Source: Hormoscilla sp. (GTDB taxonomy: Bacteria > Cyanobacteriota > Cyanobacteriia > Cyanobacteriales > Desertifilaceae). From it: 64,000 bases of DNA. The position numbers and the translations under genes were made by a program. The stretch covers positions 1-64,000 of the forward strand of contig JBFRWI010000148.1 of NCBI GenBank assembly GCA_051439505.1. The letters are read 5' to 3'. The notes under the pieces are model-generated. The model saw nothing but the letters and a program-made list of their open reading frames with translations. It was not told where the DNA came from and did not search any database. Below are positions 1 through 64,000 of this stretch, one piece after another; within the stretch, counting starts at the first letter, position 1, and every line of letters begins with the position of its first letter.

Positions 1-127
1 AGAGGGGGGTATCGAGTAGACAGCATAGATGGCGGTAAAAGTCAACACCCGGGCTAGATTCAAACCTCGAAACCTTTGCTCCATAAGGCTTTCAAGATTG
101 TAAAGAATTATGTGAGTAAGGCATAGC

Positions 128-238
128 CTTAAAAAGGGGGGCTTCAGAAGCCCCCCCTTCCGAAAGGGGGGGTTTTGGGGGGGATCGGATCGGTACAAAT
201 GCATGACCACACCCGGGGAGACACGGGTGTGGTCAAAA
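128..238. repeat. Partial copy of the GGGTGTGGTCA-TIR MITE followed by a second, back-to-back TIR
   Basis: Same G/C-run hairpin core and CAAATGCATGACCACACCC end as 44669-44818; TGACCACACCC at 204-214 and GGGTGTGGTCAAAA at 225-238. Confidence 0.7.
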
Positions 239-243
239 ACAGT

Positions 244-297
244 GGAGGGTTGACAGTTAACCGTTTACGGCCTTCGCCGGTTAACTGTCAACCCTCC
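244..297. terminator. 20-bp perfect stem-loop downstream of petJ (terminator or 3' stabiliser)
   Basis: GGAGGGTTGACAGTTAACCG (244-263) pairs perfectly with CGGTTAACTGTCAACCCTCC (278-297). Confidence 0.6.
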
Positions 298-357
298 TGT
301 CAACAGCGATGAAGTTAGCCTTAGCTGAGAGCTTCACCATTAGTGATATAGCCTGAG

Positions 358-696
358 CTACTTCTTCGGCCAGCCTGCCTTAGCTTGTTCTAGCACATAG
401 TTAGCAACATTTTCGATATTCTGCTTACCCAACCGCTTGAAGCTAGCCATGCCACCTCCACCATTGGTCACCTGCTTGATAATAGCGTCTTTTGAATACC
501 GACCGTTCACTTCCAGGTCAGCTTGACTGAGGCTCTTATTCTTCTTGACGGTGTTTTTACCCCCAGCATGGCAAGCAGCACAGTTTTGCTTGAACACTTT
601 GTCACCGGAAAGAGTAGCAACAGCAAAGGCGGGACTGCTCAGGCCAAAGGTGAAAACGGCTACGGCCAGCAGAATGATTGCAACTAGCTTTCTCAA
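358..696 (-). CDS. petJ: Cytochrome c6
   Basis: Signal peptide ending in PAFA, CAACH heme motif, QVTNG, axial Met in GGGMASF, TTG start after an AGAGGAG RBS. Confidence 0.9.
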   Translation of the reverse strand: MRKLVAIILLAVAVFTFGLSSPAFAVATLSGDKVFKQNCAACHAGGKNTVKKNKSLSQADLEVNGRYSKDAIIKQVTNGGGGMASFKRLGKQNIENVANYVLEQAKAGWPKK

Positions 697-1052
697 TTTT
701 GTTCTCCTCTAGTTAAATGGACAAAAACCACGTGCAGTGGTTCAATGGAAGTATAACCCACAATATACCATATTTTCGATCCTGACACGATCCCCTACCC
801 GATTATTCTCCCAAGCAACTTTCCCTAGGGGCCCTTGGAGACGGAAATTTTGCAGATCCTTTGGGAACCGGTCCACGATCGCCTGCTGGCGGACCCACCG
901 GTAGTTGGCCTATACCTCAGTGAGAATGGGGAAATTCTCAGAGAAACCAGGTTTCTGGTCGGGTCGCGACGGGGGGCGATCGCTCGTGAGTCTCGTACCG
1001 GGTTTAGACGGTTGTAACGCCTCGCTGGGCGATCGCCGACATGGTTGGCGGC

Positions 1053-1613
1053 TTATAACCGACTGGCATTCCAGTCGATCAGTTCCTCTGGATCGCCCCA
1101 AAGCCACAGTGCCTCAATCTCCAACCGGTCTTCGGCCAACCAATCGATAGTCTCAGCATAAGACCGATAGAACAATTCGCGCTTTTCGGAAAAAGTCAGG
1201 GGGCGATCGCCGAAAGCGCTGCGGAAGAAATCGAGCAGGGACATTTCGACTAGCGCCTGGTTGAGAGCGATCGCCTGTGACTTGCCTTTAGCAGCAGCAT
1301 AGATAATCAGGAAACTGAAATCGCGCAGGGAAATGGTCTTGACACGGGAAGCGCCGCGAACGCCTTCACCCCGTTCTGCCACCTGTCCCTCTATTTGTTC
1401 CGCTGTAAAACCTAAGTCCCGCAAGGCTTTCAGCGCTTTTGGTTCGGGATTGTTCCGCTGTAAAAGCTGACGAAGCCAACGATCGGAATAACCTACAGCT
1501 TCACTCGCTCCGCTTAACCCAACCCGATATTCTCCAGATGGGAGCTTGTAGCCATCAACAGAAAGCTGTGAGGTAAAATGAACGGTAGCTCGTTTAAATC
1601 GTGTAATATCCAT
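1053..1613 (-). CDS. Hypothetical protein resembling phage antirepressor/P63C-like cyanobacterial proteins
   Basis: ORF with VDGYKLPSGEYRVGLSGASEAVG and KGKSQA..L motifs; ATG at 1613 preferred to the upstream start. Confidence 0.55.
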   Translation of the reverse strand: MDITRFKRATVHFTSQLSVDGYKLPSGEYRVGLSGASEAVGYSDRWLRQLLQRNNPEPKALKALRDLGFTAEQIEGQVAERGEGVRGASRVKTISLRDFSFLIIYAAAKGKSQAIALNQALVEMSLLDFFRSAFGDRPLTFSEKRELFYRSYAETIDWLAEDRLEIEALWLWGDPEELIDWNASRL

Positions 1614-1900
1614 TATTGCACCAGTAACGACAATCCAGCGGCGATCGCGTGAGAGGGTCAAAATCTACACCCGATCGCTGGCTGGTTATTCAATCATAAC
1701 CGGCTATTAACGATTCAACAAGTCAAGCATGAGCGATCGGGCCCCGGGAAGCAGCCGAACAACAAGTTCTCCGTGAGCGACAGGCCAAGGAAGAACTCCT
1801 GAAACGAATAGAGGAATTGGAAAAACAACTGCGATCGCCCGATCGGTAGCGATCGCCCTTTCCCAACCCGGTATAACCCTCAAGCCGGGTTTGGTGAAAT

Positions 1901-3790
1901 TTATGCTAACAGCAAATTAGCTGCTCCTTCAATCCGTTCCAAAGGAGTCACCGAACGAGGTAAAATCGGCAAACGCACGATCGCCCGATCGCCAAAAACG
2001 CCCTTCTGCAATTGGTCGGCAGCATCAAAGCCATTATGTACCACATAGCGCTGAGAAATACCCAATTCCTCTAAAGACTCATTTAATCGCAACTGCTCGG
2101 CAATAATCGCCCCTCGGGCTTGAAAAACCCCGATAAACTCGGTATGTTCGGGGTCTTTCAACTGCTTCTGGGCGTTAACTGCCCGTTTGCGCAAAGTCCG
2201 CAGGCGGCCCATAAACTCCGTCCGACCTAACACATCTTGATACTTAATCCAGAGTTTGAAAATCCAGGCCAACCAGTCGGATAGGGCCCCAGGCATTTCC
2301 AGAAAGCTCAATAGATGACCCGTGGGTGCGGTATCCAAAATAATTAAATCTTGTTCTTGCTTTTCTAGCAACTGCATCACTGCCAACAGGGAGAGAATCT
2401 CATCAATTCCCGGTAAAGATTGATCGACAATTTTCTTCCAAGCTTCGGGAATATAGAGGAGTTGCAGGTTGCTGTCGCTGTTACCGGTATCTCCACTAAT
2501 CATTTCTGCCAGTTCCCACAAATACTCTTCTCGGAAATCCTGCAACATCTGTTCGGCATCAATTTCCGCAGCACTTAAGTTATCCGTCAACTGGGTGGGT
2601 TCGTGGCCCAATTGGAGCCCAAAGGCATCTCCCAAGGAATGGGCCGGGTCGATGGAAATTACCCGCATATTCTTGTCGGGATGCCCTTGGGCCAGGCCCC
2701 AGGCGATCGCGGCTGATACGGTAGTTTTGCCAACACCACCTTTGCCGCCGACAATAATTAAGCGGCGACCTTCAGCGACAAAATCGCTCAAACCAGGGGG
2801 AATTTTTTCCGGCCATTCCACCACGGGGGCTGCTGTTGGCAGGGAAATACCCGCCTCGATGGCTTGAATTTGACCGAACAGTTGGTCTAGCGCTTCTCCT
2901 CCCAAGGGTTCGGTAGCCTGCTGAGGTGCGCTAAAGACCGGGCGCTCCTCTGCCAGAGTGATAAACTCTTGTAAGAGCTGCTGCTGTTCGCTGTAGCGAT
3001 CGCCCTCTCTCGCAGATAGGCCCTGAGAGACAATCCGATTGAGCAACAGGCCCCCAGCATGAATCTGTAGCTGTTCTAGGGAAGCAAGAAAGCGCTTAGT
3101 TTCCAGCCAGCTCATCTGCTCTGCTATACTAACTATTAAGCAGGCAGTACGCTGTCCGTCCTGCAACAGCGAGCGTCCAGAGGTTAACTCCTGCTGCATA
3201 TCTTGGAGGAAATCATCCGCTGCATCCGGGTTATAGCGCCCAGTGAAAGCCTTGGCGATCGAGCGATGCTTTTCCTGAAAGAGGTCCAACGCCTGCAACA
3301 AAGTATCCAAAAAATCCATCAGTCCCAGCAAAGCAGTCGCATGACCGCTGGGAGCCATATCCACCACCACTCGGTCTACCACCTTTTCCGTCAGCAGGCG
3401 TTGAATCTCCAAAATCCCCATCAACTCATCGAGTCCCGGCCAGCTCAAATCCCACGCTGGAGTCAAATCGGAGGCTTCCGCAAAGCTGCCCCGTTCCACC
3501 AGTTGCTGCAAAACCTCTCCGTAGCGGTCTTTGAACTCCTCCAATAACTGTTCGGCATCCAGGGCCCTGACAGTCAGGTTCGGCAAATCTGCTACGGGAC
3601 GAGGGGTATTATCAACCGTCAGCAGCAACACATCGCTCAGGGAATGGGCCGGGTCCGTAGACAGTAGCAGGATCTGCTCGTCGGGAAACTGCTGGGCCCA
3701 TCGACGCGCAAACCCGCTGGATAGGGTGGTTTTCCCCACACCCCCTTTGCCGCTAAACATGACAAGCTGGAGAGAATCGTAATGGTGCAT
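1901..3790 (-). CDS. ArsA/Get3-family ATPase with two tandem domains
   Basis: Two GKGGVGKTT Walker A motifs, two DPAHSL motifs, DMAPSGH and DTAPTGH switch motifs. Confidence 0.9.
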   Translation of the reverse strand: MHHYDSLQLVMFSGKGGVGKTTLSSGFARRWAQQFPDEQILLLSTDPAHSLSDVLLLTVDNTPRPVADLPNLTVRALDAEQLLEEFKDRYGEVLQQLVERGSFAEASDLTPAWDLSWPGLDELMGILEIQRLLTEKVVDRVVVDMAPSGHATALLGLMDFLDTLLQALDLFQEKHRSIAKAFTGRYNPDAADDFLQDMQQELTSGRSLLQDGQRTACLIVSIAEQMSWLETKRFLASLEQLQIHAGGLLLNRIVSQGLSAREGDRYSEQQQLLQEFITLAEERPVFSAPQQATEPLGGEALDQLFGQIQAIEAGISLPTAAPVVEWPEKIPPGLSDFVAEGRRLIIVGGKGGVGKTTVSAAIAWGLAQGHPDKNMRVISIDPAHSLGDAFGLQLGHEPTQLTDNLSAAEIDAEQMLQDFREEYLWELAEMISGDTGNSDSNLQLLYIPEAWKKIVDQSLPGIDEILSLLAVMQLLEKQEQDLIILDTAPTGHLLSFLEMPGALSDWLAWIFKLWIKYQDVLGRTEFMGRLRTLRKRAVNAQKQLKDPEHTEFIGVFQARGAIIAEQLRLNESLEELGISQRYVVHNGFDAADQLQKGVFGDRAIVRLPILPRSVTPLERIEGAANLLLA

Positions 3791-3924
3791 AGATTTCGGC
3801 TGCGATAAAGGTGAACTGTTCTTGATAGTGCCACAGATCGGGGTAACTCCGGGACTGCCCACATAATGAAATTAGGTTAACATATTTTACCCTTAGCGCT
3901 GCTTTTTCTTGGTTGGGGAAACCC

Positions 3925-4029
3925 CTAAGCCGTCGCGTATTTAAATTGCTACGGCCCAAGAGCTGAAATCCTTGCTATAAGAGGCTTTCCCAATTTTGAA
4001 TTCTGAATTTTGAATTTTGAATTGCTTAT
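3925..4029. repeat. Dispersed ~100-bp repeat family B (TAAGC...ATTTAAATTGC...(TTTTGAA)n...GCTTA)
   Basis: Related copies at 17564-17657, 18078-18182, 26739-26839, about 33070-33172 and 44564-44836. Confidence 0.75.
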
Positions 4030-4148
4030 AACAGGCTCTCTGAAGAAACAATTTAGATAATAATACCTGTCCGGATTAACAGGAAGGTTAGCAGAAAAGA
4101 AAAATCATGAAAGAATTAGGAGCCCCTAATATTCACGGTGAAGGTTAT

Positions 4149-4373
4149 ATGTATAAGAGAACTCTTTTGATGGTGCTTATGGCATTACCTCTATTCGTGA
4201 CTGGTGCTAATTTAACCTGGACTCATGGCGACAGCGAGGGCACCAGGGAGACCAGCAGTTCAAGAAACGCCGCCGCCGAAGCCCCCCTGCAACTGGTAGC
4301 CCCGACGATCGCTGCTAGAGACGAACAGACAGAACAATGTCGCTGGTTGGGAACTTGTCCGGAGCCCGAATAG
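4149..4373 (+). CDS. Small secreted protein with C-terminal CxxxxxC
   Basis: GAAGG RBS, N-terminal hydrophobic signal (MYKRTLLMVLMALPLFVTG), ends CRWLGTCPEPE; directly upstream of the ATPase. Confidence 0.6.
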   Translation: MYKRTLLMVLMALPLFVTGANLTWTHGDSEGTRETSSSRNAAAEAPLQLVAPTIAARDEQTEQCRWLGTCPEPE

Positions 4374-4418
4374 GTGGCATGGGTGCAACGGAGCGTGATT
4401 TAACAGCAAGGAGTAGTT

Positions 4419-5831
4419 ATGGGATTAGATTTACCAAGATTCTATGCCGCATGTAATCCGAGCAAACCCCTAGCTATGGGGAATGCCGACGAACGACAAT
4501 ATTATATCGATTTTGCCTCAGTGCGAGGTGGTAAGATCATCGAAGCATTGAGCCGAACGATCGCGGTCCTCGCCCCAGACCAACCCACCTGCCAGTTGTT
4601 TACAGGACATATCGGCTGTGGTAAATCGACGGAATTGTTGCGGCTGAAAGCCGAATTAGAAGAACGGGGTTTCCACGTGATTTATTTTGAGTCCTCTCAA
4701 GATTTGGACATGGCGGATGTAGATGTTACCGATATCTTACTGGCGATCGCCCGTCAGGTAAGCGAAAACCTAGAGATGATGAAAATCAACTTGCAGCCCC
4801 GAGGATTCAAGAGAATTCTCAAGGAAGCGGCAGATTTTTTGCAAACACCAATAGAATTGAGCGGTTCGATTGAAGTGCCCGGAGTTGGCGAGATTACAGC
4901 TAGCAATGATGAATTGGGATTTTCTCTACCAGGAGGAATTGCCACGATTACAGCAAAAACTCAACAAAGTCCTACCTTGAGGCAGCGTCTCCGGAATTGG
5001 CTGGAACCTCGTACAAATCCGATTTTGCAAGCCATCAATCAAGAAATATTCGATCGGGCCACCAGGGAACTTCAGAACTTGGGGAAAAAAGGACTTGTCG
5101 TGATTGTAGATAACCTAGATAGGGTGCATAATAAACGCACGTCCAGCGGCTCCTTGCTGCCAGAATATTTATTTATCGATCGGGGACAGCAGTTACGGCA
5201 ACTGAACTGCCATGTGGTGTACAGTATCCCCTTGTCCTTGGTGTTCTCTAATGATTCGGAAAGACTCAAAAATCGCTTGGGGGGTGGGATACCTCCCAAG
5301 GTATTGCCGATGGTGCCAGTGCAAATGCGTGATGGTAGCGAATGCCTGGCGGGCATGAATCTCCTCCGGCAAATGGTGATGACCAGGGCTTTTCCCCAGG
5401 TAGATACCAGCGAACGGCAGGGTTTGATTGCAGAAGTATTTGACAGTCGCGAAACCCTCGATCGGCTGTGCCGGATCAGTGGCGGTCACGTGCGAAATTT
5501 GCTAGGATTGCTCTATAGCTGTCTCCAGCAAGCGGACCCCCCCTTTGACCGGGAATCTTTAGAAACGGTCATTCGCGAACACCGCGATTATCTGATATCA
5601 TCGATCGCAGATGATGAGTGGGAACTGCTGAAAAAATTGGTGACCAGGCAAAATGTCAGCGGTGATGAAGAATATCAAACCCTGTTGCGGAGTATGTTTG
5701 TCTATGAATACCGCGATCGGGAAGGATCCTGGTTTTGGATCAATCCAGCTTTAGCAGAGGCGAAAAATTTCCAACAATGGCTGAACGCAAACTCAAGAAG
5801 AATCACGCAGTCGATAATCAGCACTCGTTAA
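4419..5831 (+). CDS. P-loop (STAND/ORC-Cdc6-like) ATPase
   Basis: GHIGCGKS Walker A, VIVDNLDR Walker B, SGGHVR motif. Confidence 0.85.
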   Translation: MGLDLPRFYAACNPSKPLAMGNADERQYYIDFASVRGGKIIEALSRTIAVLAPDQPTCQLFTGHIGCGKSTELLRLKAELEERGFHVIYFESSQDLDMADVDVTDILLAIARQVSENLEMMKINLQPRGFKRILKEAADFLQTPIELSGSIEVPGVGEITASNDELGFSLPGGIATITAKTQQSPTLRQRLRNWLEPRTNPILQAINQEIFDRATRELQNLGKKGLVVIVDNLDRVHNKRTSSGSLLPEYLFIDRGQQLRQLNCHVVYSIPLSLVFSNDSERLKNRLGGGIPPKVLPMVPVQMRDGSECLAGMNLLRQMVMTRAFPQVDTSERQGLIAEVFDSRETLDRLCRISGGHVRNLLGLLYSCLQQADPPFDRESLETVIREHRDYLISSIADDEWELLKKLVTRQNVSGDEEYQTLLRSMFVYEYRDREGSWFWINPALAEAKNFQQWLNANSRRITQSIISTR

Positions 5832-8800
5832 AGAGTCTGTCCAGAACCATAGTCCTGGGACAGGGGCAATTTTCCTTAATTTTTGCCCGCTGCAACTATG
5901 CCCAGTTGCGCAAGCGCATGCTAGCTAAACTGGGTGAGGAGGTTGAAGATGTCAAGGAACTGGGGGAAATAAAAACTATAGAGCTGCTCCCGGAAACAAC
6001 CAGTCTTTATAATCGGATCCGGGCAAGCATGGGGGAAATTATACAGATAAGAAAGCCATCGGCATTAATGGTGCTGGGTTTGGAGTCGGTAAAAGAGATC
6101 GACGAGCTGCTGTTTGCCACCAATTTTGTTCGGGATGAGTTGAGAAAGCAGCTGACATTTCCCCTGGTATTGTGGGTGAACGATCAGGTGCTGCAAAAAC
6201 TGCGTCGGTTTGCCCCCGACTTCGCCAGTTTTGCCGCTAACCCGATTAAATTCGATCTGACTACCGAGCAGTTGCAGGATTTAATTGTCCAAAAAGCCAA
6301 CTTCCTATTTGCGAACGTTTTAGCTCCAAATCATAGCGAGAAACAGACCCAAAAGACGGGGGAAAAGCGGTGTGGACTGGTGCAAGGACAGCAGCGGTTA
6401 GAACTGGATGCGGCCCATCGAGAATTGCAGCGTCGTGCGGTAAACTTGTCCCCAGAACTACAAGCCAGTCTGGAATTTGTTTTCGGTCAGGATGACTTGG
6501 CCAATGACCGGATAGATGCAGCCATAGAGCATTACCGTCAAAGTTTACGGTATTGGCGCAAAAGCAAGATCAAAAAGCTAGAGCGCAGAGTTCCGGAAAA
6601 ATCGGGAGTGCTGCTATATTATCTGGGGCGCTGTCATTTCCGCAAGGCTCAGAGATCTCCTACAGAATCAGTCCGCCAATGGGAGGAAGCTTGGAATTAT
6701 TTCAACCAAGCAGTGAAGGTGTTTGAAGAGGCCGGGCGTCAGGATTTGGTGGCTCAGTTTATCGATCGGCTGATGGAGGTGCTGCAAAGTCTGGGGAAAT
6801 GGGAAGCCTTGTCAGCTTGGACTTACAAGTCTTTGAGCTTGCATCGTACCTATGGCTGTCAGTTGCAACTGGCTCTGGACTACGGATATCTGGCTAAGAT
6901 CGCTGCTCGAGAGTTTCGATGGGCTGTAGCTAGCGAACTGGCCCAGAAATCCCTGGATCTCCTAGCTGACGCGCCAGTAGTCGAGCAAATCTCTCTGCTG
7001 GCCCAGCCTCACGAATTATATCGCTTGCTATGGGAGCAAATCTTACGATTGGTTTTGGTCCAGGCCCAAAAGCGCAACTTTGATTTTCAAGCTGCTGATG
7101 ATAACCTGGAATTGGCTTGTCGGGAATTGAAAAACGCGATCTCGGGCACGGAACACCGCTACGGCCCTGATCGTTACCTGCGCCTGTTAAAAGAGTTGCG
7201 CCTGCTCTATTTTGAGTTAGGTCGCTATCGAGAAGCCTTTGAGATCAAGCAAAAAAAGCGTTCCATCGAACAGCAGTATGGATTTCGGGCTTTCATCGGT
7301 GCCGGTCAGCTGCTGCCCGCCAGACATGCTATTAACCCGACCTTGGCACCAGCGATGAAACCCCGAGGTAGCGTGGCTGAAGCGATCGCGGCTTCCAATC
7401 GCCAGCAAGATATCAACGGCTTGCTGGAAAGAATCGGTCGATCGGATTATAAACTCACGGTCATTCACGGTCAATCAGGGGTCGGTAAAAGCTCGATCGT
7501 CACCGCCGGATTAGTCCCTACCCTCAAGTCCAATCCTGTGGGCGATCGGGTCGCTTTGCCTCTAGTCCTGCGAGTTTACAGAGATTGGGTGGGAGTATTG
7601 GGCCGCAATCTGCTGGCCGTCCTGAGTAAAATTTCTGATATCCAATTGCCCGACAAATTATATTCGACATCAGGGATTCTGGAACTGTTACGAGAGACCG
7701 AACGGCGCAATCTGTTAACAGTCCTCATCTTCGACCAGTTTGAAGAATTTTTCGTAGTTTGCTCGGACAAGGAAGCGAAAAAATATTTTGCCGAGTTTTT
7801 TCAGGAATGCTTAAATATTTCCACTCTGAAAGTAATTATATCGATCAGGGAAGATTATCTGCACCAACTGTTAGAGTTTGAAAGACAGATAGACTTAGAG
7901 GAAATCAACGGCAACTTGCTGGATAAAAGCAATAGATACCCTTTGGGGAATCTCTCGCCACGGGATGCCTATGAAGTGATCGAAAGCTTAACCGAAAAAG
8001 CCAATTTTGAATTAGAAGACTCTCTGATCGAAGAATTGGTTGATGATTTAGCAAAAGAAACGGGGGAAGTCCGCCCCATAGAATTGCAGGTAGTGGGATA
8101 TCAACTGCAAGCAGAGAACATTACCACCCTCGACAAGTATCGGCGATCGGGACCGAAGCAAAGACTGGTGGAGCGATTTTTAGAAGAGGTAGTCAAGGAC
8201 TGCGGCATAGAAAATCAACCCCTGGCGAGACGAGTATTATATTTGCTGACTGATGAAAATGGCAATCGTCCTCTGAAAAGTCGGGCCGAGTTAGCCGCAG
8301 ACTTGGCAAATCCCGAGCAACTAAATTTAATCTTAGATATTTTAGTGGGGTCTGGTTTAGTATCTTTAATTCCCGAATTGCCAGCGCCGCGCTATCAGCT
8401 AGTGCATGATTATTTAGGGGAATTTATCCGCAAGCAAGAAGAGGTAGTGTTAAAGAAAGAACGGGATGAATTAAGGCGGAAAGAAGAAGAAAATAATCAG
8501 TATATAGAGAAAATGCGTGAGGAAAACGCAGTGCTGGCCGAAATAGCTGAGGCCCGCTATCAAATAGTGCAAGAGGACATAGAAAAATATATTCCCCAGA
8601 GTAAAGGGAACGAGAAAAATGGGTCGGTAGCAGAATTATCTGCAGCGCGAAAGCGGGAAGAACTGAGCTATGTTTGGCTGGAACAGCTGCGCCAAGAAAA
8701 AGAATTACTGGCCGCCCTGGCAGACGAGAAGCACAGGCACAGGCAAAGAGACAAACAGCTCAAGGGTTTTCTCAGCATAGCCCTAGCTGGTTCGGTGATA

Positions 8801-10891
8801 GGAATATTGACTTTCGCATACTTGACATTTGAAAACAGATATCAATTTAGACAAGCGGTAATCAACGAAATCAAAGCAGTGACGGCATCCTCAGAAGCAT
8901 TATTTGCCTCCCATAAAGAACTGGATGGATTGCAAGAAGGGATACGGGCAGCAAAGAAACTGTCCGCCAGCAACTGGGCAGATGCCCAGACAAAGGATCG
9001 AGTGAGAACGGCTCTCCAAGAGGTAGTATATAAGGTAAAAGAGCGCAACCGTTTGCAGGGTCATACTCATGGAGTTTATAGTGTTAGCTGGAGTGCGGAC
9101 GATCGCCTGATTGCTTCGGCGGGTGCCGATAATACGATTAAACTTTGGGGGACTGACGGTGAATTGATTACAACTCTGTCGGGACATGAAGACCGAGTCA
9201 GTAGCGTCAGTTTCAGCCCCGATGGTAGACTGATAGCATCGGCCAGTTGGGATGGGACTGTCAAGATCTGGCGGCGGTCTTTTTTGCTGCAAGCACGGAA
9301 AAAACTACAGCCTTTTACCATGCTAGAGGGGCATAAAGAAGAAGTCTTGTCTGTTAGTTTCAGCCCCAATGGTCGGCTGATAGCCACGGCCAGTCGGGAT
9401 GGCACTGTCAAAATCTGGCGGCGGGACGGTCAGCTATTGACTACCCTCCAAGGACATACCGGACCCGTGACCAGTATCAGTTGGAGTCCCGACGGGCAGT
9501 ATCTGCTTTCGGGAAGTGCGGATAATACAGTTAAGATCTGGCGACGTAACGGCGAATTGCTGAAGACATTAGCAGGCCATAGAAATCAGGTCACGAGTGT
9601 AAAATGGAGCCCCAGAGGCGATCGCATTGCTTCGGCTAGTTTGGATAAAACGGTGAAGCTTTGGAGTCGGTCGGGAGAATTGCTGGACACCTTCAACGGT
9701 CATGATGATACGGTATTCTCTGTTACCTTTAGCCCGGATGGGGAGACGATCGCTTCTGGGAGTGGAGACAACACGGTGAAACTCTGGAGTCTTCAGGGTA
9801 AGTTGCTGAACACCTTGATGGGACATAGTGATTGGGTAAGTAGCGTCACCTTCAGTCCCGATGGTAAAACTTTAGTTTCGGCCAGTCGGGACAACAGTAT
9901 CAAGCTTTGGACTCTGGATAAATCCTGGTTGACTACTTTGAATGGGAAAGCAGGTGCGGTTAATGGAGTTAGTTGGAGTCCTGATGGTGAGATGATTGCC
10001 ACTGCGGAAACTCTGAAAACGGTCAAGCTTTGGCAACGGGACGGCACTTTAATCGATACTCTCAAGGGACATGCTAGACGGGTGAATGCAGTAGCTTGGC
10101 ACCCTGATGGTCGGGCGATCGCCAGTGCTAGTCACGATCGAACAGTCAAGCTTTGGCAGAGAGATGGCCAACTGTTGCAAACCCTTGAGGGACATGAAGA
10201 TTCCGTCTTGGGTGTCAGTTTCAGCCCCGATGGGGAGTATATCGCTTCTGCAAGTCGGGACAAAACTGTGAAACTATGGCTTGCTGATGGCACGTTACTC
10301 CACACTCTCTCAGGACATGAAAAACCAGTCAATTGGGTGAGTTTCAGCCCCGATGGCGAGTATATTGCCTCTGCGAGTGAAGACAAAACTGTGAAATTAT
10401 GGAGTCTAGATGGTGAGTTACTTAACACATTAGGAGGGCATACTGATGGAGTCTGGGATGTTAATTTCAGTCCTGACGGTCAACTGATTGCCACTGCTAG
10501 TGAGGATAACAGTATCAAAATCTGGAGTCGCGATGGCCAGTTGCTTTCTACTTTGAATGGACATACAGATTTGGTTTCGGGCATCAGCTTTAGTCCCGAT
10601 AGTCGGGCGATCGCCACATCAAGCAATGACAACAGGGTCAGGATCTGGACCATTGATGGTCAACTGCTGCATACTTTGAAGGGACATAATAAAGGAGTGA
10701 CTAGCGTCAGCTTCGGTCCCAAGGGTCGAGTAGCTTCTGCTAGTGCTGACGGGACGGTGATTTTGTGGGATTTGGCCGATGTTACATTAGAAAGCCTGCT
10801 GAAGCACGGTTGCGATTGGCTGTCCGATTATCTTCAGCATAACCCCGATGTGGAAACGGGCGATCGGACTCTTTGTGAAGGAATTGAATAG
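5777..10891 (+). CDS. Large protein: degenerate NTPase-like N-terminus, TPRs, nSTAND NTPase, coiled coil, TM helix, about 14 WD40 repeats
   Basis: GQSGVGKS and LIFDQFEE motifs, YQLVHDYL, TM segment, repeated GH...V.FSPDG..IASAS.D.TVKLW; start overlaps the upstream ATPase. Confidence 0.9.
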   Translation: MAERKLKKNHAVDNQHSLKSLSRTIVLGQGQFSLIFARCNYAQLRKRMLAKLGEEVEDVKELGEIKTIELLPETTSLYNRIRASMGEIIQIRKPSALMVLGLESVKEIDELLFATNFVRDELRKQLTFPLVLWVNDQVLQKLRRFAPDFASFAANPIKFDLTTEQLQDLIVQKANFLFANVLAPNHSEKQTQKTGEKRCGLVQGQQRLELDAAHRELQRRAVNLSPELQASLEFVFGQDDLANDRIDAAIEHYRQSLRYWRKSKIKKLERRVPEKSGVLLYYLGRCHFRKAQRSPTESVRQWEEAWNYFNQAVKVFEEAGRQDLVAQFIDRLMEVLQSLGKWEALSAWTYKSLSLHRTYGCQLQLALDYGYLAKIAAREFRWAVASELAQKSLDLLADAPVVEQISLLAQPHELYRLLWEQILRLVLVQAQKRNFDFQAADDNLELACRELKNAISGTEHRYGPDRYLRLLKELRLLYFELGRYREAFEIKQKKRSIEQQYGFRAFIGAGQLLPARHAINPTLAPAMKPRGSVAEAIAASNRQQDINGLLERIGRSDYKLTVIHGQSGVGKSSIVTAGLVPTLKSNPVGDRVALPLVLRVYRDWVGVLGRNLLAVLSKISDIQLPDKLYSTSGILELLRETERRNLLTVLIFDQFEEFFVVCSDKEAKKYFAEFFQECLNISTLKVIISIREDYLHQLLEFERQIDLEEINGNLLDKSNRYPLGNLSPRDAYEVIESLTEKANFELEDSLIEELVDDLAKETGEVRPIELQVVGYQLQAENITTLDKYRRSGPKQRLVERFLEEVVKDCGIENQPLARRVLYLLTDENGNRPLKSRAELAADLANPEQLNLILDILVGSGLVSLIPELPAPRYQLVHDYLGEFIRKQEEVVLKKERDELRRKEEENNQYIEKMREENAVLAEIAEARYQIVQEDIEKYIPQSKGNEKNGSVAELSAARKREELSYVWLEQLRQEKELLAALADEKHRHRQRDKQLKGFLSIALAGSVIGILTFAYLTFENRYQFRQAVINEIKAVTASSEALFASHKELDGLQEGIRAAKKLSASNWADAQTKDRVRTALQEVVYKVKERNRLQGHTHGVYSVSWSADDRLIASAGADNTIKLWGTDGELITTLSGHEDRVSSVSFSPDGRLIASASWDGTVKIWRRSFLLQARKKLQPFTMLEGHKEEVLSVSFSPNGRLIATASRDGTVKIWRRDGQLLTTLQGHTGPVTSISWSPDGQYLLSGSADNTVKIWRRNGELLKTLAGHRNQVTSVKWSPRGDRIASASLDKTVKLWSRSGELLDTFNGHDDTVFSVTFSPDGETIASGSGDNTVKLWSLQGKLLNTLMGHSDWVSSVTFSPDGKTLVSASRDNSIKLWTLDKSWLTTLNGKAGAVNGVSWSPDGEMIATAETLKTVKLWQRDGTLIDTLKGHARRVNAVAWHPDGRAIASASHDRTVKLWQRDGQLLQTLEGHEDSVLGVSFSPDGEYIASASRDKTVKLWLADGTLLHTLSGHEKPVNWVSFSPDGEYIASASEDKTVKLWSLDGELLNTLGGHTDGVWDVNFSPDGQLIATASEDNSIKIWSRDGQLLSTLNGHTDLVSGISFSPDSRAIATSSNDNRVRIWTIDGQLLHTLKGHNKGVTSVSFGPKGRVASASADGTVILWDLADVTLESLLKHGCDWLSDYLQHNPDVETGDRTLCEGIE

Positions 10892-10907
10892 CGCACCTTT
10901 CCCGATC

Positions 10908-10964
10908 GCCCGCCGGGGGTTGCAAACCCCCGGCTAATAGCTCAAGTCCACTAAAGTGGACTAA
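10908..10964. repeat. REP-like double-hairpin repeat family C
   Basis: CCGGGGGTT..AACCCCCGG-CTAATAGCT-AAGTC..GACT; copies at 11585-11651, 15627-15731, 29598-29664, 31395-31461. Confidence 0.8.
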
Positions 10965-11104
10965 ATAGTTTCTCGATAAGGTTTTCATTTAGTTGAAATT
11001 GATTATGTTGCCAAATCTCAGATTAATAGCACTTTCTTATTTCAGTCTAACTTACGTTATAATAAATGAAGGGAATAGCTCCAACTCTTAAGTAGGAGGT
11101 AAAT

Positions 11105-11548
11105 ATGCAAAATCCAAGCAACAAGGAAATGGGAAAAGTTTTCACCAATTTGACTGTCATTAATCGCGCCGACCAAATTCGAGCAGAAGATGGCACGATT
11201 TCACCAGACAAAATCAGGTCTATAACCCTCAATAATGTATTGGTAGACACGGGAGCAACTACTTTGTGTTTGCCACGAGATGCGATCGCAAAACTGGGAC
11301 TAAAACTCCTTAAAGAAGTAGACGTAGCAACGGCAATGGGCATTGGCAAAGCCAGAATTTTTCGAGATGCAAGCATATCTTTGTTTGGGCGGGAAGGAAC
11401 ATTTGAGTGCTTAGAGTTGGCGTCAAGTGGCGATCCGCTTTTGGGAGTAATTCCTTTAGAATTTTTGGGTTTAGAAATAGACTTGAAAAATCAAACCTTG
11501 AAGCCATTGCCCATCAGTCCAACAGAAACATATTTGACGATTTTGTAG
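11105..11548 (+). CDS. Clan AA (retropepsin-like) aspartic protease
   Basis: LVDTGAT catalytic motif, LLGVIPLE, AGGAGG RBS. Confidence 0.85.
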   Translation: MQNPSNKEMGKVFTNLTVINRADQIRAEDGTISPDKIRSITLNNVLVDTGATTLCLPRDAIAKLGLKLLKEVDVATAMGIGKARIFRDASISLFGREGTFECLELASSGDPLLGVIPLEFLGLEIDLKNQTLKPLPISPTETYLTIL

Positions 11549-11584
11549 TTAATGCATTTTAATGGATGCATTAAAAATCATTCA

Positions 11585-11651
11585 CTTCGCTGTTATCCCG
11601 CCGGGGGTTCAACCCCCCGGCTAACAGCTCAAGTCGGTTAAAACCGACTAA
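11585..11651. repeat. REP-like double-hairpin repeat family C
   Basis: Same architecture as 10908-10964. Confidence 0.8.
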
Positions 11652-11791
11652 TAACATTTGGAAATTTTGCTGCTACAAATCAGCCGAGTTCGGGACCAGA
11701 TCGGGTTTACTGTCGCACTCGCGCGAATCTTTTGTGGTTGGTTGTTAGCGGAAACTGCATAGTTTCCGCCTGTTCGCACAACGAGTAGACG

Positions 11792-12043
11792 CTATTTATT
11801 TTTCTTCGCTTTCTGTTGCGCTGCTTTGTGCTGCTGCGCTGCTTTTATTCGCTGTTGAGCATACTCTGATGGCTGAGTTGAGCGCTGAGTTGATTGCTGA
11901 GTTGGCTTCCGATTAGTAAAATTGCTATGAGCTTTGTTATTGGGCTCTCGACCGGCCTGCTCTGCATTCCTTTGCTCTATGTTTGTTTGCTGCCTTTTCT
12001 TCAAAGTTTCTCCACCAAAAAATAAACCTTTTTCGCCAGACAT
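11792..12043 (-). CDS. Small Q/K-rich hypothetical protein
   Basis: 83-aa ORF with a GGAGGT RBS upstream of the ATG. Confidence 0.55.
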   Translation of the reverse strand: MSGEKGLFFGGETLKKRQQTNIEQRNAEQAGREPNNKAHSNFTNRKPTQQSTQRSTQPSEYAQQRIKAAQQHKAAQQKAKKNK

Positions 12044-12114
12044 AAAACAGTACCTCCATGTGGATTGATTGTTGAACAGCGGACAACGGCAGTTATTAGC
12101 TGCTTGTTGACTAA

Positions 12115-12154
12115 GTTTGTAGTTGCGCTTCAGCGCTAAAGCGCAACTACAAAC
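12115..12154. repeat. GTAG-type palindromic repeat or terminator between two small genes
   Basis: GTTTGTAGTTGCGCTT...AAGCGCAACTACAAAC perfect 16-bp stem. Confidence 0.65.
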
Positions 12155-12217
12155 CGAGTTTTCTCAATTTGCTTGCTTGACCACTAGACAGGTTATAATG
12201 GTCATGGGAATGCAGGA

Positions 12218-12370
12218 TTAACTACGCCGGCGCATATCTGCATCAGCAGCAGATTTGGCATCTTCGCGGGTGGAACCGGTGCCCCGTGCAACTTCTTTAC
12301 CGTTGCTCTTGTAAACGTAGACGTGCTGACCGTTAATGTTTTTGCCTTTGTGAGAACCACTTGTGGACAT
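12218..12370 (-). CDS. 50-aa protein with dsRBD-like C-terminal motif
   Basis: AAAGGAG RBS; YVYKSNGKEVARGTGSTREDAKSAA resembles the G-x-G-x-S/T-K-x-x-A-x-x-x-AA motif. Confidence 0.55.
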   Translation of the reverse strand: MSTSGSHKGKNINGQHVYVYKSNGKEVARGTGSTREDAKSAADADMRRRS

Positions 12371-12635
12371 AATTGACTCCTTTGTTGTTGTTTGAACTCG
12401 TGCGTTCATACATCCACTATGGCAAGTTCAAAATTAATCGTCCACCCATATTCCGGTTTTGAAAGCCGAATTTGAAAAAAAAATTGAAAAAAAATTAAAG
12501 CCTAGACCCAGCGGGCGTTTCAGCCCCCGAGAATCTTTACCCCTAAATTGGCGAATATCCGAAAATCGGGAAAAAATGCCTGAAAATAGGTCATAATATG
12601 GCAAAAGCAGAAGTTCGCTCACCTCGCGTCAATCG

Positions 12636-15032
12636 ATGAACCAGATCGGAACCCCAGACCCACGCCGTCTTATACTCACTGAGTCAGGACTGGAAAGACT
12701 GAAAAAGGCTATCAACCAAAAGCTCCAGGGGCGAAAACCCACCAGAGAAAATATATCGGAACTCACCGAAGGAACCGGTGCCGCTCCTTTAGACACCGAT
12801 AAACTCTCGAAAGATACAGTCTCGAAAATATTGAAACGTAAGAAACCGGTTTACCGCAGCTCACTAGAACGTTTGTTTGAGGCTGTGGATCTAGAACGGC
12901 GTCAAAGCGACTATACCTACTGGATCGACGACACCACCGGCGATCGCACAGAGGATCGCACAGAGGATCGCACCTCTGTAGACCCCAATTTTGTCGGGCG
13001 CGATGAGGCAATGGGCGACCTGGATCAGCGGGTCGAGGACGGGGAACAAGTCATCCTGATTCATGGGGAAGGGGGACTTGGCAAGACAACCCTGGCTCAG
13101 CGCTACCTGGAAACTCGGGGGTACAGGATGCTGCAACTCCGGATGGCAAAGGAAACTCAGAATATCACTCCGGTAGAAAGTGTGGTCGAGGAATGGCTGC
13201 GGCTCCTTGATGAAGAACCGGTGCGCGAGTTTGGCATTGCCAAGGAACGACTGCGGAAACATCTGCAAGATCCTCAGGGAAAAATCGGCGTGCTGATTGA
13301 CAACCTGGAACCGGCACTACAAAAGGGTAAATTTATTCCTGCCCATCGCAACTATGTGGAACTATTGACAGTGCTGACGGATCCAAAAGTCAAATCCGTG
13401 ACCATCATTACTAGCAGGGAGCGACTGCACGAATCAACTATAGGGTGCGTTGAGCATTACCAGTTGAAAGAGTTGCGGCGAGAAGCATGGCATCAATATT
13501 TTACAAATCGCAACATCAATACTGGCACCGGTCCATTAGCAGATGACTCGGCCCTCAGTCAGATGCACCACGCCTATGGGGGAAATGCCGAGGTAATGTA
13601 TATTCTCAGAGGCGATATCCAAAGGGAGTGTGAAGGAGATTTAGAGGCGTATTGGCAGAAATATAGTAAATATTTGTTGCTGAATCCCACTCTGGAAAAT
13701 TTAGTTAAAGGTCAGTTTGATAAACTGCAACGAGATGACTGGGAAGCTTATCAACTGCTTTGCCGCTTGGGATGTTATCGCTATCAAGATGTGCTTGTTC
13801 CGGAAGAGGGAATTCTATGTTTGCTGTGGGAGGTGCCCGAAAAGGGTCTGACGCGGCGAGTGCTTTTGGATTTACGCGATCGGGGATTGGTGAAACGTGA
13901 CAATGGCAAATACTTTCTGCATCCAGTGATGCTAGAAGAAGCTAAATCACGGCTCAAGTCAAGCGAAGATTGGGAAAGGGCAAATCGCACAGCGGCAGAG
14001 TATTGGACGGAGAGTGTGACAACGGTTGAAACTCTAGAACATGCCCTGACAGCTTTAGAAGCTTATCATCACTATGTAGCGATTGAGGACTTCGATAAAG
14101 CAGGTACTGTAATTGTCAAGCCGAGGAATATTTTTGACTTATCTAAACAATCACTTGGTGAATATATGCGCTGTTTTTTTAATAAAGGAGGTATGCTATA
14201 CAAAATGATTAATATAACAAAAAATATTTCCCAAAAAACAAATAATTATGAGATATTAATATCGATATATCAAATATTGGGACATCTATATCTTATAAGT
14301 GGTCAGATAGATAGAGCAAGAGAGCTGGTTGAAGAAATATCAACTATTGCAAAAACAATTAATTCCCAAGAATTTGAATTAGAGTATTTATTTAGGAAAG
14401 GTGATATTAAATTATCTTTATGGGAACTAGAAGATGCATTAGATTGCTTGAAACAAGTATACGAGATAGCTCATAAAAATGAGGAATTTATCTATTATGA
14501 AATTTTATCCGCATTTACCCTGGCATTCATAAATTCATATTTAGGATTTGAAACGGAAGCATCAGAGTTTGCAAAAATAAGCGAGAGTCATGCAACAGAT
14601 ACAGATGTTTTGGAAACAAACTGGAATAAAGCTGATGAAGGTTATAGGTTATACTCTCTAGGGATGACATATAAAAATATAGGAGATTATGAAAAAGGTT
14701 TGGAGTTTTATAACCAAGCAATTGAGTATGCTAAGAAAATAAATTATCAGGGAATTTACGCGATCGCATGTTATGGGATAGCCGAGATAGATCGAGAACA
14801 AGGTGAATTTGACAAGGCGCTTGACAATCATTCAGAATCGATAGACATATTGAAAAAAATAGGTGCAACATCCGATCTAGCAGAAGCTTACTATCAGTTG
14901 GGGTTAACTTATAAAAAGATGGGCGAATTGCCAAATAGTGAGGAAAATTTCCAAGAGGCGATTAAACTGTTCGAGAGAATGGGCGCACCCAAGCAAGTTG
15001 AGAAGGTAAAACGAGCGATGCGATCGGGGTAA
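12636..15032 (+). CDS. HTH - NB-ARC/STAND NTPase - TPR protein
   Basis: N-terminal HTH-like segment (LSKDTVSKIL), FVGR, GEGGLGKT, LIDNLE, ITSRE, LHPV, C-terminal TPRs. Confidence 0.9.
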   Translation: MNQIGTPDPRRLILTESGLERLKKAINQKLQGRKPTRENISELTEGTGAAPLDTDKLSKDTVSKILKRKKPVYRSSLERLFEAVDLERRQSDYTYWIDDTTGDRTEDRTEDRTSVDPNFVGRDEAMGDLDQRVEDGEQVILIHGEGGLGKTTLAQRYLETRGYRMLQLRMAKETQNITPVESVVEEWLRLLDEEPVREFGIAKERLRKHLQDPQGKIGVLIDNLEPALQKGKFIPAHRNYVELLTVLTDPKVKSVTIITSRERLHESTIGCVEHYQLKELRREAWHQYFTNRNINTGTGPLADDSALSQMHHAYGGNAEVMYILRGDIQRECEGDLEAYWQKYSKYLLLNPTLENLVKGQFDKLQRDDWEAYQLLCRLGCYRYQDVLVPEEGILCLLWEVPEKGLTRRVLLDLRDRGLVKRDNGKYFLHPVMLEEAKSRLKSSEDWERANRTAAEYWTESVTTVETLEHALTALEAYHHYVAIEDFDKAGTVIVKPRNIFDLSKQSLGEYMRCFFNKGGMLYKMINITKNISQKTNNYEILISIYQILGHLYLISGQIDRARELVEEISTIAKTINSQEFELEYLFRKGDIKLSLWELEDALDCLKQVYEIAHKNEEFIYYEILSAFTLAFINSYLGFETEASEFAKISESHATDTDVLETNWNKADEGYRLYSLGMTYKNIGDYEKGLEFYNQAIEYAKKINYQGIYAIACYGIAEIDREQGEFDKALDNHSESIDILKKIGATSDLAEAYYQLGLTYKKMGELPNSEENFQEAIKLFERMGAPKQVEKVKRAMRSG

Positions 15033-15067
15033 TATTGTGATAATATAGATTGTAAAATCTGGTAAAC

Positions 15068-15118
15068 TAGAGGCGGATCCTCCGGAAAACTTTCCCCGCC
15101 AGAGACTGGGAACCAGGG
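15068..15118. repeat. 51-bp dispersed repeat; direct copy at 15547-15597
   Basis: TAGAGGCGGA.CCTC..GAAAAC.TTCCC.GCCAGAGACTGGGAAC.AGGG, 6 mismatches between copies. Confidence 0.75.
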
Positions 15119-15143
15119 TAAAATAATAACTTTGAGGTAAATT

Positions 15144-15500
15144 ATGAGTGTAGTTTTAGAAGCGAAAACTCTCCCACTCCCCCTACGGGAAGACGAGACC
15201 GGGGCCATCAGAGTAGGAAACTCAAGAGTTTTATTAGAAATAGTGATTCAAGCTTTCCGAGATGGGGCGTCTCCCGAGTCGATCGTTCAGCGATACTCAA
15301 CTCTATCATTAGGAGATGTTTATCTGACCATCGGTTACTATCTCGGGCATCCAGAAACCATAAATGCCTATCTCGATCGCCGCGAACAGTTAGCAGAATC
15401 AGTGCGTCAAAAGCTGTCAAGCATTCAACCAGATATTAGCTTAATTCGTTCGCGGTTATTGGAGAAAAAAAATCAAAATAAATTATGTTGCAGTTTTTGA
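15144..15500 (+). CDS. DUF433-family antitoxin
   Basis: GAIRVGNSRVLL...GASPESIVQRYSTLSLGDVY motif. Confidence 0.85.
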   Translation: MSVVLEAKTLPLPLREDETGAIRVGNSRVLLEIVIQAFRDGASPESIVQRYSTLSLGDVYLTIGYYLGHPETINAYLDRREQLAESVRQKLSSIQPDISLIRSRLLEKKNQNKLCCSF

Positions 15501-15545
15501 GGATTGTTCGCGGAATATTTAGACAAAAAAAAGCTAGATATATGA
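15485..15545 (+). pseudogene. Remnant of the DUF5615 PIN toxin
   Basis: Overlapping ATG reads MLQFL-RIVRGIFRQ, i.e. a DUF5615-like N-terminus missing the ADEN segment, then truncated at the repeat. Confidence 0.5.
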
Positions 15546-15626
15546 TTAGAGGCGGAGCCTCAAGAAAACGTTCCCAGCCAGAGACTGGGAACGAGGGGAA
15601 ATGCTATAATTATTGAATTATCTATC

Positions 15627-15731
15627 TAGTCGGTTTTAACCGACTTTAGCTATTAGCCGGGGGTTTGAACCCCCGGCGGGCTAACAACGAAGAAGCGGGG
15701 TTTGTGAACCCCCGGCGGGCTAACAGCGAAG
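15627..15731. repeat. Family C repeat with duplicated large hairpin
   Basis: AGTCGGTTTTAACCGACT followed by two ..AACCCCCGGCGGGCTAACA.CGAAG units. Confidence 0.75.
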
Positions 15732-15754
15732 TGAAGTGAAGGAGTTCAACAGCA

Positions 15755-17545
15755 ATGAATGATATATTTAAAGGGTTCGAGCAACTACTGGAACTGGCCA
15801 AAACTCTAGAAGAGAAAGCTGATAAAGGAGATATTAAGACCGAATTCACGGTCAGATCCTTGAGCAGCATTCCCCGTCAAGGCAATATTCCTCGCAGTAG
15901 TTCCCGCCCGGCACCGGAGGTAATAGTCACTCCACCTCCTCCAAACCCTACACCCGATCGCACCACTGGAAATTCTCTAAATCAGGTGGGCGGGTTAGAT
16001 GAGACGATCGCGGAACTGAGGGAACTGATAGAAATACCCCTCAAGCGTCCGGAACTGTTAGCAAAACTGGGTTTAGAACCGCCCCGGGGGGTGCTGCTGG
16101 TGGGGGCCCCGGGCACGGGCAAAACCCTGACTGCACGTTCTCTGGCAGCTCAATTGGGCGTCAACTATATCGCGATCGCGGGACCGGAGGTAATGGGCAA
16201 ATATTACGGAGAAGCGGAAGGGCGCCTGCGGGAAATTTTTCAGAAAGCAGCCAATTCCGCACCCTGTTTGATTTTTATTGATGAAATAGACGCCCTGGCC
16301 CCCGATCGCAGCAAAGTTGAGGGAGAAGTAGAAAAACGGGTCGTGGCCCAGTTATTGGCATTAATGGATGGTTTTGCCCATGCTGAAGGGGCGATCGTCC
16401 TAGCGGCCACGAACCGACCGGAACATTTAGATCCGGCCCTGCGGCGTCCGGGAAGATTCGATCGGGAAGTGCAGTTTCGCGTGCCATCACAGAAAGGACG
16501 CTTGCAGATTTTGCAGATTCTCACCTCATCCATGCCCTTAGATGCTACTGTGGATTTACAGGCGATCGCATCAGTAGCCGTAGGATTTGTGGGTGCGGAC
16601 TTAAAAGCATTATGTCAAAAAGCAGCATACATTGCCCTGCGCCGCCAAGTGCCGAACTTAGAAGCGGAAGTACCGGATAGTATGACAGTAAATCAGCAGG
16701 ACTTTAACCAGGCCCTGGGGGAAATAAAACCTGCAGTACTGCGGTCAGTAGAAGTTGAAAGTCCGACAGTATCTTGGTCGGAAATCGGGGGACTCACAGA
16801 GATCAAACAGAAGCTGCAAGAATCAGTCGAAGGTCAGTTACTGTACCCAGAACTATATCACAAAACTCGCGCCCAAGCCCCCAGGGGCATTTTACTCTGG
16901 GGACCGCCCGGAACCGGGAAAACCCTGTTAGCAAAAGCCGTTGCATCTCAAGCAAAAGCCAACTTTATTGCCGTTAGCGGTTCGGAATTACTCAGCCGCT
17001 GGGTGGGTGCCTCCGAACAAGCAGTGCGAGAATTGTTTATCAAGGCCAGACAGGTAGCCCCCTGCGTGATTTTTATTGATGAAATCGATACCGTCGCACC
17101 GGCGCGAGGTTCTCATATGGGCGATTCCGGAGTGGGCGATCGGGTAGTGGGGCAGTTGCTAGCAGAACTGGATGGCATCAAAGCCTCTGGTAATATATTA
17201 TTAATTGGTGCCACCAATCGACCGGAAAGTCTGGACCCAGCCTTGCTGAGATCCGGGAGATTAGACCTACAATTGAAAGTCGATTTACCAGACACCGAGA
17301 GTAGATTAGCAATATTGCAAGTCCACAATCAAGACCGCCCCATAGAAGGAGTAGATTTAGACAGCATCGCCGTGCAAACAGAAGGATGGAATGGTGCGGA
17401 CTTGGCACTTTTGAGCAATCAAGCGGCTTTAGAAGCAATTCGGCGGTATCGGAAGCTGGGGAAAGAAAATCCCACTGAAATTAAAATTACCACTGAAGAC
17501 TTTAGTCGCGCCTATCAACAGCTAGCAAGTCAAAAATCCCAGTAG
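15755..17545 (+). CDS. CDC48/VCP-like double AAA+ ATPase lacking the N domain
   Basis: GAPGTGKT and GPPGTGKT Walker A, two IFIDEID, DPALRRPGRFD and DPALLRSGRLD. Confidence 0.9.
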   Translation: MNDIFKGFEQLLELAKTLEEKADKGDIKTEFTVRSLSSIPRQGNIPRSSSRPAPEVIVTPPPPNPTPDRTTGNSLNQVGGLDETIAELRELIEIPLKRPELLAKLGLEPPRGVLLVGAPGTGKTLTARSLAAQLGVNYIAIAGPEVMGKYYGEAEGRLREIFQKAANSAPCLIFIDEIDALAPDRSKVEGEVEKRVVAQLLALMDGFAHAEGAIVLAATNRPEHLDPALRRPGRFDREVQFRVPSQKGRLQILQILTSSMPLDATVDLQAIASVAVGFVGADLKALCQKAAYIALRRQVPNLEAEVPDSMTVNQQDFNQALGEIKPAVLRSVEVESPTVSWSEIGGLTEIKQKLQESVEGQLLYPELYHKTRAQAPRGILLWGPPGTGKTLLAKAVASQAKANFIAVSGSELLSRWVGASEQAVRELFIKARQVAPCVIFIDEIDTVAPARGSHMGDSGVGDRVVGQLLAELDGIKASGNILLIGATNRPESLDPALLRSGRLDLQLKVDLPDTESRLAILQVHNQDRPIEGVDLDSIAVQTEGWNGADLALLSNQAALEAIRRYRKLGKENPTEIKITTEDFSRAYQQLASQKSQ

Positions 17546-18182
17546 GGTGGGCACCGCCCACCATAAGCAATTCAAAATTAAAAATTCAGAATTAAAAATG
17601 GGGAAAGTCCCTGAGAACAAGGCTCTCAGGCGTAGCCCTATGCAATTTAAATGCACGTAGGGGCGTTAAGCGCATCGGCTGCGCAGCAGCTAGCATTCGG
17701 GCGAACAAATAACGACATAAATTGATAAATTGATTATCCGAATGCTTCGCCCAGCGCGTAGTGAGATGCACCGTCCACCTTCAATGTGCGATCGCATCAA
17801 TTCACCCATGTAACCGGGGCACGGCTTGCTAAAATATTATCATCGGAACTGATAATTAATTGATGCCGTGCCCCAGCAGTCGTCAATGAAGATCCGATCG
17901 CATTCATCGATTACTGGAGATGGGACTGACTGCAATACTTCGTAGGTTTTGAATATAGGTTGTCATTGCGAGGGGGGGGACAAGCGCTTCGGACTTATGC
18001 TCAACCGAGTCGCGCAGCGTTGCGAGGCACGAAGCAATCCCCCCCCGTTAGCGCAGCCGCTGCGCTAACGGGGGGGCTTAAGCTGTCGCCCATTTAAATT
18101 GCACAGGCCGAAACGCCGAAACCATTGTTCTCAATGGCTTTCCGAATTTTGAATTCTGAATTTTGAATTTTGAATTGTTTAG
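17542..18182. repeat. Dense nest of several short repeat families
   Basis: GTAGGGTGGGCACCGCCCACC, two family B copies in opposite orientation, a GTAGGGGCG...GCTTCGCCC element (inverted copy at about 45921-46015), GTCATTGCGAG...GAAGCAATC, and the palindrome CCCCCCCGTTAGCGCAGC.GCTGCGCTAACGGGGGGG. Confidence 0.7.
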
Positions 18183-18241
18183 TGACCTCCGCTTTGGGAT
18201 TGCCCATTGAGGCGTTCCAGCTGGCCACAAAAGGTTTTTTG

Positions 18242-18391
18242 GGGTGTGGTCAAAAGTAGTTGTAGAGGATCCCCCCAAACCCCCCTTAAAAAGGGGGGCT
18301 TCTGGAAACCCCCCCTTTTGGAAGGGGGGGTTTGGGGGGGATCCGGCGACTTCCGAGGCCCTAGAACTATCAACGGGTTTTGACCACACCC
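18242..18391. mobile_element. 150-bp MITE with GGGTGTGGTCAAAA terminal inverted repeats
   Basis: 14-bp TIRs; flanking direct repeat GTTTTTTG at 18234-18241 and 18392-18399. Confidence 0.85.
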
Positions 18392-18888
18392 GTTTTTTGG
18401 GGCCTCCCAAGCAATTTGTCTGAGTCCTATCTATCTTTTGGGGGAATCGACCATCGGGCAACTGTTACTTGCCCGGAGACTCTCAATCGGATATAATGTC
18501 AATCAGCAGCATGACCGACTGTGTTTGCTTGAGCGCTGAGGTCGGTGCTGCGATCTGTGACAGCATATGAGTGCGATCGCTGTGTGATTTCTGTTGTCAC
18601 CGTTTTTCCAATTATTGCGCTCGTGGGTGCATCCAATAATCGATAGTACATCTATAGGTAGATCGTGCTGGGCGAAGATTGCGATCTCCAACAACTCCAA
18701 AATCAGGGTTATTCCGTGCTGCCAATCAATGCGATCGACCCTGATTTGCGCTTGAGTCAGTATACTAAGAGCATGCCAACAGGGGTAAATCAGTATTTTG
18801 GCTCAACGGCTAAATTACCTCTCAATGAGATAGTGCTGACAAGTGACTAACTGTGGGCACGGCCCCCCCTACCAAATAACAAAGAACA

Positions 18889-19899
18889 ATGGATGCTAAA
18901 CAAGTTCTAGATCTGTATGCAAAAGGCAGAAAAGATTTTCGCGGTGCTGACCTGAGTCATATTAACCTCAGCGGTGCTGACTTGAGCCATGTCAGTTTCG
19001 GTCATGCCAACTTAAATCATGCTAACTTAAGTCATGCTGACTTGTCTCATGCTGACTTGTCTCATGCTGACCTATCTCATGCCGACCTGTTTGTTGCCAA
19101 CCTGAGTAATGCTAACCTGATTTTTGCTAATTTGAGTAGCGCCTACCTGTTTAGCTGCAATCTGAAAAAAGCTGACATGAGCGGTACTAACCTGATTTTT
19201 GCGAACGTGATTCAAGCTAACCTGCAAGCTGCAAATTTGACTCAAGCTAACCTAGCTCAAGCTAACTTCTGTGGTAGTAACTTGATTAAAGCTGACTTGA
19301 GTAGAGCAAATATGAGTGGTAGTAACTTCATTAAAGCCGATTTGAGTGGCACTATCTTTGCTAAAGCTAACTTAAGTCGTGCTAATTTGGCTTATGCTAA
19401 GTTTGAAGAATCAGACTTGTCTTCTGCCGACTTAACTGATGCTAACTTGGCTGGCACTGACTTGACTAATGCCAAACTCAATAGAAAACTATTAAGTAAC
19501 TCAGCCCTTACTGCTGCCTTTTACGCTCCAATTAGTAAAAAGTCTCATGAATGGAAGGGTTTTCACTTTGATTCTAAGACAGAGATTAAAATTGCCGAAG
19601 CCCTCGATCGGGCGGACGTGCTTTTTTACCCCAACTGCAAAGCGCGACTCAATACTACCACGGGCAAAGAGAATAAGGAATGTAATTTTCTAGTGTTCTA
19701 CCAGGGGAAATGTGGAATAATTGAAATCGAAGGCGAACCTTGGCTTCCAGATAACAATTCGGGAGTTGACGACCCCGAACGCGACCATTTGTTTAAGACT
19801 TATGGCGTTCATGTTTTGAAGCATTATAATGCTAGCAAATGCTTCAAGAACCCAGATGCAGTGGTGCAGGAATTCCTCGATCTTCTCAGTTGGGCATAG
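18889..19899 (+). CDS. Pentapeptide-repeat protein with C-terminal PD-(D/E)xK-like domain
   Basis: Y..G.KDF start, many A(D/N)LS repeats, then FDSKTEIKIAEALD...FLVFYQGKCGIIEIEG. Confidence 0.85.
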   Translation: MDAKQVLDLYAKGRKDFRGADLSHINLSGADLSHVSFGHANLNHANLSHADLSHADLSHADLSHADLFVANLSNANLIFANLSSAYLFSCNLKKADMSGTNLIFANVIQANLQAANLTQANLAQANFCGSNLIKADLSRANMSGSNFIKADLSGTIFAKANLSRANLAYAKFEESDLSSADLTDANLAGTDLTNAKLNRKLLSNSALTAAFYAPISKKSHEWKGFHFDSKTEIKIAEALDRADVLFYPNCKARLNTTTGKENKECNFLVFYQGKCGIIEIEGEPWLPDNNSGVDDPERDHLFKTYGVHVLKHYNASKCFKNPDAVVQEFLDLLSWA

Positions 19900-19984
19900 C
19901 AAATTCACCATTCCCTGAATAATTCCGGATGACAGGGCTGTGGTCCGTATAGAGGGATAGAAGTTTTTCAGCGGATATCCCCAT

Positions 19985-20212
19985 ATGCGTTTCTACACCT
20001 TTATTTTGCTATTTTTGAGTGCGATCGTCAGCAGTCAATTGATTATCTCTCACTCAAATAACTCAGAACATTCGGAAGTAACAGTGCAGCTGGCCCAGAG
20101 TCAGGAGGACAGCCCCAATAGAAGCGATCGGGATCGGGGCACAAGCCAGCGAACCGGCACTGGCCGGCGAGAGATTATGGCCTTTACACACTCTGATTGT
20201 TGTCAGTTGTAA
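19985..20212 (+). CDS. PatX-like small secreted peptide with variant motif
   Basis: MR-start signal peptide, QLAQ, near-C-terminal RTGTGRRE resembling RG(S/T)GRR. Confidence 0.55.
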   Translation: MRFYTFILLFLSAIVSSQLIISHSNNSEHSEVTVQLAQSQEDSPNRSDRDRGTSQRTGTGRREIMAFTHSDCCQL

Positions 20213-20247
20213 GTTGCCAGTTGTTAATTAACAATTGCTCAATCAAT

Positions 20248-22122
20248 TCACTCATCTTGTAGCAACTTAAGTTGGTACTGGGCGTCGTCGTAACAGCCTC
20301 CTCGACCCAAGTCCAGGCAGAGTTGAGCTGATTTTTGCAGGTCGGCGATCGCCCGTTCGCGGTTTGACTGACTGCTATAGGCTAAACCCCGATCGTAGTA
20401 GGCTAAGGCATGGTTGGGGTTGCGTTCGATGGCAGCAGTAAAATCAGCGATCGCCCCTTGAAGTTCTCCCAACTCCTGACGTGCTAGTCCCCGATTATAA
20501 TAGGGATCGGCGTCGTCCGGGTCGAGCTTAATTGCGATATTATAGTCGGCAATTGCCCCTGGCAGATCTCCCTGACTGCGGCGTGCCAGACCTCGGTTCT
20601 GATAGGCAAAAGTATGGGTTGGTCTCAGGTCGATCGCCCGGGTGCAGTCGGCGATCGCCCGTTCTTGGTCGCCGATATTAGACCAGGAAAGACAGCGATT
20701 CAGATAAGCTGCGGGTAGATCTGGGTCTAGCTTAATGGCCTTAGTATAGTCTTCCACCGCCCCCTTGTCATTACCCAGATCTGCCCGCACCGTACCTCTG
20801 TTTACATAAGCTGCCACCAGATCTGGGTCCAGTTGAATAGCCTCAGTATAATCTGCCTCGGCCCCGGGCCGATCGCCCAGGGACAAACGAATATTACCCC
20901 GTTGATAATAGGCAGCGGCCTTGTCAGACAGTGCGATCGCCTCAGTCAAATCGGACAGCGCCGCTTGCCGCTTTCCCAAACGTCTGTATAGCAATCCCCG
21001 ACTATAATAAGCCTGGCCGTTATCTGCTTTCCACTCCAGGGCCTGGGTGTAATATTCTAGTGCCAGAGATTCTTCCCCAAGCTTCTCTTTTTCCGCTCCC
21101 TGGTATAGTAGGTAATGCGCGATCGCCAGTTGGGGCAGTTTCTTCTTATATCCTACCAATAGCAACATGCCCGCCACCAATACAGCCGCGCCCGATCGCA
21201 GCCATAGCGACCTCCCCACCACTGGCCGATTTTCCTTCCCGATCCTGAGATCCGGCAACAGTCCTATCCCTGCCGTTTTTTCCTGTTCTGGGGATCCCGC
21301 TTCCCAGCCTGCCAAGTCAGACAATATCTCCCCTACCGACTGATAGCGCTGCTTGCTATCGGCATGCACCATCTTTTCCAAAATCTCGGTCAATTTAGGA
21401 TTTGCCTCTATCTCTTTGTGCCAATAGTCCGACTGGTTGTTTTTCAGTCTAAAATTCCACAATTCTTCTACTGTTTTCCCTGTCAGGGCCTGAATACATA
21501 TCATCCCCAGACTATAGATATCGCTATTAAATTGAGGCTGTCCCAGATCTTGCTCCGGTGCTACATACACAACCTCAGAGTTCGTTTCTGCCTGGAAGTC
21601 CTGATGCTGCGATCGCATCACTTGATTGCCAATTTCCTTAAAAATCCCAAACCCCGTTAATACCAAGCTACCATCCGACTGTCGCCGAATCAAGTTAGAT
21701 GGTTTCATTGCCCTATGGATGCTCCCGCGACTGTGGACAAAATCTAATATCTCTAGCATCTGCCCCAGAATATTCTTCACCTGTTCTTGCGGCATTGGTT
21801 TTCCAGGGGCTATCTCATCTTTTAAGGAACGACCTGGAACCCACTCTTCCACCATATAAAAGCTTTGGTTCTCATCAAAACAAGCTACGATCTTGGGGAT
21901 TTGGGGATGCTCGCCAAGATTTTTCAGAGCTTCGGCTTTCTTTTTTAATAAAACTATGCTAAACTTGAGAGTTCTGGGATTGTCGATCGGTAGCTTCAGT
22001 TCCCTAACTAAATGGGGGGGGTGACCCGGAAGAGAGGTATCTCCTACCAGGTAAGTCTGTCCCAGCGGATCTGAACTTATAGTCCTGATAAATTGATAGC
22101 GTTGATTTAGCAATTGGCCCAT
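20248..22122 (-). CDS. Ser/Thr kinase-like (pseudokinase) - TM - TPR protein
   Basis: HPQIP, APEQ, SDIYSLG present but HRA replaces HRD and GFG replaces DFG; TM helix, then about 8 TPRs. Confidence 0.85.
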   Translation of the reverse strand: MGQLLNQRYQFIRTISSDPLGQTYLVGDTSLPGHPPHLVRELKLPIDNPRTLKFSIVLLKKKAEALKNLGEHPQIPKIVACFDENQSFYMVEEWVPGRSLKDEIAPGKPMPQEQVKNILGQMLEILDFVHSRGSIHRAMKPSNLIRRQSDGSLVLTGFGIFKEIGNQVMRSQHQDFQAETNSEVVYVAPEQDLGQPQFNSDIYSLGMICIQALTGKTVEELWNFRLKNNQSDYWHKEIEANPKLTEILEKMVHADSKQRYQSVGEILSDLAGWEAGSPEQEKTAGIGLLPDLRIGKENRPVVGRSLWLRSGAAVLVAGMLLLVGYKKKLPQLAIAHYLLYQGAEKEKLGEESLALEYYTQALEWKADNGQAYYSRGLLYRRLGKRQAALSDLTEAIALSDKAAAYYQRGNIRLSLGDRPGAEADYTEAIQLDPDLVAAYVNRGTVRADLGNDKGAVEDYTKAIKLDPDLPAAYLNRCLSWSNIGDQERAIADCTRAIDLRPTHTFAYQNRGLARRSQGDLPGAIADYNIAIKLDPDDADPYYNRGLARQELGELQGAIADFTAAIERNPNHALAYYDRGLAYSSQSNRERAIADLQKSAQLCLDLGRGGCYDDAQYQLKLLQDE

Positions 22123-22657
22123 GCTGTTTCCCCTGACTTTCACTTGTTAAAAATTCTGGCATTGACAACTGACAATTGACAACTTATTATCTCATATTAA
22201 ATTCTTCGCCAGCGTCCCCCGAGAGGAATAGCGCCAATGATTTCCTGCGGATGTCCGCCAATTGCCAGTTGTATTTGCAGTTGCATCTGGTACGCTCGGG
22301 CTCCCCTTAACATCAAGTTAATCACATCAGGCATCTCTGTCTACTTTTGGGGAAAAATCTTAAAAAATCTTAAAATTATCGGATTTGGGGCAGGATTTGA
22401 TATAATCAGAAGGCGATGGCCAGCTAGAACGTCAGTAGAGTAGAATCACTATCCATTGTCGCTCGTGCAGCGCTCGACGAAAGATCAATGCTTTGAGCGC
22501 ACCAAACCAGATTTGCTGCACTGGCGCTCTAGAACCGGAACCCGGCGTCAACTCCAGTCAAGTCAGAACCGGTGATCGACCGGCAGCAGACAGGAAACTG
22601 GATGGGGGAAACTAGGCGCTGGTAAGCAGGACGCAAGCTAGAGGCCAAAGGAAAGAG

Positions 22658-22686
22658 TTGTCAAATTTGACAAAAAAAGGTAAAAT
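22658..22686 (+). promoter_or_regulatory. Putative gvpA promoter with overlapping palindromic operator
   Basis: TTGTCA-17 bp-TAAAAT; perfect palindrome TTGTCAAATTTGACAA at 22658-22673. Confidence 0.55.
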
Positions 22687-22742
22687 AGCGTCAGAGATGA
22701 AGTAAACCGATTACCCAGGGAAAACTGGGGGAGATGTAAATC

Positions 22743-22970
22743 ATGGCAGTAGAAAAAGTGAACTCGTCGTCAAGCTTGGCAGAAGTGGTAGACCGGATCC
22801 TGGAAAAAGGGATCGTGATCGATGCCTGGGTACGTGTTTCTCTGGTAGGGATCGAACTGTTGGCTATAGAAGCTCGCATCGTCATCGCCTCAGTAGAAAC
22901 TTACTTGAAGTATGCTGAAGCCGTAGGGCTGACTTCTCAAGCGGCGGTGCCGACTGTTGCTGGCGCGTAA
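22743..22970 (+). CDS. gvpA: Gas vesicle structural protein GvpA
   Basis: [45 protein letters not shown], canonical. Confidence 0.98.
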
Positions 22971-23055
22971 AGACAGCAAGCTAGGGGCAGGCAGGCAAAA
23001 TTAGCCAGCTATCGCGATCGCCGGGATACCACAGATATCCAATACCTTTGGGCCC

Positions 23056-23171
23056 CTAGTGCAGCTGCGCGGAATTCTTTCATTCAAAATTCAAAATTCT
23101 CAGTCGGCTTTTGGAGCAAGGCTTTCAGCCACTATCCTACTGGTGGATGATTTCGGGCCGTGCAGCACTAG
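23056..23171. mobile_element. MITE-like element between gvpA and gvpC
   Basis: CTAGTGCAGC...GCAGCACTAG inverted ends, CTAG at both ends, internal ATTCAAA repeats. Confidence 0.55.
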
Positions 23172-23215
23172 CATAAAAGATAGGCAGCAGGAAGTGAAGA
23201 TAGAAGGAAGTGAAA

Positions 23216-23812
23216 ATGGCAACTCTTTTAAGTAAGTGGAACGACGCTAGGAAAAAGCGCAAGGAAGCAAATAAAGCAATCTCTCAACACGTTAACAGGA
23301 CTCTGGCGGCTGAGTGGCGTGAGGGACACAGACGGCGAAAGCAAGAAAAGAGAGAGCGGGCCTCAGAGGTTCGCACTCTTCAGCTGGAGACTAAAGAATT
23401 CTTATCCGAGACGAACCAGGAACGTAAGCAGATGACGGCAGAGCAGCAGCAGAAATTAGCGGATTTTCTGGGAGAAATGAAAGATTATGTCCAAAATTTT
23501 CGGCAAGACTTCTCAACGCGGAAAAGGACGGAAGTTCAGCAAATGCGAGCGAAAAATCAGGCGGATCTGTCTCAGAGTTCGGCAGAATTACACTCAGAAC
23601 TGCATCAGTATCGTGGGAATTTAAGAATATCAGTTTGGGGAACTAACGAAGAGGCACTTGTATACGAATGCATCCAGAACAGGAAAGGTGTTCGGATAAC
23701 AGAAATTGAGGAAGCTTTGGGAATAACGCGGGTCAAAGCAGTTGATACAGTCAAATCTTTAATGCAACAAGGTCTGGTAGTAGAGCGGGATCAAATGTTT
23801 TTCTTGCGGTAA
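23216..23812 (+). CDS. gvpC: GvpC-like protein with C-terminal winged-helix-like domain
   Basis: Between gvpA and gvpN; helical repeats (TKEFLSETNQER), LRISVWG motif, then a wHTH-like tail. Confidence 0.75.
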   Translation: MATLLSKWNDARKKRKEANKAISQHVNRTLAAEWREGHRRRKQEKRERASEVRTLQLETKEFLSETNQERKQMTAEQQQKLADFLGEMKDYVQNFRQDFSTRKRTEVQQMRAKNQADLSQSSAELHSELHQYRGNLRISVWGTNEEALVYECIQNRKGVRITEIEEALGITRVKAVDTVKSLMQQGLVVERDQMFFLR

Positions 23813-23824
23813 TAATTGCTAACT

Positions 23825-24910
23825 ATGCCAACAGTATTACAAGCACGATCGAGAGGATTTGTCAATACCCCAGCGGTAGAAAGCCTGGCAAACAGGGCCC
23901 TGCGTTATCTGAAATCGGGATTTCCAGTGCATCTGCGAGGACCGGCGGGTACGGGAAAGACAACCTTGGCCCTGCATCTAGCAGATCTGCGAGGTCGTCC
24001 GATGATGCTGATCTTTGGTGATGATGAGTTGAATACATCGGATCTGATCGGCAATAAAACGGGTTACTCCCGAAGAAAGGTGGTGGATAACTTCATTCAC
24101 ACCGTGGTCAAAATGGAAGATGAAATGCGGCAAAATTGGGTAGATTCCCGATTGACTCTGGCCGCAAAGGAAGGATTTACCCTGGTATATGACGAATTTA
24201 ACCGATCTCGACCAGAAGTAAATAACGTCCTGCTATCGGTGATCGAAGAAAAACTGTTGGTTTTGCCCCCGAGTAACGAAAGTGCGGAATATATCCGGGT
24301 ACATCCGGAGTTTCGGGCCATCTTTACTTCCAATCCCGCAGAATACCACGGCGTTCATGCTACCCAAGATGCGCTGATGGACCGGTTGGTGACGATGGAT
24401 GTACCGGAACCGGATAAGCTGACGCAAACGGAAATTCTGACGCAAAAAATTGGCATCGACAGGGAAGAGGCTTTGAGACTGATATCTCTGGTGCATGATT
24501 TTCGGGGGAAGACGGGTACAGAAAAGTCTTCGGGACTGCGATCGATTTTAATGATTGCCAAGATATGTAAGGATCATGAGATCCCCATATTGCTGGGCAA
24601 TGATGAATTCCGGGATGTATGCGCAGATGTACTGGTGTCTAGACTAAGTAAAAAACCAGATGAGGCAAAAGTTAAGCTGTCGGAGGTGCTGAATAAAAAG
24701 TTTGTTAGCAACAACAACGATCGGGAAGTTTACCAATATTTGCACCAAAATGAAGGGGCGCGAATGTCCGAAATAGAATCGGCAATGGGATGGAATCGGG
24801 TGGAAACGGTCAATGCCCTGCGATTGCTAATGGACAAAGGGAGGATTAAGCTGAAGGACGATCGCCTCTACGTTGTCGAAGAACAGGATCAACAGGATGA
24901 ATCATCGTGA
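23825..24910 (+). CDS. gvpN: Gas vesicle AAA+ ATPase GvpN with C-terminal winged-helix-like extension
   Basis: [41 protein letters not shown]. Confidence 0.95.
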
Positions 24911-25242
24911 CGGACCGAAACAGGATAATTACATCTACCAGTGGCTCGACTTTAGCAGATGTTCTAGAAAGAATTCTGGATAAAGGGATTGTCATCGCTG
25001 GAGATGTATCTGTATCAGTCGGATCGACGGAACTGCTGAATATTCGCATCCGCTTGCTGATTGCCTCGGTGGACAAAGCGAAGGAATTGGGGATTAACTG
25101 GTGGGAAAGCGACCCCTATTTGAGTAGCAAGCAGCAGCAGTTGCAGGAGGATAACCAAAAGTTACTAGATAGAATAGAGAGTTTAGAAAATAAATTGCGC
25201 AGTCTCAAAGAAGCATCGCCGGAGTCAAATCCAGAAGGTTGA
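24907..25242 (+). CDS. gvpJ: Gas vesicle protein GvpJ
   Basis: [20 protein letters not shown]...[13 protein letters not shown]. Confidence 0.95.
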
Positions 25243-25278
25243 AAGTAAGATAGAGATAAAAATCAGGAGATTCAAATT

Positions 25279-25629
25279 ATGGGTAAGCGTGTAATACTTT
25301 CATCAGAATATAGAAAGATGCTGGAAGCAGATGATAAACGTCGCTATCAAGAATCCCACAGCGCTTTTTTGAATTATCAAGCAAAGTTTATAGCAGATGA
25401 CGATCGGCGCAGACGCAACTGGGTTGAAGATGGAAAACGCCGCTTTGCCGAGTGGCACAGGGGTTTTTTGAACTTTCAAGAAAAATTTCTGAAGGGCAAA
25501 GCAGCGTATATAGCAGATGACGATCGCCGTCGGCGGGAGTGGGAAGAAGATCGCAAACGCCGCAATAAGGAATCTCAGACGGAATTCCTAGATTATCAGA
25601 AAAAGTATCTTGATGAAATGTCTCTATAA
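25279..25629 (+). CDS. Uncharacterised gvp-operon protein with 33/40-residue helical repeats
   Basis: AGGAG RBS; three KRR....H..FL.(Y/F)Q.K(F/Y) units. Confidence 0.8.
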   Translation: MGKRVILSSEYRKMLEADDKRRYQESHSAFLNYQAKFIADDDRRRRNWVEDGKRRFAEWHRGFLNFQEKFLKGKAAYIADDDRRRREWEEDRKRRNKESQTEFLDYQKKYLDEMSL

Positions 25630-25743
25630 AGCGATCGGGCGGGGGGTTAAACCCCCTGTATTATGAATATTTTTGACAAGGGGGATTAGACAGCGGGTAG
25701 AGATAAAAGTTAGGTAACTGAGTTTGACCACGAGGATAGCGAT

Positions 25744-26187
25744 ATGGTAAAAAAATATATCTCATCAGAAGAATATCGGCAGAGGTTGGTGCGAGATGCA
25801 GATCGCCGCTTTGCCGAATGGCACAGGGACTTTCTTGACTATCAGAAGAAGTTCCTCGCGGAAATGTCGCTACATCCACTAGAGTCAGAAGTTGCGGCCC
25901 AAAAGACCGAACCTAGCAAGAGAGTGGAAAAGAAACCTGAAAAAAAGGTGGAGACTACACCTCGGGTGGCAAAGGCACAAAGTAACCGGAAAGAAAATAG
26001 ACCATCGCCCCAGGGAGTAGAGTCGGAACCTAGTAACCAGAAGGAAAATAGGCAGTTGCCCCAGCGAGTAGAGTCCGAACCTAGTAACCAGAAGGAAAAT
26101 AGGCAGTTGCCCCAGCGAGTAGAGTCGGAACCTAGTAACAGGAAGGAAAACGGACAGAGGCAGGAGAATAGACCCAAAAATGAGTGA
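25744..26187 (+). CDS. Uncharacterised gvp-operon protein: one repeat paralogous to the previous gene plus a 17-aa tandem-repeat tail
   Basis: RRFAEWHRDFLDYQKKFLAEMSL shared with the upstream ORF; VESEPSNQKENRQLPQR repeats. Confidence 0.75.
   Translation: MVKKYISSEEYRQRLVRDADRRFAEWHRDFLDYQKKFLAEMSLHPLESEVAAQKTEPSKRVEKKPEKKVETTPRVAKAQSNRKENRPSPQGVESEPSNQKENRQLPQRVESEPSNQKENRQLPQRVESEPSNRKENGQRQENRPKNE
25981..26151 (+). repeat. 51-bp coding tandem repeat, about 3.3 units
   Basis: AGTAACCAGAAGGAAAATAGGCAGTTGCCCCAGCGAGTAGAGTC.GAACCT. Confidence 0.9.
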
Positions 26188-26257
26188 GAAACAGCCGAGT
26201 TTGCCCCCTCCTAGGATCTAATCGAATCATGACATTAATCAGCAACGCCATATATTC

Positions 26258-26710
26258 ATGCCACCACCCCTTGACCTGTCGCAAAATCCAACCAACAGGG
26301 ATGCCGGTTTAGCACAGTTGCTACTGACAGTAGTGGAACTTGTACGTCAGTTGATGGAAGCGCAGGTAATACGCCGCATGGAAGCGGGAAATCTCAGTGA
26401 GGCAGAAATAGACCGCGCTGCTGAGAGTTTGCGCCAGTTAGAAGCACAAGTGTTACAATTATGTGAGGTGTTTGACATCGACCCGGCAGAATTGAACATT
26501 GACTTGGGAGAAATCGGTAGTCTGCTGCCCAAATCAGAGTATTATCCAGGAGAGTCCTCAGAAAATGCTTCGATTTTAGAATTGCTTGACCAACTACTAG
26601 ACACTGGTATCGTGGTCGATGGTGATGTCGATGTGGGGTTGGCAGATATAAATTTGATTCACCTGCGGTTAAGATTACTCTTAACATCTCAACTGCTTCC
26701 ACGTTCCTAG
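26258..26710 (+). CDS. gvpK: Gas vesicle protein GvpK
   Basis: GLAQLLLTVVELVRQLMEAQVIRRME...LNIDLGEIG. Confidence 0.95.
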   Translation: MPPPLDLSQNPTNRDAGLAQLLLTVVELVRQLMEAQVIRRMEAGNLSEAEIDRAAESLRQLEAQVLQLCEVFDIDPAELNIDLGEIGSLLPKSEYYPGESSENASILELLDQLLDTGIVVDGDVDVGLADINLIHLRLRLLLTSQLLPRS

Positions 26711-26738
26711 ATTGCAAATTGAAAAATATCTTGGCTTC

Positions 26739-26839
26739 GCTGTCGCGCATTGAAATTGCATGGATCGAAATGCTGAAACCAAAGAATATCGAATAGTTTC
26801 CCAATTTTGAATTTTGAATTTTGAATTTTGAATTGCTTA
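26739..26839. repeat. Family B repeat abutting the gvpF start codon
   Basis: GCTGTCGCGCATTGAAATTGC...(TTTTGAA)4 TTGCTTA; the final A is the A of the ATG. Confidence 0.7.
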
Positions 26840-27579
26840 TGGCATCTATCTATCTATACGGTATTTTTCCACCTCCTGGTCCAGTTGACTTAGAGTTACA
26901 AGGGTTAGATAAACAACCGGTACAGAGTCAGTCGGTGGATGGGTTTGTTTTTCTGTACTCGGAAGCATTAAAAGAGAAGTATTTAGCGAGTCGCCGCAAT
27001 TTGCTGGGTCATGAAAAGGTGTTAGAGTCGGCGATGCAGGCGGGTTATCGGACCCTTTTACCTTTGCAGTTCGGACTGGTTGTCGAAGATTGGGAAATGG
27101 TGAGTCAACAGTTGACAAAAACTCAAGGTGAAGGGTTACAACGACTGTTTGCTAAATTAGAGGGACGCCGGGAGGTGGGGATTAAAATTTTCTGGGATCC
27201 TGATGCTGAGTTGCAAATGCTGTTGGCAGAAAATCAGGATTTGAGGGCGAAACGGGATAGTCTTTCCGGAAAGGTGATTAGCGTGGATGAGACGATCGCG
27301 ATCGGGCAAACCCTGGAAAGAGAAATGCGATGGCGACAGGAGGGCATCATCGAGGTATTTGAAGGGACATTAAATCCCTTAGCAGTAGAGGTGGTCGAAA
27401 ATGATACGTTAATGGAGAAAATGATTTATAATGCTGCCTATCTAATTCCTTGGGATGATGAGGAGAACTTCTCAGAGGAAGTGGAAGTCTTAGACCAGAA
27501 GTTTGACGGGCGCTTGCGCATCCGCTATAATAATTATACGGCTCCTTTTAACTTTGCCCAACTAGAAAAACGAGAATAA
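26839..27579 (+). CDS. gvpF: Gas vesicle protein GvpF (GvpL/F family)
   Basis: YLYGIFP...YLASRRNLLGHEKVLE...LLPLQFG...RIRYNNYTAPFNF. Confidence 0.92.
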   Translation: MASIYLYGIFPPPGPVDLELQGLDKQPVQSQSVDGFVFLYSEALKEKYLASRRNLLGHEKVLESAMQAGYRTLLPLQFGLVVEDWEMVSQQLTKTQGEGLQRLFAKLEGRREVGIKIFWDPDAELQMLLAENQDLRAKRDSLSGKVISVDETIAIGQTLEREMRWRQEGIIEVFEGTLNPLAVEVVENDTLMEKMIYNAAYLIPWDDEENFSEEVEVLDQKFDGRLRIRYNNYTAPFNFAQLEKRE

Positions 27580-27583
27580 TAAT

Positions 27584-27829
27584 ATGCTTTTACGTTTACT
27601 GACTTTACCGCTGATGGGCCCGATCGAGGGCGTTACGTGGATTGGAGAGCAAATCCTGGAACGTGCGAATGCGGAATTGGATGATAAAGGAAATTTACAT
27701 AAGCGACTGTTAGCACTGCAGCTAGCTTTTGACATGGGGGAAATATCTGAGGAGGATTTTGAAGAGCAAGAGGAAGAGTTGTTGCTGGCAATTCAAGAAA
27801 TGGAAGATAGCGAAACAGATAATGATTAA
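27584..27829 (+). CDS. gvpG: Gas vesicle protein GvpG
   Basis: GP..GV.WIGEQI.ERA...LQLAFDMGEISEEDFE..EEELL. Confidence 0.93.
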   Translation: MLLRLLTLPLMGPIEGVTWIGEQILERANAELDDKGNLHKRLLALQLAFDMGEISEEDFEEQEEELLLAIQEMEDSETDND

Positions 27830-27892
27830 AGGACTAAAGTCCTTACTACGAACGGGGAAGGACTAAAGTCCTTACTACGAACGGGGAAGGAC
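27829..27892. repeat. Two tandem 29-bp REP-like units between convergent genes
   Basis: AAGGACTAAAGTCCTTACTACGAACGGGG x2; related units at 33655-33745. Confidence 0.8.
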
Positions 27893-27900
27893 AGGATAAT

Positions 27901-28263
27901 TTAATATTCCAGCAGGAATGCCTGAAACTGATCTGACTGAGACTCTTGGGGTTTAGGAGTCGGTTTCCTCTGTATTCTCTGAACTCGATCTCCGCGAGAG
28001 GTCGCCGCCGTTTGTGGATTCACTTGCGAGTTTTCAAGTTCAAATTTAGTGCTGTTGATAATCTCACGCATCTCGTGCTCCAGGATGAAGATGCGCTGGT
28101 GAATCTGTTCGCGGCGTAAGTCGAGGTTGTCCAGTTCTTGTTCGAGGCGTCTCTTTTCCAGCGTTATCTGATACATGCGGAGATAGTCCGATACCTCCGA
28201 ATTATTACGGGGTAGGCTGCTAATTTTGGGGGTAATTTTCCGGCGGGAGGGTCGTCGTTGCAT
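27901..28263 (-). CDS. gvpV: Gas vesicle accessory protein, GvpV-like
   Basis: ITPKISSLPRNNSEVSDYL.MYQ...EKRRLEQEL and C-terminal F.LEY; convergent with gvpG. Confidence 0.7.
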   Translation of the reverse strand: MQRRPSRRKITPKISSLPRNNSEVSDYLRMYQITLEKRRLEQELDNLDLRREQIHQRIFILEHEMREIINSTKFELENSQVNPQTAATSRGDRVQRIQRKPTPKPQESQSDQFQAFLLEY

Positions 28264-28419
28264 AATAGATGAGATCGGATATAGTTTATGGTATTATATC
28301 ATGTCAGGCCCAGGTGGCGATCGCTCTCTCGAAAAAAATGGTCAAAAGTCAACAGATATCCCCCTTCCCGGCATTTACACTAGCAGGAGAATGGGTTAAG
28401 CTATCAAAGCACTCGCAAA

Positions 28420-28510
28420 TTGTGGCAGACTAGGGAAACACCGGTGCAAGTCCGGGGCTGTGCGGCAACTGTAAAGGAAAAATCCTCAGCCAGAATACCT
28501 AGCTGTTACT
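28420..28510 (+). ncRNA. Cobalamin riboswitch (short variant)
   Basis: GGGAA..CCGGTGCAAGTCCGG..CTGT....CAACTGTAA...AGCCAG...ACC core directly upstream of cbiX. Confidence 0.85.
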
Positions 28511-28537
28511 TGTAAACTTCCTGCCTCGCACGGGAAA

Positions 28538-29572
28538 ATGGTATTAATGCAACAACTCACAACTCAAAATAACCCAAAACCGCTTCTAGAATTACCGCCA
28601 CTACCGCTGCAACGCCCGCTGTTGGCGATCGGGCACGGAACGCGGGACGGGCAGGGGCGTCAGACGTTTATCGATTTTGCCGAAGCATATCACGCCCTTG
28701 ACCCATCCAGACCTGTGATACCATGTTTTCTGGAACTGACGGAACCGACGATCCAAGAGGGGGTCGATCGCTGCGTGGAATTGGGTTATACCGAAATTTC
28801 CGCTTTACCCATTCTGCTGTTTGCGGCACGACACAATAAGTTTGATGTTACCAATGAATTAGACCGGGCGCGACAGCGTCATCCCCAGATAAAATTTCAC
28901 TACGGACGGCATTTTGGCATTACTCCTGGGATCCTGAAGTTGTGGGGCGATCGCCTTCTTGAGTTAGACGAACCACAATACCAACGTTCCGAGACCGTGT
29001 TACTATTTGTGGGTCGAGGTTCCAGCGACCCGGATGCCAACGGGGATGTATACAAACTGGCGCGGATGATTTGGGAAGGTAGCGGTTACCAAACGGTGGA
29101 AACCTGTTTTATCGGCATCACCCACCCCCGGTTAGAAGAAGGTTTTCGTCGGGCGAGATTATATCAGCCGAAAAGGATTATTGTGCTACCCTATTTCTTG
29201 TTTACGGGGGTGTTGGTGAAAAAGATTTTTGATATCACGGCCCAACAGCAAGAACTATATCCCGAAATTGCCCATGTTTGTCTGCCCGAAATGGGAGTTC
29301 ATCCCCAGTTACTCTCTGTTTTCAGGGAACGAGAGATTGAAACTCAACTGGGAGGAGTGCAGATGAACTGCGAGATGTGCAAATTTCGACTGGAGGCGAT
29401 CGGCGATCGTCCTTCTGACAGTCACTCTCACCTTCACGAACACGGACACCATCACCACAATCATAATCACAGTCACGACCACAGTCACGACCACGGTCAC
29501 GACCATGTGGTAGCTGCCGATCCCTATGCTAATTTAGATAGTTATCATCAGCGGATTTGGCAAGTCCCATAA
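28538..29572 (+). CDS. cbiX: Sirohydrochlorin cobaltochelatase, long form
   Basis: [30 protein letters not shown] Fe-S motif, His-rich tail. Confidence 0.93.
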
Positions 29573-29597
29573 GCTATCATTTTACCGCATTATGCTA

Positions 29598-29664
29598 TTA
29601 GTCGGTTTTAACCGACTTTAGCTATTAGCCGGGGGTTTGAACCCCCGGCGGGATGACAGCGAAG
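29598..29664. repeat. Family C repeat
   Basis: AGTCGGTTTTAACCGACTTTAGCTATTAGCCGGGGGTTTGAACCCCCGG. Confidence 0.8.
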
Positions 29665-29714
29665 ATAGGATTTATATCATCTTACAATTAACAATTAGCA
29701 ATTCACAATTAGCA

Positions 29715-29969
29715 ATGTCCAAAGAATTGAAGGTAGGCGATCGGGTGCGCGTGATAGCGTTACCACCTTACGTGAAAACAGCGGAACCAATGCCCATGCT
29801 ACGCCCCCCCAATGTGATTAAACTGGGAGAAGAGGGCGTGGCGATCGATCGTTATCCGGGAGGCTATTGGGGCATTCACTTAGAATCGGGAAATTTCCTG
29901 CTGGATAGTCAGTATCTGGAGGTCGTGACAGCTACAGAAGAAACAGAAGAAGAGAAGGATAGAGTGTGA
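29715..29969 (+). CDS. sipA: SipA (DUF3148), NblS-interacting protein
   Basis: PPYVKTAEPMPMLRPP...GEEG...YW...G.FLLDSQYLE. Confidence 0.85.
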   Translation: MSKELKVGDRVRVIALPPYVKTAEPMPMLRPPNVIKLGEEGVAIDRYPGGYWGIHLESGNFLLDSQYLEVVTATEETEEEKDRV

Positions 29970-30038
29970 AGATGCGATCGGGCATCCTATCTTCACTGCT
30001 ATCTCTATATTAGCGCGCGGGCTCGCGCCCCCTCACAT

Positions 30039-31307
30039 CTAGCAAAAGTCTACCACTTCTGCCGGTCCCACCAAGGATATATAAGGGGCAGAAAAATACC
30101 GATTCGCCACTGCTTGGGCCGCTTCTGAAGTTACACTAGCAATATCTTCCTGAAACTGAACGTCAAATTCCACTCCTAACCCCATAGTTTCGTACCAACC
30201 GAGAACTTGGGCGATCTGGGAATTTGTCTGTTTCCCTAAAGCGTACTGTCCTAGCAGCTTGTTCTTGCAAGCTTGCAATTCTTCTGAAGTCAGTTCCACA
30301 TTCCGCAGGCGTTCCACTTCCGATTGTAAACTTGCTTTTGCCATCGCGGTATTTCTCGGTGCCGTGCCCATATAAACCACAAAATTAGCAGTTTCCTGGC
30401 GAGTGGGGTACAAGGCGGAGACATCGTAAGCTAATCCTCGCTTTTCCCGCAATTCTACAAATAAGCGGCTGGAAAGTCCATTCCCCAAGTAGGTATTCAG
30501 CAATTTCAGGTAGGCGTAGTCCTGGCTGTGAACTGAAGCCGCTAAATAGCCTATCATAATCACGGATTGTTGAGTTTCTTGGGCCGTAGCGATCTGGTGA
30601 GGTTCTCCAGTAATAGTAATCTGAGTGGCCTCCGGTATGGCCATGTCCGGTGCCTGCCAATCTCCAAAGACATCCTTTACTAGGGCGATCGCCTCATCTG
30701 GAGAGATCCGCCCTGAGATACTAATTACCATATTATCTGGGCGGAAGTAGGTAGAGTGAAACTCTTGCAGATCCTGGCGCGAAATGCCCGATACGCTTTC
30801 TTCAGTTCCCAGTGGCGATCTGCCATAGGGATGCTGCTGGTACATCGCTTCCCGCAGGGCCTTAAATGCCACAGCAAAGGGTTGTTCTTGCTGAGAACGA
30901 ATAGCTTGCATGGTGAGGCGTTTCTCCAGTTCCACTTGCGCTTCCGGAAAAGTAGGCGTCAGCAATATTTCCCCTACCAAGGCCAAAATCTCCGCAAAAT
31001 CTGCCGATACCGTCTTCATACTCACCAAGAAATAATCTGCTGCGGCATCTGCGCCCACACTCGCACCCACCGATTCTACCTTTTCGGCAATTTCCAGGGA
31101 AGATAGCTTATCCGTACCCTTAGTCAGGACTGAAGATACCAAATGTGCCAGTCCTGCTTTTTGTTCCCGGCGACTCCCCGATCGCATAAAAATCCGACTA
31201 GCAATGATATCAGCGGCTGGGTTTTCCACTACTAATATTACTATGCCATTTTCCAGAACTGTACGATGAGTTTGGTAGCTTTGACGCGGCTTCACATTTA
31301 ATTTCAC
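30039..31307 (-). CDS. M16 peptidase, non-catalytic subunit
   Basis: GLAHL without HxxEH, HPYG, SSRLFVELREKRGLAY. Confidence 0.9.
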   Translation of the reverse strand: MKLNVKPRQSYQTHRTVLENGIVILVVENPAADIIASRIFMRSGSRREQKAGLAHLVSSVLTKGTDKLSSLEIAEKVESVGASVGADAAADYFLVSMKTVSADFAEILALVGEILLTPTFPEAQVELEKRLTMQAIRSQQEQPFAVAFKALREAMYQQHPYGRSPLGTEESVSGISRQDLQEFHSTYFRPDNMVISISGRISPDEAIALVKDVFGDWQAPDMAIPEATQITITGEPHQIATAQETQQSVIMIGYLAASVHSQDYAYLKLLNTYLGNGLSSRLFVELREKRGLAYDVSALYPTRQETANFVVYMGTAPRNTAMAKASLQSEVERLRNVELTSEELQACKNKLLGQYALGKQTNSQIAQVLGWYETMGLGVEFDVQFQEDIASVTSEAAQAVANRYFSAPYISLVGPAEVVDFC

Positions 31308-31394
31308 ACAATCTTCCTTAATACTTTATCCTTTGTCAGTTTTTATCCTATTTGTCAAAAATGTTGCTACAATTCGTAGCCTGTACTTTTCTGA

Positions 31395-31461
31395 CTTCGC
31401 TGTCAGCCCGCCGTGGGTTCAAACCCACGGCTAATAGCTAAAGTCGGTTTTAACCGACTAA
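31395..31461. repeat. Family C repeat, covariant copy
   Basis: CCGTGGGTTCAAACCCACGG-CTAATAGCTAAAGTCGGTTTTAACCGACT. Confidence 0.8.
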
Positions 31462-31516
31462 TAGGATAATAATACGATAATTTTACACTAATTGTAACAT
31501 TTTTTTTACAATGGTA

Positions 31517-31610
31517 TTAGTTGTTAGTTGTTAGTTGTTAGTTTGCCACTGACTACTGACCGTTGACTACTGACTACTCACCACTCACCACTTACTACTG
31601 ACCACTGACA
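31517..31610. repeat. Heptamer short tandem repeats (STRR-like)
   Basis: (TTAGTTG)n then (ACTGACT/C)n. Confidence 0.7.
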
Positions 31611-31621
31611 TATTAGTAATC

Positions 31622-32896
31622 TTACCACAGCGGTCTGAGGGTAGTGACCGCATATTTGTCAACCGAGAGATATGAGTTCGCCAAACGCTGTAAATCTTCT
31701 GCTTGCAATGCTTGGATACTTGCGGGATAGGTGACTGATTGTTCGGCGGAGGCAATAGTGTTGTAGTATCCATAAAGACCAGCCAATTGTCCGGGTGTTT
31801 CCGTAGAAAAGGCATAGTCATTGCACAGTTGCCTCTTGCAGCGAGATATTTCCCACTCTGATACTGGTGTATTTTGTAACTCTCCAATCGCTTCGCAAAT
31901 CAGTTTTTCTACATATACCAGATATTGCGGTTCTAACCAAGCGGTAATCGTAAAGAGACTGGAGTCCCGTTGCAGGGAAAAGTCACTTAATATTTCTTGT
32001 ACCAATTCCGACTCTTCCCGCAATTGGCGCACTAACCGGGAAGACCGACCCGCCGCTAACAGCACCGACAACAAGTCTAAACCGTGGGCATTTGACAATT
32101 TTTCTACTCCCGGTCCCGCCCAGGCCATCATCAGACGGGCCTGTTCCAACCGGGGCAAACTCAGGGACCGACGTTCAATTTGGGCGATCGCAGGTGCTGA
32201 TGATGCTAATCTGTAGAGGCGGTCTGCCATTGGACACTGCGATCGGGGACGAAATCCGTGGAAATTTTGCCTGACCAATTCTTTGGCCTTTTTCTGAGAT
32301 ATGCCACCGACCACCACTACAGTCATATTTTCCGGTTGATAATAGCACTGGTGGAAACGGTGCATCTGTGCGGGAGTCTGTTGCATCAACTGCACCTGGG
32401 TTCCCAGCACCGATCTACCATAGGGATGCTGTGGATAGACCGTCTCCATCAAAGCTTGGAAACCCAACCAGTCGGGGTCGTCTTCTGATTGGCGAATTTC
32501 TTCCATCACCACTTCTCGTTCTCGGACAAACTCGTCGTCCGGGATAGCAGGATGCAGCAGCAACTCCGCCAGATAGGGGAGAGTTGCTTCTAAGTGCTCT
32601 ACCGCAGTGATAATAAAATAATGGGCAAAGTCATGGCTAGTCACGGCATTGCTAACTCCTCCCTGATTTTCGATCGCCTGATCGAACATGCCCGGCCCCA
32701 CGCGATCGGTGCCCTTAAATATCATATGTTCTAGGAAGTGAGCCATTCCCGGGGCATCGATCGGGTCTACTGCAGCACCTGCCCGTACCCATACATCTAC
32801 CACAGCAACTGGAGTTGCTGGAATTTCTTGATGAATAACAGTTAAGCCGTTGTCCAGCTGGCAAACATCCGCTGGCAATTTGGAAATATCAAGCAA
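31622..32896 (-). CDS. M16 zinc peptidase, catalytic subunit
   Basis: GMAHFLEHMIFKGT (HxxEH), EREVVMEEI. Confidence 0.92.
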   Translation of the reverse strand: MLDISKLPADVCQLDNGLTVIHQEIPATPVAVVDVWVRAGAAVDPIDAPGMAHFLEHMIFKGTDRVGPGMFDQAIENQGGVSNAVTSHDFAHYFIITAVEHLEATLPYLAELLLHPAIPDDEFVREREVVMEEIRQSEDDPDWLGFQALMETVYPQHPYGRSVLGTQVQLMQQTPAQMHRFHQCYYQPENMTVVVVGGISQKKAKELVRQNFHGFRPRSQCPMADRLYRLASSAPAIAQIERRSLSLPRLEQARLMMAWAGPGVEKLSNAHGLDLLSVLLAAGRSSRLVRQLREESELVQEILSDFSLQRDSSLFTITAWLEPQYLVYVEKLICEAIGELQNTPVSEWEISRCKRQLCNDYAFSTETPGQLAGLYGYYNTIASAEQSVTYPASIQALQAEDLQRLANSYLSVDKYAVTTLRPLW

Positions 32897-33280
32897 TTGA
32901 GATAATTTTTGACATAGCTAGTGATGATGTCGCTCATTCTAGCCTCACATCTCCAGCCAATTTGCAACATCTAATACAGTTTGTTCCTATTTGGGGGACT
33001 CGCGCCGAAATCGAGTACCAGTTATACAGTAGACCTCTTACATGCCACTCTGCGGCGAGGTATAATCAATTCAATTCAAAATTCTCTCATTCAAAATTCT
33101 TGCATTGGGAAAGTCCTGCCAGAACTTGGACTTGAGCGGATCTGCCTGCCGCAATTTGAATGCACGACAGTATAATCACGCTCGCTCCGGTCACAAGTAA
33201 TGTTAATGTATCCTTTACACGATTTGTGACCCACTACTGGAGTCGTAGAGAGTTTATCTGAATTCCACGAGCGTTGATTT

Positions 33281-33597
33281 GGACAAGACTTGCATTTGTC
33301 TGAGTTAGACAAACGTCTATAAGGGGCCAAACCTACGTCGTTCTTGGTTAGACGAATGTTGATAAGGGCCAAACCTACGTTGATATTGGTCAAAAAACGT
33401 CTATTTTGGTTAGACGAATGTCTATCTTGGCCAAATCTACGTCGTTCTTGGTTAGACGAATGCTGATAATGGCCAAACCTACGTCGATAAGGGCCAAACC
33501 TACGTCGTTCTTGGTTAGACGAATGCTGATAATGGCCAAACCTACGTCGATAATGGCCAAACCTACGTCGAGCAGGAGCCAAACCTACGTTAAAATC
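33281..33597. repeat. Intergenic 21-bp tandem array with two unit types
   Basis: A units GGCCAAACCTACGTCG(ATAAT/TTCTT), B units GGTTAGACGAATG(C/T)TGATAA; about 14-15 units. Confidence 0.9.
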
Positions 33598-33747
33598 GGC
33601 ATATCAAGTTTGTAGAAGCTGCACTGCATGGTACATTATTAAACCGCAAGTCCCTAAGGACTTTAGTCCTTCCCCCGTTCGATCGTGGCGGACTTTAGTC
33701 CTTCCCTCCCTCGCGGTTGAGGACTAAAGTCCTCACTACAAACGGTT

Positions 33748-34698
33748 TTATCCCAGGGCCTCCGCACCACCCACAACTTCCAGAATTTCTTGGGTAATTG
33801 CTGCTTGTCGCGCTTTGTTGTAAGACAGAGTCAGGCTTTTGATCAACTCACTGGCGTTATCGCTGGCATTGTTCATCGCCGTCATCCGCGCCGCTAACTC
33901 ACTCGCCGCTGCTTCTTGGAGCGATCGCAACAACTGGTTATTCAGGTAGAGTGGCAAAAGAGCTTGCAGAATTTGTACCGGGTCCTGCTCGAATATCATC
34001 TCAGTGGGCAAACTATCGGGAGTAGCACGGGTAACCTTCTCCCGCGTCACCTTAAAATCACCGCCACTGGTCGTGAGTCGGAAGATTTCATCATCTTGAG
34101 CTTCCAAACCTTGTGGGTCCAGGGGCATTAATGTTTGTACTACCGGTCGCGAGCTAATCAAAGACACAAATTTGCTATAGATTAACTCCACCTTGTCCAC
34201 TGTTTCTGAGAGGAACAATGATAGCAGTTCGTCAGCGATCGCCGTTGCTTCCGCTGATGTCGGGATCTGTTCTAGACCGTTGTAAGTTGCATCGATCGGT
34301 TGATTCCGCCGTTGGAAATATTGAATCGCTTTGCGACCTACCAGGACATATTTATAATCTAGACCTTCTGCCTTAAGTTCCTTGGCCCGATTTTCTGCCC
34401 GCTTGATCACGTTATTATTGTATGCTCCGCACAAGCCCCGATCGCCCGACACCACCAGCAGTCCCACTGTTTTCACTTCTCGCTTTTTCAGCAGGGGTAG
34501 GTCCACATCTTCAAACTTCAGGCGACCCTGAAGCCGATACAGCACCTGGGCCAACCTGTCTGCAAATGGGCGAGTTGCTATTACCTGTTCCTGGGCCCTA
34601 CGCACCTTTGCTGCTGCGACCAAGCGCATCGCTTCCGTGATTTTTTTCGTGTTCTTTACCGAACCGATTCTGTCCCTAATTGCTTTAAGATTTGCCAT
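33748..34698 (-). CDS. atpG: ATP synthase gamma subunit (cyanobacterial atpC)
   Basis: [32 protein letters not shown]. Confidence 0.98.
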
Positions 34699-34716
34699 AT
34701 TTCCTACTCGATCCTT

Positions 34717-34947
34717 GCTAATTGCTAATTGCTAATCGCTAATTGCTAATTGCTAATTGCTAATCTATTCCACAATTCCCTGTCCGCTGGGCACTGCCCA
34801 CCTTACTTGCCCGATCGCGCGATCGCCACTGACCACTTACAACTGACCACTTACAACCTGGTGGGCGGTGCCCACCCTACCCAGCAACTGGTGGGCGGTG
34901 CCCACCCTACCCAGCACCTGGTGGGCGGTGCCCACCCTACCCAGCAA
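34717..34947. repeat. (GCTAATT)n heptamers and three 30-bp REP units inside the atp operon
   Basis: CTGGTGGGCGGTGCCCACCCTACCCAGCA(A/C) x3 at 34858-34947. Confidence 0.85.
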
Positions 34948-34957
34948 CAACTTCCAA

Positions 34958-36475
34958 TTAAGCTGATACCAAGAACGTCTTCTTGTATTCCCCGATCGCT
35001 TCCTTCAATATTCCTTCAGCTTCATCTGTCAGCTTCTTATCTGAAGCGATAATTTCGGCAAACTTCGGCTTGTTATTTGTCAGATAAGAACGCAGTCCCT
35101 GGGCAAAACCGACTACTTTTTCTGTCGCGATATCATCCAGATAGCCATTCAGACCCGCATAGACGATCGCCACCTGTTCGTACACGTTTAGCGGTGAATT
35201 TTGCGGCTGTTTCAGCAGTTCCTGCAACCGTTCACCCCGCGACAGTTGGTCCTGAGTCGCTTTATCCAAATCCGAGGCAAACTGAGCAAATGCCCGCAAA
35301 TCGTTGTACTGCGCCAACTCCAGCTTCAACTTCCCTGCCACCTGTTTCATGGCTTTTATTTGTGCCGCCGATCCTACCCGCGACACCGAAATCCCGGCGT
35401 TAATTGCCGGTCGCTGACCCGAGTTGAACATGTCAGATGACAGGAATATTTGTCCATCCGTAATCGAAATCACATTCGTAGGAATATAGGCCGACACGTC
35501 ACCCGCCTGAGTTTCAATAATTGGCAGTGCTGTCATGCTACCGCCACCCAGTTGGTCATTCAGTTTCGCCGCCCGTTCTAGCAAGCGCGAGTGGATATAG
35601 AACACATCTCCCGGATAAGCTTCCCGACCTGGGGGACGCCGCAGCAGCAGTGACATCTGGCGATAGGCTTGGGCTTGCTTGGAGAGGTCATCGTAGATTA
35701 CCAGGGTCGCCTTGCCATTGTACATGAAATATTCCGCTAAGGTCGCCCCCGTGTAAGGTGCCAGGTATTGCAGCGTCGCTGGATCGCTAGCATTGGCCGC
35801 CACCACGATCGTGTAGTCCATTGCCCCTTTTGCCTCCAGGGTTGCCACTACCTGGGCCACCGTGGACGCCTTTTGCCCGATCGCCACGTATACACAGATC
35901 ACATCTTCTTCTTTTTGATTGATGATCGTGTCGATCGCCACCGTTGTTTTGCCTGTTTGTCTGTCACCAATGATCAGTTCCCGCTGACCCCGTCCGATGG
36001 GAATCATCGCGTCTATAGCAGTGATTCCCGTTTGCATCGGTTCGTAAACTGACCGACGGGCCACAATCCCCGGTGCTGGCGATTCTAGCAGGCGGCTTTC
36101 TGTGGTGTTGATTTCTCCTTTCCCATCTATTGGTTCTCCCAAGGAGTTCACCACCCGCCCCAGCATCGCGTCTCCCACTGGTACCTGAGCAATTTTGCCT
36201 GTAGAAGTCACCGCACTGCCTTCTTGGATTTGGCGTCCTTCACCCATCAGCACCGCACCCACATTATCCTCTTCCAGGTTCAGGGCGATGCCTACTGTGC
36301 CATCTTCAAACTCTAACAATTCCGCCGCCATTGCCTTTTCCAGACCATATATCCGGGCAATGCCGTCACCTACTTGCAACACTGTACCCACATTTTGGGC
36401 TTTTACCTCTTGATCGTACTGCTCGATTTGTTGCCGAATGATGCTGCTGATTTCGTCAGGTCTGATTGCTACCAT
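34958..36475 (-). CDS. atpA: ATP synthase alpha subunit
   Basis: [23 protein letters not shown]. Confidence 0.99.
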
Positions 36476-36539
36476 TTCTTTTCTCTGTTTTCAATCGTCA
36501 ATTTGCTTGCTGTTTCCGTTATTTTCTTCTGGGCCGCGA

Positions 36540-37097
36540 TCAACTTGCCGCATTCAGGGATATGCCGATTCTTCGCAGTTGTCCCCGCAGACTGGCATCT
36601 ATCACCTGAGACCCTACTTTTATAATCACGCCCCCGATTATTTCTGGATCGATTTTGCTTTCCAGTTCTACTGCAGCAGCAGATGTCATCCCCTTTACCC
36701 GATCGATCACTGCTTGTTTTTGCTCTTCTGTCAGTTCCACTGTCGAGGTCACTTCTGCCAACACCGTTTGGTTTAGCTTCCGCAATATTGCCTGGTACTG
36801 TTTGCAAATACCTTCTAGGAACTGGATCCGACGCCTGTCTACCAGCAGCATTAAAAAGTTGATCGTATAGGGGTGCATCCGATCGCCTCCCACCTGCCGC
36901 AGCACTCCTTTCTTTACCTCTGCTTTAATCAGGGGATTAGCTATCAACTGACTGAACTCTGGAGAACTTGACAGCATCTCCAGTATATCCCGCAGGTCCT
37001 CTCCCAATCTGTCTGTCAAGTTTTGCCCTTGCGCTAGGGACATCAATCCCTCTGCATAAGGCTCCACTATTTCTCCGATCACCATCCCGCCTTTCAT
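36540..37097 (-). CDS. atpH: ATP synthase delta subunit (cyanobacterial atpD)
   Basis: PYAE.L...IIGGVIIKVGSQVIDASLRGQL; operon position. Confidence 0.95.
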   Translation of the reverse strand: MKGGMVIGEIVEPYAEGLMSLAQGQNLTDRLGEDLRDILEMLSSSPEFSQLIANPLIKAEVKKGVLRQVGGDRMHPYTINFLMLLVDRRRIQFLEGICKQYQAILRKLNQTVLAEVTSTVELTEEQKQAVIDRVKGMTSAAAVELESKIDPEIIGGVIIKVGSQVIDASLRGQLRRIGISLNAAS

Positions 37098-37099
37098 CA

Positions 37100-37627
37100 C
37101 TAACCTCCCAGCATTGAGATGCTACGGTCAATCAACTGTTGTTGAGCGCCAGCGTCTACCGATTCTTTTATTCTCGATTCTGCCCGTGACAGCGCCATTT
37201 CTACTACTCGACGCCGCAGTTGGGCGATCGCCTGTTCTCTTTCCCTATTCAAATCCTGCGCTGCCTCTTCTCGCAAGCGTTCTATCGCCAAGGACGACTT
37301 CGCCATGATTGCTTCTTTGGCCGATACCGCTCTTGCTTCCGCCTCTTTTTTGATCCTTTCTGCCTCCGTTTGGGCCGCCGCCAACTTTTGCTGCTGGTCT
37401 GCTAGGGCCGACGCTGCCTCTTTCTGTCTGGTTTCTACTTCTTTGAGCGCCTGGCTTATATCTCCGCTGCGTTTAGAGAGTGTTTCCCCCAACACCTTAC
37501 TGCCAAAGTAGAACAGAACCCCAATCACAATTGCCAGGTTAATCAGGTTAGTTTCTAAAATGTTAAAATTAAATCCGAAACCACCTTCATGACTAGCTTC
37601 TGTGGCTAGCAATATCACCGTCTCCAT
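37100..37627 (-). CDS. atpF: ATP synthase subunit b
   Basis: [16 protein letters not shown], coiled coil. Confidence 0.95.
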
Positions 37628-37666
37628 TTTCGTTTCCTATCCCATAAACATCCTACCTTGAGCCTA

Positions 37667-38098
37667 CTATCTTACCAGTTCTGGTCCTAATAGCTTTTCG
37701 AGAATTTGGCGACTGAGGTCATCCACCTGTTGTTCTAGCTGTTGCATTGCTTCAAGCTTTTGCTGTTCTATTTCTTTGGCCGCCTCTTCCCGCCTTGCTT
37801 GAGCTTCTTTGAGAGCCTCTGCTATTTGACCTGATGTTATTTTCTGGGCTTCTGCCTGCGCTGCTGCCAATATTTCTTGAGACTGTCTAATGCTGCTCGC
37901 GAGCGCTTTTTCATATTGCTGAGCCAGTTCTTCCGCCTTCGCCAACTTTTCTTTCGCTCCGAGTTCATTTTTGCGAATGTACTCCGAGCGTTCTTCTATT
38001 GCCTTAGTCAGCGGCTTGTAAAAAATGGCGTTTAATACTACTGCCAGGAGCAAAAACTGTAACGCCATCACTGGCAGGGTTGCATCTATATCAAACAT
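37667..38098 (-). CDS. atpF2: ATP synthase subunit b' (cyanobacterial atpG)
   Basis: [27 protein letters not shown]. Confidence 0.95.
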
Positions 38099-38198
38099 TC
38101 TTCGTCCCCTTGCTGACCAATCCCTCTTTTTTTCTCTTTGCTTTACTTTTACTTCAGCATTCAGCTGGCTGCTGAATGCTGAATGCTTACCTCACTTT

Positions 38199-38477
<279 letters not shown>

Positions 38478-38577
38478 CTATCGAAACTTTTGTGCTTACG
38501 ATTTTCCTACAGTCTCCACCCTTTTTCACCGGAGCGTCACCGCTTGTGGTGAGCGTAGTCGAACCGCATCCAAATCC

Positions 38578-39333
38578 TTAACCATGTTCTTCTTCGTGAT
38601 GGTCCTCAAGGGCTTCCCCGATATATGTCGCTGCCAAGGTGGCAAAAATCAGGGCTTGAATAGCGCTGAGGAACACGCCTAGTCCCATCACTGGTAGGGG
38701 CACAAACAGAGGTACTAACAGCACCAGCACTCCCACCACTAATTCATCTGCCAGAATATTACCAAATAAACGGAAACTCAGGGAGAGGGGTTTGGTAAAA
38801 TCTTCTATCACTTTGAATGGCAGCATAAACGGCACTGGCTCTAAGTAATTAGCGAAGTACCTTAACCCCTTCTTTTTTAAACCCGCGTAGAAGTACGCCA
38901 ATGAAGTCAGCAATGCTAGTGCTACCGTCGTGTTGATATCGCTAGTGGGAGCCGCTAGCTCTCCTTCTGGCAGGTGAATTATTTTCCACGGTACCAGTGC
39001 TCCTGACCAATTTGATACGAAGATGAACAAAAATAATGTACCAATAAATGGTACCCAGGGGCGATATTCTTTTTCCCCTATGCCAGTTTTGGCTATATCT
39101 CGTATGAACTCCAGAGCGTATTCCATGAAATTTTGCATTCCCGTGGGCACTCTCTGGACGTTTCTCGTTGCTAGCAGTGATGCGATCGCTAAAAGGGCGA
39201 TCGCGAACCATGAGGTCAGTAACACCTGCCCGTGGATTTTGAGATTTCCAATTTCCCAGTATAGATGCTTACCTATTTCAATTTCGGCAAGCCAAAGCCA
39301 ATTCGATGCGAAAACCATAGCTTTAGTTTCCAT
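38578..39333 (-). CDS. atpB: ATP synthase subunit a (cyanobacterial atpI)
   Basis: [25 protein letters not shown] at 39333 follows AGGAAG. Confidence 0.96.
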
Positions 39334-39373
39334 TCTTCCTCGGGCTACAACAGGCAAGCTTTTTACACCCACC

Positions 39374-39814
39374 TTAACTACCATGCTCCTCGGGGAGCAA
39401 GGATGTGCGCAGCATGTAGACGATCACGGCGGCTTTATAGGTCAGAAATCCCAACAAGATCGGGAGCAACTTCAGCTGGTCCCATTGGGTTGCCACTATA
39501 ATCAGCATCCCCACCACCGCGAGGCGCGTATAGCCCAGACTTTTTTTTCCGCGTCCGATGCCCTCTACGCTTTTCGCCAACATTTTTAAGTAAACCACAC
39601 CCGTGCATGCCCCGAGCAAATAATTCAGAGCGATGTTGAGGGAGTAGAAAATCCAGACCGTGATAAATATCACCCCTGTCATCATCAGAGTCACCGTCAA
39701 CAACTCTTGTTGTAACCGGTAGTACTCTTCCATGGAGGGGTTGAGTTCACCTGGGAGGTGCTCCGGTTGCGGATGTGCTCCTGGTGTGGTTTCTTGGTGG
39801 TCTGCTTTCACCAT
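39374..39814 (-). CDS. atp1: ATP synthase protein I (Atp1)
   Basis: SMEEYYRLQ...[13 protein letters not shown]...GFLTYKAA. Confidence 0.92.
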
Positions 39815-39915
39815 ATTGGTCTACTGTATATGCTTAACCTATCTCATACCAGACCATTGGGAATCATATCACGTATCGGGAGCGCATCTAAAGAAAAAAT
39901 TATTTTTTTTTGCGC

Positions 39916-41097
39916 TCAACCAGCTGTTAGCAGTAGTAGCTGTTGGCTGTGGAGTTGGCGTACTGCCGGTAGCCCTAACTCCACTTCTGTCAAGACTTCT
40001 CTTACTGTCCGGGTGCTGTCACATGCTTGCAGAAAGGCGAACTCCTCGTCTGCTAGCGTCACCGGCTGGTAGTCATGATTCAGGAAAGACTGACTCGGCC
40101 ATCCATGCATGCAAGGGTTTACAAGTCCATGGGCCCCTAATAGCTGTTCGTCGGAAGACCAGTCGGCTTTGACTAGGGGGGGACGGCCTAGGAAGAACTC
40201 GTAATGGGTGATTTCTGGATCTAGTAGTTCTATTAACCGGTATCTGGCCCGATCGCCCAACTGTGATGCCCGGGCCATTAGTTCTGGGGACTGGCCCACC
40301 AGTCGTTCGATATTCCAGTATGGGGGGTTGGAGAAACCGATGAACTCTAGACCGGAGGCGTCGATCAGTTCAAACAGGCTATTGATGTTATAGTCGATTT
40401 CCTGGGGATGGACGTACATGTCGGCGAAGCATTCATCCTGATGGTTTTCCATGGACCAGCGCTGTTTGTCTTGCGTGACAATTCTGTTGTTTTCTGGTAA
40501 TGCGGCAAACAGTTGCCGACCGACCCGGACGCCGTCCCGGTAGTCTCCCTGGCGATCGCCTTGCAGGAGGGAGATGGCCTGCTGCATGAGGCTAATTTCC
40601 CAGCGTCCCAGTTCGGCATAGACGAATATATGCAGGATACCACCGGTGGCTAACTTAGGGGCCAGAGATTGGATGCCTCGGATGGGGTCCGGTAGGTGAT
40701 GCAGGACGCCGACACAGTTAATCAGATCGAATTTACCAGGGAGTTGGTCGAGATCGTAGAGGCTGAGATGATGAAATTCCGCCCGGTCGGCACCGGACCG
40801 CTGACAGCGTTCCTTGGCTTTGGCCAAAGCTTGTCCGCTGAGATCGATGCCAATAATGGATGCTTGGGGGTTGAGGTGGACGAGATATTCCGTGCTCACG
40901 CCGGTGCCGCAACCGGCATCGAGGATGCGGATATCTTGTTTTTGGGGTATTTGACCGGTGCAAAAGTGATGGGCTGTTAACCAGTTCCAGCGCCAGTTGT
41001 ACCCTGGAGGCGGTTCGTCTAGCAGGGGGTCCGGCGGAAAAGGATAGGTGTCGTAGAGTTTCGCCACGGAGTCGGCGATCGCCTGGTTGTCTGACAT
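39916..41097 (-). CDS. Class I SAM-dependent methyltransferase upstream of the atp operon
   Basis: ILDAGCGTG, GVLHHLPDP, FADMYVHPQE. Confidence 0.9.
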   Translation of the reverse strand: MSDNQAIADSVAKLYDTYPFPPDPLLDEPPPGYNWRWNWLTAHHFCTGQIPQKQDIRILDAGCGTGVSTEYLVHLNPQASIIGIDLSGQALAKAKERCQRSGADRAEFHHLSLYDLDQLPGKFDLINCVGVLHHLPDPIRGIQSLAPKLATGGILHIFVYAELGRWEISLMQQAISLLQGDRQGDYRDGVRVGRQLFAALPENNRIVTQDKQRWSMENHQDECFADMYVHPQEIDYNINSLFELIDASGLEFIGFSNPPYWNIERLVGQSPELMARASQLGDRARYRLIELLDPEITHYEFFLGRPPLVKADWSSDEQLLGAHGLVNPCMHGWPSQSFLNHDYQPVTLADEEFAFLQACDSTRTVREVLTEVELGLPAVRQLHSQQLLLLTAG

Positions 41098-41353
41098 GGA
41101 CTGTATGGTTTGCCTACTGGGAATCTAAGTTGGTCGGGTGGATGCTGTCCACCAGGGTTTATTGTACTGCGCTAGGTGCTCGCAACTGCGCAACGCTGGA
41201 GAAAACATCGAGGTAAATTTGAACGCAAGCATTATCAATACCTCTGTACCTGCTTGGGGGGCGATCGCCTGCTGGAGGATTTCTCTTTAAGACAGGCGGG
41301 ATGGAGTCGGACGGGTTATATTGAATCTAGATAAGTTGAGGTCAGGTAAATTT

Positions 41354-41584
41354 ATGTTCGATCGCATTACCTTCGATCCGCAAATTATGGGAGGCCGTGC
41401 TTGCATTCGCGGGATGCGGATTACCGCGTCCCTAGTAGTGAGTCTGGTAGCTAATGGGATGAGTGTGGAAGAAATTATCTGGGAATATCCAGACTTAGAA
41501 CCAGAGGATATTCGCCAAGCTCTCCAATATGCGGCATTTTTGACTAATGAGGAAGTTGGTTTTTTCGTAGGGAGCAAAGCGTGA
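41354..41584 (+). CDS. DUF433-family antitoxin
   Basis: RITFDPQIMGGRACIRGMRI...EYPDLEPEDI. Confidence 0.9.
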   Translation: MFDRITFDPQIMGGRACIRGMRITASLVVSLVANGMSVEEIIWEYPDLEPEDIRQALQYAAFLTNEEVGFFVGSKA

Positions 41585-41958
41585 AATTTATAGCTGATAT
41601 GGGCGTTTCTAGGACTGTCGTCCAACTCCTCCGCGCATCTGGATATAATGCAGTTCATTTGCGCGAGCAGGGGTTACAACGTTTGCCCGATCCTGATATT
41701 CTGCAAAAGGCAAGGCGGGAAGAAAGCATTATATTGACGTTTGACCTCGACTTTGGCGATCTTTTAGCCAGTAGTGGGGATGATCTGCCAAGCGTAGTTA
41801 TTTTTAGATTGCGAAATACTACCCCAGCATTTGTGGGGGCTCGATTGCAGGAAATTCTGGCAGAGCGTGCGGAGGATCTGACAACAGGGGCGATCGCAAT
41901 TGTGGAAGATACTCGCTACCGACTGCGCCGCCTGCCAATTGGATCTACTGACTCTTGA
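41581..41958 (+). CDS. DUF5615 PIN-like toxin
   Basis: KFIADMGVS, LPD, LTFDLDFGDL; 4-bp overlap with the antitoxin. Confidence 0.9.
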   Translation: MKFIADMGVSRTVVQLLRASGYNAVHLREQGLQRLPDPDILQKARREESIILTFDLDFGDLLASSGDDLPSVVIFRLRNTTPAFVGARLQEILAERAEDLTTGAIAIVEDTRYRLRRLPIGSTDS

Positions 41959-41974
41959 TGAAAAGAAAGCCACA

Positions 41975-42261
41975 ATGAGCAAATTCCAGCTATTCGATGC
42001 TGTAAATTTAACCTCCGAAATTGCCCTGACAGAAGGAGGGGTCGCACCCGCCGGAACCGCAGCAGCAATTGTTGAGATATTTAATGATGGTGAAGCTTAT
42101 ATGGTTGAGTTATTTGGTGGGTGAAGGCAGAAGTGGGAAGTGATTTCGTTCCTGCTGCCGAGAACGAACCCGGTGTCTTTATGGAAACTATTGGCGTGGA
42201 AACTGTTTATCCCCACCAGTTAAAATTAGCGAAAACTAATGCGTTATGCGCAAGTCATTAA
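41975..42261 (+). pseudogene. DUF4926-like gene, frameshifted
   Basis: MSKFQLFDAV...GEAYMVELFG stops at 42124 but continues in another frame (VKAEVG...FMETIGVETVYPHQL). Confidence 0.65.
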
Positions 42262-42415
42262 AAAAGCAGCAGGTAACTATTCTGCTTGCGTTCCCGATTT
42301 GCCTGGATGCGTAGCCACAGGCTCAACTATCAAGGAGACAGAACAGCAGATCTCTGAAGCGATCGCTTTTCACTGGGACTGATTAAAAGAAGAGAGTTTT
42401 CTCATTTCCGAGCTG
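42239..42415 (+). pseudogene. HicB-like antitoxin with premature stop
   Basis: MRYAQVIKKAAGNYSACVPDLPGCVATGST...EAIAFHWD then TGA at 42380-42382, followed by LKEE. Confidence 0.75.
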
Positions 42416-42416
42416 A

Positions 42417-42449
42417 AGCGCCGGGATGCAAGGGTAGCATCCCGGCGCT
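42417..42449. terminator. Stem-loop downstream of the PEP-CTERM gene
   Basis: AGCGCCGGGATGC / GCATCCCGGCGCT 13-bp stem. Confidence 0.6.
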
Positions 42450-42519
42450 AGTTGTCAGGCAATTTCAAAAGGTGCAACAAAACCTACTGGTGCTATTGGT
42501 TGGATCTGGGGCCCCAATG

Positions 42520-44160
42520 CTAACGACGCTTACGCAATTGGCTGCCAACTAAGCCCAAGCCCAGAACCACCAAACCCACAGTGCTAGAAGATTCAGGCAC
42601 AGATACCATAGGAGTCGTCCCCTCGGGGAGCGTGGGTATTCCTCCAGAATCTGCTGATGTACGAGGTCCGCCACGTTCGGTTTCTAACTGTTGTTCTATC
42701 TCCTCGGCAGCAGCCACTACTTCTTCCACCTGCTCCTTGCGGGCTGCTAAGAGGATTTCGGAAATCTCATTTTCCAGATCCTCCTTCTCCTGTTTATTTT
42801 CTTTCAGAAGCTTTGACACAGCATTGCTATCGTCAAGTGCATCTTTGTAGTCGGGATAGTTTTTCTTTGCCTCTTTATTCTTCGTCTTGAAATCAGCAGC
42901 ACCATTGTCTAGTTCCTCTTCAGTATATGTCGCCAAAATACTAGCGTTTTCATCTTCGTACTGCTGGGTTTTCCTCGTTTGGAAACTCAAGTCTTTTTCA
43001 TCTTTGCGGGTCCACTCGTCTTCTGAAGCAGCATTCGCCTGCTGGGCTGGAGACATGGCATCCCACTTCTCCTTCTTGTCTTGCAGATAGGCTAGAACCG
43101 GTTTGGCTGCGCTCAGTTTCTCCTTATTCCTTTTCAGAGTACTGTTAGCATCTTTGCGTTCCCATGCTTCTTGTAAATAGCCAATCTTCTCGCGCTCTGC
43201 CGCTACCGTAGCGTTCTTTTCCTTTTTCAACTCTCTCAAGTGCGTCTTCTCTGCATCAATAGTTGCAAATTCCTCGTCCCATTCCGGTTTCCATGGAACG
43301 CCAAGATCGGCTGCTTGTTCCTGCAATGTAGGTTGATATGCGAGGGCTTCCTTGTTGAATTTGAAGGCAATCAGTTCCGTGCCAATGTTATCGAATTCAT
43401 CCTTATCGAAGCCCGCCAATAGAAGATTATCCATGTCGAGCAACTCAAAGCCATCATCCTTGACCTTGTTCCCCTGAGCAATCACGTTGTAGCCAGGTCC
43501 GGTAACGTTTAAGTAAGGATCGGGATTGTCAAGGTCGCCCCAGAAATTGTCAAGCGTATCATCCACCAAATCCATGTAGTTCTGGTAATTCTTGTGACCG
43601 AAGTTATTCACTCCCACACCCTTAGCAATTACCTGAGAATAGACCCCGGCATCGTCAACTTTGGCTTCATTATTTTCCGCGAAGTGAATCCCAAACAGCT
43701 TGCCAGATTCCATGGCTTCGGTAAAGCTCTGACCGGCATCCCCGCTAGAGAAGAACAGGTCGCCGAACATAACTGGGTTCGTCTGCTTATCGAAACCCGT
43801 TCCTTCTAAGGGCACATTGCTGTTGAGCACCACCACCACATCCCCTGTCTTGGTTTCCTTGGTGGCCATGCCCAAGATATCGTATAGGAAACCATCAGTG
43901 TTGTCGCCTTTGGCATCGTCGGTGTAGTGCCAGCCGCTAGCAGCGCTGCTATTCGGATCGAATGTCTGTATGATGATATCGTTGTTGCATTCCAGAAACA
44001 AGCTGAAGTTGCCCGATATCATAGAGCTGGCTTCGGCTGGGGAACCGGCGATCGCCAGTAACCCTAGTGCGGCGACTGTCCCTTGGGACAATAAGGTATA
44101 GAACCGGCGGTTTGATTTTTGTTGTAGCTTGTTCATAGTCTTATCTGTTGTGTGAAACAT
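42520..44160 (-). CDS. PEP-CTERM surface protein (XDD3-like N-domain plus long coiled coil)
   Basis: Signal peptide (SPAEA), GWHY..D...GDLFF domain, K/E-rich helical region, VPESSS-TM-RKRR tail. Confidence 0.85.
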   Translation of the reverse strand: MFHTTDKTMNKLQQKSNRRFYTLLSQGTVAALGLLAIAGSPAEASSMISGNFSLFLECNNDIIIQTFDPNSSAASGWHYTDDAKGDNTDGFLYDILGMATKETKTGDVVVVLNSNVPLEGTGFDKQTNPVMFGDLFFSSGDAGQSFTEAMESGKLFGIHFAENNEAKVDDAGVYSQVIAKGVGVNNFGHKNYQNYMDLVDDTLDNFWGDLDNPDPYLNVTGPGYNVIAQGNKVKDDGFELLDMDNLLLAGFDKDEFDNIGTELIAFKFNKEALAYQPTLQEQAADLGVPWKPEWDEEFATIDAEKTHLRELKKEKNATVAAEREKIGYLQEAWERKDANSTLKRNKEKLSAAKPVLAYLQDKKEKWDAMSPAQQANAASEDEWTRKDEKDLSFQTRKTQQYEDENASILATYTEEELDNGAADFKTKNKEAKKNYPDYKDALDDSNAVSKLLKENKQEKEDLENEISEILLAARKEQVEEVVAAAEEIEQQLETERGGPRTSADSGGIPTLPEGTTPMVSVPESSSTVGLVVLGLGLVGSQLRKRR

Positions 44161-44563
44161 AGCGTTTCTCAGCTCAATAAGATGCACCATTAAACTTAAA
44201 TATCTTTGCCCTGCGTATATTCCGCAGGACTCCATCTATTTGAGAACCGCTATTTAATCTGCTATATATCTAATTTAACTTCAGATGAAATCGGCGGCAA
44301 CCCATTCGGGTTTACTTTACAGAATCTTTACAAAAATTGGGCTGCATTGCCAGTCAGCTTTACATTAACTTTAAATTCCCGTCACAAAATATTGTCGCTA
44401 CTTTCTGGTATCTGTAAATTTACATAAATAATTTGAGTTCTGAATTTAGTTCTGAATTTATTGGTCGGAATCAATAGTAAATTTTCTGAGACGAGAGCAA
44501 TATAAATATAATTACGTAGGTCGTATTAGACTATAGCAGGGAATGCTTGACTACAGGCACGAC

Positions 44564-44836
44564 CTAAGCAATTCAAAATTATAAATTACAAATTACAAAT
44601 TACAAATTAACGAACCGATTGCTCGCAAGTATTTCAGTGTTTCAGTCTATGCAATTTAAATGCGCGACGGGTGTGGTCAAAACCCGTTGATCTTTTATGG
44701 GCCAGACCAGTCGCCGGATCCCCCCAAACCCCCCTTAAAAAGGGGGGCTTCCGGAAAGCCCCCCTTTGGAAGGGGGGGTTTGGGGGGGATCCTTTACAAC
44801 AAATGCATGACCACACCCATGCGCGACAGCTTAGAG
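44564..44836. repeat. Family B repeat interrupted by a MITE
   Basis: CTAAGCAATTCAAAATT...ATTTAAATGCGCGAC[MITE]ATGCGCGACAGCTTAG. Confidence 0.8.
44669..44818. mobile_element. 150-bp MITE with GGGTGTGGTCA TIRs and 9-bp target-site duplication
   Basis: ATGCGCGAC at 44660-44668 and 44819-44827. Confidence 0.9.
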
Positions 44837-45489
44837 CATCGAATAGAAGCTGGAAACCGGGTTAGAGGTTAGAAGGTGATATTCTCAAAGGGATCGACTT
44901 GCCAAAGAAGGCATTGAAGTGCCCGGGGCCCCGATTTCTGGAGAAGAATCGGGTCAGAGGATTACCGGCGATCGCCCAGTGGGAGGTGGATAAACTTCAA
45001 GATAGTTGGGGTGGGGAGATGTGCTGACCGCAGATGAGATGCTGCCCAGGTGCCGGCTCCAGAGAGCACCTCTGTACCTCGTTCTCCGGCGATCGAGAGC
45101 TGCTACCTACAACACTAACAATACTTTGGGTCTGTACCAATACCGGTGCGATGCTAACCGCCTGTAGGTGGAGACTGTTTTCTGGATGGGACCGGTGCTT
45201 AAATAAGGCTTTCCCGGTTATTTCCGTATAGGCATGTGATTAAAGTCATTGGTGAAAAAATGGGGCTTTTGACCCCTTTTAGTGGCTCATGGGTGGCTCA
45301 TGGGTGGCTCGTGGTTGGCTTTAGAGGGATGCTGGGGAGCGGGAAGTTTATGCAGTATGGGGATTTTTTTTGGTCGATCGCTTCTAGTACAGCCGGTGAT
45401 TTATGAGGCTTTGGTTCGGTGCCGGTCTGTTCTGAGAATCCGATTTGTTTATGACCGGCGATTGGCATTAAGTACACAGCCCGAACCCT

Positions 45490-45568
45490 AAGAAATTATC
45501 TGGGAATATCCCGATTTAGAACCAGAGGATATTCGTCAAGCCCTCCAGTATGCGGCATTCTTGACTAA
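45490..45568 (+). pseudogene. Fragment of a second DUF433 allele
   Basis: Matches 41469-41547; encodes EIIWEYPDLEPEDIRQALQYAAFLT. Confidence 0.8.
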
Positions 45569-45632
45569 CTAGAACGTTACCGATATAAGGTGGAAACTGT
45601 TTATCCCCACCAGTTGAAATTGGCGAAAACTA

Positions 45633-45840
45633 ATGCGTTATGCAGTTGTGATTGAAAAAGCAGCAGGTAACTATTCGGCTTACGTTCCTGACTTGCCCGG
45701 ATGCGTGGCCACGGGCTCAACTATAAAGGAGACACAACAGCATATTCAAGAGGCGATCGCTTTTCATTTGGACGGTTTAAAAGAAGAGGGTTTTCCCATT
45801 CGGTGAACCGACAGCTATCTGCGAGTATTTGGAAGCCTAA
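45633..45840 (+). pseudogene. HicB-like antitoxin, frameshifted near the C-terminus
   Basis: MRYAVVIEKAAGNYSAYVPDLPGCVATG...GFPIR stop at 45806; EPTAICEYLEA continues in the +1 frame. Confidence 0.75.
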
Positions 45841-46066
45841 GTAAATCTGCCTTTAACCCCTAAACCCCTAACCGAGAGGTATTGGCTCGGGTATGGCTCG
45901 GGTGTGGCTCGGGTGCGGCTCGGGCGAAGCATTTGGGTAGTAAATTTGTCTACCTATGACTTATATTGTCGCCCAAATGCTAGCTGCTGCGCAGCCGCTG
46001 CGCTAACGCCCCTACAGATATATTCGCTTGCGGTCCAGATGCACCCGGCTGTTGGTTGGCGATCGC

Positions 46067-46291
46067 CTAAGATCTGGGATGGCTGCGAACGTGGTATTCT
46101 TCTCCCATAACTTCGAGAATGTCACCGGGATGAAGTAAAGGACTGATGCTGTGTCGCTTTTCCCACACGCCTCTGGCTGTGCCTGGATCGGGACAGGTGA
46201 TGCGGTAAGTAGCAGATGGCACTCGCTCTACTTGGCAATTCGGTGGTATAATTAGGGAAATGATCGTGCTGGTGGTATCGCTGTCGGTCAT
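46067..46291 (-). CDS. Small hypothetical protein
   Basis: 74-aa ORF (YRITCPD...VWEKR...LHPGDILEV) with a TATAAT box upstream. Confidence 0.5.
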   Translation of the reverse strand: MTDSDTTSTIISLIIPPNCQVERVPSATYRITCPDPGTARGVWEKRHSISPLLHPGDILEVMGEEYHVRSHPRS

Positions 46292-46641
46292 GATTGGATT
46301 CTGGTGTGACGGTATGGGACGATCGCAGTTTATCTGAGGATTATAAAGCAGTAGGGCACCATCCATTGCCAACCACCGGTAACTTCCTGTCGGACGTAAC
46401 TAATCAAGCCTGGTTGCCTCCAAGCTGTTTACGTTTCAACAGACAGGAGGTGACGCCGCAAGCACTCAAACCCTATATACTCAAGAGAGAGAGTCTGGTT
46501 CGGGAACCGAGGTCATTTCCTCTTGCGAGCCAGACTGCGTGAAATTATTGAATGCTTGGCGCTCGACCTAACTGCCTATCGTGGTTATAATGGCAGTAAT
46601 ATGATTTTAGAGACTTGAAAATCGCCTTTGCCTGAATTAAA

Positions 46642-48069
46642 ATGGAAATTTACTGTACTCGTCCGGGATGCCCAGACCCGATTAACTCTGTTCCAAGTCT
46701 CGATGAGAACACCCTATCTAATTCTACGATACAGCAGAGGTATTGTAGCGCTTGTACAATGCCGCTGATCTTAAAGGGTCGCTACTTGCCGTTAAGAGAA
46801 CTGGGTGCTGGAGGATTTGGGGCGACATTTCTCGGACAGGATCTCGATACTCCAAGGAGGCGAAATTGTGTAATCAAACGATTGCAGCCTCAAGATAACC
46901 TTGACGACAATCTGCTGGAAAAAGTGAAAAGGTCATTTAGGCGCGAGGCAGAGGTTCTGGAGAATTTAGGCGAAGAAAACCGCCAGATTCCCAGATTGTA
47001 CGCCTACTTTAGTATGCAAGTTGCAGATCCAGGGTCTAATCATCAGCAAGAGTTTTTTTACTTAGTGCAGGAATATGTAGAAGGCAAAAATTTGGCTGAA
47101 GAGCTGGAGCAGAAAGGCAGGTTTTCAGAAGATGAGGTTTTAGAGGTTTTGCAACAAATGCTCCCGGTACTGAAATTTATCCATGAGAACGGTGCTATTC
47201 ATCGGGACATTAAGCCTGGTAATATCATGCGTTCTAACCAGGGTAGACTTTACCTAATAGATTTTGGCGCGGTTAAGCAGGTAACAACAGGAAAAGATAC
47301 CAAAGAGAGTTCAATTGTTTTCGGGACGCAGCTATTTGTGCCGCTAGAGCAGATAAATGGGGGGCAAGTTTACCCGTCCACAGATTTGTACTCCCTAGCA
47401 GTGACTTGCCTTTGCTTACTGACCAATATTGAGCTTCTGAGATCTATGCGCGATTCATTTACCAACCAATGGGACTGGAGACCTCACGCCAGAGTGAGCG
47501 ATCATCTCGCAGCTATTTTAAACCAAATGTTGTTACCCAAACCGCAGGAACGGTTTCAGTCAGCGGAGGAAGTCATAGCTGCACTCGCTTCCTCTCCAAA
47601 AGATATACTAAATAACAACCTACCTAAGACACAAACGAAACCTATAGCTGTTACAAGACCAATTGGAGCGCTCTCGACAGACAATCCACTAACTAATTCT
47701 TATAGACAAAAGTTTGATACCATAGAGTTGTTAATAAGGGGGGCATTTACAGGATTTGAGGGAAGCTTACTGGCGATCGGCTTAGCGAGTCTTCTAGGAA
47801 CAACTTTGATTAGCACCGGAATCTGGCTGTTAATTTTAGCTGGCTTGATATTTGCTCAAACCCGCCGCTTGATTAAAAGATCTGCGTTGCCGATTATTGC
47901 AGTCATCACCCTGATGTTTGTTATGTTCGTTCCAGCACTGCAAACTGTGATTGCTAGTGGCGCTCCTATCCTCATCATACTGTTGTTAGCTAGTTTAGCT
48001 GGGGTGCTAGGATTTGCTTTAATGGCTTTATCTCAGCTAATTTATAACTTTTTAAGTTCGCGCATTTAA
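46642..48069 (+). CDS. Ser/Thr protein kinase with N-terminal 4-Cys motif and C-terminal TM helices
   Basis: CTRPGC...CSAC, LGAGGFG, HRDIKPGN, IDFG, hydrophobic C-terminus. Confidence 0.92.
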   Translation: MEIYCTRPGCPDPINSVPSLDENTLSNSTIQQRYCSACTMPLILKGRYLPLRELGAGGFGATFLGQDLDTPRRRNCVIKRLQPQDNLDDNLLEKVKRSFRREAEVLENLGEENRQIPRLYAYFSMQVADPGSNHQQEFFYLVQEYVEGKNLAEELEQKGRFSEDEVLEVLQQMLPVLKFIHENGAIHRDIKPGNIMRSNQGRLYLIDFGAVKQVTTGKDTKESSIVFGTQLFVPLEQINGGQVYPSTDLYSLAVTCLCLLTNIELLRSMRDSFTNQWDWRPHARVSDHLAAILNQMLLPKPQERFQSAEEVIAALASSPKDILNNNLPKTQTKPIAVTRPIGALSTDNPLTNSYRQKFDTIELLIRGAFTGFEGSLLAIGLASLLGTTLISTGIWLLILAGLIFAQTRRLIKRSALPIIAVITLMFVMFVPALQTVIASGAPILIILLLASLAGVLGFALMALSQLIYNFLSSRI

Positions 48070-48082
48070 GAGGTCAATCAAA

Positions 48083-49534
48083 ATGAGCAAAAAACAAGAA
48101 AATGTATTGCTTTCAATTTCTATTATAATAGCCGTTGCTATTTTAGGTATTGGGGGACTTTCATTATTCCAACTACTCGAAGAGCCGAAAAACCTGGATA
48201 ATCCGCAGGATAGGTCCTCACTATTAGAAAATACAAATGGTCAAGAAAAAGATGTTGGGGATCGAATTAGTTTTGGGGATAAAATTATAGTCAAAACAGA
48301 AGAAATCCGCAATAAAAATCAAGAGTTTCAAGATGCAAAAAAAAGAGGAATATTGGCAATGGCTGACGGAAATTACGAGAAAGCAGCTAGAAACTTTGAA
48401 GAGGCAATCAGCAAATACGGTAATGCACCGGAAACCCTAATTTATCTGAATAATGCCCGCATTGGTGCCAATAAATTCTACAGCATTGCAGTGTCGGCAC
48501 CAATTGGTACAGACCCGGATACAGGCTTAGCAATGCTGCGGGGTGTTGCTCAAGCCCAAAACGAAATAAATCAAGCTGGAGGAATTAATGGTGTGCTGCT
48601 AAAAGTGATAATTGCTAATGATGATGACGATCCAGAAATTGCAAAAAAAATCTCGTCAGAATTCGTAAAAGAAGAAATATTAGGTGTAGTAGGTCATTAT
48701 TCTAGTGGGGTAACCATAGCGGCTGGAGATGTCTATGATTCAGGTAAACTTGTAACAATCTCTGCTGCAAGTACCTCAGTGAAGCTGTCAGGATTTAGTC
48801 CCTACGTTTTTCGTACCGTTCCAAGTGATGCTTTTGCTGCCAGAGCGTTAGCGAACTATATGATGACGGAGCTACAGCAAAATAAGGCAGCAGTTTTATT
48901 CAATCCTGAAAGTATCTACAGCCAGTCTATAAAATCTGAATTTGTCACGGCTGTTTCTTTAGGGGGAGGACAAGTTGTTGACGAGATTGAATTCTCAGAT
49001 AAAAATTTTAATGCATTCAAACTTGTGCAACGGGCAATTGACCGGGGAGCACAAGTGCTAATGCTAGCCCCTACTCCCGTTTCTCTAGATAAAGCGTTGC
49101 AGGTCGTTACGGTTAATCGAAAAAGGTTATATCTGTTGGGGGGAGATGTTATGTATGCGCCTAAAACTTTACAGGTTGGTGGAGAAGAAGCGGTTAACAT
49201 GGTACTAGCTGTTTTCTGGCACATTGATGGCGATCCAAACTCAAACTTTCCTCGGAGTTCTAGAAAGCTTTGGAGCGCAGATGTCAACTGGCTCACAGCA
49301 ATGTCTTATGATGCAGCACAAGCTTTGATAGCAGCGATCGAGAGAAATCCTACTCGCTCTGGGGTCCAACAAGCACTCTCTGCCCCAGATTTCTCAGCTA
49401 CCGGAGCCACCGGAACAATCCTGTTTCAGCCTTCGGGCGATCGCAATGGTTCCGTTCAACTGGTGAAAATTATTGCTCCGTCTGGTGGTTCTCGCTCTGG
49501 GACTGGCTACGATTTCGTGCCCGTACCCAGATAA
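48083..49534 (+). CDS. Membrane-anchored branched-chain amino acid-type substrate-binding protein
   Basis: N-terminal TM, PETLIYLNNA, GVAQAQ.EIN..GGING, GHYSS, FRTVPSD. Confidence 0.88.
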   Translation: MSKKQENVLLSISIIIAVAILGIGGLSLFQLLEEPKNLDNPQDRSSLLENTNGQEKDVGDRISFGDKIIVKTEEIRNKNQEFQDAKKRGILAMADGNYEKAARNFEEAISKYGNAPETLIYLNNARIGANKFYSIAVSAPIGTDPDTGLAMLRGVAQAQNEINQAGGINGVLLKVIIANDDDDPEIAKKISSEFVKEEILGVVGHYSSGVTIAAGDVYDSGKLVTISAASTSVKLSGFSPYVFRTVPSDAFAARALANYMMTELQQNKAAVLFNPESIYSQSIKSEFVTAVSLGGGQVVDEIEFSDKNFNAFKLVQRAIDRGAQVLMLAPTPVSLDKALQVVTVNRKRLYLLGGDVMYAPKTLQVGGEEAVNMVLAVFWHIDGDPNSNFPRSSRKLWSADVNWLTAMSYDAAQALIAAIERNPTRSGVQQALSAPDFSATGATGTILFQPSGDRNGSVQLVKIIAPSGGSRSGTGYDFVPVPR

Positions 49535-49679
49535 TACTCGATCGTTAGTAGGGCACCATCCATGACCCCACCACCGGTAACTTCCTGTCGAGGGCAGGTG
49601 GAGATGAGCACTTGCCCACTACTAATCTAAAGGCAAAGCCTCAATTAGAAAATTATCGCCGAACTTGTCCGCAGCTCCC

Positions 49680-49860
49680 CGTTCACCGCAGCGTGCTGTA
49701 TGAAGCTGTAAAACTGGCAAAATCGGACAATGCCAAAGATAAGAGTACAGCCCTGGCCATTTTCCAAAGAGCAAAAGAATTACAGCCAGATATCGACCTC
49801 GATCCCACTACCGTAACTGTCGAGACCGATCCGAAGGCTATTATGGAGTCCGCTCAATAG
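49680..49860 (+). pseudogene. Orphan C-terminal fragment of a TPR/WD40-type protein
   Basis: ALAIFQRAKELQPDIDLDP...ETDPKA with no credible start. Confidence 0.4.
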
Positions 49861-49880
49861 ATTAAGTCACTCAGAACGTT

Positions 49881-50495
49881 ATGTCACGTCCCCAAATCCT
49901 GCAACAGAATCAATCTTATAGCTTTCGCTCTTATTTTGAGCTTCCCTATGACACCGATGATATCTTAGCCGAATTAGGCTATAGATTCCAAATCCAGAGA
50001 TTATCCTTACCTCGTTCCGAGATCGAGTTACCCCGCCTGAACGATCTTAAACAACTGTTGGAAGAGATTCTCCCATTTGTCAGTCTTTCCAGTGAAACCG
50101 CAAGGCGGGAATTATTAGTTGCTCCCTTGATAATGGAAATAGTCAGACTCTGCCATTGTCAACTGCGCATCGAATATCCTGTCAATGTCAGTTCCTGGTT
50201 AAAAGGTGATTTGGATTATTTGTTGCGATCTTCCCGCCAAACCGTAACAGTCATTGAAGCGAAACGGGACGATCTGACGCGAGGGTTTACCCAACTAGCA
50301 GTACAAATGATCGCCCTGGCGCAAATGGAAGAGCAAGAAATCCTTTATGGTGCCGTCACCATTGGGGAAATCTGGCGATTTGGTTTCTTAGATTCTCATA
50401 GTAAAACCATTACTCAAGATTTATCCCTATACAATGTGCCCGATAAGTTGGAAGATGTTATGTCTATTATCCTGGGCATTCTCACAGAAAATTGA
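49881..50495 (+). CDS. Restriction-endonuclease-like (PD-(D/E)xK) hypothetical protein
   Basis: SETARRELLVAP, G.LDY...VIEAK, QLAVQM, YGAVT.G..WRF. Confidence 0.75.
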   Translation: MSRPQILQQNQSYSFRSYFELPYDTDDILAELGYRFQIQRLSLPRSEIELPRLNDLKQLLEEILPFVSLSSETARRELLVAPLIMEIVRLCHCQLRIEYPVNVSSWLKGDLDYLLRSSRQTVTVIEAKRDDLTRGFTQLAVQMIALAQMEEQEILYGAVTIGEIWRFGFLDSHSKTITQDLSLYNVPDKLEDVMSIILGILTEN

Positions 50496-50640
50496 TAATT
50501 GATAATGGCTAATTGCTAATGGCTAATTGCTAATGGCTAATGGCTAATGGCTAATGGCTAATGGCTAATGGCTAATGGCTAATGGCTAATCAAATATGAA
50601 AACATTTTCTATTTTGAAGGAGAGGCGGGCGATCGCGTGC
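50495..50640. repeat. (GCTAAT(G/T))n array plus 42-bp segment; direct copy at 52560-52710
   Basis: AAATATGAAAACATTTTCT.TTTTGAAGGAGAGGCGGGCGAT at 50592-50633 and 52659-52700, 1 mismatch. Confidence 0.85.
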
Positions 50641-50864
50641 CGGAATTAGGGGCGATCGCGTGGGTAGCATCTGGTGTATAGTAATTTAGCCCCTGCGCAG
50701 CGGAGGTGGCCCGGAGCGTGGGCTTTGTATCTGTAGCTGGACCCTTTAGGGTTCGGGCCGCGCAAATATGAAAAAATATGAGATGCACCCTTCTTGCTAT
50801 TGTTGCGGGGCTTGTAGAACCGGAAATTTTCAGGTACAATAGAGAAAGACATTATTCTCAACCA

Positions 50865-51425
50865 ATGCTAAAAGCTAAAACAATCCCAATATTCGCGGCG
50901 ATCGCCATATCGAGTATAGTCATGGCAGCTTGCACTCAAGCGGTTGATAGCAAAACAGGGATCCAACAAAATGTCAAGCCCAATGGTCAGGAAAACTCAA
51001 GTGCTATTCCCCAAGAGGTGGATCCGGGATTACAGAACAAACAAACAGATCGAGAGCGAGAGCTGAACGCATTTTTCGCCAGCGGCAAGTATAGCTATTG
51101 CGATGCCAAAATCCTGGCAAACTACTGGGGACAGTCGGTTGTGGAAGCAAAAGCTCGCATCGGTCGCAAAATCATTTGGGGAAAGAAGGACGTTCTGTAC
51201 CTGGAACAGTTTATGGTAGATGCTCGCGTCCGCGCCTTGCAAAACCCAGAGGAACTTTGCTATTTCCAGGAAAATAAATATACCTACAATGATGCAGTGG
51301 TCCTGGCTGAATTTTGGGGCGATCGCACTCCCTGGGAGGCGAAGTTACGCATTGAGAGAAACATGATACTGGGCAACAAGCAGATCGTTCAACAGACTCT
51401 GCGTCTGCTTAATAATCGCCCATAG
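50865..51425 (+). CDS. Lipoprotein with an internally duplicated domain
   Basis: Lipobox MAAC; YSYCDAKILANYWG..VVEAKARI and YTYNDAVVLAEFWG..PWEAKLRI. Confidence 0.75.
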   Translation: MLKAKTIPIFAAIAISSIVMAACTQAVDSKTGIQQNVKPNGQENSSAIPQEVDPGLQNKQTDRERELNAFFASGKYSYCDAKILANYWGQSVVEAKARIGRKIIWGKKDVLYLEQFMVDARVRALQNPEELCYFQENKYTYNDAVVLAEFWGDRTPWEAKLRIERNMILGNKQIVQQTLRLLNNRP

Positions 51426-51456
51426 GGGATAAATTGGTAAAAATCGGGAATGGGGA

Positions 51457-52572
51457 ATGGCGGATCTCAATTGGAAAATCGGCTTTGAAATTGAACTGAT
51501 GGCACCTTTGGGGTTGAGTAGGCGCGATCTGGCAGAGGCGATCGCCCAAAAATGTAGCGGTTCAGTTAGCCGTTTCTTTCATCCCCAAACGGAACCCAGC
51601 CAAGTTCCGGGTACTCCCCTGTTCCATAATCTCACTCTCGGCTTCGAGGTCACAGACTCCCAAGGGCAAGTTATAGCTCGCTGTGTAGATGACTTAACTC
51701 TACAGGACGACTTCGACAAAAATTGCCCGCCCCAACCGGGATGGTATCGCATCCTCAGCGACGATCCCAGACTGCTGCAATTAATTATTCAACAGGCCGA
51801 TCCCGCAGCCGAAATCTCAGCAGTTCTTCAGCCGATCGCCCGGCTATTTGGCACTCAAACTGAAACAGGATCTGAAGGGATGATACGGGTCAAAGATCGT
51901 ACTGGCGCTCCCATCGCCATAGCAGCGCCCCTACCAGGAGAACGAGAACGCCCCTGCGAATTAATTACCCCCCCCTTCCATACCCGTCACGGCGATCGCC
52001 TGGGAGAACTCCTCGCCATCGCCCGTTCCCTAGGGTTCGGGGTGCCTGCGGAAGGGGCCTGTCACCTGCACTTCGATGCTGCGCCATTATGTGCTGCTCC
52101 CGTCCTGGCCAACCTGGTCTGTCTTCTCTGGACTCACGGAGCCAACCTGCGACGACTGGTGGGTACCAACCCCAAATGCCGCCGACTGGGAAGTTGGCCT
52201 CCAGAACTTTGGGAGATCGTATCGATGCCCGAATTTCGCCAACTTCCTTGGCCAGAAGCATCCGCTTGTCTCCAACAGCTCGAACTCTCCAAATACTGCG
52301 ATTTTAACCTGAAAAATTTCATTCACTCAATTCCAGACAAGCATACCTTTGAAGCGCGAATTTTTCCTGTTTGGCAACAGGAACAGCCAATTCTCGCAGC
52401 CGCTAGTTTAATAGAAGCTATCTTGCGTCGGGCCCAAGCAGAGGAGGAGATACCCCCCATCCCACCTCTCGAATGGAGTCTAGCACAGATGGAGGCTTTC
52501 TTAAACTACCTGCCCATGTCCCCAGAAATACGCCAATTTTGGCTATCGAAAGCACAATTTGCTAATGGCTAA
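51457..52572 (+). CDS. Putative amidoligase (COOH-NH2 ligase type 2)
   Basis: IGFEIE, ELITPP, HLHFD, KY..FN, TFEAR motifs. Confidence 0.8.
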   Translation: MADLNWKIGFEIELMAPLGLSRRDLAEAIAQKCSGSVSRFFHPQTEPSQVPGTPLFHNLTLGFEVTDSQGQVIARCVDDLTLQDDFDKNCPPQPGWYRILSDDPRLLQLIIQQADPAAEISAVLQPIARLFGTQTETGSEGMIRVKDRTGAPIAIAAPLPGERERPCELITPPFHTRHGDRLGELLAIARSLGFGVPAEGACHLHFDAAPLCAAPVLANLVCLLWTHGANLRRLVGTNPKCRRLGSWPPELWEIVSMPEFRQLPWPEASACLQQLELSKYCDFNLKNFIHSIPDKHTFEARIFPVWQQEQPILAAASLIEAILRRAQAEEEIPPIPPLEWSLAQMEAFLNYLPMSPEIRQFWLSKAQFANG

Positions 52573-53202
52573 TTGCTAATGGCTAATGGCTAATTGCTAA
52601 TGGCTAATGGCTAATTGCTAATGGCTAATTGCTAATGGCTAATTGCTAATGGCTAACTAAATATGAAAACATTTTCTCTTTTGAAGGAGAGGCGGGCGAT
52701 ATCGGGTGCATAAATTCTGGGCGATCGGGTGCAGGAGCAGTCTGGGACAAGGCATCAATTAATTTATTCTCATACTGAGGCCGTACAGATGCCGATAACA
52801 GGCGATCGCCCTCCCGTGCCTGGGCAGGGCCTGATGAACGCCACCGGCGTTCTCCGCAGTTAAGGCAATAACCTCCCAGACCGCGATCGCCTCAAAACTT
52901 ACCCTTGTGAGGGACTGGTCCCCCTATCATGGCAGCTGACACCAGTTCCTGGCCAGTACCAGAGAAATGTAACAAAACTTATAGTTTTCTCAGATACGGA
53001 CAGAGGTAGCCTAAGATAAAAATCGTTACGCTTTTTAATAAACGGCGTGGTCAACCCAGATTAATCTAGAGCCCGATCGCGATCGGCCACAGGCAGTCGG
53101 TAAGAGTGAATAGCAGTATAAGCGCTGGCAAAATGTGGTAGAAACAGGGTTGTCCAGTGGCACGCTTAGTCAGGAAGAGAACAAAAATAAGAAGGGAGCT
53201 AA

Positions 53203-56496
<3,294 letters not shown>

Positions 56497-56786
56497 AGCA
56501 CCGGTGTGGAGCGGCAGTTCGGGGGCAAGATCGAGGCCCCTGAACTGCGACAGCTGCGGCTGAGGGCAGAAAAATGAGGAGAAATATTAAATATTGTGAA
56601 GAAGAGATTGAAAAAGCAACCGAAATGCAGCAGAATAAAAGCTGAGTTAGTTGCGGCGCACCGAAATCCAACTGAGGTTGCTCCAGCAGGCCCAAAAGAA
56701 ATAACTGAGTATAAACTCTCTGTTAGCATTGGCGCCAGCCAAGTGAAGACCGATTTGGTTACATTAATTATTGGAGGAATCCACGC

Positions 56787-57272
56787 ATGAGTATAGTCAC
56801 GAAATCAATCGTGAATGCAGATGCTGAGGCCCGTTATCTCAGCCCTGGTGAACTAGACCGGATCAAAAGCTTTATCACATCAGGCGAACAGCGTCTGCGG
56901 ATCGCTCAAATTTTGACAGACTCCCGCGAACGGATCGTTAAGGAAGCAGGAGACCAACTGTTCCAAAAGCGCCCAGATGTGGTTTCTCCCGGTGGTAATG
57001 CTTATGGTGAAGAAATGACCGCTACCTGCCTGCGGGACATGGACTACTATCTGCGTCTGATTACCTACGGAATTGTCGCAGGAGATGTAACCCCGATCGA
57101 AGAAATCGGTCTGGTGGGTGCCAAGGAAATGTACAAGTCTTTGGGAACTTCCCTGGATGCGTTGGCGGAAAGCGTCCGCTGCATGAAGAGTGTCGCCACC
57201 GGCATGATGTCTGGTGACGATGCTGAGGAAGCAGGATCATACTTTGACTACGTGGTCGGTGGTCTGCAATAG
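56787..57272 (+). CDS. apcA: Allophycocyanin alpha subunit
   Basis: [32 protein letters not shown]. Confidence 0.98.
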
Positions 57273-57343
57273 GAGATATTCCTTCCCTTACCCGCTGCCC
57301 AAGAAAGTCCACAAAATTTAGGTAACTTCAAAGAAGCAAAACA

Positions 57344-57829
57344 ATGCAAGACGCAATTACCGCTGTAATTAATTCCTCTGATGTCCAAGGTAAGTACCTG
57401 GACTCCGCTGCCCTCGACAAGCTGAAAGGCTACTTCCAAACAGGTCAACTGCGCGTGCGTGCAGCCACAACTATTAGCGCCAATGCAGCCGCGATCGTCA
57501 AAGATGCTGTGGCCAAAGCCCTGCTGTACTCAGACGTCACCCGTCCCGGTGGCAACATGTACACCACCCGTCGCTATGCTGCTTGCATTCGCGACTTAGA
57601 CTACTACCTGCGCTACGCCACCTACGCCATGTTGGCCGGCGATCCTTCCATCCTGGATGAGCGGGTGCTCAACGGCTTGAAGGAAACCTACAACTCCTTG
57701 GGTGTGCCCATTAGCACTACAGTGCAAGCCATTCAAGCGATGAAAGAAGTCACAGCTAGTCTGGTGGGCCCGGATGCCGGTAAGGAAATGGGCGTCTACT
57801 TTGACTACATCTGCTCTGGCTTGAGCTAG
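57344..57829 (+). CDS. apcB: Allophycocyanin beta subunit
   Basis: [29 protein letters not shown]. Confidence 0.98.
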
Positions 57830-57860
57830 GAATTTTTCTGACTGCCTAGCCACTCATTGA

Positions 57861-57949
57861 GTCTGGGAAGTCGAAAGTGAGTCCTAGCCCGTTACTAGCC
57901 TAAAGAAATGGGTTAGATCGGTCTAGGATTTACTCTTGACTCCCAGACT
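57861..57949 (+). other. Long imperfect stem-loop between apcB and apcC
   Basis: AGTCTGGGA.GTC..AGTGAGTCCTAG ... CTAGGATTTACT..GACTCCCAGACT. Confidence 0.6.
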
Positions 57950-58018
57950 TTAAGATGTAAAATTTAATAAGTTCTTTAGATTTAAGCTTTTCAGCAAGAA
58001 ATAAGGAGAAATAGACCC

Positions 58019-58222
58019 ATGCGGACGTTTAAAATTACAGCCTGCGTTCCCAGCCTAAGTCGGATTCGCACCCAGCGGGAACTGCAAAACACCTACTTTA
58101 CCAAGGTAGTTGCCTACGACAACTGGTTTCCCGAACAGCAACGGATCATGAAAATGGGAGGCAAAATCCTCAAGGTGGAACTGGCTACTGGTAAAGTGGG
58201 GACGAACACGGGGCTGAAGTAG
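58019..58222 (+). CDS. apcC: Phycobilisome small core linker
   Basis: FKITACVPS..RIRTQRELQNTYFTK. Confidence 0.97.
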   Translation: MRTFKITACVPSLSRIRTQRELQNTYFTKVVAYDNWFPEQQRIMKMGGKILKVELATGKVGTNTGLK

Positions 58223-58503
58223 ATAAAGCGGCTTGCAAATTTTTGGGATGATAGCACTCAATGGTTGCAAATTGCCAATTGAAAATTGAAAATTGAAAAT
58301 CCATTATTTGTCTATTTATGAACATTTATAACGATTTCAATTGACCATTCACAATTTTCAATTTGAAACCAATTACATCCCGTGGCGCGGTGGCGCGGGC
58401 GTCCCCGCCTGCGGCGTGCAACGCCGATAAAGCATTTTCATCATCGGCAGATTCAGCAAGGCAAAAGCAGGAAATCTTCCTTGGCTTTTGCCTTTTTAAG
58501 TTT

Positions 58504-58661
58504 GGCGTTGCATAATTAGGGGATGATAGGGATTGTTGATGAGTGATTATTAACAGTAATATCTGTATATATATTTGATGTTTTGTCTATTCACAATTAG
58601 CAATTATCAATTAGCAAAAGTGTGAAAATTATCAACTTCCCATACGAGAATGTGCAACGCC
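58504..58661. mobile_element. 158-bp MITE with GGCGTTGCA TIRs and 8-bp target-site duplication
   Basis: GGCGTTGCA...TGCAACGCC; TTAAGTTT at 58496-58503 and 58662-58669. Confidence 0.85.
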
Positions 58662-58684
58662 TTAAGTTTTAAGTTTAATTGATA

Positions 58685-59887
58685 ATGCTGGGTCGCTTAA
58701 TCCATTTTTTCAATCCCTCGACAGAGGAATGGGCAATGGAAGCCCGACTGCTGCGGTGGCTGACATTTCTCTGGCTGCTGGTGGGGTTGGCGGTGTTGTT
58801 TAGTGCGTCTTATCCTGTAGGCGATGCCGACTATGGTGATGGACTGTACTATTTTAAGCGACAGTTGCTATGGGCAGGATTTGGCTTGGTGGGATTCAGC
58901 CTGACAGTCAACACGCCTTTGCGATATCTATTGAAAATAGCCCAGTGGCTGGTGTTTTTGGGACTGGGGTTAATTGGGGCGACGATAATTCCCGGTTTGG
59001 GCACGACAATTAATGGTGCGACTCGCTGGCTATTTTTTGGTTCTTTTCCCCTGCAACCTTCTGAGTTGATTAAACCATTCTTGGTGCTGCAAAGTGCGAA
59101 GGTGTTTGGTAATTGGGAACAGTTGACTGTGAAGACTCGCTGGCGGTGGCTGGGGGTTTTTGTGGCGATCCTGGTGGGGATTTTGCTTCAGCCTAACTTG
59201 AGTACGGCGGCTTTCTGCGGCATGACCCTATTTCTAGTAGCGACGGCAGCAGGGTTGCCTTATGTTTATCTGGGAGCAACTGCTGGTGGCGGTTTGCTGT
59301 TAGGGATAATCAGCATCAGCTTCAATGAGTATCAGTGGCGTCGGATCATGTCTTTTTTGAATCCCTGGGCAGATCCCAAGCAGGACGGCTATCAGTTGAT
59401 TCAAAGTCTGCTGGCGATCGGATCTGGTGGTACTTGGGGGACGGGCTATGGACTGTCTCAGCAAAAGTTATTTTATTTGCCCATTCAACACACGGATTTT
59501 ATTTTTGCTGTCTATGCTGAAGAGTTTGGCTTGATTGGCAGTTGCCTGCTATTACTGATGCTAGCTGCCTATGCTACCTTGGGATTGGCAGTGGCCCTGA
59601 AGGCTAGCCCCAAGATCCATCAGCTAGTGGCTATAGGGGCGACGGTGTTAATTGTGGGGCAGTCTCTGTTAAATATTGGCGTTGCTACTGGTGTACTGCC
59701 GACTACGGGGTTGCCTTTCCCGATGTTTAGCTATGGTGGTAATTCCATGATTGCGAGTTTGCTGGCAGCAGGGTTGCTGCTTCGCGTGGCCCGGGAAAGT
59801 TCTGAAGCTGAGGCGGTCGGGATCGATCGCACTAGCTTTAAGGGGCGATCGCCTTCTGGTCGCAAGTTTCCCTCTCGCAGAAGATGA
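58685..59887 (+). CDS. ftsW: SEDS-family cell division protein FtsW
   Basis: NGATRW...QPSEL.KP, QPN, GYQ..QS, LP..HTDFIF, SYGG. Confidence 0.9.
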   Translation: MLGRLIHFFNPSTEEWAMEARLLRWLTFLWLLVGLAVLFSASYPVGDADYGDGLYYFKRQLLWAGFGLVGFSLTVNTPLRYLLKIAQWLVFLGLGLIGATIIPGLGTTINGATRWLFFGSFPLQPSELIKPFLVLQSAKVFGNWEQLTVKTRWRWLGVFVAILVGILLQPNLSTAAFCGMTLFLVATAAGLPYVYLGATAGGGLLLGIISISFNEYQWRRIMSFLNPWADPKQDGYQLIQSLLAIGSGGTWGTGYGLSQQKLFYLPIQHTDFIFAVYAEEFGLIGSCLLLLMLAAYATLGLAVALKASPKIHQLVAIGATVLIVGQSLLNIGVATGVLPTTGLPFPMFSYGGNSMIASLLAAGLLLRVARESSEAEAVGIDRTSFKGRSPSGRKFPSRRR

Positions 59888-59945
59888 AAGGATAAAAAAT
59901 GGTCTGGTAGCGCTTGATAATGAATTGAAAATGGGCGGATTAAAA

Positions 59946-60240
59946 ATGTTACGCACATTCAAAGCTGTACTGAAGGGTAATTATTTGGAGTGGCTGGAGG
60001 ATGCTCCTTTACAGGGCGATCGCCCTGTGAATGTTCATGTTATTATTGTCTCCTCAGAGTCAAGCAAAGACTTGCATGAAAGCAGTAAGAGAAGGCTTGA
60101 GGCGCTAGAAAAACTGGCAGCAAATAATGCTTTCGCGCTCTGTAGATCCAGTAGAATGGCAGCGCGAGGTGCGCCGCGATCGACCACTTCCGGGTAGAAT
60201 CAAATAATGTAATTGACAGTAATATCATTATCTATTCGCC
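59946..60240 (+). pseudogene. Decayed antitoxin plus VapC (PIN) N-terminal remnant
   Basis: MLRTFKAVLKGN..EW frameshifts into DPVEWQREVRRDRPLPGR (stop 60207); overlapping ATG then IDSNIIIY. Confidence 0.6.
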
Positions 60241-60270
60241 TTCTAGCCGCAGGTTTCCCTCACGCAGAAG

Positions 60271-60839
60271 ATGAAAGCAATAAAACTGGGAAATACTTGA
60301 CATTTGCAGAGTTTTGTCTTTGCACTTCTACTTATCAAAAGTATCCCGATCGCATTAACCCGTTTCCGCAAAACCCAGAAGAAACAATTCCCGCACTCCA
60401 GGACTTAAACAAGTTTATTATAGATGAGGCGATCGAGTATTTTGGCAGAGAGAAGTTTGAGCTGACCTATGGTTTTTGCTCTCGGGACTTAAAAAAGTAT
60501 CTGGAAAAGAAAGATCCGGTGACGGGATTGAAAAATGGTCGAGTAGCGCCTCATCTGGACCAACATATGTGCCATGAGGTGAATAAAAATGGGAAATCTT
60601 ATTGTGAAAGACTGGGGGCAGCATGTGACTTTTATATTAAGGATGTAGCAAGTAGTCAAGTGATGGAATGGATTTTAACTGAGAAATTGCCCTTTGATTC
60701 GATCTACTATTATGGAGAAAACCGACCCATACATATCAGTTACGGACCTCAGCACAAGCGAGATATCTGGACCTTTACGGATGCAGGTAAACCGACCCGA
60801 AAAGGGATTGAACACTGGGTTGAGTTGGCTAAGGAATAG
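60271..60839 (+). CDS. Peptidase M15/Hedgehog-fold-like protein, probably frameshifted at its 5' end
   Basis: LTYGFCS, DQH...GAACD, HISY motifs; the only nearby ATG (60271, MKAIKLG) is out of frame with GKYLTF. Confidence 0.55.
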
Positions 60840-60860
60840 GGATTATCTGTTATTGGTAGT

Positions 60861-60894
60861 GGTCTAAATGTAGTGATATCACTACATTTAGACC
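60861..60894. terminator. Perfect 34-bp palindrome between convergent genes
   Basis: GGTCTAAATGTAGTGATATCACTACATTTAGACC. Confidence 0.6.
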
Positions 60895-60944
60895 GTGGTT
60901 TCAGGCGCGACAATCACTGCTTACCCACTACCGCGATCGCCAAT

Positions 60945-61778
60945 TTACTCCTTACTCACACTTTGAATAACTTTTGATTGAGCCTTTTTGTATTTGTCAA
61001 CAATTGAGCCTTCATCAGACTCTAACTCCCAATCTGTTCCGAATTCCTTAAGTAGCATCAAAATCCCTATTGCACTTGCTGGATTAGTAGCATAAGGAAT
61101 CTGGTGGACATCACACAAACGAGTTAAGGCTTCAATATCAGCAGCATGAGCATGAGAGCTTAGTGGATCCTTAAAAAAGAAAATCGCAGAAATCTTTTCT
61201 TCAGAAATCATCCCGCCGATCGCTTGATCTCCACCCAGCGGTCCGCTCGCAACAAGTTTGGCAACAGGAATACCCAGGGATTTCTTCAGAGTCCTGCCCG
61301 TACTTCCTGTTGTTACAAGTGGAACTTTACTGAAAAAATCCTTATGTTCTGCTACAAACTTTTTCAGGGCACTCTTCATTTCATTATGAGCAACGAGGGA
61401 GATATATTTTGTGTTGTCATCAACCTCAACGGGGGGCATTTCAGGGACTGGTCCCTGCTCTTCTTTTTGAGATTTTACCGCTCCTTCTATAGCTTTGTTG
61501 AATTCCTCAAGATCTAGATCTCCATCTCCAGAGGTATCAACTATCTTAAACAAGTCTTCCCCATGCTTTTCTAACCAATCTCCTATCCCGAACTGCTCAA
61601 AAAACTTCTTGAATTCATCAATGGTAATATTTCCGTCACCATTTTCATCAGCTGCTTCAAAAGCACCCTTGGTATTAATCCATTTTCGATCGAGTAAATC
61701 TTGGAACTCAATCAGTATCTGCTCTTTAGACGCTTCTTCCGTTGTCATATCTTGCTCCTTTTGATCTTCCATCTGCAT
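60945..61778 (-). CDS. mgsA: EF-hand pair fused to methylglyoxal synthase
   Basis: DENGDGNITIDE and DTSGDGDLDLEE loops; LVAH, TGSTG, SGPLGGDQ, FFKDP, H..DI.AL.RLCDV..IPYATN. Confidence 0.85.
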   Translation of the reverse strand: MQMEDQKEQDMTTEEASKEQILIEFQDLLDRKWINTKGAFEAADENGDGNITIDEFKKFFEQFGIGDWLEKHGEDLFKIVDTSGDGDLDLEEFNKAIEGAVKSQKEEQGPVPEMPPVEVDDNTKYISLVAHNEMKSALKKFVAEHKDFFSKVPLVTTGSTGRTLKKSLGIPVAKLVASGPLGGDQAIGGMISEEKISAIFFFKDPLSSHAHAADIEALTRLCDVHQIPYATNPASAIGILMLLKEFGTDWELESDEGSIVDKYKKAQSKVIQSVSKE

Positions 61779-61954
61779 CCCGAGCCAAATGCTTCAATGG
61801 CTATTGACTCCTAGCATCGATCGGGAAACTCGCGATCGCGCATAACCGGTGCCGGATAGTTTTCCAGCTATGGGAATGCTGCCCTGACCGCGCTTTGTCT
61901 ATCATAAATCCTCAAAAACGATTTGTCAAGTTGATTTTTTATTCAATATCTCGG

Positions 61955-62041
61955 GGCGATCGCCGGTCCCCTACTCTTGCTAGCTGGTGATTATCAGTTG
62001 GCAACTAGCTAGAGATCACCGGTGCATGCATATTCTGAGTC
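61955..62041. repeat. Diverged direct repeat flanking a TA pair; copy at 63060-63153
   Basis: GGCGATCGCCGG.CCCCTACTCTTGCT..CTGGTGA..ATC.GTTGGCAACTAG...TCACCGGTGC...ATATTCTGAGTC. Confidence 0.85.
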
Positions 62042-62182
62042 GTGCATGTCTGTTAACCAATGATCACTGGCGATTGGGGGGTGTTGAAATTGGTTGTGGC
62101 GGAGGTATATTTTCTATTTTCCGAATATATAGCGAGGCAGGGATATAATAGAAATAGTTCATTAAATCACTGACAAGAGGAC

Positions 62183-62449
62183 ATGCTTCTTACAATAGAG
62201 ATTCCTGATGAAATTGCTCAAGAGTTAGACCAGCCATTGGGAAGCCTATCTCGCAGGCTGCTGGAAATGGCTGTTGCTGAGGCTTACCGTTCTGATTTAA
62301 TTAGTACTGCTGAAGTACGAAGGATGCTTCAGTTACCTTCTCGTCTAGAAACTCACGCATTCCTAAAGCGAATGGGTGTTTATCTCAACTATGACGAAGC
62401 TGAACTAGAACAAGATATCCAAACCCTGAAAGAATTACGCTCTCAATGA
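62183..62449 (+). CDS. UPF0175-family antitoxin
   Basis: Y....IS.AEVRRML.L.SR.ETHAFLK..GVYLNYD. Confidence 0.85.
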   Translation: MLLTIEIPDEIAQELDQPLGSLSRRLLEMAVAEAYRSDLISTAEVRRMLQLPSRLETHAFLKRMGVYLNYDEAELEQDIQTLKELRSQ

Positions 62450-62916
62450 TTGTCATATCTGATACTTCACCAATTTGCTACCTGTTGTTAATCGACCAGA
62501 TTAATATATTACCAGAACTGTACAGCTTCGTCCTAATTCCCCAGGCTGTATATGATGAGTTAAATTCACCTTATTCACCATCGGCAATCCGAAATTGGAT
62601 TGCTTACCCCCCTGAATGGCTTCAAGTTAAAACCATTGATACGGCTGAGATATCCGGATTAGAAAAACTTGACATCGGCGAACGGGAGGCGATTTTATTA
62701 GCAGAACAAATGCAGGCTGAATTAGTTATCTTGGATGATAAAGCAGCAAGACGTATAGCCCGAGAACGAACATTGAAAATCATCGGACTTATTGGGATTT
62801 TGAAAGATGCTGCGAGAACTGGTTTGGTAGATTTGCAGGTAACTTTTGAACGTCTGCAAGAAGTTGGCTTTTGGGTTGCACCCAGTCTGCTCAAACAACT
62901 TCTGAGTGAGGATTAG
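62446..62916 (+). CDS. DUF3368 PIN-domain toxin
   Basis: ISDTSPI, LD.GEREAI.LA, LDDKAAR, GLIG.L. Confidence 0.88.
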   Translation: MIVISDTSPICYLLLIDQINILPELYSFVLIPQAVYDELNSPYSPSAIRNWIAYPPEWLQVKTIDTAEISGLEKLDIGEREAILLAEQMQAELVILDDKAARRIARERTLKIIGLIGILKDAARTGLVDLQVTFERLQEVGFWVAPSLLKQLLSED

Positions 62917-63152
62917 TTGGTAGGATATCCTGCATTATGTCTTATCCGGTTAAACCTTGTCTGAACGATATTACCAGACTCGGTGAACCGGATAGGCATT
63001 AAAAACATTATCAGCACTGACGATGGGGATATTTTAGACAATTCCCTGGGCAATGATGAGGCGATCGCCGGCCCCCTACTCTTGCTGACTGGTGACGATC
63101 GGTTGGCAACTAGAGGTCACCGGTGCCTGCTTGTGCCGAGGATATTCTGAGT

Positions 63153-64000
63153 CTAATGTTTCGACCTTAGGTAACTGACAGAATCTCGGGGCTGGATATA
63201 TTGCGATCGCGGGTCTTGCCAAGGTATTGCGCGTCCGTTGTCGTATCCGTCGTACATCTCGCGAACTTTGAATCGGTCCATCTCTTGCTGGAGATTCTGG
63301 GCGGCCTGATTGAGCTGGTTGATGGCAGAATTAATTTCCTTAAAGGAGTCGTTTGTTTCCTGGGAAGCGTTGTTGAGCTGTATCATCGCTTCGCTAATCT
63401 GCTCTGCTGACTGGACTTGGGAGTCCATCCCCTGATTTACTGTCTCAAATCGGGGGGCAAGATCCTGCACCTGTTGAATAATTTGCGCTACTTGGCCACT
63501 AATTCTGGATACGGTGTTGACGCTTTGAGTCACTTCCGTAGAAAATTTATCCATCTCCATGACTCCTGTAGATACCGAAGACTGCATTTCCTTGACCATC
63601 GACTCGATTTCTAGGGTGGCAACGGCAGTGCGATCGGCCAGGCGGCGAATTTCCCTCGCAACCACTGCAAACCCGGCTCCATATTCCCCGGCTTTCTCCG
63701 CTTCGATCGCGGCATTGAGAGACAGCAAGTTGGTCCCATCCGCGACTTTGGTAATGGTGGTGATGATGGCGTTAATGTTATTGGCCTTTTCGCCGATCGT
63801 TCCCAATCGAGTGGCGATCGCCTTGGTGGCATCCATCAGTTGGCGGATCGTACTTTCCATCTGCTTGAGATCTGTCTGGCTTTCGGAGGCCGCAACCGTC
63901 GTCAATTTGGCTAGATTCGTGACTTCGTCCATCGTTGCGGCCAATTTCTGAGCGGTCATGGCAATCTCTTGAGCGCTGGCGGTGGTCTCTTGGGTTGCAG
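63153..64000 (-). CDS. Methyl-accepting chemotaxis protein, 5' end outside the window
   Basis: [33 protein letters not shown] signalling hairpin. Confidence 0.95.

Follow-up and report, generated by a model that had tools for sequence, protein, structure and literature searches.

The gas-vesicle cluster of the cyanobacterium Hormoscilla sp. raises the question of why GvpC, a coat protein with a helical rod, and GvpN, an ATPase of vesicle assembly, should end in the same small domain, and what that domain might recognise. The stretch of DNA analysed, referred to here as the window, comprises 64,000 nucleotides (contig JBFRWI010000148.1, forward strand). In Planktothrix GvpC40 a 28-aa C-terminal stretch is 64% identical to GvpN, with the fold left unnamed in the sections of the paper that deal with it (Pancrace 2017, PMC5259702), while for PCC 7120 GvpN the relevant parts of PMC7204071 describe only an AAA domain. 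An earlier note on this DNA had taken the homology to be undescribed; the likeness of the two C-termini is in PMC5259702, but a winged-helix fold or a function for them was not found in the literature searched, subscription journals lying outside its coverage. Not found in print were the predicted fold, the independent losses and the link to Gln66 of GvpA; further new observations are the lack of an operator-like motif upstream of gvpA in the loci compared, the near-neutral charge of the domain and the loss of a linker with the domain kept, the homology being partly in print.

The cluster is intact and has the order gvpA-C-N-J, two repeat ORFs, then K-F-G, with a gvpV-like gene on the opposite strand (Table 1). 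The gvpA gene is present as a single copy in the assembly (tblastn of the genome). GvpN belongs to the MoxR-type AAA+ ATPases, scoring 394.5 bits against a cut-off of 266.8 for TIGR02640, with CbbQ/NorQ as its best Foldseek matches, and its predicted C-terminal domain adjoins the last helix of the ATPase lid with nearly no spacer. This GvpN linker is the shortest of 29 measured, some others being nearly as short.

Table 1. Gas-vesicle genes and sub-features of the window, with the basis of each assignment.
Feature	Position	Strand	Basis
gvpA, major shell protein, 75 aa	22743..22970	+	PF00741 and NF006874 above cut-off
GvpA C-terminal x-Q66-A-A-V-P motif	22935..22952	+	Gln66 codon 22938-22940; pattern match 22917-22945
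gvpC, shortened long-type GvpC, 198 aa	23216..23812	+	gene slot; one sub-threshold GvpC repeat match
GvpC winged-helix domain (predicted), aa 145-198	23648..23809	+	BLASTP, AlphaFold2, Foldseek, VIA-align
gvpN, MoxR-type AAA+ ATPase, 361 aa from ATG, core aa 12-273	23825..24910	+	TIGR02640
GvpN winged-helix domain (predicted), aa 296-351	24710..24877	+	AlphaFold2 secondary structure; profile match 88.6 bits
gvpJ	24907..25242	+	PF00741
gvpK, gvpF, gvpG	26258..27829	+	PF05121, PF06386/NF052351, PF05120
gvpV-like gene	27901..28263	-	tblastn with gene in the gvpV slot of locus L064: 30% over 115 aa, E 5e-6

The two ORFs between gvpJ and gvpK (25279-25629 and 25744-26187) are related, sharing a 'DADRRFAEWHRDFLDYQKKFL'-like repeat unit and 55% identity over 36 aa; the second has repeats of 17 aa at its end, and family searches returned no match for either. 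Small relatives (47-60 aa) occupy the same slot in L003, L070, L073, L074 and L078, and this is possibly the GvpX slot. About 19 kb from the cluster lies an ArsA-like ATPase gene (1907-3796, minus strand), a gene that in Nostoc-type clusters follows gvpW; the gvpW of the window's genome starts at the end of another contig and is cut by the contig end. The nearest named relatives are two Hormoscilla records (L013, L014) with GvpN identities of 86% and 72% in the best segment, in which gvpN is broken and gvpA is absent from the fetched DNA, the window's own cluster being intact. Among four other genomes of the genus, gvpN is partial in two and absent in two.

The relationship between the two tails is well supported. 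Both peptides on which the earlier note had based a shared domain are present in the sequence, and BLASTP of the full proteins aligns the last 49 residues of GvpC to GvpN 302-350 with 16/49 identities, 31/49 positives, no gaps and an E-value of 1e-7. The Smith-Waterman score of 93 exceeds all 2000 shuffles (mean 34, maximum 72). The claim that the tails align without gaps stands for this pair, while family alignments need a single gap in the wing to accommodate an extra residue present in many GvpN tails. At the DNA level the tails share only 75/147 positions, which argues against a recent duplication, and a search of the assembly yielded no third copy. Concerted evolution of the tails within genomes was also considered and is unsupported, tails of one genome being 44% alike against 43% between genomes (permutation p 0.11). 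A tree of the tails rests on few columns and needs four label changes.

The fold is clear as a prediction. For the GvpC tail, AlphaFold2 run on a 52-row tail alignment gives helices at residues 2-15, 20-27 and 31-44, a short strand between the first two, and strands at 47-50 and 53-56, with a mean pLDDT of 87.9; the GvpN model has the same order of elements at residues 296-351. Both models thus display the three-helix bundle and beta-hairpin wing (a1-b1-a2-a3-b2-b3) of a winged helix-turn-helix, as the earlier note had supposed from the helix-helix-helix-hairpin pattern. Foldseek places the tail beside CadC, Sul7s, Z-alpha and MarR domains at TM 0.7-0.9 (up to 0.92), the best E-value being 1.8e-3, so that no match falls at E<=0.001. 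With VIA-align, the 50 best matches listed are all winged helices (Z 11.4 to 9.4, rmsd 0.6-1.6 Å over 54-57 residues) and mix DNA binders with protein binders (ESCRT-II, ScpB, RPA32C, Stn1). By sequence, 47/52 members of the tail family match Pfam TrmB at E<=0.05, and the 57-aa GvpC tail scores 27.4 bits against a cut-off of 25.6, whole GvpC and GvpN falling below it; neither protein has another TrmB or MarR domain, whether for dimerisation or for an effector. Among solved structures CodY is closest in sequence (E 6e-4), and the ESCRT-II and CdvB winged helices match in fold (3cuq, VIA-align Z 9.9; 2xvc, E 0.85). CodY, TrmB, MarR, Z-alpha and the ESCRT-II/III winged helices therefore have the predicted fold in common with the tails at 10-27% identity, with the family binding residues mostly absent, and no single family stands out.

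Whether such a domain would bind nucleic acid or protein can be approached through its conserved surface. Residues R172, V176 and L182 are invariant in 117 GvpC tails, and E146, G158, R160, E165, Q174, D192, R193 and Y195 nearly so. By helix periodicity the outer face of helix 3 carries R172, F/V173, V176, D177 and R180, with F, V or I at 173 in 112/117 tails and D177 in 104/117, forming a hydrophobic patch that contains an acid. The mean net charge is +0.4 to +1.1 (GvpC tails +1.1), and none of the cysteines or histidines is conserved across the 117 GvpC tails. Z-alpha domains are marked by Asn and Tyr on helix 3 and Trp in the wing; the tails have V176, D177 and R180 on helix 3 and a wing devoid of Trp. 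Three of the tails' helix-3 positions are occupied in CodY by Val, Asn and Arg. Of the CodY residues A207, D208, R214 and S215, reported as essential for DNA binding (PMC5100569), the tails retain only the Arg (R214), with a near-invariant Glu in place of A207 and Phe/Val in place of S215.

The earlier note had suggested autoregulation, with the tails of free GvpC or GvpN acting as sequence-specific regulators of the gvpA promoter. The Pfam matches are indeed to winged helices of transcription factors (TrmB, MarR), and a perfect short palindrome overlaps a promoter-like site at about 22658-22671 of the window. For 18 tail-bearing loci, however, a simple word count over the 350 bp that precede gvpA, limited in power by low identity among the promoters, found no dyad or 7-8-mer above shuffles except the cyanobacterial HIP1 octamer, present in 7/18. 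Autoregulation is accordingly disfavoured and must be called very improbable. A separate observation concerns 14 tail-less clusters (L047-L082), 9 of which, mostly Nostoc-type, carry TTTACAT(T) upstream of gvpA (shuffle maximum 8), perhaps as a regulator site.

A second possibility is that the tails bind nucleic acid non-specifically and anchor both GvpN and the vesicles on the nucleoid or on RNA, serving positioning or inheritance through the sum of weak contacts. The best solved-structure match, CodY, and most structural neighbours bind nucleic acid, including Z-alpha and Sul7s among the closest folds, which counts against docking on the GvpA shell (see below). The CodY R214-equivalent Arg is invariant, helix 3 resembles that of CodY, an AAA+ ATPase with a C-terminal winged helix is the layout of RuvB, and the shell protein EutK bears a comparable helix-turn-helix tail of unexplained function in the account of PMC5821096. 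Set against this are the near-zero net charge, the retention of a single one of the four essential CodY residues, a wing of only two residues, a linker that was dispensable in the window's lineage and a pattern at GvpA Gln66 that tethering leaves unexplained (both below). Tethering is thus judged unlikely, and the tail surface together with the missing operator leans towards protein binding over DNA.

A phylum-wide sample of 301 genomes contains 40 with gvpN above cut-off; strong tail matches (at least 60 bits) occur in 17/40 of these and in 0/261 others, weak matches of 25-34 bits elsewhere being probably ordinary regulators. A class-level sample of 401 genomes contains 197 with gvpN and 130 with the tail, 127 of which also have gvpN, so that 127/197 gvpN-bearing cyanobacterial genomes carry the domain. 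Against 1.84 billion proteins the tail profile gives 525 matches at E<=0.001, the best 150 comprising 130 GvpC-type proteins, 5 GvpN-type proteins and 15 linker-plus-tail fragments. As judged by profile matches in the phylum sample and in the best 150 of 525, the tail domain is confined to gas-vesicle clusters. The gvpW gene was considered as a correlate of the tail and dropped, being present regardless of tail state (38/40 strong matches).

How far the two tails depend on each other was surveyed in 161 non-redundant loci with intact gvpN, a non-random set picked for diversity (13/174 were left out as duplicates or for broken gvpN). Both tails occur in 91, the GvpC tail only in 13, the GvpN tail only in 18 and neither in 39. 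The last class includes loci with gvpC beyond the fetched DNA, and frameshifts may account for a few of the GvpN-only loci. Each of the 13 GvpC-only genomes has a single tail match genome-wide, and these loci overturn a rule from a smaller set, in which the GvpC tail never occurred without the GvpN tail (0/39 loci). As each tail persists without the other, an obligate pair of winged helices is unlikely, which weakens the earlier proposal that GvpN is recruited by direct pairing of its winged helix with that of GvpC.

A looser form of contact has to be weighed, in which the tails bind each other (C-C, N-N and optionally C-N) or another Gvp protein, giving end-to-end joining of GvpC or bundling of vesicles, and recruitment of GvpN where both tails are present. 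The hydrophobic patch of helix 3, flanked by Arg and Asp, could pair antiparallel; the haloarchaeal GvpC C-terminal domain associates with itself and binds GvpN and GvpO (PMC9372576); and GvpN tails diverge in the Nostoc-type clade that has lost the GvpC tail. Each tail survives alone, so that C-N pairing is not obligatory, and tails within a genome are no more alike than tails across genomes, as given above. GvpJ, GvpK and GvpG have no site that tracks the tail, and gvpW is independent of it. Such contacts are judged unlikely. Distance ratios (2.97 against 2.14) give no clear sign that GvpN-only tails decay faster, being blurred by saturation and unequal depths.

Loss has been frequent. On the GvpN tree the GvpC tail changes state 6 times and the GvpN tail 13 times. 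Four Nostoc-type loci (L049, L050, L055, L057) retain decayed GvpN tails behind the gvpN stop, recognisable at a best E-value of 2.6e-8 and interrupted by stops, the GvpC tail is split in L186 and L188, and a GvpC tail that looks intact survives in the broken cluster L013. A divergent copy is also found on database Nostoc and Anabaena GvpN proteins, whereas classical GvpC ends before the domain. The decayed tails behind gvpN, together with the end of classical GvpC, point to loss from a tail-bearing ancestor, shown for some lineages. Such losses, the decayed copies and L013 would all suit old passengers with little current function; exposed residues that are invariant in 117 GvpC proteins otherwise about 30% identical, and a domain retained here although the linker and some of the rod have gone, make this highly improbable. 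In genus g47, four genomes carry an extra Microcystis/Nostoc-type gvp cluster beside their own type (L165-L168 versus L190, L192, L196 and L198), which suggests horizontal transfer of an entire cluster.

The GvpC of the window bears on the role of the domain through what it has lost. Its helical rod is short and ends in SVWG (aa 139-142), and the winged helix follows after about 3 residues, where the linker measures 28-187 residues (median 80) in 117/118 measurable relatives; the short, linker-less form occurs also in three close homologues. The curated cut-offs for the 33-residue repeats of cyanobacterial GvpC are not reached, with a single repeat match scoring 16.6 against 21 bits for PF01304 (E 0.007) and 16.9 against 18.8 bits for TIGR02641 (E 0.005). 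The protein nevertheless has the features of the long, GvpC40-like type: the slot between gvpA and gvpN, a W8/R15 start, a rod ending in VWG (W8, R15 and V140-G142 being near-invariant in 117 relatives) and a GvpN-like C-terminal domain, all but the long Pro/Ala-rich linker. Classical cyanobacterial GvpC of the Anabaena and Microcystis type (PF01304, TIGR02641) occupies the same slot and ends in FxSIFG, equivalent to ISVWG here, just where linker and winged helix begin in the long type, and so reads as a truncated version of it.

The junctions appear sound. A contig from run X2, which belongs to the study of the possible source, covers 23404-24060 without difference, and two further studies contribute collinear contigs for 23586-25300 (runs X6 and X7); their agreement indicates that the linker-less form is not an assembly error. 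Related clusters are also present as contigs in two RNA-library runs, which is no proof of transcription. The window's lineage lost a GvpC linker of about 80 residues yet retained the winged helix, and long reach would then not be essential to the role of the domain in this lineage. In another family, f29 (L081:7586-7795, minus strand, and L160), the place of the winged helix at the end of a long GvpC is taken by another helical domain, unrecognised and without a match to the tail profile (hhalign probability 3%); residue 66 of GvpA is Thr in this family.

The shell protein itself offers a candidate ligand. Gln66 of GvpA is present in 101/101 loci with an ordinary tail, where the neighbouring position 65 varies freely, with about 25 changes on ordinary-tail branches. 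In six lineages with a lost or divergent tail Gln66 is replaced in four (by Ser, Ala/Ser, Ser/Thr and Leu) and retained in two; lineages L082/L170 and L078 have Gln66 and no tail in the fetched DNA. L082, a tail-less cluster, is also unusual in encoding a GvpA of 154 aa with an 80-residue Gly/Val/Pro-rich C-terminal extension. Across 272 invariant sites (53 in GvpA and 219 in GvpN, J, K, F and G) Gln66 alone changes in four lineages, and three others change in three; the counts for GvpK, F and G rest on five lineages, and those for GvpA omit 21 more loci without fetched gvpA. In the 401-genome sample, cross-read by hand, the GvpA pattern occurs in 120/127 tail-bearing gvpN genomes and in 0/70 tail-less ones, the seven exceptions being two fragmented drafts and five Nostoc-type genomes whose GvpN tails are divergent. 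Within the four g47 genomes with two clusters each, the ordinary-tail cluster has xQAAVP where gvpA was captured (3/4), and the second clusters have QSAAVPA, a tail-less GvpC and a GvpN tail devoid of the helix-3 motif.

The association was picked post hoc, and about six independent lineages are too few for significance. Eleven Nostoc/Microcystis-type loci, which form one clade together with tail-less loci, have a GvpN tail and no Gln66; they were set apart by the analyst as divergent, and if counted as tail-bearing they lower the figure to 101/112. On well-supported branches only two independent pairs of Gln66 and tail remain (sign test p 0.5), and unconstrained parsimony gives p 0.17-0.27, not significant. 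A cluster is inherited as a unit, so the same pattern could arise from linkage or from a constraint imposed by the GvpC rod, although family f29, with its long rod retained, another C-terminal domain and Gln66 lost, runs against the rod as cause. A single polar residue is, moreover, a thin basis for a candidate binding site.

With these reservations, peptide binding at the vesicle surface would fit the sequence evidence best. It is quite possible, if short of probable, that both tails recognise the outer GvpA shell, probably its flexible C-terminal peptide around Gln66. The copies keep the same surface residues and either can be lost alone, the pattern expected of a shared third ligand. The flexible C-terminus of GvpA lies on the outside, beneath GvpC, and its coil tolerates mutation in a tail-less Anabaena hybrid system (PMC10185304); GvpU binds the flexible C-terminal tail of the shell protein (bioRxiv 2023.06.01.543273); and GvpN interacts with GvpA2 (PMC11445434), its mechanism on GvpA being stated as open (PMC10903477, PMC11445434). 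If docking is correct, the winged helix would give GvpC a second grip on the shell besides the rod; in long-linker relatives its reach could extend to another rib or to an adjacent vesicle, and in the linker-less protein of the window it would sit beside the rod end. Several winged-helix grips on a GvpN ring would draw the ATPase to GvpA where the shell is growing. The more specific proposal, somewhat unlikely as it stands, is that a duplicated winged helix reading the C-terminal xQAAVP peptide of GvpA is the shell-recognition module of an ancestral-type system, from which model bloom-former systems lost both module and Gln66; the domain would then be the substrate-recruiting arm of GvpN, and on GvpC could clamp or cross-link vesicles. 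Many gas-vesicle clusters lack the domain, so the roles of both tails would be accessory.

The significance lies in the fact that roughly two thirds of the sampled gvpN-bearing cyanobacteria carry a domain that the best-studied models lack or hold in divergent form. If docking to the GvpA tail proves true, a 55-residue domain and one point mutant (Q66S) would make recruitment of GvpN testable and would offer a means, specific to genotype, of decorating engineered vesicles or clustering them, and the window cluster supplies a natural linker-less version of the domain. If DNA binding is true instead, the domain would link gas vesicles to the nucleoid.

Comparison with known systems places the tails within a recurring design. 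The closest is GvpC40 of benthic and of biphasic Planktothrix, by description the same domain pair, with a long GvpC and a conserved C-terminal region of 60 aa (PMC5259702); the GvpC of the window, at 198 aa, has a much shorter rod and no linker. GvpU of Bacillus megaterium is a separate, phase-separating protein for which homology is not claimed (bioRxiv 2023.06.01.543273). EutK, whose C-terminal helix-turn-helix (PF16365; PMC5821096) is likewise small and carried by a shell protein of a protein-based organelle, belongs to a microcompartment and not to a gas vesicle, and no alignment shows specific kinship; it was the third feature match in the Atlas (0.86), a lead only, all matches in that search lying below 0.9. 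Haloarchaeal GvpC likewise combines helical repeats, a linker and a small C-terminal domain (aa 329-382), which binds GvpC, F, H, I, L, N and O (PMC9372576) and by itself narrows vesicles and alters their shape (PMC9501494). That domain has a zinc-finger motif, in contrast to the window-type tail with no conserved Cys or His, and the passages of PMC9372576 and PMC9501494 that describe it mention no copy on GvpN; it may be regarded as a functional analogue of the tails, homology not being claimed. The tail domain is an old, widespread accessory, a variant of the design in which a GvpC rod bears a small C-terminal domain, with a second copy on GvpN.

Follow-up and report, generated by a model that had tools for sequence, protein, structure and literature searches.

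The window that we analyzed, a 64,000-nucleotide stretch of DNA from the cyanobacterium Hormoscilla sp., contains a gene (60945..61778, minus strand; 277 aa from the first ATG) in which an EF-hand pair is fused to a methylglyoxal synthase (MGS) domain and a C-terminal helix. We propose that the product, here termed EF-MGS, is a methylglyoxal synthase of low basal activity in which Ca2+ has likely replaced phosphate as the controlling signal; this reading stands an even chance of being correct. EF-MGS would turn DHAP slowly into methylglyoxal and phosphate in its basal state, and Ca2+ at the predicted EF-hand pair would change the rate. Loss of the Asp20-Arg150 bridge of E. coli MgsA may weaken the usual cooperative phosphate inhibition and lower the basal turnover, with the N-terminal sensor taking over as the switch, probably by way of the C-terminal helix, which in E. 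coli reaches the neighboring active site. The direction of the Ca2+ effect is a guess: we assume activation because the product is toxic. EF-MGS is a variant of a known enzyme family and belongs to a sensor-fused MGS clade, in which the sensor is an EF pair, a cNMP-binding domain, or both. As to whether the fusion had already been characterized, a question raised by the original prediction, its architecture is visible in databases and no description was found in the searched literature.

The gene is a single uninterrupted frame. Translation likely starts at Met11 (ATG at 61748), giving a protein of 267 aa, because a Shine-Dalgarno-like AAGGAG lies 6 nt upstream (61755..61760, minus strand), a cluster member is 267 aa long, and a relative assembled from run X5 (study P2) departs from the window upstream of 61774. 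This independent contig covers positions 60912-61774 with 64 substitutions and one 9-nt in-frame gap; study P1, from which the window may itself derive, is left out of the count. A sigma70-like promoter match (11/12; 61901..61929, minus strand) about 150 nt upstream of Met11 is a consensus match only, six such sites being found against 7.0 expected in shuffles. A perfect palindrome with 17-bp arms (60861..60894), located between the gene and a convergent open reading frame, is possibly a terminator shared by the two. Low GC and a patchy distribution could also be produced by an assembly or annotation artifact or by a decaying gene, a reading to which we give practically no chance: the frame is intact, the relatives show purifying selection, and the many full-length homologs refute it. 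The fusion is real and not an assembly chimera, since the X5 contig from a separate study spans the gene and full-length homologs are present in named genomes.

The convergent frame (60213-60839, plus strand) is AT-rich, encodes 208 aa without a Pfam or NCBIfam match at E 0.1, and begins with a 54-nt stretch that recurs at 59849. On the other side, a UPF0175 and DUF3368 gene pair (62183-62916, plus strand), likely a toxin-antitoxin-like module, has 54-nt direct repeats on either side (61955 and 63060) and is bypassed in some run X5 contigs. Farther away are an Amidoligase_2 gene followed by allophycocyanin core genes (51457-58222), which we take to be apcE, apcA, apcB, and apcC, and an ftsW-like gene (58679-59887). 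The phycobilisome genes near EF-MGS and a density of HIP1 sites of about 1 per kb identify the host genome as cyanobacterial.

The architecture foreseen from the nucleotide sequence largely held: both Pfam domains pass their cut-offs in the one intact frame. The EF pair (residues 37-97) scores 45.4 bits with EF-hand_7 (cut-off 30), and the region passes the cut-offs of four Pfam EF models. The two predicted canonical loops are present at residues 44-55 (61614..61649, minus strand; D1, N3, D5, G6, E12) and 81-92 (61503..61538, minus strand; D1, S3, D5, G6, D9, E12), as seen in the sequence, the Pfam matches, and the homolog alignment; each has oxygen ligands at positions 1, 3, 5, and 12 and Gly at position 6 of a 12-residue loop, the canonical positions being taken from PMC13578307. 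They are followed by a linker (residues 106-121; 61416..61463, minus strand; delimited from sequence and model) that is Pro-rich as predicted, with 4 Pro in residues 110-116, although this richness is not conserved in homologs. The MGS domain (residues 122-246; 61041..61415, minus strand), delimited by profiles, structural alignment, and the E. coli mapping, gives 44.3 bits with Pfam MGS over residues 141-231 (cut-off 24.1) and retains the announced GGDQ, FFFKDP, and HxxD motifs. It reaches 138.8 bits with the MgsA equivalog NF003559 (cut-off 84) and stays below the cut-off of TIGR00160, also an MgsA equivalog (126 bits against 146.9). The XopAW calcium-binding effector family NF041410 matches the EF region only, below its cut-off (32.5 bits against 120), and no carbamoyl phosphate synthetase or PurH domain was found in the protein, the PurH and CarB of the genome being separate loci (L001 and L002).

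An AlphaFold2 model built from a 77-row alignment (mean pLDDT 90.4, pTM 0.80) contains a helix-loop-helix pair (residues 36-105), an MGS fold (125-246), and a helix (256-276). Within the pair, helices 36-43, 53-62, 66-80, and 90-105 and strands 50-52 and 87-89 form two paired helix-loop-helix units with a short inter-loop sheet. The model matched EF-hand proteins with Z of 9-11.6 and solved MGS enzymes with Z of 17-20, rmsd 1.4-2.7 Å, and 36-43% identity; 8u2v_A was matched with a Z of 20.2 and an rmsd of 1.5 Å over 125 residues, and Foldseek supported the MGS fold with an E of 3e-11. No solved structure of an EF and MGS fusion was present among the structural matches. A complex prediction of three copies with Ca2+ gave a score of 0.32 (mark 0.42) and counts as evidence neither for nor against the proposal. 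The MGS-like domains (PF02142) of carbamoyl phosphate synthetase and PurH share the fold (Z about 10-11) and the Pfam family, but only 15-18% identity, and EF-MGS keeps the MgsA-specific active-site motifs.

Compared with MgsA (EC 4.2.3.3; 1b93 and 1egh from E. coli, 2x8w from Thermus sp. GH5, 8u2v, 6f2c), the fold, the catalytic and phosphate-binding residues, and the position of the C-terminal helix are alike, whereas EF-MGS has the N-terminal EF pair, Asn in place of Asp20, Gln in place of Arg150, and a longer C-terminal helix. That helix (residues 256-276; 60951..61013, minus strand; from the model and structural alignment) had been regarded as an extra element; it is present but superposes on the Arg150 helix of E. 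coli. Its register was taken from the structural alignment, as sequence alignment alone misplaced it. Model residues 122-269 pair with 9-152 of 1egh, 121-265 with 9-148 of 1b93, and 121-261 with 9-144 of 5h3l; from the single offset at these range ends (269=152, 265=148, 261=144) we infer that Gln267 (codon 60978-60980, minus strand) corresponds to Arg150 and Tyr263 to Tyr146. The residue of the E. coli-type allosteric bridge, which is also absent in Thermus, is thus not found in EF-MGS.

The active site is otherwise nearly complete. H131, K135, T157/S159/T160, S178/G179, D184, D204, H211, D214, and R220 correspond, in this order, to E. coli H19, K23, T45/T47/T48, S65/G66, D71, D91, H98, D101, and R107. 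H19, K23, T45, T48, S65, G66, D71, D91, P92, H98, D101, R107, and V111 are all kept, and the changes are T47 to Ser and D20 to Asn132 (61383..61385, minus strand; E. coli mapping and homolog alignment). According to PMC7843640, D71, H19, and H98 are catalytic and K23, TGTTG, and S65/G66 bind phosphate. The preferred reading draws on the retention of the base D184 (D71), of H131, H211, D204, and D214, and of the phosphate-binding loops. The AHN in place of AHD (residues 130-132) had been noticed from the sequence, but its cost had been overlooked. Asp20 and Arg150 form an inter-subunit salt bridge that is one of two routes of phosphate allostery, and in Thermus MGS the equivalent change, D10N, lowers kcat from 326 to 0.41 s-1, about 800-fold, with a Km of 0.75 instead of 0.50 mM (PMC4133812, Table 1). 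The Hill coefficient of this mutant barely altered (1.40 versus 1.50), in an enzyme that is tail-less and lacks Arg150 (PMC4133812). The fall in kcat indicates that Asp20 is needed for normal turnover, so the subfamily must be slow, rescued by unseen changes, switched on by its sensor, or something other than a methylglyoxal synthase. We found no residue that makes up for the change; His209 was considered as a clade-specific compensator and ruled out, as it also occurs in 14 AHD rows.

Asn132 is a fixed trait of the subfamily. It is present in all 77 rows of the homolog alignment and in 181 of 203 distinct domains; the C-terminal helix could be aligned in 169 of these 181, with Gln267 in 165. 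Of 47 distinct cores of stand-alone MGS on viral contigs, 46 have Asp at this position, which makes Asn132 a clade feature. Because the conserved Asp20 of AHD is missing, we file EF-MGS as a divergent subfamily rather than as a canonical MgsA. Catalytic residues are retained in nearly all of the 181 distinct AHN domains (H131 in 179, K135 in 179, T157 in 180, T160 in 179, S178 in 178, D184 in 176, D204 in 179, and H211, D214, and R220 in 177 each). The Asn132/Gln267 pair traces largely to one ancestral event rather than to many independent ones. The sole Arg267 is in the degenerate domain 1 of P0144, a tandem EF-MGS duplication; domain 2 of this protein has AHD but lacks the helix. This single event fits a restoration of the Asp20/Arg150 pair in trans, while P0277, with AHD and without Arg at 267, is against such pairing.

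The Thermus result, with its large loss of kcat and little change in Km, also suits a crippled MGS domain that would bind DHAP, phosphate, or 2-phosphoglycolate and, together with Ca2+ (or cNMP), signal triose-phosphate or photorespiratory status through a protein partner. We consider this unlikely. In its favor, 2-phosphoglycolate is a competitive inhibitor and is bound in E. coli 1egh, carbamoyl phosphate synthetase uses domains of the MGS fold as sites for allosteric ligands (1ce8), and the named members are mostly phototrophs; but 97-99% of the domains retain the base and the two histidines, beyond what binding would seem to need, the two-domain protein has no output domain, and members occur in Bacteroidota-labeled genomes (L022). 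It is more improbable that the subfamily acts on another sugar phosphate, by phosphate elimination or isomerization of a triose or tetrose phosphate, with Asn132 as a change of specificity. The contrast between the fixed Asn132 and the Asp of viral stand-alone cores would fit this, as would the isochorismatase-family domain of two eukaryote-like members, but the phosphate loop and catalytic residues are those of canonical MGS and the PFK genes beside cNMP-type members fit a supply of DHAP.

In order to delimit the family, we searched for homologs and retrieved 248 proteins, of which 120 were listed and 76 of those aligned with the query (77 rows). Scored with a canonical EF-loop pattern, 63 of the 71 rows in which both EF loops aligned keep at least one canonical loop. 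In the bacterial-type group, 33 of 34 rows keep at least one and 25 keep both; in the eukaryote-like group, 30 of 37 rows keep at least one, 14 keep both, and 7 fit neither. Three related, and hence non-independent, Nostocales pairs gave dN/dS values of 0.04-0.07 for the MGS domain and 0.19-0.26 for the EF region, which supports purifying selection on both domains. The Ca2+ ligands of the fusion first noted from this one sequence are conserved across its homologs.

As in calmodulin-type lobes and the cyanobacterial protein CSE, the EF pair has two 12-residue loops with ligands at 1, 3, 5, and 12 and Gly6; CSE is a stand-alone protein of 77 aa, whereas in EF-MGS a long helix with a conserved Trp33 precedes the pair, which is joined to an enzyme domain. 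In PMC13578307, CSE is described as a Ca2+ buffer with two EF-hands that is partly folded by Mg2+. By this precedent, the EF pair of an active MGS could be a structural, Mg2+-filled, or localization module, leaving catalysis outside Ca2+ control, and the confident whole-chain model (by its pTM) would be compatible with fixed packing, while the loops vary or decay in some members. We regard this as rather unlikely, since most bacterial members retain the ligands at positions 1, 3, 5, and 12 and the exchange of EF and cNMP domains on one clade fits a regulatory slot.

Carriers of the EF-pair fusion are scattered cyanobacteria together with haptophyte and diatom transcripts. The nearest named relatives are cyanobacterial (60-61% identity), and a GTDB scan with two peptide patterns gave 74 loci, five of them with the full fusion (two Nostoc, one Brasilonema, one unclassified cyanobacterium, and one marine Synechococcus); L019, a Nostoc copy, has lost EF1. 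An ESM Atlas cluster of 55 members, named only 'methylglyoxal synthase', has MGS in 100% and EF-hand in 96%. Eukaryotes are named in 3 of the 30 clusters looked up (Prymnesium polylepis, Phaeocystis antarctica, and Cylindrotheca closterium, known from transcripts), and MMETSP/EukProt labels add five representatives (P0038, P0056, P0087, P0144, and P0047), three cases being without species and the others overlapping; most other eukaryote-like labels follow from tree position and sequence style. The fusion is thus no one-off. We found no conserved operon around EF-MGS in six loci (72 of 128 neighboring ORFs scanned), and none of 72 matching plasmid records covers 80% of the protein. Of 85 viral-contig loci, 80 were kept, and among those listed all are stand-alone MGS, none with a full-length match.

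Several variants of the architecture were observed. P0041 and P0134 begin with a hydrophobic stretch followed by Ala-Phe, presumably similar to a diatom plastid-targeting signal. Four of 13 inspected N-termini, all eukaryote-like (P0144, P0062, P0212, and P0093), start with Met-Gly, two with a nearby Cys, which we take to resemble N-acylation (myristoylation-like) signals. In diatom-type P0165/P0289, P0192, P0168, and P0186, EF-MGS carries an isochorismatase-family domain at one end or the other (a Pfam match in P0165 and P0192). P0197, P0253, and P0279, which lie on long branches, are MGS-MGS tandems that have AHN and an NTT phosphate loop but lack the EF pair. Viral contigs of up to about 360 kb (L117, L126, L140, L163, L184, and similar) encode a stand-alone AHD MGS with an insertion after the TGTTG loop, and the viral-contig locus L141 has AHN.

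The homolog and genome searches also gave many MGS proteins with an N-terminal cNMP-binding domain (PF00027 with PF02142), for example in marine Synechococcus, and a few with an EF pair, a cNMP-like domain, and MGS together (e.g., P0102 and the Bacteroidota-labeled L022). The cNMP type shares with EF-MGS the clade, AHN, the YxxxQ helix, and the N-terminal sensor slot; its sensor is a cNMP-binding domain, and its genes are often near cyclase and PFK genes. A cNMP-binding motif, GE..R[STVA][AS], is kept in 33 of 39 such proteins. An adenylate/guanylate-cyclase homolog was found at 11 and a PFK homolog at 6 of 24 cNMP or EF+cNMP loci, a set that includes the query-supplying locus, consists mostly of related and non-independent marine Synechococcus, and has some short loci; neither was found at the six EF-MGS loci. 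These genes adjoin cNMP-MGS rather than being co-oriented with it. In the marine Synechococcus loci L024, L028, L029, and L031, cNMP-MGS occurs with a CHASE2 adenylate/guanylate cyclase, a FecR-domain gene, and PFK, and some clusters of this type have further cNMP-binding or Crp genes; this arrangement is a candidate cyclic-nucleotide-controlled glycolytic module. Two spirochete cNMP-MGS proteins, with AHD and no helix, fall outside the sensor-fused clade.

The occurrence of two unrelated input domains, EF and cNMP, on one MGS clade suggests that MGS is the output domain. A regulated enzyme is favored because the full catalytic set is under strong purifying selection, because the two input domains occupy one slot with no other output domain, and because the cNMP branch lies by cyclase and PFK genes. 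Against it stand the Thermus D10N loss, the TIGR00160 score, the unshared EF-MGS neighborhoods, the degenerate EF loops of some members, the largely single origin of the Asn132/Gln267 pair, P0277, and the apparent dispensability of MGS activity in the genus.

Phylogenetic analysis supports the unity of the clade. In a tree of 109 MGS cores, which like all the trees here was a quick one built without bootstrap, the EF- and cNMP-type AHN proteins are on one side (82 rows, SH-aLRT 98), as they are in a second tree of 107 rows (SH-aLRT 93), and the EF-MGS proteins form a group of 64 rows (SH-aLRT 97). The cyanobacterial-type group lies beside the eukaryote-like group in the 109-row tree and is nested in it in the 107- and 49-row trees (support 80-96); on removal of 14 long or redundant rows, the eukaryote-like rows form one side (support 67). 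Because the placement shifts with the choice of rows, a eukaryotic donor is no more than a possibility.

EF-MGS was likely acquired recently by horizontal transfer, as a single gene within an AT-rich patch shared with the UPF0175/DUF3368 pair, on the evidence of composition and distribution: its GC (41%) and GC3 (35%) are in the lowest 4% and 2% of 3181 ORFs, and the fusion is absent from all 40 relatives searched and present in one of 400 other cyanobacterial genomes, five others of which have a cNMP-type MGS. Depletion of HIP1 was uninformative as a sign of transfer, since 49% of similar-sized genes also have none. The original prediction was thus borne out on horizontal acquisition of an AT-rich gene. 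Its suggestion of a eukaryote-like origin found no such support: the closest relatives are cyanobacterial, and the trees disagree between nested and sister positions. The phylogeny it called for did reveal a clade common to algae, but with a direction of nesting that varies among trees.

The host genome also has a resident MGS, an MGS-DAG-kinase-like fusion of intact frame (L004:505-1860, minus strand) with about 30% identity to EF-MGS, Gln at His98 and Asp101, and Pro at Ser65. Stops and frameshifts interrupt this copy in genomes G001 and G002, the latter of which has acquired a cNMP-type gene; the searches of G003 and G004 recovered no more than C-terminal fragments of it. Since nothing passes the NF003559 cut-off in three of the five genomes of the genus, the activity appears dispensable. 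Both genomes of the genus with an intact-motif MGS carry the sensor-fused subfamily, which is suggestive but weak. Glyoxalase I is encoded in the host genome, which, like the altered state of the resident copy, counts in favor of the proposed reading. MgsA had been described as a stand-alone enzyme, but MGS is often fused: besides the cNMP fusions, cyanobacteria have MGS-DAG-kinase-like copies of 420-508 aa, and we take Synechocystis sll0036 to have this layout. The latter fusions likewise join MGS to another domain but form a separate clade, mostly with AHD, with MGS at the N-terminus, and without sensor domain or YxxxQ helix. Loss of sll0036 lowered methylglyoxal under mixotrophy (PMC11897720).

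We found no literature on an EF-hand-, calcium-binding-, or cNMP-binding-MGS fusion in full-text searches of a library with few subscription papers, and nothing on sensor-fused MGS among the titles and abstract beginnings of papers on algal or diatom MGS. Methylglyoxal is commonly regarded as a toxic by-product and MGS as an enzyme kept in check by phosphate; Bacillus MgsA is reportedly also controlled by Crh (a B. subtilis study of 2018).

In a broader and more tentative view, to which we give less than even weight, the subfamily may have exchanged the phosphate feedback of Asp20-Arg150 for second messengers, Ca2+ in one branch and a cyclic nucleotide in another, with the Ca2+ branch common to cyanobacteria and eukaryotic algae. 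If true, methylglyoxal would be made on purpose on a Ca2+ signal, also in eukaryotes, which are said to lack the enzyme: a 2024 paper states that MGS occurs only in prokaryotes (PMC11897720). The natural Asn/Gln pair is a ready test of the roles of Asp20 and Arg150 in MGS catalysis and allostery. Should the protein turn out to be inactive, there would still be a metabolite-sensing pseudoenzyme to explain, one that is conserved from cyanobacteria to algae. Control of MGS by Ca2+ or cNMP would turn methylglyoxal into a regulated output, and in the Ca2+ case cyanobacteria would have an enzyme on which Ca2+ acts directly; for Nostoc, PMC13578307 gives only two Ca2+-binding proteins as analyzed.
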